NCBI GenBank assembly: GCA_038858525.1
Contig: JAWCFL010000008.1
Coordinates: 42,773 to 64,619 of the forward strand
Length of the DNA: 21,847 bases
Reading direction: 5' to 3'
DNA from: Candidatus Jordarchaeales archaeon
GTDB taxonomy: Archaea; Asgardarchaeota; Jordiarchaeia; Jordiarchaeales; Freyrarchaeaceae
In this document: positions 1 through 21,847 of the stretch, one piece after another
How the letters are laid out: each line of letters opens with the position of its first letter
Numbering within the stretch: position 1 is the first letter of the stretch
Notes under the pieces: generated by a model
Told to the model about the DNA's origin: nothing
Database searches by the model: none
Seen by the model: only the letters and a program-made list of their open reading frames with translations
Position numbers and translations under genes: made by a program

Positions 1-1
1 G

Positions 2-115
2 GAAGGAGGCAAGTGGGTTAGGAAGATACAGGTGGTAAAGATGCGGGGAACAAGTCATGACCTCAACGAACATGTCTTCGAAATAACAAAGGAAGGAATA
101 AAGCTTAAGGATTAA
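2..115 (+). CDS. C-terminal fragment of a KaiC/RAD55-family (RecA-fold) ATPase, truncated by the window start
   Basis: Not in the ORF track. Frame 2 translates EGGKWVRKIQVVKMRGTSHDLNEHVFEITKEGIKLKD* with TAA at 113-115. R-x-I-x-V-x-KMRG-x-x-H...F-x-IT-x-x-GI is the typical KaiC-domain C-terminus, including the KMRG arginine finger. Confidence 0.85.
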   Translation, partial: EGGKWVRKIQVVKMRGTSHDLNEHVFEITKEGIKLKD

Positions 116-148
116 CGCGAGACGCTTTCTCCTCTTAGGTGAAGACTA

Positions 149-1549
149 ATGGAAAAAGGTAATGTTGAGGAGGCATTGAAAGAGGAGGAAACTGTTAAGA
201 GTGGGGTAAATGGTTTAGATGACCTCTTTGGTGGAGGGTTTGACCCGGGAAGCGTTATTCTTCTATCTGGCCCCCCGGGCTCCGGTAAGAGCGTAATGTC
301 GGCTCAGTTTATTTATAATGGAGCGGTGAAGTATGGTGAGGCTGGGCTTTACGTGAACTTCAGTGAGAGCAGAGGCGACTTTATGAGGAACATGGCGAGA
401 TTTAGAATGGACTTTAACCGTCTCGAAGAAGAGGGACTTTTCAGGTTTATTGATGCCTATAACGTTTTCAATAGAAGAAGCCTGGATCTTATACTCTCCC
501 ACGTGTTAGACGAGCTCGCATCCCTCAGAGTTAGGAGGATGGTGCTAGACTCTGTAAACTCCGTTGCGGCAATGATGGATAAAGATGAGCTTAGAGGCTT
601 CATAGCCGCTACCATTCTAGGCATCTGTAAAGTCAACAAGGTCACATGTATACTTATAAGCAACCAGCTCAAGGAAGTGGCTGATGTTAAGCTCGCCGAG
701 CTAGCATTCATGTGTGACACAGTAATAAACCTTGAAGCAAAACTGATAGGGGATACTGTTGAAAGGTTCCTCATTATAAATAAGGCGAGGGGGAAAAATC
801 CTATTGCTTCGAGGGCGGAGTACATTATAACGGATCGAGGAGTAGAGGTTTTTGCGCCCATAGTAAGGCTTCCCGCAGAAAGAGGACGGCTGGATGGTTA
901 CGTGGGCATAGGGCATCCGGAATTCGACGAGAAGGTGTTGATGGGGGGCGTTAGGAGGGGGACCGTGACGCTCATCTCTGGGCCGGGAGGAACAGGGAAA
1001 AGATTTTTGCTAGTCGAGTTTGCCGCTTCAAGTGTTCTCAGGGGAGAGAAGACGCTTTACGCAACGTTTAGGGATCTGAGGAGGGTGGAGGAGTCCTTCA
1101 TAAACCGGGGATACGATGTTAAAGAACTTGAGAAGAGGGGGATGCGATTCGTCGAGTTTTCACCTTTTAGAGTTACCCCTGGGATTATTCTGCTCACGCT
1201 GAAGGAGACGCTGGACGATTTCCAACCCAGTATGGCGGCTGTAGAAGAGGTGGCATCTTTGAAGTGGCTTCCTAGGGAGGATTATTATCGGTTGATAAAC
1301 AAGATGGCAGCCCTCTTTAAGGATTATGGTGTAACTGTTATGATGAGCTCCGAGAGTAATGTAGACGTAAGAGAGACTGACGAGTTTAGGGCGGCTGACA
1401 ATGTGATCTCTGTTTGGAGTGAAAGAGAGGGGAACGAAGCGGTCAGAAAGGTTTGCGTCGTTAAAATGGAGGGGAGAACCCATTATGAGAAAGTAAGAAA
1501 ACTTACTTATGAAGGGGGGGTTAGGGTTGCTGAGCTTTACGAATATTGA
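149..1549 (+). CDS. Two-domain KaiC-like ATPase (RAD55/KaiC family); N-domain intact, C-domain degenerate
   Basis: Both halves start with the KaiC signature (SGVNGLDDLFGGG...G; IGHPEFDEKVLMGGVRRG). N-domain has Walker A GPPGSGKS, YVNFSES, Walker B RMVLDS and KARG. C-domain has GPGGTGKR, AVEEV and KMEG. Confidence 0.9.
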   Translation: MEKGNVEEALKEEETVKSGVNGLDDLFGGGFDPGSVILLSGPPGSGKSVMSAQFIYNGAVKYGEAGLYVNFSESRGDFMRNMARFRMDFNRLEEEGLFRFIDAYNVFNRRSLDLILSHVLDELASLRVRRMVLDSVNSVAAMMDKDELRGFIAATILGICKVNKVTCILISNQLKEVADVKLAELAFMCDTVINLEAKLIGDTVERFLIINKARGKNPIASRAEYIITDRGVEVFAPIVRLPAERGRLDGYVGIGHPEFDEKVLMGGVRRGTVTLISGPGGTGKRFLLVEFAASSVLRGEKTLYATFRDLRRVEESFINRGYDVKELEKRGMRFVEFSPFRVTPGIILLTLKETLDDFQPSMAAVEEVASLKWLPREDYYRLINKMAALFKDYGVTVMMSSESNVDVRETDEFRAADNVISVWSEREGNEAVRKVCVVKMEGRTHYEKVRKLTYEGGVRVAELYEY

Positions 1550-1577
1550 GAAGGGAGTGCAGAATGGGGGGTGAAGC

Positions 1578-2201
1578 TTGTTTAGAGGCGTGATCGTGGT
1601 GAGCTTTGATTACAGGCTTGGACCTATTGTTGAGGCGATGTTCCCTGAGGGGGTTATCCCGAGGGATGCTGTGTGGAACTTTGCTCTGGATATTTGGATG
1701 AGCATATTTTCAAGAGAGGTGACTGAGGATTCAAACCAGAAAGTTTATGGCGACCTTGGAAGACTTGCTATTATCTCTTTCTGCGAGAATAGTGAAAACT
1801 ATGCTCTAATTGCCCTGTTCGATGATGGGGACGGAGGAGCAGTTTGGCAACTTAAAGATGCATTGAAGGAAGTTATGAGTAGGGCGGTGGAAGCGCTTAA
1901 AAAGGGAAGTAGGAGTATCGACGTTGCCCGAAGCGTTTACGATGATATAAACGGACTGATCGCTGGGCCAAGAAAGTTTCCAGTTGAGGTATATGAGAGA
2001 TTCAGGGAGATATATGACGCGCTAGGAAAAGTTTTGAGTGTTTTGAACGAAGTTAAAGATGACGAAGTAAAGGGTAAGCTGCTCAGCACAGTGTCGGAGC
2101 TGACGGACAAGATATCGGATCTTGCGCTCAACCTAGCCTTAACTTGGGGAGACAGAGACATTATAAGTGCGATTCTCCGTAGAGCGGAAGGTAAGAGCTA
2201 A
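1578..2201 (+). CDS. uDENN/longin-like domain protein with C-terminal helical region (paralog A)
   Basis: N-terminal VIVVSFDYRLGPIVEAMFP matches the hydrophobic strand-FD-x3-GP-x-V-x3-(F/Y)P start of uDENN/longin domains (NPR2/NPR3, AVL9, C9orf72 families). Clear paralog of 2855..3499. TTG start preceded by GGGGGTGA. Confidence 0.6.
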   Translation: MFRGVIVVSFDYRLGPIVEAMFPEGVIPRDAVWNFALDIWMSIFSREVTEDSNQKVYGDLGRLAIISFCENSENYALIALFDDGDGGAVWQLKDALKEVMSRAVEALKKGSRSIDVARSVYDDINGLIAGPRKFPVEVYERFREIYDALGKVLSVLNEVKDDEVKGKLLSTVSELTDKISDLALNLALTWGDRDIISAILRRAEGKS

Positions 2202-2216
2202 AATGGAGGAGGAGCA

Positions 2217-2732
2217 TTGCGCCCATCGGAGCTTCAATGCTTCCAGAGGAGGATTGTGCTGAGAGATGGGTCAAGGGTTTTGATCAGGGCTTTGACGCCG
2301 GCGGACGCGGCAAAACTCTTGAAGTTTTACAGTTCGTTGTCGACGGAGACGAGTTACCTGCGCTTCCTCAACTATAGGCCTTCCTCAAGCTGGGTGCTGG
2401 AAGGACTTGCCAACGTCAACTTCGAGGATAATGTTGCCCTTGGAGCCTTCACTGAGAAAGGGGAGTTAATAGGTGACGCGAGGTTCTCGCTCGACAGGAA
2501 GACGGGGAGGGCTGAAATAGGAATAGTGGTTGCTGACGAGTGGCAGGGGAGAGGGCTAGGGCTGAACATGATCCAGACGCTGGGCTATATAGCCTTGAGA
2601 ATGGGTGTTAAAACGCTCTACGCCACAGTATCCCCGGTCAACTATCTTGTGGCCGCAGCCCTGAAGAGCGCGGGTTTCAGAAGAGTCAGAACGGCGCTAC
2701 TAGAGGAAAGGATTTTTGAAGCAGATCTCTAG
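2217..2732 (+). CDS. GNAT N-acetyltransferase resembling the catalytic domain of Pat/PatZ-type protein lysine acetyltransferases
   Basis: LRDGSRVLIRALTPADA...FYSSLSTETSYLRF N-terminus, AEIGIVV strand and acetyl-CoA motif A VADEWQGRGLG. TTG start with GGAGGAGG upstream. Confidence 0.85.
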   Translation: MRPSELQCFQRRIVLRDGSRVLIRALTPADAAKLLKFYSSLSTETSYLRFLNYRPSSSWVLEGLANVNFEDNVALGAFTEKGELIGDARFSLDRKTGRAEIGIVVADEWQGRGLGLNMIQTLGYIALRMGVKTLYATVSPVNYLVAAALKSAGFRRVRTALLEERIFEADL

Positions 2733-2776
2733 CGAAGTTTGAACTCTGTAAAACTAGAACGACGAGTTTCCAAAAA

Positions 2777-2802
2777 ATCGCAATTCTAAAAGAAAAAACT
2801 TA
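2777..2802 (+). promoter_or_regulatory. Putative promoter of 2855..3499: ATCGCAAT element plus A-rich BRE/TATA-like AAAAAACTTA
   Basis: ATCGCAAT at 2777-2784 and AAAAAACTTA at 2793-2802, about 50 bp before the start. The same two elements occur before the longin gene. Confidence 0.5.
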
Positions 2803-2854
2803 AGAGTTTAAAGATATCAACTTAACTTCAAGGGTTTGGAGTGGAGGCGCTCGC

Positions 2855-3499
2855 TTGAGTTCAGGCGTCGAGGTAAGGTTTCAAGTTCAGTGTCGGGGGG
2901 TTATGCTTCTCAAGTTCGATTATGTTGTGGGACCACTGGTGGAGAAAATTTTCCCTAAAGGCATCATAAATGAAGAGTTATTGTGGAATATTGCTCTTGA
3001 CATGTGGATGACTATGGGGTCTAAAAGCATGGAGAAAGGGTACAGCACGATAGTTTTCCTCAGGGATTTTGGAATGTTCGCCTGCTTGGTTTCAGGAGGC
3101 CATGATGAAGCGCCATACGCCATGGCAGCTCTTTTCGACCCAGAGGGTGTAAGCGGGTTTTGGAGCATCAAGGAGGAAGTGATTAGCGTTCTCCTTGATC
3201 ACATTGAAAGAGTTAAGAGAGGAGAGGACGCTGAAAAAGTGGTTAGGGAAGCTTACGACACAATAGTTAAAACCACGTTGGGTTTAACGAGGGCGGAAGC
3301 CTCTAGCTCTTTCCTACATGAGACAACAGATTTCATCACGAGGCTGGTGTCTCATGTTCAAAAAGCAGGCAAATTGGGCGGTGAACTAAAGGCGCTCCTG
3401 AAAAACTACGTGGAGCGGCTTGCAGACGAAGCAAGCAGAGCGGGCGCAGATGAAGTTCTCAAAGGAATTCTTAAGTTAAAGCTTATCCTAGAGACATAA
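2855..3499 (+). CDS. uDENN/longin-like domain protein with C-terminal helical region (paralog B)
   Basis: RGVMLLKFDYVVGPLVEKIFPKG aligns with RGVIVVSFDYRLGPIVEAMFPEG of 1578..2201. Further shared motifs are WNxALDxWM, YAxxALFD and WxxK. Homology begins upstream of the internal ATG at 2903, supporting the TTG start; GGAGG precedes it. Confidence 0.6.
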   Translation: MSSGVEVRFQVQCRGVMLLKFDYVVGPLVEKIFPKGIINEELLWNIALDMWMTMGSKSMEKGYSTIVFLRDFGMFACLVSGGHDEAPYAMAALFDPEGVSGFWSIKEEVISVLLDHIERVKRGEDAEKVVREAYDTIVKTTLGLTRAEASSSFLHETTDFITRLVSHVQKAGKLGGELKALLKNYVERLADEASRAGADEVLKGILKLKLILET

Positions 3500-3657
3500 A
3501 AACAGGAAAATTAATGTTTATTAAGAAAAACTCTAATTTTCTAAGATTTCCCAGCAAAAAATTTACGCTCTTCATATGAATTACTTCTTATTTTCGCCTG
3601 TTTTTACTCAATTTATTTTAATAATTTGGTTTAAAAATTATATTTTTTATAATAATG

Positions 3658-3681
3658 ATTGCGATATCTCTTTATCGCAAT
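3658..3681. promoter_or_regulatory. Perfect inverted repeat ATTGCGATA-N6-TATCGCAAT, candidate transcription-factor site upstream of the longin promoter
   Basis: 9-bp arms at 3658-3666 and 3673-3681, 10 bp upstream of AAAAAACTTATATT (3692-3705). Confidence 0.55.
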
Positions 3682-3690
3682 AGCTTCCCC

Positions 3691-3708
3691 CAAAAAACTT
3701 ATATTAAC
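3691..3708 (+). promoter_or_regulatory. BRE/TATA-like promoter of the longin gene
   Basis: CAAAAAACTTATATTAAC about 45-60 bp before the ATG at 3753. Confidence 0.55.
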
Positions 3709-3752
3709 AGAGAAACCTTAAGAATTAACAGGAAACCCCGCGGGGACTAGGA

Positions 3753-4244
3753 ATGATACATAACGTTTACATTATGAGGAGGAGCGGCGAGTGCCTGATA
3801 AGCCGAAAGTATGGTAGTCTCGAGGCGGATGATGACCTCGTCACAGGATTCCTCAGCGCCATACTCAACTTCGGAGAGCAGATCGACGGAGAGCGAGTTG
3901 AAAGTATAGTAATGGGCAACAAGAAGTTCGTCTACACAGCTATGAACGACATCATATTTATAGCATACGCAGACAAGGATGACCCAGTTAAGGAAAGCTT
4001 AGAGCTCATAGGGCAAAAGTTCATGGAGAAGTACGGTGAAGCGCTCAGAGAATGGAAGGGAGATAAAAGCATTTTCGAGGATTTCATGAAAACTATGGAT
4101 GAAGTACTGGGCGAAGAGGGAAGAGGCAGAGACATGAAGATGGATGACGTATTTGAGAAGCTAAAGAAAGGCGCGATATCAGCAACGGAAGCATCACAAC
4201 AACTCGTCGATTTCTTCCTCAAAAAAGTCAAAGGAAGCAAATAA
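3753..4244 (+). CDS. Longin-domain protein (AP-sigma/sedlin-like, Asgard type) with a SHOCT-like C-terminal helix pair
   Basis: MIHNVYIMRRSGECLISRKY (beta-hairpin start as in AP-complex sigma subunits), DDDLVTGFLSAILNF helix, IIFIAYAD strand and FMEKY...WKGDKSIFEDF tail are all typical of archaeal longins. Tail DVFEKLKKGAISATEA. Confidence 0.8.
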   Translation: MIHNVYIMRRSGECLISRKYGSLEADDDLVTGFLSAILNFGEQIDGERVESIVMGNKKFVYTAMNDIIFIAYADKDDPVKESLELIGQKFMEKYGEALREWKGDKSIFEDFMKTMDEVLGEEGRGRDMKMDDVFEKLKKGAISATEASQQLVDFFLKKVKGSK

Positions 4245-4345
4245 GAGAAGAAGAGAAGGCGAATATGGAGGAATCCAGCCACCATAGTGGAAATTTTCAC
4301 GTTTTAGTATCCTAAAGTAGTATTCTGAAGGTTGTTTATTTTTGT

Positions 4346-4367
4346 GGTTAAATTCGGGTTAAATTCG
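4346..4367. repeat. 11-bp tandem duplication (GGTTAAATTCG)x2 between the convergent longin and roadblock genes
   Basis: Exact copies at 4346-4356 and 4357-4367. Confidence 0.8.
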
Positions 4368-4381
4368 TTTTATGGATTCTG

Positions 4382-4756
4382 TTAGAATAGTTTTAGGAGT
4401 TTTTCTTTTGTTGTTGTTAACTCCGTTATGATTAATCCCATGTTGGTGTCTGGTCTGGCGACCGCGGCGAGAAGGTGCTTGTCATCTACTCCCATTATCA
4501 CTATTGTTCCCGCTTTGCCGCTCACCATGATGCGTTGAATGTTTCCCAGGGTTAGTTCTTTGACCGCTCTGGCTCCTATGTTGTAGATGGCGGCGCCCAT
4601 TGCTGCGATAAGCCCCTCGTCTCCATGTTTTATTGCTGATGCTAGAACGAGACCGTCTTTCCTGATGACTGCTGATGCTTCTATGTCTGGGTCAGATGCC
4701 TCCATTTCTTCTAATGCGTTTACCAGCTTTTCTTTAAGAGCCTTCATGTTCATCAT
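4382..4756 (-). CDS. Roadblock/LC7 (MglB/LAMTOR-like) domain protein
   Basis: DIEASAVIRKDGLVLAS, LIAAMGAAIYNIGARAVKEL, GNIQRIMVSGKAGTIVIM, LLAAVARPDTNMGLI; 124 aa, canonical roadblock pattern. Confidence 0.93.
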   Translation of the reverse strand: MMNMKALKEKLVNALEEMEASDPDIEASAVIRKDGLVLASAIKHGDEGLIAAMGAAIYNIGARAVKELTLGNIQRIMVSGKAGTIVIMGVDDKHLLAAVARPDTNMGLIITELTTTKEKLLKLF

Positions 4757-4790
4757 CCTTTAAACCGGCGTTCAATAAAACTTGAAGTGT

Positions 4791-4833
4791 TTTATATTTA
4801 AATTTTTCGTATTGTTATGCGATTTTAACAATA
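4791..4833 (-). promoter_or_regulatory. Roadblock promoter: BRE/TATA (CGAAAAATTTAAATATAAA) with an adjacent upstream inverted repeat TATTGTTA-N8-TAACAATA containing ATCGCA
   Basis: Minus strand reads AAAATCGCATAACAATACGAAAAATTTAAATATAAA. Repeat arms at 4810-4817 and 4826-4833. Confidence 0.55.
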
Positions 4834-4863
4834 ACTTGCTTTATGTATTGCGGATTTTTCATT

Positions 4864-5640
4864 TCACCTACCCTTTAGGCGCCTAACATACTCCCTCACT
4901 CTTCCCGGAACATCCTCGTTCTGGATGCATATCCTCTGAGCTAAAGCCGTGTAGTTGAGCAGCGTCTCCATGTCTACGTCAAAGCTTAAGTTCAGTATTT
5001 TTTTGGAGAGGATGACGGCGAGGGAACTGTTCATCATTATTGCCTTAGCCGTGGCGAGAACCTCCTCTTCAAGCTTGCCGGAAGGGACAACTTTGTTAAC
5101 TAGGCCTATCCTTTCAGCCTCACGAGCGTCTATTAGCTTAGCTGTCATCACCAGCTCCTTGGCTTTTCCTAAGCCCACTATGCGAGGGAGCCTCTGGCAG
5201 CCTGCTAGGTCCGGCACTATCCCAACGGCGACTTCCGGGAGTCCGAAGATGGCGTTTTCAGATGCTATTCTTAAGTCGCATACGAGGGTTAACTCTAGGC
5301 CGCCGCCTAAGGCTGGCCCATTGATGGCCGCTATCACTGGCTTCTCTGATGACTCGATCTGGCTGTAGATTCCCTGGGCGAGCCTTGTCGCCTCATACAG
5401 TTCGCTTAAGCCCATTTTTCCGAGCTCCTCGAGGAGGCTGAAGTCCATTCCCGAGGAAAAGGCTTTCCCAGCGCCAGTCAGAACAATCGTTCTCACGTCC
5501 TCATCGCGCCCGGCAATTTTGAATGCTTCGGCCAGCTCCATTAGCATCTTGGAGTTTATGGCGTTCAGCACTTCAGGCCTATTAAGAACTATCCTCGCTA
5601 TGCCTTCACTTTTTTCGTAAGAAACAGTCTCAAATTTCAA
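4864..5640 (-). CDS. Enoyl-CoA hydratase/isomerase (crotonase family)
   Basis: ARIVLNRPEVLNAI, AFSSGMD oxyanion motif, KPVIAAINGPALGGGLEL and FGLPEVAVG. Both catalytic glutamates are present. Confidence 0.93.
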   Translation of the reverse strand: MKFETVSYEKSEGIARIVLNRPEVLNAINSKMLMELAEAFKIAGRDEDVRTIVLTGAGKAFSSGMDFSLLEELGKMGLSELYEATRLAQGIYSQIESSEKPVIAAINGPALGGGLELTLVCDLRIASENAIFGLPEVAVGIVPDLAGCQRLPRIVGLGKAKELVMTAKLIDAREAERIGLVNKVVPSGKLEEEVLATAKAIMMNSSLAVILSKKILNLSFDVDMETLLNYTALAQRICIQNEDVPGRVREYVRRLKGR

Positions 5641-5692
5641 GCTAATCCCTCCAACACTAGCTAAGTTTTCCGCTGAAAGGGTATAAGGCTTT

Positions 5693-6571
5693 CTAGTAGA
5701 ACTCTTTATCTAAAGGATGGAATAACTTGAAGTATGAGAGAGGTTGCCTCGACAGCTTCACAACTTGGCGGGCGAGCCTCTTGATCGTCTTCTTGGAGTG
5801 AGACAGGTATGGAAGAATGGGGCGTGTCCCTTTCATTTTGACGATGTATGCAAGGACATTTATCGCGGCAACCCTTAAACGGGGGTTATCTGAAAGGAGC
5901 GCCAGTTTCATAATGGGCTTAACCACTCTCTCGTCCCCTATGCGGGCCGCTAGTCCCAAGTGTTCCACTGTAAAGTCACCTTTCTCCAATGCTGAAACGA
6001 TTATGTCGTTAGCTCTATCATCTCCGAGGTCCACGAGAGCCATTAGTGCTGCCGTGGAAAGCTGCCTGTCTCCTGAAACTCTCTGAAGAAAGCTCCATAC
6101 TAGGTCTGCCGCCTTCTCGTCCCTCAGCACGCCGAGAACTACACATGCCTGAGCCTTAACGCTGTCCGGAAGCTCGTCAAAAACGCTTATGATATTCTCG
6201 GTCACTGGTAATCCGTTCTCCAAGCCGAGCTTTCCTAAGGCTACCAGTAGGTCGCCGCTAACCTTCTCGTATGATGGCTCTCTCAGCAGCGAGAGAATCT
6301 TTTCCCGTATTTCACTGTTCCTGGCGAGCTCCGCAAGTTTGGACACCGCTTCAAGCCTAGCGAGACCCCTCGCCTCAGATATTAGGGGGAGAAGCTCATC
6401 AATTGAGGAAGCCTTTGAGATCGAGGAAATAAGGGCGCCTTCACCCTTTTCAGGAGGCTTAAGTGCTAAGGCGGCTTCTAGCTCAGACTTAAACCATGGG
6501 AGAAGAAGGCTTCTTAAAGCCACGTAGGGACTTATGGATAACTGTGACTCTGCGGCTTCCACCTGCACCAC
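5693..6571 (-). CDS. HEAT/PBS-lyase-like repeat (alpha-solenoid) protein
   Basis: Repeated units such as ARLEAVSKL, VKAQACVVLGVLRDEKAADLV, STAALMALVDLGDDRA, LAARIGDERVVKPI and LRVAAINVLAYI. Confidence 0.75.
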   Translation of the reverse strand: MVQVEAAESQLSISPYVALRSLLLPWFKSELEAALALKPPEKGEGALISSISKASSIDELLPLISEARGLARLEAVSKLAELARNSEIREKILSLLREPSYEKVSGDLLVALGKLGLENGLPVTENIISVFDELPDSVKAQACVVLGVLRDEKAADLVWSFLQRVSGDRQLSTAALMALVDLGDDRANDIIVSALEKGDFTVEHLGLAARIGDERVVKPIMKLALLSDNPRLRVAAINVLAYIVKMKGTRPILPYLSHSKKTIKRLARQVVKLSRQPLSYFKLFHPLDKEFY

Positions 6572-6656
6572 ACTCCAATCTAGCCTTTAAAGGACTAAAT
6601 TTCGGATTCCTGTTTGGTTGCCAGCCTTGAAAAGGTTTCCTTGCCTCTGATAAAAT

Positions 6657-7736
6657 TTACCGGTTTCGCCTTTTTCCTTCCAGTATGGCCATGCCGAGTT
6701 CTGCCGCTCTGTTGAATGGTTCTTCCCACTTCTCCCTCAGTTTGACTGTTATTGCATTTGCTGGGCATGTTGTGGCGCATAAGCCGCATCCGAGGCATCT
6801 TTCCTCGTTAACTATCGCTGTCTCCTCAAGAGTTATCGCCCCAACAGGACACCTCTCAATGCATGTCCCGCACCCTATGCAGGAGTCTTGGTCAACTACA
6901 GACCGGAATATTGCGTTGATGTACTTGTGAACCTCATAACCCTTCTTCGTTATTCCTTTGAGGGAAGCGCAACAACAAGGGCAACAATTGCACACGTTTG
7001 AAAGATGCTTCGCGTTCACTGAAGCGTGAACCAGCCCCGCCTCGTCGGCCTCCCTTATTATCCTCACAGCTTCGTCGGGCTTTACCTCCTCCGCCCACCC
7101 GTTCTCAATGTAGTACTCTGCTGCGACGCCGAAGCTAAGGCAGGTTTCAATCGGGTAATCGCACCCCTCACCATTAAGCCTAGCCTCCTTCCTGCAAATG
7201 CACTCCGTCACGGCAGCCACACGGGCGCCCCTCACCAACTCCTCCAGTTTAAGGTAGGGGAGAAGCACGGTGCCAGCAGCTATCTTTTCCTCCAGCGGGA
7301 GAACCTTGAATCCCGGAACGTTGCTCGCCCCCATCTCATCCACATAGGCAGTCTCGTAGTACTCCTTGAATAGGCGCGCTAGCTCTTCGTCGATCTTCTT
7401 CACCGAATACTCGTAAAGGCCTATCATGAATGGGGCTGCGTTATAGAATACTTTGCCCTCCCGCCTAATGCGGAACACAAGCCCCTTTCTCGACATCGAC
7501 TCAAGCATCCCTGCAAGGTCTTTCTCGTCTATACCGGTGCGCCCAGCTATCTGAGAGACTTCCTCAGGAAAAGGTGAAAGAAGAACGAAGAGGCGCGCCT
7601 CATCCTCGCTAAAAAGCCTCCTGAGGATCTTTAACTCCACACCGCCGGGAGTGGCTGGGAGACCTAGAGGAAACTTGTCCAGAAACTCACGTAGCTTCAC
7701 ATAAACATTATCAGACAAGGCAACCACCAGACTCAA
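6657..7736 (-). CDS. 4Fe-4S dicluster protein with N-terminal winged helix and central Cys-rich domain; function unknown
   Basis: C-terminal CIGCGTCIERCP and CLGCGLCATTCP ferredoxin motifs, central CICR...C...C and CNCCPCCC, N-terminal ILRRLFSEDEA...IAGRTG...LESMSRKGLV. The start may be slightly downstream. Confidence 0.85.
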   Translation of the reverse strand: MSLVVALSDNVYVKLREFLDKFPLGLPATPGGVELKILRRLFSEDEARLFVLLSPFPEEVSQIAGRTGIDEKDLAGMLESMSRKGLVFRIRREGKVFYNAAPFMIGLYEYSVKKIDEELARLFKEYYETAYVDEMGASNVPGFKVLPLEEKIAAGTVLLPYLKLEELVRGARVAAVTECICRKEARLNGEGCDYPIETCLSFGVAAEYYIENGWAEEVKPDEAVRIIREADEAGLVHASVNAKHLSNVCNCCPCCCASLKGITKKGYEVHKYINAIFRSVVDQDSCIGCGTCIERCPVGAITLEETAIVNEERCLGCGLCATTCPANAITVKLREKWEEPFNRAAELGMAILEGKRRNR

Positions 7737-8009
7737 GAAAAATAGAAAAAGGGTATTTAATAATTCCGAAAAGAATTATTCTTCCACGTTAACCTCGGTG
7801 ATACGCCGAAAAAGCATTCCTACTTTGCGTTCAAACGATTCAAGTTGTCTCCTCACATATTTGCCACTTCACTCATGCTAGGTCACATGTTTGAGATAAA
7901 TTTAACTCACACGCTGTTTTCCGGTGTTATTTTTCTTTGCGACGTTTCTTTTGGTGTGCTTTAAGTGGTTTGTGTGTTTGGTGGGGTTTTGGTGAGTTTT
8001 GCGTTTGGT

Positions 8010-9209
8010 TTATTTGTGGTGGGTTTTTGCTGGTTCTCCTGGTGGGGATATCCATCCCTTGGCGGCTCCTGCTCTGAGCCCTGCTTCAAGAACTGACTCC
8101 GCTCCATCCATGTCTACTAGGGCGATTATGCTTCCCCCCATTCCAGCCCCTGAAAGCTTGGCCCCATAGGCTCCAGCCTCGAGAACCGCACCCCTTATTT
8201 TCTCGAGCGCCGGGTGACTCACCTCGTAAAGGTCCCTCAGAAGCTCATGCTGATAATTAACAACCCAACCCAAAGCCTCCATCCTGGGCAACCCTCTGAC
8301 TTTGTCGAGAAGCTCGTCTCCATCAGGCGGCAGAGGTTCTCCTTTGAGTAGATTCACCGCTATTCTTGTGGAGGAATGCATTTTTAGGGTGAAAATTATG
8401 CGCTTTGCGGCGGTCTCGCCTATCCCTTTAAGGTATGGTTCGAGTTCTCCTACTGAGATCTCCTCCCACTTCGGCTCAAAGTACCTGTAACCCAGTTTGG
8501 CCTTGACGTTTTCTGGGAGGCTCATTTCCATTAGGGCTTTAAGACCCTCATCTATTTCTCTTTGCCTCTTGGGATGTATTGCTGCCGTGGAGTGCCTTAT
8601 GCCCGAGTCGAATACCGTGAAGAGTAGTTCATTAGAGGGGAGACGCTCAACCCTGAATGGCGGCTTACATTCAAGTAGGATTATTCCACCAAAGGCTGAA
8701 CCATACTGGTCTAGGCGGCCACACGGGATCCCCATTTCGTCGTGCTCCGCCACGTATGCTAGCTCCGCCACCTCACGCGTTGAAAGTCCCAGGCCGTAAA
8801 GCTCGTTTAGAAGCGTTAAGAATGACACTTCTAGGGCTGCGCTGCTCGACAGCCCTGAACCCATAGGGATCTCGCTTTCAACCCAAACTTCAGCGCCATC
8901 AGCGCCTTCCAGGAATCCTCTTTTCGCTAAAACGTTGACCACTGCTCGAAAGTAGTCGCCGAACCATCCTCCTCCCACAAGAGGGCTTCCAGCGTGAAAG
9001 GAATCAATGAACCGTTCACCAGAGTCTTTCATGTTTAACGACGCCACCTTAAAATCTGGGGTGTCTCTCAGCCTGCCAGATACATATGTCCTAAGTGTGA
9101 TTGCTACGGGAACGACAGGCAACCCCTTATAGTCTTGGTGAGTGTTCAGGAAGTCTGCTCTTCCCGGGGCGGACGCCAGAACCCATCCTTCACCCTTGGG
9201 CAGCCTCAC
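8010..9209 (-). CDS. galK: Galactokinase-like GHMP kinase
   Basis: GHMP motif PMGSGLSSSAA, APGR...HQDY, CGRLDQ (catalytic Asp) and GAKLSGAGMGG. Divergent from galT. Confidence 0.8.
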   Translation of the reverse strand: MRLPKGEGWVLASAPGRADFLNTHQDYKGLPVVPVAITLRTYVSGRLRDTPDFKVASLNMKDSGERFIDSFHAGSPLVGGGWFGDYFRAVVNVLAKRGFLEGADGAEVWVESEIPMGSGLSSSAALEVSFLTLLNELYGLGLSTREVAELAYVAEHDEMGIPCGRLDQYGSAFGGIILLECKPPFRVERLPSNELLFTVFDSGIRHSTAAIHPKRQREIDEGLKALMEMSLPENVKAKLGYRYFEPKWEEISVGELEPYLKGIGETAAKRIIFTLKMHSSTRIAVNLLKGEPLPPDGDELLDKVRGLPRMEALGWVVNYQHELLRDLYEVSHPALEKIRGAVLEAGAYGAKLSGAGMGGSIIALVDMDGAESVLEAGLRAGAAKGWISPPGEPAKTHHK

Positions 9210-9264
9210 ATTACTTCTCCTCTCGACTTTTATAGCAGTATGAAGACTTGTAAAGTGTTATAAG

Positions 9265-9276
9265 TAAGTTTTTTGG
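9265..9276 (-). promoter_or_regulatory. BRE/TATA-like element for galK in the divergent galK/galT spacer
   Basis: Minus strand CCAAAAAACTTA(CTTATAA), the same A-run/CTTA core as before 2855 and 3753, but without an upstream ATCGCA. Confidence 0.4.
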
Positions 9277-9316
9277 AGGTTGAAAAGAGAGCTGGATGAG
9301 TAGATGATGCCGTGGG

Positions 9317-10327
9317 GTGTCAAGTGTGCAGGAGCTAAGGTGGAACCCCGTTTTGGGCGAGTGGGTCATTGTTGCTTCTCACAGGAAAGAACGTCCCGTT
9401 GACAGTGTTGAAAAGAGGCGATGTCCTTTCTGCCCCGGGAGCCCTGAAGTTGAAGGCGAATGGGAGGTTTTGAGCTTACCTAACAGGTTTCCGTCCCTTG
9501 TGCCAAACCCGCCGAAGCCAACTAGGCACAGGTTTTACAGGACTAAGCCGGCTAGAGGCGTGTGCGAGGTCATATTGGAGACAAGGGAACACGAAGGGGA
9601 CTTGTGCGACCTCACGCTGGAGAGGGTGAAGAAGGTTGTCGACCTTTACGCTGAAAGGTACAGCGAGCTGGGAAAGCTGAGTTACGTTAAGTACGTGTTT
9701 ATATTTAGGAATAAGGGGGAGGTTATAGGGGTTACCCTTCACCATCCACACTCCCAGCTCTATGCGCTTCCCTTCATACCTCCAGTAGTAGCTAGAGAGC
9801 TTAAGTCGAGCAAGCGTCACTACGGAGAAAAGGGGGAGTGCTTGTTCTGCAGAATTATGAAGGTTGAAGAGGAGGATGCAGTAAGGGTTGTTTACGAAAA
9901 CAACGACTTCATTTGCTTTCTTCCTTTCTACGCTAAGTGGCCTTACGAGCTCCACGTCTACCCGAAGAGACACGTCCAGTCGCTTCCAGAATTAACTGAG
10001 AATGAGAGGTTCTGGCTTGCGGATGCGCTCAGAACAGTCACGGCAACTTATAATGGTCTTTTCGACTTCTCAATGCCCTACATAATGTCAATACACCAGA
10101 AGCCGACTGATGGGAAAAGCTACGATTATTACCATCTTCACGTCGAGTTCTATCCTCCCTACCGTAGCAGGGATAAGCTCAAATACCCGGCGGGAATAGA
10201 GAGAGGGGCAGGAACATGGACGTACGACGCGACGCCGGAAGAAAAGGCTGAAGAGCTGAGAAGAGCAGCGCGAAAAGTAGAAGCTGGGAAAACAAATACT
10301 ATAAAGTTAATTAATGGGAACGTTTAA
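9317..10327 (+). CDS. galT: Galactose-1-phosphate uridylyltransferase
   Basis: ELRWNPVLGEWVIVASHRKERP, CPFCPG, NRFP, FRNKGEVIGVTLHHPHSQ (HPHxQ catalytic motif) and HVEFYPP. Confidence 0.95.
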   Translation: MSSVQELRWNPVLGEWVIVASHRKERPVDSVEKRRCPFCPGSPEVEGEWEVLSLPNRFPSLVPNPPKPTRHRFYRTKPARGVCEVILETREHEGDLCDLTLERVKKVVDLYAERYSELGKLSYVKYVFIFRNKGEVIGVTLHHPHSQLYALPFIPPVVARELKSSKRHYGEKGECLFCRIMKVEEEDAVRVVYENNDFICFLPFYAKWPYELHVYPKRHVQSLPELTENERFWLADALRTVTATYNGLFDFSMPYIMSIHQKPTDGKSYDYYHLHVEFYPPYRSRDKLKYPAGIERGAGTWTYDATPEEKAEELRRAARKVEAGKTNTIKLINGNV

Positions 10328-11465
10328 GTGTGGTGTTGATATGAGTGATGAGGGGGCTAGGGTGAGTTTGCTTGATGGGGTTTGTCTCGCCGTAGCTGAC
10401 GAGGTGAGGGGGCCAATTTGTGTTCACAGTTTAGGGTTGAGTTCTAAGCTCGCTGACCGGGCTACTATGAAGGCGCTGATAGGGACTATCTCTGTTGGAA
10501 CCCGCTTAGCTGAGGAGGAAATATCCATAGTTCCGTTGCAGGATGAGGGAAAGAGTATTTTTTCCTATGTTTTCCCCTACGAGGACAGGACTGCTAGAGG
10601 TGGCGCAAGGGTCCTCTCAATAATGCTTGTGACTGACAAGAAGAACACGGCCTTCCTCTATAGGTTCGCGCCAGTAATATATGACAAGGTTAGGAAAGTT
10701 GCTGAGGAGATCAAGCCATACTACAAGCCACCCCTCTACTTTGAGGAGGCAGGACTAAGAAAGCTTGGCGAGCTTATGGAGATAGACGTATCCATGGTGA
10801 CGCCACTTAAACTCAAAGAGTACCTCATACAGTTTTACCTTTCACGTTCCGACGAAAGAAGGAGAAGTCTTCTGGCGAGGACGGTGAGCATAGCGAGGGG
10901 AATCACGCTTAGCGGCGAAAAGGTGGACTTAGCCGGACTTGGAAAGGACGGAAAGCCAATATGGGTTCTGATGACAACCAACATTATTACGGGAGGACCT
11001 GAAAAGCTCATCGAGTGTTATAAGACAGTTAAGGAGCTTAGAGAGAGAAATCCGTGGGTGGAAGTCTTCTTCCTCTTAGACGAGTTGAGGTACTCTGGAA
11101 CAGTGGCGTTGCCGGACATAGAACTCGACAAGACCGAAAACGTTGGTGTAAGCCTAGACAGCGACGGCAGGGTGAGGCTAATAGGACTAGGAGAAAGGGG
11201 GAAGCTTCTCTGGCTTTTCATTCCGGTGAAGCTCATAACAAGCCCGAAGGAGCAGGAGGAGGAAAGAAGGAAAATTTACGAGAAAAAAATGGATAACCCT
11301 GACGTCGAGGCAGTCTTCACACTCTGCGAAATCTTTTCGGATACCGAGGTGAAGATACCTGAGGAAGCACAGGAGCCAGGAGTGAAAATAACGCTAGTAA
11401 AAAAGAAGATCGGATTAAGAGAGAAGTACAAGAAAGTGATAGAGAAGCTGAGGGGTGGAGACTAG
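10314..11465 (+). CDS. Folliculin/SMCR8-like longin (uDENN) domain fused to a tandemly duplicated alpha/beta domain
   Basis: AVADEVRGPI first strand/turn and FSYVFPYEDRTARGGARVLSIMLV, comparable with the F-x-x-x-D-x-x-ARG-x-x-R-x-x-S-I hairpin of folliculin/SMCR8. The C-terminal half has two similar units of about 80 aa. The start may be the ATG at 10341. Confidence 0.65.
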   Translation: MGTFKCGVDMSDEGARVSLLDGVCLAVADEVRGPICVHSLGLSSKLADRATMKALIGTISVGTRLAEEEISIVPLQDEGKSIFSYVFPYEDRTARGGARVLSIMLVTDKKNTAFLYRFAPVIYDKVRKVAEEIKPYYKPPLYFEEAGLRKLGELMEIDVSMVTPLKLKEYLIQFYLSRSDERRRSLLARTVSIARGITLSGEKVDLAGLGKDGKPIWVLMTTNIITGGPEKLIECYKTVKELRERNPWVEVFFLLDELRYSGTVALPDIELDKTENVGVSLDSDGRVRLIGLGERGKLLWLFIPVKLITSPKEQEEERRKIYEKKMDNPDVEAVFTLCEIFSDTEVKIPEEAQEPGVKITLVKKKIGLREKYKKVIEKLRGGD

Positions 11466-11470
11466 CCCGC

Positions 11471-12589
11471 TCACCTCAAAACCTGGATGGATGAAGCCTT
11501 AAAAACAACGTGAACTTTTTCTCCCTCTCTCAATTTCATATCTTCGACAGATGCTTTCGTCGCCAGCGCCTCAACTCGTAGTCCTCCGATAGAAGCGAAA
11601 ACTCTCACTAGTGGTCCTTGAAATGACATGTCCACTACTGTTGCCTCTAGAACGTTACGTGCACTGGTCTCTGGCTTAGCTTTAGCCAAGATCACGTCCT
11701 CCGGCCTCACTAAAAAATTAACCATTCCCCCCACCTGTAGGTCTGGACTGTAGGGTATTAAGAGCCTGTAGCCCTCAACACTCACAAGTGTGACTCCATT
11801 CTCCCTGTCATGCGACTCAATCCGCCCTGAGAAAACGTTTCCGAGACTCATGAAGGACGCAACAAATGGGCTTTGGGGGTGTTCCATTAGCTCCCTCAAG
11901 CTTCCCGCTTGCTCTATGGCTCCATCTCTCATAACGGCAACCCTGTCAGCTAGGATATGTGCGTCCACTTGATCGTGTGTAACGTAAATCATCGTCATCC
12001 CGGTATTCCTGTGAATCCTGAGCAGTAGCTCCCTTGCTGATCTTCTAGTCTGAGGGTCAAGGTTACTTAGAGGCTCGTCCAATAAGAGGACACGCGGCTC
12101 CGTAACCAGAGTCCTAGCGAGGGAAACTCTCTGCTTCTCGCCTCCACTGAGAGAAGACGGCATTCTATCTTCAAGTCCTTCAAGGCCAAGTTCCCTCATA
12201 ACCTCTTTAACCCTCCTAGCGGCTTCACTACCTCTCACCCCGCGCATTTTTAAGCCGTAAAGAATGTTCTCTAACACCGTCATGTGAGGGAAAAGAGCAA
12301 AGTCTTGAAAGACCATACTTATATTTCTCTTCTCCGGCGGTAGACTGTCCACGCATTTCCCATCAAGGAAAACATGTCCTCTGTCTTGTTTCGTTAGCCC
12401 AGCGATCACGTTAAGGAGCGTTGTTTTGCCACACCCCGTAGGTCCAAGCACAACGAAGAATTCTCCCTCATCAACCTCAAGGTTCACATCCCTGAGCGCC
12501 TGAATAACCCTTCTCTTCCCTCTCAGCAACATTGCTAGGGGAGTTGGGAGAGAATACGATTTCCATACAGACTCAAGTCTCAGCGCCAT
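11471..12589 (-). CDS. wtpC: Tungstate/molybdate ABC transporter ATPase with TOBE domains
   Basis: Walker A GPTGCGKT, signature LSGGEKQR, Walker B LLLDEP, H-loop YVTHD, C-terminal TOBE (SARNVLEATV...FKAS). Confidence 0.9.
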   Translation of the reverse strand: MALRLESVWKSYSLPTPLAMLLRGKRRVIQALRDVNLEVDEGEFFVVLGPTGCGKTTLLNVIAGLTKQDRGHVFLDGKCVDSLPPEKRNISMVFQDFALFPHMTVLENILYGLKMRGVRGSEAARRVKEVMRELGLEGLEDRMPSSLSGGEKQRVSLARTLVTEPRVLLLDEPLSNLDPQTRRSARELLLRIHRNTGMTMIYVTHDQVDAHILADRVAVMRDGAIEQAGSLRELMEHPQSPFVASFMSLGNVFSGRIESHDRENGVTLVSVEGYRLLIPYSPDLQVGGMVNFLVRPEDVILAKAKPETSARNVLEATVVDMSFQGPLVRVFASIGGLRVEALATKASVEDMKLREGEKVHVVFKASSIQVLR

Positions 12590-12595
12590 TAAAGC

Positions 12596-13513
12596 TCACC
12601 TCTCGATTAGAAGTCTTACAACGAGTAAAACAACAGAGGACACGGCGAGGAGCAATATGGCTGCGGCGATGCTCGGGTATATTCCCCCAGCCCAGAACTT
12701 CCAGTATATGGCCGTCGTCAGCGTGTAGCTCTGACCCGGGACGTTACTTGAGACCATTATGGTTGCACCGAACTCGCCCATGGCCCTAGCCCACATCATA
12801 GCCCAGCCAGCAGCTAGCCCTCTAGTTGAAAGGGGAAGAGTGACCGAGCGGAAAACCTTGAAGGGAGATGCGCCCAGGCTCCTCGCGGCTAGCTCGAGGT
12901 CCACTGGTACCTCCTCGAAGGAGGCTATGGCTGAGCGAATAAAGAAGGGGGAGGCGACGAATGTTTGAGCCAGTATTATTCCGCGCCAAGTAAACACGAG
13001 TTCCCACCCGGCCTGCCTCAGGAAGGATCCTAGCGGAGTGTTTGGTCCAAGCAGAAGTATCAGGCTTATTCCAGCCACGACGGGAGGAAGAACCATTGGG
13101 AGCTCCACGAGCGTCTTAAGTATTCGTCTCCCCGGGAAATCGTAACGGGCCAGCAGGTAAGCCAAGGGGAGACCAAGACAAATGCAGATCATGCTTGAGA
13201 CGCCGGAGGTTATAAGGCTGACCCTTAACGCATCCAGCAAAACTTCGTCTTGGAAGGCTATTAGCATGGGGTTTCCGGAGTAAAGTTGAAGCTCAGCTAA
13301 TAAGGCCTCGAAGTCACCTGAAGCTAAGGAGCTATAAAATCTCTGAAAGGCTCCGGGATCTGCGTATGACGGGTTAATTGAGGAATAGATGAGCGTTCCG
13401 AGGGGGGCGAGGAACATGAATATGAGAAATGACAGCCCCAACGCGGCCATCGAAACCGGGAAAAGGGGGAAAGCCCCTCTGGCGTGCTTAGCTTCGTCGT
13501 TTCTCGGCTGCAA
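12596..13513 (-). CDS. wtpB: Tungstate/molybdate ABC transporter permease
   Basis: LPMVLPPVVAG, EAA loop ELAARSLGAS and WARAMGEFGAT; lies between the binding-protein and ATPase genes. Confidence 0.9.
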   Translation of the reverse strand: MQPRNDEAKHARGAFPLFPVSMAALGLSFLIFMFLAPLGTLIYSSINPSYADPGAFQRFYSSLASGDFEALLAELQLYSGNPMLIAFQDEVLLDALRVSLITSGVSSMICICLGLPLAYLLARYDFPGRRILKTLVELPMVLPPVVAGISLILLLGPNTPLGSFLRQAGWELVFTWRGIILAQTFVASPFFIRSAIASFEEVPVDLELAARSLGASPFKVFRSVTLPLSTRGLAAGWAMMWARAMGEFGATIMVSSNVPGQSYTLTTAIYWKFWAGGIYPSIAAAILLLAVSSVVLLVVRLLIER

Positions 13514-13516
13514 GGT

Positions 13517-14566
13517 TTAACCCTCCATGCAAACTTCTCTTATCTGGGGGGGTGTCGATGCCGTGTCGCCCATGAGTATGGGGGGGTAAACGGGTGGTTG
13601 GCTGTTCCTCTCCATGATGGAAGCCCCTTTAGTTAGTATGAAGCGTAGGAAAACAGTAGCCCAGTAAGAGTTTTCTGCGGTGGTGGGGATGGAGGCAGCG
13701 TATGAGATTGATGAGCCGCGGTAAGTTCTCCCGCTCTCCGTTGTTATGGTGAAGCGCGAGTACCACTCGTTAAACTCGCTGTATGGGACGCCTAGACTCA
13801 CGTTCCCGGGCAATCTTATGTAGGGAAGACCGAACTGCTCCGCCAGGGAGAGGTATGTCCAGCCCGCGTCAATTTGCCCTGTCTGGAGGGCTACCATCAA
13901 GTCGAACTCTTTCGCTGCCACGAAAACGTTGCTGGGATTGGAGAGGTACAGAGTTTTAATTATGCCCATTTCAGGATACCCCGGGAACTCGTCTCTGTGC
14001 TCTGGGTAGTATGCATCGCATATGTTAAAGACTATGAGCGTCCTGTAACCGCAAGGGTCGCTGTCAGGATTCGCCCTACCCCACTTCTTCACCTGATTTG
14101 GGTCAGCTAGCTTCCAATACCAGTTTTTCTCGTTAAGCCCAGCCGGGTTTCCGGGTGCCAGCGCGAGCACTATCTCGTTCCTAGCGAAGACAGCCCACCA
14201 CTCACAGTAACGCTTCATAGATCTAGGAGCGTAGCTTTCAGCCAGCTCGTCCTCTATCACTTTGTAGTCTGAGACAAGGATCAAGTCGCACCGTGCCCCA
14301 GCCTTCACAAGGCGAGCACACTCTAGGGACCCGTGAGCTGATATGCGGATTTCCACATATGGGTGCTCTGCCCTGAAAGCCTCGGCGAGCTCACTCACTA
14401 TTTTGCTCAAGCTTCCCGCGCAGAGCACATGGATCTCTACGCGGCCCGCTGACGAGACGCCCAAATAGTGCTCTTGCATGTAAAAGCCGTATAGGGAGAA
14501 AATCGCTAGGATCATTACTAAGGCTGCGAATGCTGTGGTAGGCTTACACCAGCGTCGAGGCATCAT
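13517..14566 (-). CDS. wtpA: Tungstate/molybdate-binding protein, WtpA type
   Basis: N-terminal membrane anchor, AGSL, GSLECAR, GRANPDSDPCGYR and KEFDL. These supply the Asp and Glu that give WtpA-type octahedral metal coordination, unlike ModA. Confidence 0.88.
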   Translation of the reverse strand: MMPRRWCKPTTAFAALVMILAIFSLYGFYMQEHYLGVSSAGRVEIHVLCAGSLSKIVSELAEAFRAEHPYVEIRISAHGSLECARLVKAGARCDLILVSDYKVIEDELAESYAPRSMKRYCEWWAVFARNEIVLALAPGNPAGLNEKNWYWKLADPNQVKKWGRANPDSDPCGYRTLIVFNICDAYYPEHRDEFPGYPEMGIIKTLYLSNPSNVFVAAKEFDLMVALQTGQIDAGWTYLSLAEQFGLPYIRLPGNVSLGVPYSEFNEWYSRFTITTESGRTYRGSSISYAASIPTTAENSYWATVFLRFILTKGASIMERNSQPPVYPPILMGDTASTPPQIREVCMEG

Positions 14567-14572
14567 GTCACC

Positions 14573-14598
14573 CCGTTATGAATAACAATACATAACGG
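14573..14598. promoter_or_regulatory. ModE-box-like operator overlapping the wtpA ribosome-binding site
   Basis: CCGTTATG-N10-CATAACGG perfect inverted repeat, which can be read as CGTTATGAA-N6-TACATAACG against the ModE consensus CGTTATATA-N6-TATATAACG. One arm abuts GGGGTGAC-ATG of wtpA. Confidence 0.6.
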
Positions 14599-14886
14599 AA
14601 CTGCTTCCTCCTAAAAAACTTATGGCTCCCACAAGAAAAAGTAAACAGTAATGAACGGCCAACCACCAACATTTTTTCGCTTTCAAGACAAAGCGTGAAC
14701 TCGTTGCCTAGCATTTCACCAAGACGATTAACTATTTTATTTTTAAAGTAAAAAGATGGGTTCACCCAGCTCTCTTCCAAGAGTACCCGGAGCAAGGAAA
14801 GCGATTTGGAGGAGAAATCAAGTTACCTATAAAAAAAGGATACTACTGTATCTGTGTTAAGTTTGTTGGATCATTAGGCGGCTTGT

Positions 14887-16797
14887 TCATAGTTCATGCA
14901 CTCTTTCTTCCTCGATTTTTTCCAGCAACTTTCGTAGTTCCCCGTTGTCTTTCCTTCCTAGGCGGCATATGAAGGATAGCTCGTGGGCTTTGAGGATGTC
15001 GGACTTAGTTATGATGCCCAGTATTTTCGCCGTGTTGTTTCTGTCTACTACAGGAACTCTGCTTATGCCATGCTCAGTCATTCTATCAAGTACCTGCCTA
15101 AGTGGCTCGTCAGGGTAGGCGACCACCAGCTTTCTACTCATGACGTCTTCTATTTTGCAATCTTTTTTGCCTTCTTTCATTGCCTTGATCACGTCCTTGA
15201 AGGTTACTATTCCGACCAGTTTCCCCTCGCTGCTAACCACGGGGTATCCTGTGTGCCCGGTTTGTTCTATTATCTCCAGCACTTGGAACGTGCGAATGTT
15301 CGGGTTAAGCGTGGTTACATTGGTGCTCATTATTTCCCCAGCTTTAATGTAGTCGAGAAGGTCCTTTCTCAGTTCAAGGGAGACATCTATACCATTCCTA
15401 AAGAGGCCCATTGTGTATATGCTTTCTTTCATCACGAAGCGGCTTACGAAGTAGCTCGTCACGCACCCAGCTATCAGAGGGAGTGCCATCATGTAATTTT
15501 TCATCATTTCAACAGGCATTATTACTCCTGTTAGGGGGGCCCGGCAGGCTGCAGCCAGCATCGCGGCCATTCCGACTACAGCGTAAAGCGTTGACTCAGA
15601 AACAAGCGAGGGAGCTAGCGTGTTTATTATTAGCCCGAAGGCTCCGCCGAACATGGCGCCGATGAACATTGACGGTATGAATACGCCGCCGCTTCCTCCG
15701 CTTCCCAGTGTTAGCCCGCATGTTAATATTTTGAGAGCGCCTAGAATGAGAAGCATTTCGACTGCTATTCTGCCTGAAAGAGCGCTCTTTATGACCCATA
15801 CTCCTTCTCCTCCAACGTGTGGGAGAAAATAAATTATGATTCCTACGAGTGCACCACCTAGCATGGGCTTCACGTAGCCGGAGAGATTTACGTGGTTGAG
15901 GATATCTTCTATCTTGAAGAAGCCCTTAACCCATAGGACGCTTAGCAGCCCTACTATGCTTCCTAGGATGAAGCAGAAGAAAACTTCGTGGTGATAATAG
16001 GTGAGTGGCGGAGGCTTGAAAAGGGGGCTGTCTCCCATCACAGCGATCGACAGAGCCGTGGCTACGGTAGAGGACAAGAGGACGGGTATGACCGCGGGGA
16101 ACTCAAAGCCTTGATGTACTACTTCGAGCCCGAAGAGGGCGCCGCCTATAGGGGCGTTGAACATTGCGCTGAGGCCAGCTGCGGCTCCACATACGACAAG
16201 TAACTTCTTGTGCTCAACGTCAAGTTTGAACAGCCTCGCAACGGTCGAAGCGAAGCCAGCGGATATGTAGATTATCGGTCCTTCAGTCCCAGCGCTCCCC
16301 CCGGAACCTATGGTGAGGGATGTTGCGAGGGTTGTCGTTAAGGGAGCTCTGCTATTTATGTCTCCTGACCCGATAGAAACTGCTTTCATCGTTTCAGCTA
16401 CACCGTCGCGCCCCCCTGACTCAGGTGTAAACTTGTGTGTTATGAGCCACGCAGTGAAGCCACCTATCGCCGGCAACGCTACTATCCAGTGTCGGCCGAA
16501 TGTTTGAGGCAGAAGCATGAAAATTTCGGTTAAATAGTCGATGGCGTGACGTAACGCTATGGCTCCGAGGCCACCTAGCACGCCAATTATAACTGACAGT
16601 AAGAATATTTTTAGGCGGAGGCGGGAGACATTGGATCGAGTTCCGCTTCTTAAGAAGCGGATGCGGGAGTAAAACTCGCGAATATCACTTTTAATTTTAG
16701 AGGTAAGCGTGATGCGTAGCGAGCCCTTGGACATGTCATCGCTCTCCCCGCCACTCTGCTCCGCGTCAGTCTCCAAGAAAAATCGCTCCTTGAACAC
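14887..16797 (-). CDS. CLC-family chloride channel/transporter with two C-terminal CBS domains
   Basis: GSGGSAGTEGP (gating Glu), FNAPIGGALFGLEV, GSGGSGGVFIP, RAPLTG, SIYT and CBS repeats (IMSTNVTT...HTGYPVV; VMSRKLV...ISRVPVV). The start may be the ATG at 16734. Confidence 0.93.
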   Translation of the reverse strand: MFKERFFLETDAEQSGGESDDMSKGSLRITLTSKIKSDIREFYSRIRFLRSGTRSNVSRLRLKIFLLSVIIGVLGGLGAIALRHAIDYLTEIFMLLPQTFGRHWIVALPAIGGFTAWLITHKFTPESGGRDGVAETMKAVSIGSGDINSRAPLTTTLATSLTIGSGGSAGTEGPIIYISAGFASTVARLFKLDVEHKKLLVVCGAAAGLSAMFNAPIGGALFGLEVVHQGFEFPAVIPVLLSSTVATALSIAVMGDSPLFKPPPLTYYHHEVFFCFILGSIVGLLSVLWVKGFFKIEDILNHVNLSGYVKPMLGGALVGIIIYFLPHVGGEGVWVIKSALSGRIAVEMLLILGALKILTCGLTLGSGGSGGVFIPSMFIGAMFGGAFGLIINTLAPSLVSESTLYAVVGMAAMLAAACRAPLTGVIMPVEMMKNYMMALPLIAGCVTSYFVSRFVMKESIYTMGLFRNGIDVSLELRKDLLDYIKAGEIMSTNVTTLNPNIRTFQVLEIIEQTGHTGYPVVSSEGKLVGIVTFKDVIKAMKEGKKDCKIEDVMSRKLVVAYPDEPLRQVLDRMTEHGISRVPVVDRNNTAKILGIITKSDILKAHELSFICRLGRKDNGELRKLLEKIEEERVHEL

Positions 16798-17044
16798 CTT
16801 TTATTTAGAAATGGGAATTCAACTCCCTTAAAAGGTTTCTTATGACTTAAAGGCTCATCTTGTTTAACGGGTTCTTTCTTGTTACTCGTCGAAGGTTATT
16901 TTTCTTGCACTTTCACGAAGAGAAGTGGTGACGGTGCTTCCTGTGTTTTCCCTGCTATAAGCTGGCGAGACTAGTTTTTAGGTTTAGGTATGAAAAAGAT
17001 TAAAAGTTGTAATTTCGAGAGACTGGTTTCTGGAGGGTTGAGCT

Positions 17045-18199
17045 TTGCTGATGTTTACTCCTGGACCTACTGAGGTTCCCTTGAGGGTTCTTAGAGCAAT
17101 GATGAGGGAGCTACAGAACCCCGACTTGGATGAAGACTTCGCTAGGTTTTATGGTGAGCTCTGCGAAAAGCTGAGGAAGATAATGAATACCAAAAGTGAC
17201 GTCATTGTTCATTCAGGGGAGGCGATCATGGGGCTTGAGTCCGCTGTTATGAGCCTCGTCGAGCCGGGGGAGAAGGTTTTAACAATGACTTCAGGGGTCT
17301 ACGGGGATGGATTCATAGACTTCGTAATGGCGTATGGGGGTACGCCCGTCGAGGTGAGGGTTGATTACGACGACATTATTCACCCAGAGGAAGTTGACAG
17401 GGTTCTGGAGCGGGAGAAAGACGTGGGGATTGCGACTCTTGTGCACTGTGAAACACCAAGCGGGACGCTTAACCCGCTGGAGGAGATAGGGAAGATCTGC
17501 AGAGAGCATGACGTGGTGTTAGTTGTTGACGCAGTGAGCAGCGTGGGGGGTGTGCCCGTTGAGGTCGACAGATGGGGGGTTGACGTCTGCATAGTTGGCT
17601 CCCAAAAGTGCCTAAGCGCGCCACCCGGGATCGGAGTAATGTCCATAAGTAAGAGGGCATGGGAAAAGATTGAGGAGCGGAGGGGGAGGGTGAGGGGCTT
17701 CTACCTGAATCTTTTAAATTGGCGGGATTGGTGGTTTGAGAAGAGAGTTTTCCCCTATACTCACTCCGTTTCTTTGCTTTACGCTCTCGACGAGGCATGC
17801 AACATGCTCTTGGAGGAGGGGTTGGGGAACGTTTTCAGAAGGCATGGCTTGGTGGCGGAGGCTACACGTGAGGGGATCAAGGCGATGGGGTTGAAGCTTT
17901 TCCCCAGGAAAGAAGAGTACTGCTCCAATACGGTTACCGCCGTCGAGACGCCGAAGGGGTTGAACGAGGAGGAACTAAGAAGACGCTTGAAAGAACATTA
18001 CGGTATCATGATAGCTGGGAGCTGGGGTAAGCTGGCAGGGAAAGTGTTCAGGCTTGGGCACATGGGTTACAACGCGCAACCCGAAAAGGTCTTGCAAGTG
18101 CTCTTAGCTCTTTCCAGATGCTTGTCAGACATGGGATTTCCCTCAAAGACCTGGGAAGCGCTGAGCGCCGCTGAAGACGCACTACGCACGAACAGATAG
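17045..18199 (+). CDS. PLP-dependent class V aminotransferase (serine-pyruvate/alanine-glyoxylate type)
   Basis: LMFTPGPT, VHCETPSG, VDAVSS, GSQKCLSAPPG (PLP lysine) and FRLGHMG. Confidence 0.92.
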   Translation: MLMFTPGPTEVPLRVLRAMMRELQNPDLDEDFARFYGELCEKLRKIMNTKSDVIVHSGEAIMGLESAVMSLVEPGEKVLTMTSGVYGDGFIDFVMAYGGTPVEVRVDYDDIIHPEEVDRVLEREKDVGIATLVHCETPSGTLNPLEEIGKICREHDVVLVVDAVSSVGGVPVEVDRWGVDVCIVGSQKCLSAPPGIGVMSISKRAWEKIEERRGRVRGFYLNLLNWRDWWFEKRVFPYTHSVSLLYALDEACNMLLEEGLGNVFRRHGLVAEATREGIKAMGLKLFPRKEEYCSNTVTAVETPKGLNEEELRRRLKEHYGIMIAGSWGKLAGKVFRLGHMGYNAQPEKVLQVLLALSRCLSDMGFPSKTWEALSAAEDALRTNR

Positions 18200-18212
18200 C
18201 GTGATGCGTCTT

Positions 18213-19127
18213 TCATCGGGGTGGCTGAAGTCTCAAGTAGGTTACCTTTCGGCTAGGTGAGCGCTCTGCGAGCATGCGTAGAAATAGTAACATGTCCTTT
18301 GCTTCAAGCGTTACGCCTGCAGCTTTGACGTGTCCTCCCCCGCCCAGTGGCTCAGCTATTCTTCTAGCATCCGTGCTGCTATTTTCATTAACTCTTATTG
18401 ATACCTTGAGCCTCCTCGGGCTATTAGGGTCACTGTACGCTACGGCAACGGTGTCGCAACCCCTAGCTAGCAACTTGTGAGCTATGTCCTTCGCAGCATA
18501 GTAAGGAATGGTGCCTTCTTCATCCACGAATACGAATAATCCCTTAGGGTTTTCAATGGACTCCGCTACCTCGCTGAGCCACTCGTCCAGCTTTTCTATA
18601 TCCTTCAGCTTCGCATACTGCTCTCTGAACCACTCGTCCTCTATGAAGGCTGCTCCCTTCTCCGCTAGAAGCTTGGCGAGCCTTACTCTGCCCTCATCGT
18701 CATCGTGAAGGAGCTTTATCACCCTGTCGAGCTTCAATGTTTTTTCAGTGTGTTTGCCTGTGTCTGCAGCAACTGCCATTTCGACTAGTTCGTCGGCGAT
18801 GCCGCCCCTAATGTTGAAGTAGTCGGCGACCAGCTTGGCGGCAGCTGGGGCGGACGGCGACACCATATCTTTCTCCGTGAGACGGCCCTCCTCTGCTAGT
18901 CGGCGGTAGTTGCTTTCATGGTGGTCTATGTTGGCCTTACAGTTCATGGTTTTGGGCAAGTCAATAACGATGTCCAGCGGTTCATTAATAGAGGAGGCTT
19001 CCCAAGGATTATTTATGAAGGTGATCTTCGCGTCAGGGTACTTCAGAAGAATTAGGGCTGCGGATATTATTCCGTCGCAGTCAGACCCGTGAACTGCCAC
19101 CCTCAATAGAATCATCCTCCCTTTCAA
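18213..19127 (-). CDS. DHH/DHHA1 phosphoesterase (NrnA/nanoRNase-like)
   Basis: HGSDCDG, IDLP, IDHH, ADTG and C-terminal SIR...GGGHVKAAG. Confidence 0.88.
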   Translation of the reverse strand: MKGRMILLRVAVHGSDCDGIISAALILLKYPDAKITFINNPWEASSINEPLDIVIDLPKTMNCKANIDHHESNYRRLAEEGRLTEKDMVSPSAPAAAKLVADYFNIRGGIADELVEMAVAADTGKHTEKTLKLDRVIKLLHDDDEGRVRLAKLLAEKGAAFIEDEWFREQYAKLKDIEKLDEWLSEVAESIENPKGLFVFVDEEGTIPYYAAKDIAHKLLARGCDTVAVAYSDPNSPRRLKVSIRVNENSSTDARRIAEPLGGGGHVKAAGVTLEAKDMLLFLRMLAERSPSRKVTYLRLQPPR

Positions 19128-19228
19128 GAAGCAGACTGTCTCAGAGACGGGAAAGCGGAGAGTTTAATTAATATTTTGAACCTTCATGAGTCATGTGGTT
19201 TTCGTGCTTAGCGACTGCTAGTGTGCGT

Positions 19229-20137
19229 TTACTGTAATGTAATAAGGTAAAGGATGATCCTTTGGAGGATCGTGTATTCCTCGGATGGCTGCGTGAAAAA
19301 CGGGTAGAGTGGCTTCAGTCCGAAGTATGCTCCGCACGCCAAGATTGCCACAATAGAGCTTAGGAGGAATAGGAGCGAGAAAGCGTAGAATGGGTTTGAA
19401 CGTACATTCTTCTGGTGTTTTTCAGTGAGTCGTATTCTTCCCGTCGCCAGAAGGTATGCCATTACTAAGAATGATGAAACTGAGAAGATGAGTATTTCGA
19501 AGGCTGCCTGTCCTTCCACGGAGCTGACACCGATTCCTGCTCCAAATAGGAGACCGATGAAACCGTATAAAGCATACTCGGTTCGCTTAAAGGACCACAT
19601 GTAGCCATGGTAGTTCTGGAGAATGGTGACTGAGACTATGAAGCCTACTACTCCAAGGTAGATGAGTTTGTGTCCCAGTACCTCGTCGAAGAAGTAAACT
19701 AGGAAGTATGTGTTTGCTTGTGGCGTAATTGGAAGGAGAATTGAGGGTGGGGTTAGGGAGATATAGGCGTGAAGCTCGTTTCCAGTGTATCTCATCGCCA
19801 GCCCGCTCAGGAAAAGGGAGAGGAACATTATGAAGGTGACCTCGCCAACAGGCTTGAGCTTTGCAGCGGTCTTCGTTTCCGGCGGTTGGCTGACTACTTC
19901 ACGGAAGACAAGAAATAACAGTATTGAGCCTATACTTCCCATAAGAAAGAAGCTCATGGTTCGACCCCACGAGAGGATTGCATTGTAGCAGATGTAGTCT
20001 TCAGAAGACGGGACGGGCACGAGTATGTATATGCCGGCTAGAACTTCGCCTATAACCGTGAATGCAAACCAACTGGCGACGAGGGCTAAAAGGTATAGTA
20101 GAAGACGGTTTCTTCTTACGAAGCCAACATCAGACAT
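19229..20137 (-). CDS. Multi-pass membrane protein (about 7-8 hydrophobic segments), CLN6-like by motif
   Basis: Hydrophobic segments throughout, with embedded polar motifs GNELH, YFFDEVLGH, VEGQ, SNPF and YP..QP in the same order as recalled CLN6 motifs. Confidence 0.55.
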   Translation of the reverse strand: MSDVGFVRRNRLLLYLLALVASWFAFTVIGEVLAGIYILVPVPSSEDYICYNAILSWGRTMSFFLMGSIGSILLFLVFREVVSQPPETKTAAKLKPVGEVTFIMFLSLFLSGLAMRYTGNELHAYISLTPPSILLPITPQANTYFLVYFFDEVLGHKLIYLGVVGFIVSVTILQNYHGYMWSFKRTEYALYGFIGLLFGAGIGVSSVEGQAAFEILIFSVSSFLVMAYLLATGRIRLTEKHQKNVRSNPFYAFSLLFLLSSIVAILACGAYFGLKPLYPFFTQPSEEYTILQRIILYLITLQ

Positions 20138-20263
20138 GAAAATCCCCTCATGTTGCGTCTTAAACCAATAAATGAAGAAAGTGTTTTAAAAAGATTTATG
20201 GGTCCCGGTTGCTTGAGCCGCTGAAGAAGCTTACGCATCGAAAGCCCGTAAACTATATTAGAC

Positions 20264-21367
20264 TTGCAACGGGAGATGGAGCATGAAGTATTTCCTGTTG
20301 CCGCGTTTTTGGAGCGAGTATGGAGGGATTTATTGAAAGACCCGAAGGAACTACTTGTTTATCTTCTTCTTCGCTCGATGAAGGAGACTACTCTGGATGA
20401 ACTTGCGGAGGTTGCAGGGATCCCGCGCAGGAGTGCTATTAGGATTCTCAGGTCGTTTGTTCGGAGGGGAGTTGCGAGGGAGGTTGAAGGGAAGGTGATT
20501 TTTAATCCTCGGTGCTCCGGGGGGCTAAAGGTTCCTTTCGGCGGGGAGGTTATGGAGTTAAGCATATCCGTGGATAGAGACTTGATGAATGTTGGGGAGG
20601 TCAGAGTTTACCGAGGGAAAGATGTGGTCGCATCTATGCCCTGCATAGTAAGCGGAGAGGACTTCGTCGTCGATTTGAGCGGTTTCCTCGAGTTTTACGG
20701 TGAAGCTGCGGGGTTGAATAGCTCGTCTTTCTCGGTTAAGAAGGCTTACAATGTTTTCAGGAGGCTGATGGATGGGAAGGGAGAGGTTAAAAACGCGGGG
20801 CAATGGGAGATAGATGCCGCCCTTGGAGCTATACTTCTCTGCGGAGCCATAGCGGAAGAGCTTGGACTAGACTACATAGTTACGACCATAGACTCGTCGA
20901 GCATACCCCGCAGGGTCGAGAGGAACGAGCTTGAACGCATCGAGGAGGAAAGTGGTGTCGAAATAGTGGCTGGTTACTCCTTCCCGCTTGGGAAAGGAGA
21001 CGGGTTACTACTTATTGACAGAGCTTGCAGAACATACTTTTCGAAAAGGGGAGAGAGGACCTTAGTGGAGTTAGAAGTCGTTGAGGAGGAAGACATTGTT
21101 GAAGTAGACTTTTCATCTCTAGTGAATAGGTATGTTAAGTTTGCTGAGGGTAAGAAGGCGAGCTTCTCTGCTGAGAAAGTGGTGGACTGCTTCTTCATGA
21201 TGCTGGAGAATGGGGGCAGGGTTGAAGACTACTTGAAGCGGGTGGATTACGATGACGAGAGAGAGCTTTTAGAGGCAATGTATAGGATAAGCATGGTCAT
21301 AATGAGACTTAAGGGGAAGGATGTCACTGCAAAGGTGACTTACCCATCCTTCTCCGGTGAGAACTAG
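20264..21367 (+). CDS. Hypothetical protein with N-terminal winged-HTH (TrmB-like) and unrecognised C-terminal domain
   Basis: ELLVYLLLRSMKETTLDELAEVAGIPRRSAIRILRSFVRRGVAREVEG is a wHTH pattern. The remaining roughly 280 aa are not recognised. Confidence 0.6.
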   Translation: MQREMEHEVFPVAAFLERVWRDLLKDPKELLVYLLLRSMKETTLDELAEVAGIPRRSAIRILRSFVRRGVAREVEGKVIFNPRCSGGLKVPFGGEVMELSISVDRDLMNVGEVRVYRGKDVVASMPCIVSGEDFVVDLSGFLEFYGEAAGLNSSSFSVKKAYNVFRRLMDGKGEVKNAGQWEIDAALGAILLCGAIAEELGLDYIVTTIDSSSIPRRVERNELERIEEESGVEIVAGYSFPLGKGDGLLLIDRACRTYFSKRGERTLVELEVVEEEDIVEVDFSSLVNRYVKFAEGKKASFSAEKVVDCFFMMLENGGRVEDYLKRVDYDDERELLEAMYRISMVIMRLKGKDVTAKVTYPSFSGEN

Positions 21368-21847
21368 CCTGAAAGAACTCTCTCAACGGACATGAGACGC
21401 ATTTTCCACCTTTCGATCGAAGCCAGGAACTCGTTTTTGAGGGCATTATAAGCCTCAGGAGAGGACTCCTTGAACAGCCTGTAGTAAGACCTCATTTCGT
21501 AAAGTGCGGGGTGAACGTAGCCAATGTTTTCAACCAATCGCTTGACGGCTTCGTTAAGCTTTTCCGCCGCCTCACTGGCGGATTGGGATGCCTCAATGCT
21601 CACCTTTAACTCGTTTATGGTTGCCTCTACGAAGGAAGGCTTCATGGAGGTTTGAGATGAGACAACAGTTTCTCTAACGCTTTTAAGCATCTCCAGAAGT
21701 TTTTCCGAGTAGTTCTTCATGGAGTCTAAGGCGCTTGTAAGAGAAGAAGTCAGCTCACTGAGCCTAGATATGTCCCGTGAATAGCTTCCCAGCTGCTCAA
21801 GAGTCCGCCTAAAAACACTTAAAGTTCCTTCAAGGCGTTGCGCAGCG
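21364..21847 (-). CDS. Helical/coiled-coil hypothetical protein, 5'-truncated by the window end
   Basis: The frame of the 21364..21720 ORF stays open to the window edge (AAQRLEGTLSVFRRTLEQLGSYSRDISRLSELTSSLTSALDS-MKNY...), so the true start lies outside the window. Heptad-like pattern. Confidence 0.65.
   Translation of the reverse strand, partial: AAQRLEGTLSVFRRTLEQLGSYSRDISRLSELTSSLTSALDSMKNYSEKLLEMLKSVRETVVSSQTSMKPSFVEATINELKVSIEASQSASEAAEKLNEAVKRLVENIGYVHPALYEMRSYYRLFKESSPEAYNALKNEFLASIERWKMRLMSVERVLSG

Follow-up and report, generated by a model that had tools for sequence, protein, structure and literature searches.

Recurrent pairing of KaiC-family ATPase genes with a rare GP-motif longin family in Asgard archaea suggests a candidate signalling module

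Genes for a rare family of small longin proteins, represented by the paralogs A and B, directly adjoin genes for KaiC-family ATPases in three family-level lineages of Asgard archaea (the host family f1, f4 and f6), and this gene link is real and extends beyond inherited synteny. Our preferred reading, to which we assign a probability of roughly one half, is that these genes encode a KaiC-ATPase/longin signalling module in which A and B bind KaiC and which is likely coupled to a small GTPase encoded elsewhere in the genome. The locus occupies the left end of the window, the 21,847-nucleotide stretch of a Candidatus Jordarchaeales genome analysed here, and comprises the following features.

2..115, + strand: C-terminal 37 codons of KaiC1 (complete gene of 239 aa, L001:14169-14888, across a scaffold gap)
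149..1549, + strand: KaiC2, 466 aa, two KaiC domains (Pfam PF06745, 9.8e-69)
1578..2201, + strand: longin A, 207 aa (AF2 model and fold search)
2217..2732, + strand: GNAT acetyltransferase, 171 aa (Acetyltransf_3, 8e-11; Acetyltransf_1, 1.2e-7)
2855..3499, + strand: longin B, 214 aa, paralog of A (BLASTP against A)
3753..4244, + strand: classical longin-domain protein, 163 aa (AF2 model and fold search)
4382..4756, - strand: Roadblock/LC7 protein, 124 aa, convergent with the longin gene (Robl_LC7, 1.3e-9)

The KaiC1, KaiC2, A and GNAT genes show operon-like spacing, with intergenic gaps of 33, 28 and 15 bp; a preliminary description of the window had reported these four co-directional genes with gaps of 15-33 bp, and had correctly placed B, the longin and the convergent roadblock gene after them. 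These later gaps measure 122 bp (GNAT to B), 253 bp (B to longin) and 137 bp (longin to roadblock), and each of the three genes has its own AT-rich upstream region (the 122 bp for B, the 253-bp spacer for the longin). A 98-N scaffold gap lies just left of the window and, since about 128 identical bases are repeated on its two sides, KaiC1 is the complete 239-aa gene directly upstream. The preliminary description had also found no small-GTPase gene in the window and had proposed looking to its left; there is no Ras/Arf/Rag-type gene in the 15 kb upstream, nor on the whole 64.6-kb scaffold (C8).

KaiC1 is a single-domain KaiC-family ATPase (Pfam KaiC, 1.2e-71; 241.2 bits against a cut-off of 26.6). 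An active KaiC ATPase was defined in a motif alignment by Walker A (GxxGxGK[ST]), a catalytic Glu pair and the Walker B Asp; all three are intact in KaiC1 (Walker A GGTGTGKT, catalytic EE) and in its f4 and f5 relatives. KaiC2, whose orthologs at >50% identity occur only in the host family, matches PF06745 in two stretches, corresponding to two domains (231.7 bits against the cut-off of 26.6), and matches PDB KaiC chains at 4e-48. Its N-domain keeps Walker A and B, with SE replacing the EE pair, and its C-domain is degenerate (GKR, RD for EE, Walker B Asp to Glu). The cyanobacterial KaiABC clock is likewise built on a two-domain KaiC ATPase; however, the KaiC2 C-domain lacks the catalytic glutamates and KaiC2 falls below the circadian KaiC equivalog cut-offs (207.9 bits against 408 and 111.7 against 546; NCBIfam PRK09302 / TIGR02655). 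No KaiA or KaiB homologs were seen in the scanned window ORFs or the called genes of orthologous loci. Makarova, Galperin and Koonin, in mBio in 2017, reportedly proposed archaeal KaiC-like ATPases as signal-transduction hubs. As far as that proposal is represented in the papers citing it, the likeness lies in the multiple KaiC paralogs per genome, which share operons with small proteins that are putative signalling partners, and in inactivated KaiC domains fused to further signalling modules.

Neither A nor B has a match in Pfam. The AF2 model of A (pLDDT 80.5) has a beta-beta-alpha-beta-beta-beta-alpha topology, with residues 1-130 forming a GP-motif longin domain of the FLCN/NPRL2/C9orf72/DENN type and residues 132-207 a family-specific helical tail; the start codon is backed by orthologs with an MFRGV N-terminus. 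Its best structural match is the Lokiarchaeal Roadblock-Longin protein of PDB entry 8yqg (126 residues superposed at an rmsd of 2.2 A, VIA Z 15.6; Foldseek 1.3e-4). Further VIA matches are Lst4 (Z 12.5), 8fw5_C of the GATOR1 complex (11.0) and 7o2w_A of C9orf72-SMCR8 (10.6), and lower ones are 6nzd_H of the FLCN-FNIP2 complex (10.0) and DENND1A (9.9), of which only the uDENN/longin part aligns. B is assigned as a longin via its 30% identity to A (184 aa, E 6e-26, BLASTP) and aligns with the A/B family along its whole length. In the GP motif, which sits at the start of strand 2 (residues 15-22), conservation of Gly15 is 90% or higher, and 17 of the 19 family members have Pro right after it. Structure prediction and fold search thus uphold the longin labels given at first reading; the term 'uDENN-like' applied to A and B is right as to the longin fold class but not as to DENN architecture, since cDENN and dDENN modules are absent (207 and 214 aa; no DENN match in Pfam).

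The fold match extends to the longin (uDENN) domains of FLCN-FNIP, GATOR1 NPRL2-NPRL3, C9orf72-SMCR8 and the DENN-family GEFs (Z 10-12.5 over 113-127 residues). A and B share the GP motif at the start of strand 2 with the eukaryotic longin GAP complexes and, like the eukaryotic longin heterodimers, are two paralogs encoded together. They differ from the GAP and DENN proteins in being small, with a helical tail of about 75 residues instead of cDENN/dDENN, and their steady gene neighbour encodes a KaiC ATPase rather than a GTPase of the Rag or Arf kind. As to the arginine finger, which is R164 in FLCN, R78 in NPRL2 and R147 in SMCR8, no Arg column is invariant or nearly so in the 19-sequence A/B family alignment, and hence classical arginine-finger GAP activity of A and B is doubtful. 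Asgard GP-motif longins of the 'FLCN/SMCR8-type' are a published class, described with an arginine finger and without a KaiC context (Traffic 2025, PMC12290439). A and B come from the same phylum as this class and 8yqg and share the GP motif; however, they belong to a rare clade of their own, carry a helical tail and are encoded next to KaiC genes. The family has 17 representative clusters (E<1e-3) among 1.84 billion proteins, and strong matches in 400 Asgard genomes were confined to five family-level lineages. The nearest relatives of its longin domain, in sequence and in structure (the latter including an Atlas search), are Asgard longin-small GTPase fusions.

Within f1 the whole 30-kb region is syntenic, unrelated genes included, and local gene order inside this family is therefore uninformative and proves nothing by itself. 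The recurrence between families is more telling. A KaiC-family gene directly adjoins A/B in f1, in f4 (G002, G004) and in f6 (G006, G007, G009), where an A/B gene comes immediately after KaiC and the adjacency is found again on metagenome contigs L010/L011; in f5 a KaiC gene lies 3.6 kb from an A/B gene. The flanking genes differ among the three lineages with direct adjacency. The KaiC partners in f4 and f5 are KaiC1-type (45-50% identity to KaiC1; for G002 the score of a second paralog is marginally higher). The partner in f6 is a two-domain KaiC resembling GvpD, orthologous to C41:6320-7744 of the host genome. In a phylogenetic tree, A and B of f1 group in a single clade (85/82) with the f6 protein encoded immediately after KaiC. 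The preliminary description had proposed that longin and roadblock proteins couple to KaiC and that conservation of the neighbourhood across Asgard genomes would bear on this: the A/B-KaiC pairing does recur, in three lineages, with non-orthologous KaiC genes and with KaiC lacking at seven control loci, but linkage of the roadblock and GNAT genes does not.

The roadblock protein is a clear family member (Robl_LC7, PF03259, 38.1 bits against a cut-off of 23), encoded by one of about 16 such genes in the genome. Only f1 has orthologs with at least 61% identity; the best relatives in G002, G004, G006 and G007 are encoded at a great distance from the A/B-KaiC locus. Given this and its own AT-rich upstream region, coupling of the roadblock protein to KaiC finds no support, and we read the gene as a local neighbour outside the conserved module. 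The GNAT (Acetyltransf_3, 43.2 bits against a cut-off of 25.4) has an acetyl-CoA motif, QGRGLG (Q/RxxGxG/A), in its translation; it scores 68.8 bits against a cut-off of 460 for mycobacterial Pat (NCBIfam NF058543), with the GNAT domain alone aligning (3.5e-19). A GNAT in the cluster is found only in f1, so that it is a local addition, a family-specific accessory, and the suggested tuning of the module by lysine acetylation would be at best lineage-specific. The classical longin has only weak Pfam matches (E 0.02-0.03). Its AF2 model (pLDDT 77.6) matches 7q3d_C of the CPLANE complex (VIA Z 13.8), Sec22 (13.5), VAMP7 (13.4), Mon1-Ccz1 (13.3) and TRAPP (13.2), and its relatives occur near A/B, KaiC or GTPase genes at f4, f5 and f15 loci.

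In the module that we favour, KaiC1, with intact ATPase motifs, and KaiC2, with its weakened N-domain and degenerate C-domain, would form an ATP-driven core. By analogy with eukaryotic longin pairs, A and B would probably dimerise into a platform to which the KaiC assembly binds. Through this platform the nucleotide or phosphorylation state of KaiC may be relayed downstream, most likely to a small GTPase whose gene lies elsewhere in the genome. The GNAT would act as an accessory and the classical longin may take part, with the roadblock protein a mere neighbour. As the scaffold carries no GTPase gene, GTPase involvement at the host locus is proposed by analogy only. Related A/B-KaiC clusters often carry a Rag- or Ras-like GTPase: a Rag/Gtr1-like gene adjoins A/B in G003 and G004, and the f6 cluster contains a Ras-like gene, although this gene shares a 4-bp overlap with one for a TrmB-like regulator. 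The host genome has canonical roadblock-GTPase clusters on contig C6, and on C4 a locus ordered as KaiC, a Walker-A-less KaiC domain fused to an MglA-like GTPase, roadblock and KaiC-like; this fusion is full length in 10/10 other genomes of the host's order. The roadblock protein of the window belongs to the same domain family as those of the MglA-MglB and Rag-Ragulator modules, but no GTPase adjoins its gene, which is unlinked to A/B-KaiC outside f1.

It is also conceivable, though unlikely, that the switch is GTPase-free, with the KaiC P-loop ATPases as the immediate target of an A/B dimer that would serve as their activator, exchange factor or scaffold. A longin platform would then have been put to new use on an NTPase of the RecA/KaiC type. 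The lack of a GTPase on the scaffold and in the fetched flanks of G002 and L010/L011 would fit such a switch, as would the lack of a conserved arginine finger and the steadier presence of KaiC next to A/B (f1, f4 and f6, against f4 and f6 for GTPases). However, the close structural relatives of A all work on small GTPases, its nearest sequence relatives are fused to them, GTPase genes occur within the f4 and f6 clusters, and the order-wide fusion shows that KaiC folds and GTPases cooperate in this lineage. For the same reasons (GTPases in related clusters, GTPase-fused closest relatives), the earlier view of the locus as an ATPase-centred relative of GTPase modules is not established.

A slightly less probable explanation is that A and B regulate a GTPase elsewhere and have nothing to do with KaiC, the genes being neighbours through shared expression conditions or hitch-hiking. 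The 30-kb synteny in f1 and the separate upstream regions of B, the longin and the roadblock gene are consistent with this explanation. So is the lack of any KaiC within the fetched flanks of some A/B genes, namely the only copy in f3 and two out of three in f5. This incomplete adjacency also counts against the favoured module, as does the absence of A/B from f2, the sister family within the host's order (6 genomes, 87-100% complete). Against mere neighbourhood stand the recurrence in three family-level lineages that differ in their flanking genes and KaiC paralogs and the close succession of the genes, A starting 28 bp after KaiC2 and the f6 gene following KaiC directly. From the KaiC density (12-26 matches per 1.9-2.8 Mb genome), the chance of A/B lying within about 0.5 kb of a KaiC gene is estimated at about 2-3% per lineage, and KaiC is missing from the flanks of seven control loci whose longin domains are more distantly related to that of A/B. 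That the genes make up a cassette for anti-virus defence, or one of a mobile element, around KaiC-like ATPases is extremely improbable: KaiC-like P-loop proteins are known in some candidate defence systems and weak PADLOC mad8 matches were obtained (4e-7, 9e-10), but these are confined to the Walker A region and span about 60 residues of a 314-position profile, PADLOC matches nothing else among the cluster proteins, no integrase, transposase or nuclease occurs in the scanned window ORFs or the called genes of orthologous loci, and the locus is in stable synteny with housekeeping genes.

Our literature search, in which Makarova 2017 was covered through citing papers, found no description of the KaiC-A/B longin pairing, in keeping with the preliminary description, whose author knew of none; nor, among the papers searchable, did any combine KaiC with longins, or KaiC with small GTPases in Asgard archaea. 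The pairing supplies A/B-type proteins with a first set of testable partners. A bolder reading, which we regard as unlikely, is that in Asgard archaea longin dimers of the folliculin/NPRL2 type directly regulate RecA/KaiC-type ATPases or serve as adaptors for them. If it were true, the eukaryotic nutrient-signalling GAP longins would descend from, or would once have belonged to, an ATPase-centred switch in which longin platforms wired KaiC hubs and small GTPases together. An ancestral wiring of KaiC to GTPases is also suggested by the KaiC-domain/MglA-like GTPase fusion found throughout the host's order.

Seven genes make up the cluster at the left edge of the window, and ORF calls and Pfam searches recovered all of them where the preliminary description had placed them.

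Genes of the cluster, in window coordinates
2-115: KaiC1, a KaiC-family ATPase, tail only (final 37 codons of the gene)
149-1549: KaiC2, a KaiC-family ATPase of 466 aa with two KaiC domains (Pfam 9.8e-69)
1578-2201: longin protein A, without a Pfam match
2217-2732: GNAT acetyltransferase (Acetyltransf_3, 8e-11)
2855-3499: longin protein B, without a Pfam match
3753-4244: longin, with weak Pfam longin-type matches (E 0.02-0.03)
4382-4756, minus strand: roadblock protein (Robl_LC7, 1.3e-9)

Gaps of 33, 28 and 15 bp separate KaiC1, KaiC2, A and the GNAT gene in turn, while AT-rich spacers with TATA-like runs precede B (122 bp), the longin (253 bp) and the roadblock gene (about 107 bp). This spacing suggests that KaiC1-KaiC2-A-GNAT may be a single operon and that the remaining three genes would each have a promoter of their own. 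A 98-N scaffold gap lies just left of window base 1 (L001:14903-15000, on scaffold C8 of the genome under study, G000). As about 128 bases are identical on both flanks, KaiC1 is complete; the gap is an assembly artefact and not biology, overlapping contigs having been joined by Ns with the end of KaiC1 duplicated. The whole gene encodes 239 aa with a single KaiC domain (Pfam 1.2e-71) and ends directly ahead of the KaiC2 spacer.

The strongest evidence for a functional link comes from distant relatives. Within the organism's own family (f1), the entire 30-kb region is syntenic, including the UDG, MFS, YjbQ, hydratase, HEAT, ferredoxin-TrmB and galactokinase genes; since these unrelated genes are kept as well, gene order at that distance is uninformative on function. 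The family of A and B is rare (17 representative clusters in 1.84 billion proteins). Its strong matches among 400 Asgard genomes are confined to five family-level lineages, and none occurs in the six genomes of f2, the sister family in the same order. Distant loci were annotated using profiles made from the proteins of G000 itself. In f6 (three genomes and two metagenome contigs), a GvpD-like two-domain KaiC of 468-473 aa has an A/B gene immediately behind it; another A/B gene is transcribed in the divergent direction, and 2-4 kb beyond come a shorter third copy and a Ras-like GTPase. Two tandem A/B genes adjoin a KaiC1-type ATPase in the f4 genomes G002 and G004, and a Rag/Gtr1-like GTPase (Gtr1_RagA, 4e-22) stands beside A/B in G003 and G004; in G004, a further KaiC comes after this GTPase, along with three V4R proteins and longin-like ones. 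A short A/B copy is found 3.6 kb from a KaiC1-type gene in f5, and KaiC is absent from the flanks of the f3 copy. The preliminary description had proposed comparing this neighbourhood across Asgard genomes: the adjacency of A/B and KaiC held in f1, f4 and f6, but linkage to the roadblock gene and, by GNAT profile search of the distant loci, to the GNAT gene was limited to f1.

The KaiC partners are not orthologous. KaiC2 orthologs occur in f1 only, the f4 and f5 partners are KaiC1-type and 45-50% identical to KaiC1 (with a second paralog scoring marginally higher in G002), and the f6 partner has its G000 ortholog at C41:6320-7744, on a scaffold where a KaiC pair sits among metabolic genes without a longin or roadblock gene. 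With 12-26 KaiC matches per genome, the chance of one falling within about 0.5 kb is ~2-3% per lineage, so that adjacency in three independent lineages would be, by our estimate, roughly a 1e-4 event when the choice of three from five is allowed for. KaiC was absent from the flanks of seven control loci, where the A/B longin domain has more remote relatives (mostly longin-GTPase fusions). A maximum-likelihood tree sets the A/B family apart from the longin-GTPase fusions (100/100) and unites f1 A, f1 B and the f6 member downstream of KaiC in one clade (85/82).

Two side observations concern these distant loci. In the f3-type lineage (L045:7699-10295; L012, L013, L014), a single A/B gene is flanked not by KaiC but by conserved proteins of 267 aa and ~301 aa, which match no Pfam family, resemble neither each other nor the cluster proteins, and may be alternative A/B partners. 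In the complete genome G004, L048:8039-16510 (G004:C1, about 2.316-2.325 Mb) carries a KaiC, an ORF of 74 aa and a pair of A/B longins facing the Rag/Gtr1-like GTPase, behind which stand another KaiC, three tandem V4R genes and two further proteins, one longin-like and the other longin-wHTH-like.

B is a paralog of A, with 30% identity across 184 aa (E 6e-26). The AlphaFold2 model of A (pLDDT 80.5) folds residues 1-130 as beta-beta-alpha-beta-beta-beta-alpha, followed by a helical tail. An exhaustive structural search matched it to the longin domain of a Lokiarchaeal Roadblock-Longin protein (8yqg, Z 15.6, rmsd 2.2 A over 126 residues), the Lst4 longin domain (4zy8, Z 12.5), a GATOR1 complex chain (8fw5_C, Z 11.0), C9orf72-SMCR8 (7o2w_A, Z 10.6), chains of the FLCN-FNIP2 complex (6nzd_H and 6ulg_N, Z 10.0) and DENND1A (Z 9.9). 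Foldseek and an ESM Atlas search agreed, the latter adding Asgard longin-GTPase fusions (rmsd 2.2 A, 131 residues), Avl9 and NPR2. These matches make the earlier label 'uDENN-like' right on fold class, although the cDENN and dDENN modules are absent. Both proteins carry the GP motif, by which a 2025 paper defines GAP-type longins and an Asgard 'FLCN/SMCR8-type' class (PMC12290439); no conserved arginine was found across the A/B family alignment. A word-indexed search with that alignment found no longer or fused forms, which is weak evidence. The separate 163-aa protein is a classical longin (pLDDT 77.6), with a CPLANE complex chain as top match (7q3d_C, Z 13.8) and Sec22, VAMP7, Mon1-Ccz1 and TRAPP next (Z 13.5 to 13.2).

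Both Walker motifs and the catalytic Glu pair are intact in KaiC1 and in its f4 and f5 relatives. In KaiC2, the N-domain keeps Walker A and B, with SE in place of EE; in the C-domain GK is followed by R, S or K, RD replaces EE, and the Walker B Asp is Glu in three of four orthologs. Judged from these residues, the C-domain is probably nucleotide-binding or purely structural. Neither KaiC1 nor KaiC2 reaches the circadian KaiC equivalog cut-offs. A 'KaiC' match near a roadblock gene on scaffold C1 proved to be RadA and is irrelevant here.

The preliminary description inferred a signaling module in which longin/roadblock proteins couple to KaiC-type ATPases, and saw no small-GTPase gene in the window. 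We looked for a small GTPase nearby and found none on the 64.6-kb scaffold, including 15 kb upstream. According to a structural study (PMC10933270), the cultured Lokiarchaeon MK-D1 has its small GTPase genes generally outside the operons of roadblock, longin and TRAPPC3 genes, so that genome layout rarely pairs GTPases with their regulators. The f4 and f6 loci do have a GTPase close to A/B, and G000 carries a second KaiC cluster (L002:4495-11071; G000:C4:96494-103070) in the order KaiC of 264 aa, 420-aa fusion, roadblock, KaiC-like protein of 271 aa, TRAPP/V4R-like protein and two Ras-like GTPases. In the fusion (C4:97304-98566), the KaiC domain at the N-terminus is without Walker A, and the motifs of the C-terminal GTPase (GPYNAGKT, TPGQ, NKQD) follow what we take to be an MglA-like pattern. 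The fusion is kept at full length in all ten other genomes of the order, with none found elsewhere at E 1e-35, which indicates a physical linkage of KaiC folds to small GTPase/roadblock modules in this lineage. A GTPase-free switch is the main rival reading, and we consider it unlikely.

We favor, at a probability of about one half, a module in which KaiC1 and KaiC2 would form an ATP-driven core and A and B a longin platform that binds this core and passes a signal to a small GTPase encoded elsewhere; binding of the core and A-B dimerization are what we infer, and any acetylation, earlier proposed as tuning, would be conjectural. A prediction of the A and B complex with KaiC1 as partner scored 0.00, a 'no answer' that weighs neither for nor against. 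Co-regulation alone, without a complex, would also place these genes side by side, and we rate it less likely still than the GTPase-free switch. A role in defense was rejected, the PADLOC matches being at Walker-A level only. By sequence similarity, a candidate client GTPase for the favored module is the 304-aa protein of G000:C1:87631-88545 (minus strand), which the Pfam Ras search missed and whose N-terminal 144 residues are the genome's best match (30% identity) to the f4 Rag/Gtr1-like GTPases. That best match lies on C1 and not among the C4 genes, which does not support reading the f4 supercluster as a merger of the C8 and C4 loci of G000.

Longin, roadblock and small-GTPase proteins akin to eukaryotic trafficking and nutrient-signaling machinery number in the dozens in Asgard genomes. 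The rare, folliculin-like longin family described here is recurrently paired, at operon level, with a KaiC-type ATPase. A longin platform acting with an NTPase is a known arrangement; the partner class is unreported in the searched literature, where no paper combines KaiC with longins or with Asgard small GTPases. The pairing offers a concrete, cheap protein set for co-expression and joins two themes treated separately, archaeal KaiC-like signaling hubs and longin/GTPase systems predating eukaryotes.

The closest homologs are labeled Jordarchaeales or Freyarchaeota, and hot-spring metagenomes contain this DNA. The 2.09-Mb genome has 16 roadblock matches, 12-17 small-GTPase matches and ~7 strong KaiC genes. 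Contigs of 97-99% identity in one sediment metatranscriptome library cover parts of KaiC2, A, B and the roadblock gene (window 182-750, 1187-1377, 1572-1797, 2876-3224 and 4289-4800), a weak sign, with DNA carry-over possible, that a close relative expresses them; such contigs cannot show operon or level. The roadblock family occurs in 347 of 400 Asgard genomes, with orthologs (at least 61% identity) limited to f1, and in G002, G004 and the f6 genomes G006 and G007 its closest relatives sit on a different contig or far away from the A/B-KaiC locus. In the window this gene shares its strand with two unrelated genes upstream of it, which encode an enoyl-CoA hydratase and a HEAT-repeat protein. 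Both belong to a minus-strand stretch (window 4864-9209) that also encodes a 359-aa fusion of TrmB-HTH and 4Fe-4S ferredoxin as well as a galactokinase-like GHMP kinase; the stretch has no relation to the module, and its genes are all syntenic within f1.

The 15 kb upstream hold the YjbQ gene, a 298-aa gene of no family, an MFS transporter, UDG and others. At L001:12630-13957 the YjbQ/UPF0047 gene overlaps the start of the 298-aa gene by one base. The 298-aa protein, which has no Pfam family and resembles neither the cluster proteins nor the 267-aa and ~301-aa neighbors of the f3 copy, is conserved ahead of KaiC1 in every family member examined, and its look-alikes in the Atlas are unnamed clusters of Bacillota and Methanobacteriota. 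In Freyarchaeota-labeled relatives, KaiC1 is preceded by an additional KaiC of 448 aa with two domains and by an ORF of 122 aa (L008:3825-5532), and an additional 144-aa minus-strand ORF separates the B and longin genes (L008:10083-10517).

What the first reader, a model, noticed from the sequence alone, without database searches (positions are those of the whole stretch)
19229..20137. Candidate archaeal homolog of the ER membrane protein CLN6
Seen versus human CLN6 as recalled from memory, five motifs occur in the same order in a protein of similar length (302 aa versus about 311): FLSGLAMRYTGNELH / FIMGASIHLVGDSVN; LVYFFDEVLGHKLIY / LLYYYDEYLGHCMWY; SVEGQAAFEILIF / VTEGQIFILFIF; RSNPFYAF / DSNGLFLF; YPFFTQP / YPGVIYVP. 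Established: CLN6 is a multi-pass ER protein mutated in neuronal ceroid lipofuscinosis, of unclear biochemical activity. I know of no report of it as an Asgard signature protein. Inference: conserved intramembrane Asp/Glu/His residues (D151, E152, H156, E208) suggest a metal-binding or lipid-modifying site, and a prokaryotic homolog would help define CLN6 function.
Basis: partly seen in the sequence, partly recalled or inferred. Interest (0 to 1): 0.75.

Follow-up and report, generated by a model that had tools for sequence, protein, structure and literature searches.

The report
Divergent archaeal relative of CLN6 enzyme
This Asgard (Jordarchaeia) gene encodes a seven-helix membrane protein that is a real but distant relative of human CLN6, the Batten-disease enzyme shown in October 2026 to flip the handedness of a glycerol-phosphate lipid precursor. 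It is the altered copy of two in the genome, and the family is also common in bacteria.

Summary
The ORF at 19229-20137 (minus strand, 302 aa) is real, conserved and under purifying selection, and all five motifs are present as described. The protein does not match the Pfam CLN6 profile directly.

The link to CLN6 is indirect but strong:
- Its family profile matches prokaryotic relatives over their full length (hhalign 99.9%, E 1e-34).
- Most of those relatives hit PF15156 as their only consistent family: 9/17 archaeal-type and 21/29 bacterial, best E 7e-8, and one Asgard protein above the curated cut-off.

It shares with human CLN6 the N-in/C-out seven-helix topology, a predicted homodimer, and the D-E-x3-H-x3-Y and EGQ catalytic motifs.

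Two October 2026 preprints show that CLN6 is a Ca2+-dependent glycerophosphoglycerol epimerase that uses exactly these residues, so "unclear activity" is out of date.

- The family is widespread in Bacteria and other Archaea and patchy in Asgard (43/301 genomes), so it is not an Asgard signature protein.
- This copy belongs to a Jordarchaeia/Freyarchaeia-only clade that replaced three pocket residues (consensus D to R59, D/E to S62, H to R116, the last being human H127). A second copy on another contig keeps the consensus.

It is most likely a related phosphoryl-transfer enzyme with a changed substrate. This scan had already found CLN6-like genes in other Asgard genomes.

The parts
19229..20137 (-). 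CLN6-like gene (P0001, 302 aa plus stop): seven-helix membrane protein, divergent Jordarchaeia/Freyarchaeia subfamily
   Evidence: ORF and translation. Orthologs at 52-99% identity, only in Frey-/Jordarchaeia. dN/dS 0.12-0.13. AF2 model pLDDT 94.3, pTM 0.90.
19970..20029 (-). Extracytoplasmic beta-hairpin insert (residues 37-56) with invariant E46, typical of the archaeal 'group I' branch
   Evidence: Strands 37-44 and 49-56 in the model. The insert is present in about half of the superfamily, with E or D at position 46 in all 36 rows that have it. It lies in the predicted dimer interface.
19952..19963 (-). Start of TM2, R59-T-M-S62: takes the place of the superfamily D-x-x-[D/E] motif and of human D59-F-G-R62
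   Evidence: Column counts: position 59 is D in 24, E in 7 and R in 7 rows (6 of the clade's own rows plus P0035); position 62 is D or E in 46 rows, and all 6 clade rows have S (S in 10 rows overall). hhalign pairs R59 and S62 with D and D of the A3 profile. Human residues.
19769..19804 (-). TM3 motif G112-x3-R116-x3-N120-E-L-H123, the counterpart of human G123-x3-H127-x3-D131
   Evidence: G in 61/66 rows, H in 53/66 (R in this clade and in one other row, P0015), N in 59/66. Human G123D and H127Y are pathogenic and D131A is inactive.
19658..19696 (-). TM4 catalytic motif Y148-F-F-D151-E152-V-L-G-H156-K-L-I-Y160, the counterpart of human Y170-Y-Y-D173-E174-Y-L-G-H178-C-M-W-Y182
   Evidence: E152 and H156 are invariant and D151 is in 65/66 rows. 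Human D173/E174/H178 bind Ca2+, H178 is the proposed phospho-His nucleophile and Y182 is needed. All Pfam hits of relatives place this motif at about profile position 144.
19508..19516 (-). End of TM5, E208-G-Q, the counterpart of human E227-G-Q
   Evidence: E in 63/66, G in 56/66 and Q in 54/66 rows. Human E227A is inactive. Human sequence.
19379..19399 (-). S247-N-P-F-Y-A-F253 at the start of TM7 (human S257-N-G-L-F-L-F263)
   Evidence: P249 in 55/66 and F253 in 41/66 rows. Human motif read.
19280..19306 (-). Extracytoplasmic C-terminal motif Y278-P-F-F-T-Q-P-S-E286 (human Y290-P-G-V-I-Y-V-P-E298)
   Evidence: Q283 in 51/66, P284 in 48/66 and S285 in 42/66 rows. The motif lies in the predicted dimer interface.

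Best explanation
The gene encodes a homodimeric, seven-helix integral membrane enzyme of the CLN6 superfamily. Its N-terminus is cytoplasmic and its active site faces the outside of the cell.

It keeps the catalytic core that human CLN6 uses for its reaction. In CLN6 a histidine (H178, here H156) attacks the phosphorus of a glycerophosphodiester, and an acidic cluster (D173/E174/E227, here D151/E152/E208) holds divalent cations. The phosphate then returns to the other primary hydroxyl of the glycerol, which inverts its configuration.

The most likely function here is therefore metal-dependent phosphoryl transfer or migration on a glycerophosphodiester head group at the outer face of the membrane.

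This copy is a lineage-specific paralog (Jordarchaeia/Freyarchaeia). Three substrate-pocket positions were changed and then fixed: R59 for the consensus Asp, S62 for Asp/Glu, and R116 for the consensus His (human H127). It probably acts on a different, likely more anionic, substrate than the canonical copy P0014 in the same genome.

Shown here: homology, topology, motif conservation, the clade-specific substitutions and purifying selection. Inferred: the chemistry, the metal dependence and the change of substrate.
For: Homology:
- hhalign of the ortholog profile A1 against CLN6-hitting relatives gives 99.9%, E 1.4e-34 over 247 columns, and against bacterial members 99.3%, E 8.9e-21.
- PF15156 is the only recurring Pfam family among relatives: 11/66, 9/17, 21/29 with best E 7.3e-8. 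The Asgard protein from L002 scores 28.4 bits against a cut-off of 27.
- The paralog P0014 in the same genome hits CLN6 at E 0.011 and matches P0001 by BLASTP at E 4e-15.
- Structure searches find bacterial clusters at TM 0.68-0.69 (by query) and 0.81-0.86 (by target). One of these carries PF15156 on 12% of its members.

Catalytic core: E152 and H156 are invariant, and D151, E208, G112 and Y148 are at 90% or more in 66 sequences. Their spacing equals that of human D173-E174-x3-H178-x3-Y182, E227-G-Q and G123-x3-H127-x3-D131.

Topology: the model has pLDDT 94.3. The four predicted inner segments (N-terminal tail 1-10 and loops 83-99, 177-184, 232-248) carry 11 K+R and the four predicted outer loops carry 1. 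This puts N inside, the conserved residues in the outer half and the QPSE end outside, as mapped for human CLN6.

Homodimer: predicted-complex score 0.81, best of 3 controls 0.00. That mark was reached by 20 of 30 proteins solved as pairs of one chain and by 1 of 23 solved as single chains. The runs agree in at least 93% of contacts and the partner's pLDDT is at least 81. No similar complex has been solved. Human CLN6 is modelled as a homodimer.

Divergent pocket: R59, S62 and R116 are fixed within the clade, against D, D/E and H in the rest of the superfamily. The clade sits on a long stem branch of 1.18 with 100% support, and dN/dS is 0.12-0.13.
Against: - P0001 itself gives no hit to PF15156 even at E<=10.
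The residue mapping to human rests on motif spacing and on my by-eye translation of the ORF printed in a preprint.
- The Pfam matches of relatives cover only profile positions from about 108 to 256, so the correspondence of the N-terminal half (D59/R62, H127/D131) is by motif only.
- In human CLN6, H127Y and D59A abolish activity. The substitutions here could therefore mean loss of activity rather than a new substrate.
- No CLN8 (TLC-domain), CLN5 or GDPD homolog was found in this 92.7%-complete genome.
- Gene neighbours are not conserved beyond the family, so context does not point to a substrate.
Confidence: 0.55

Rival explanations
1. It is a canonical glycerophosphoglycerol epimerase that does the same reaction as human CLN6 (R,S-GPG to S,S-GPG), and the pocket substitutions are neutral.
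For: It has the same catalytic D-E-x3-H-x3-Y and EGQ motifs, the same topology and a predicted homodimer.
Against: The counterparts of human D59, R62, H127 and Y223 are R, S, R and V. In human CLN6, D59A, R62H/C and H127Y abolish activity. A second copy with the consensus residues exists in the same genome. No CLN8 or CLN5 homologs were found.
Confidence: 0.12
2. It is a non-catalytic or regulatory paralog (a pseudoenzyme), for example a partner that pairs with the canonical copy P0014 or a lipid or metal binder.
For: Three to four residues essential in the human enzyme are lost, and the clade sits on a long stem branch. The two paralogs co-occur in 8 of the 10 other same-order genomes searched, as they do in this genome.
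Against: The nucleophile His and all three acidic residues are strictly kept across the clade, and dN/dS is 0.12-0.13. One closed genome (G028) has only this type and not the canonical one. The replacements are themselves invariant, which suggests function rather than decay.
Confidence: 0.15
3. It is not related to CLN6. The shared motifs are convergent in an unrelated seven-helix family, for example a transporter or metal-dependent hydrolase.
For: There is no direct Pfam hit. No eukaryotic CLN6 cluster appeared in the Atlas structure or feature lists. No solved fold matches.
Against: The chain of profile matches is strong, and PF15156 is the only family recurring among 40 or more relatives. 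All hits put the DE..H motif on the same profile columns. Five motifs occur in the same order and with the same spacing on the same helices.
Confidence: 0.06

Closest known systems
Human/vertebrate CLN6 (Pfam PF15156), the ER Ca2+-dependent glycerophosphoglycerol epimerase of S,S-BMP synthesis (preprints 10.64898/2026.10.07.757477 and 10.64898/2026.10.07.757350)
   Same: Similar length (302 vs 311 aa). Seven helices with N inside and C outside (luminal in human). Predicted homodimer. Shared motifs G-x3-[H/R]-x3-[D/N], Y-x2-D-E-x-L-G-H-x3-Y, E-G-Q, S-N-x-[FL] and Y-P-x4-5-P-[SE]. The counterparts of D173, E174, H178, Y182 and E227 are all kept.
   Different: No direct profile match. The counterparts of D59, R62, H127 and Y223 are R59, S62, R116 and V204, and D131 is N120. 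There is an extra beta-hairpin after TM1, a shorter TM3-TM4 loop and an extra C-terminal helix. The host has no CLN8 or CLN5 homolog, so the protein is not part of a BMP pathway.
Prokaryotic CLN6-like proteins of the compact type ('group II'): the paralog P0014 in this genome, Hod-/Promethearchaeota proteins such as the L002 ORF, and Chloroflexota, Actinomycetota and other bacterial proteins. All are uncharacterised and only partly labelled PF15156.
   Same: Full-length profile homology (E 1e-34 and 9e-21), the same fold (TM 0.81-0.86 by target) and the same catalytic core.
   Different: They keep D-x-x-[D/E] at TM2 and His at the H127 position, lack the hairpin and the C-terminal helix, are 230-290 aa long, and many hit PF15156 directly.
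Phospholipase D (HKD) superfamily: a mechanistic analogue only. These phosphodiester enzymes work through a covalent phospho-histidine intermediate (established knowledge).
   Same: The proposed chemistry: a His nucleophile on a phosphodiester, followed by transfer of the phosphoryl group to an alcohol.
   Different: An unrelated soluble alpha/beta fold with an HxK-x4-D motif and no metal requirement. There is no homology.

Membership tests
CLN6 (Pfam PF15156) in the strict sense | The protein itself matches the PF15156 profile at or above the curated cut-off (27 bits) | tested here: not met
   No CLN6 hit at E<=10 by hmmscan. A six-frame search of the genome with PF15156 finds only the paralog on contig C5.
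CLN6 superfamily (remote homology) | Significant profile-level link to proteins that match PF15156 | tested here: met
   hhalign A1 vs A3 gives 99.9%, E 1.4e-34. A1 vs A5 gives 99.3%, E 8.9e-21. A3 has 9/17 and A5 has 21/29 members hitting PF15156, best E 7.3e-8, and the L002 ORF scores 28.4 bits against 27.
CLN6 superfamily | Catalytic His with the adjacent Asp-Glu pair and Tyr (human D173-E174-x3-H178-x3-Y182) | tested here: met
   D151-E152-V-L-G-H156-K-L-I-Y160. The motif is invariant or nearly so in 66 sequences. Human residues.
CLN6 superfamily | Glutamate of the E-G-Q motif (human E227) | tested here: met
   E208-G-Q; E is present in 63/66 rows. Human E227A is inactive.
CLN6 (enzyme as mapped in human) | Substrate-pocket His127 and Asp131 (G-x3-H-x3-D) | tested here: not met
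   G112-x3-R116-x3-N120. His is the superfamily consensus (53/66) but is Arg in this clade, and Asn replaces Asp in 59/66 rows.
CLN6 (enzyme as mapped in human) | Asp59 and Arg62 at the outer end of TM2 | tested here: not met
   R59 and S62 here, against D and D/E in most relatives. The mapping to human is by motif and position only.
CLN6 (enzyme as mapped in human) | Tyr223 near the substrate | tested here: not met
   V204 lies four residues before E208, and the column is variable across the superfamily (I, F, V, Y).
CLN6 superfamily | Seven transmembrane helices, N-terminus cytoplasmic, C-terminus and active site on the luminal or outer side | tested here: met
   Helices from the AF2 model. 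K+R counts are 11 in the four predicted inner segments and 1 in the four outer loops. Human topology. The role of the extra helix 284-301 is unresolved.
CLN6 superfamily | Homodimer | tested here: met
   Prediction only. Score 0.81, best of 3 controls 0.00. The mark was reached by 20 of 30 proteins solved as pairs of one chain and by 1 of 23 solved as single chains. Runs agree in at least 93% of contacts and the partner's pLDDT is at least 81.
CLN6 (enzyme) | Ca2+-dependent conversion of R,S- to S,S-glycerophosphoglycerol | not testable with these tools
   Needs purified protein and the chiral LC-MS assay of the preprints.
BMP biosynthesis pathway (CLN6-CLN8-CLN5) | Presence of the downstream acyltransferases CLN8 (TLC domain, PF03798) and CLN5 (PF15014) | tested here: not met
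   No match at E<=1 in the window's own genome, which is 92.7% complete.
Asgard eukaryotic signature protein | Restricted to Asgard archaea and eukaryotes, rare or absent in other prokaryotes | tested here: not met
   True members were found in at least 10 bacterial phyla and in Halobacteria and Woesearchaeota. Only 43 of 301 Asgard genomes searched have one. Bacterial members reach the best PF15156 scores.
Asgard eukaryotic signature protein | Asgard sequences are sister to eukaryotic CLN6 in a tree | not tested
   No eukaryotic sequence could be obtained through the tools.

The most novel reading that the evidence does not exclude
Jordarchaeia and Freyarchaeia may keep a pair of CLN6-type enzymes that set or invert the handedness of glycerol-phosphate groups in their membrane lipids. 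The Arg-substituted copy described here would then be adapted to an archaeal-type (sn-glycerol-1-phosphate based) or otherwise more anionic phosphodiester. That would be a prokaryotic stereo-inverting lipid enzyme relevant to the archaeal/bacterial 'lipid divide' and to the origin of the eukaryotic enzyme.
Probability: 0.1. Interest if true: 0.85.

Novelty: new variant of a known kind. Interest (0 to 1): 0.55.

Why it matters
CLN6 gained a biochemical function only in October 2026, no experimental structure exists, and neither preprint mentions prokaryotic relatives. My literature searches found no paper that links CLN6 to archaea or Asgard.

A widespread family of small, compact prokaryotic homologs would give tractable material for structure determination and mechanism. 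It also raises the question of what a glycerol-phosphate stereo-inverting enzyme does in organisms that make no BMP.

This gene adds a natural experiment. It is a conserved paralog in which the nucleophile and the metal ligands are kept but three pocket residues, including the counterpart of the disease residue H127, are swapped for Arg, Ser and Arg. Comparing it with the canonical copy in the same genome could define which residues set substrate specificity.

Tried and rejected
- **Direct family scans of P0001.** Pfam gave only a chance DUF7554 hit at E 0.28, and NCBIfam gave nothing.
- **Shallow-alignment model.** AlphaFold with the 12 close orthologs gave pLDDT 55.6 and was not used. The 66-sequence alignment was needed.
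- **Fetching eukaryotic CLN6 sequences.** This failed with the superfamily profile and with the DEYLGH-bearing Promethearchaeota protein P0034, region 100-203. No alignment, tree or fold comparison with eukaryotes could therefore be run.
- **Atlas searches.** The feature and structure searches listed no eukaryotic CLN6 cluster. That service misses about a third of the best matches.
- **The search for related loci.** I used a degenerate DNA pattern for Y-F-[YF]-D-E-x-L-G-H instead and checked the hits with an HMM. About 43 of 69 were true members.
- **Operon context.** The DHHA1 phosphoesterase and the TrmB-like neighbours are kept only within the same family. Across 71 neighbours of about 40 loci no family recurs, apart from Omp85 in five bacterial loci and TrmB-like regulators in three loci, probably the Jord-/Freyarchaeia ones. 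I rejected context as a guide to function.
- **Pathway partners.** Searches of the genome for CLN8/TLC, CLN5 and GDPD found nothing.

Full report
**The gene**

Window 19229-20137 holds one ORF on the minus strand. It starts with ATG, encodes 302 aa, and the end coordinate includes the stop. A TATA-like TTTTTAAAA lies about 50 nt upstream of the start codon and a GAGGGG lies a few nt upstream.

Close relatives (52-99% identity, 278-318 aa) come only from Freyarchaeota/Jordarchaeia assemblies. The window lies in a 2.09-Mb, 92.7%-complete Jordarchaeia genome. Against orthologs of the same family dN/dS is 0.12-0.13, so this is a working gene.

**Is it related to CLN6?**

Directly, no. P0001 gives no PF15156 hit even at E<=10. 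A six-frame search of the whole genome with PF15156 picks up a different gene on contig C5.

That gene, P0014 (287 aa), is a paralog of P0001: BLASTP gives 29% identity over 175 aa at E 4e-15. P0014 hits CLN6 weakly, at E 0.011 and 15.6 bits.

An exhaustive phmmer search of 1.8 billion cluster representatives found 60 relatives at E<=1e-3. Among the 66 aligned sequences PF15156 is the only Pfam family that recurs: 11 members match, and no other family exceeds 4.

- In a subset of compact relatives (A3), 9 of 17 hit CLN6 at E<=0.01. One Asgard protein (L002 ORF) scores 28.4 bits against the curated 27.
- In a purely bacterial set (A5), 21 of 29 hit it, with best E 7.3e-8.
- The P0001 ortholog profile matches A3 at hhalign probability 99.9%, E 1.4e-34 over 247 columns.
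- It matches A5 at 99.3%, E 8.9e-21.

All Pfam hits place the D-E-x3-H motif at the same profile position, about 144. I take remote homology to CLN6 as established at roughly 90% confidence, by transitivity. The Pfam evidence covers only the TM4-TM7 half.

**Structure**

With the 66-sequence alignment AlphaFold2 gives pLDDT 94.3 and pTM 0.90. The model has seven long helices, a beta-hairpin at 37-56, a small hairpin at 238-247 and a last helix at 284-301.

Lys and Arg are concentrated in alternate segments. The four predicted inner segments (the N-terminal tail 1-10 and loops 83-99, 177-184 and 232-248) carry 11, and the four predicted outer loops carry 1. This puts the N-terminus inside and all conserved polar residues in the outer half. 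[quoted passage not shown]

The nearest predicted structures are bacterial clusters from Chloroflexota and Actinomycetota, at TM 0.68-0.69 by query and 0.81-0.86 by target. One of them carries PF15156 on 12% of its members. Nothing in the PDB matches.

A two-copy prediction scored 0.81, with 0.00 for the best of 3 controls. That mark was reached by 20 of 30 proteins solved as pairs of one chain and by 1 of 23 solved as single chains. The runs agree in at least 93% of contacts and the partner's pLDDT is at least 81. The interface is symmetric and runs through TM3, TM4 and the hairpin. Human CLN6 is likewise modelled as a homodimer.

**What CLN6 does**

They show that human CLN6 is a Ca2+-dependent epimerase that converts R,S- to S,S-glycerophosphoglycerol, upstream of CLN8 and CLN5 in BMP synthesis.

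- D59A, D131A, D173A, E174A, H178A and E227A are inactive.
- The patient variants R62H/C and H127Y are inactive.
- The Y182A/Y223A double mutant is inactive.

The proposed mechanism uses a phospho-His178 intermediate and moves the phosphate between the two primary hydroxyls of the glycerol. Neither paper mentions prokaryotic homologs, and I found no paper linking CLN6 to archaea.

**Residue mapping**

I translated by eye the human ORF printed in one of the preprints.

| Human CLN6 | This protein | Kept? |
|---|---|---|
| D173, E174, H178, Y182 | D151, E152, H156, Y160 | yes |
| E227 | E208 | yes |
| G123 | G112 | yes |
| D131 | N120 | Asn, as in 59 of 66 relatives |
| H127 | R116 | no |
| D59 | R59 | no |
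| R62 | S62 | no |
| Y223 | V204 | no |

The last three changes are not typical of the family. Across the superfamily the H127 column is His in 53 of 66 rows, the D59 column is Asp in 24 (Glu in 7), and the R62 column is Asp or Glu in 46. R116 and S62 are invariant and R59 is nearly so in the Frey-/Jordarchaeia clade. Arg at both positions 59 and 116, together with Ser62, occurs only in this clade, although Arg turns up singly in two other rows. The paralog P0014 keeps the consensus.

In a 104-sequence tree (quick search, SH-aLRT support) this clade has 100% support and a long stem branch of 1.18. It sits in an apparently archaeal group that shares the hairpin insert. P0014, the best Pfam-scoring Asgard proteins and all bacterial sequences fall in the other group.

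**Distribution**

A profile search of 301 Asgard genomes finds the superfamily in 43. It is present in all 4 other genomes of the window's family and all 6 of the sister family, and 8 of those 10 carry both paralogs. It is found in 7 of 68 and 0 of 76 genomes in the two largest families searched.

A pattern scan of 185,579 species' genomes, checked with an HMM, found true members in many groups:

- Bacteria: Chloroflexota, Actinomycetota, Thermodesulfobacteriota, Verrucomicrobiota, Zixibacteria, Ignavibacteriales, Deferribacteres, Gemmatimonadetes, Cytophagia, Obscuribacterales, Dojkabacteria and Saccharibacteria.
- Archaea: Halobacteria, Woesearchaeota, Baldr-, Hod-, Hel-, Prometh-, Jord- and Freyarchaeota.

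The family is therefore not an Asgard signature.

**Context**

A DHHA1 phosphoesterase gene follows 101 bp downstream on the same strand, and a TrmB-like regulator is divergent upstream. Both neighbours are kept only within the same family. Neighbours across about 40 loci show no recurring partner. The genome has no CLN8, CLN5 or GDPD homolog.

**Conclusion**

This is a divergent member of the CLN6 superfamily. Its catalytic core is intact and its substrate pocket is remodelled but conserved.

- Most likely (0.55): a metal-dependent, His-mediated phosphoryl-transfer enzyme that acts on a glycerophosphodiester at the outer membrane face, with a different substrate from the canonical copy.
- Rivals: the same GPG epimerase as human CLN6 (0.12), a non-catalytic paralog (0.15), or no real relationship to CLN6 (0.06).

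The scan has reported CLN6-like genes in other Asgard genomes before. What is specific here is the paralog pair and the R59/S62/R116 variant.

Noticed in passing
L001:1372-2232 (-), i.e. G000 contig C5:53417-54190: A second CLN6-like gene in the same genome (P0014, 287 aa) keeps the superfamily consensus residues (His at the H127 position, E..E at TM2). It is the only locus in the genome that the Pfam CLN6 profile finds (E 0.007-0.011).
   Followed up: partly
window 18213-19127 (-): A DHHA1-domain phosphoesterase gene (304 aa) lies 101 bp downstream of the CLN6-like gene on the same strand. The pairing is kept only in genomes of the same family, so no functional link can be claimed.
   Followed up: partly
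window 20264-21367 (+): A 367-aa protein with an N-terminal TrmB-type winged helix is divergent from the CLN6-like gene. It is kept next to the gene in three related Jordarchaeia genomes (L015, L017, L022).
   Followed up: partly
window 11471-16797 (-): An ABC transporter operon (solute-binding protein, permease, ATPase with TOBE domains) is followed by a CLC chloride channel with CBS domains. These are ordinary transport genes.
   Followed up: no
L068:4375-5289 (-): A contig titled 'Thermoproteota archaeon S9B3_HD70' carries a Jordarchaeia-type copy almost identical to P0007. The taxonomic label of that MAG is probably wrong.
   Followed up: no
L077:5799-6649 (+): The Helarchaeota copy is split into two overlapping ORFs (5799-6212 and 6104-6649). 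This could be a frameshift, an assembly error or a broken gene.
   Followed up: no
G006 and G028 (genome search): One genome of the same genus (95% complete) shows only the canonical paralog. One closed genome of the sister family shows only the Arg-substituted type. The two copies are therefore not strictly co-inherited.
   Followed up: no
bacterial loci among L026-L094: Five bacterial CLN6-like genes have an Omp85-domain neighbour. Single loci have a GDPD glycerophosphodiesterase, a lysyl-PG synthase TM domain or a Tle1-like phospholipase next door. These hints of a lipid link are too few to weigh.
   Followed up: no
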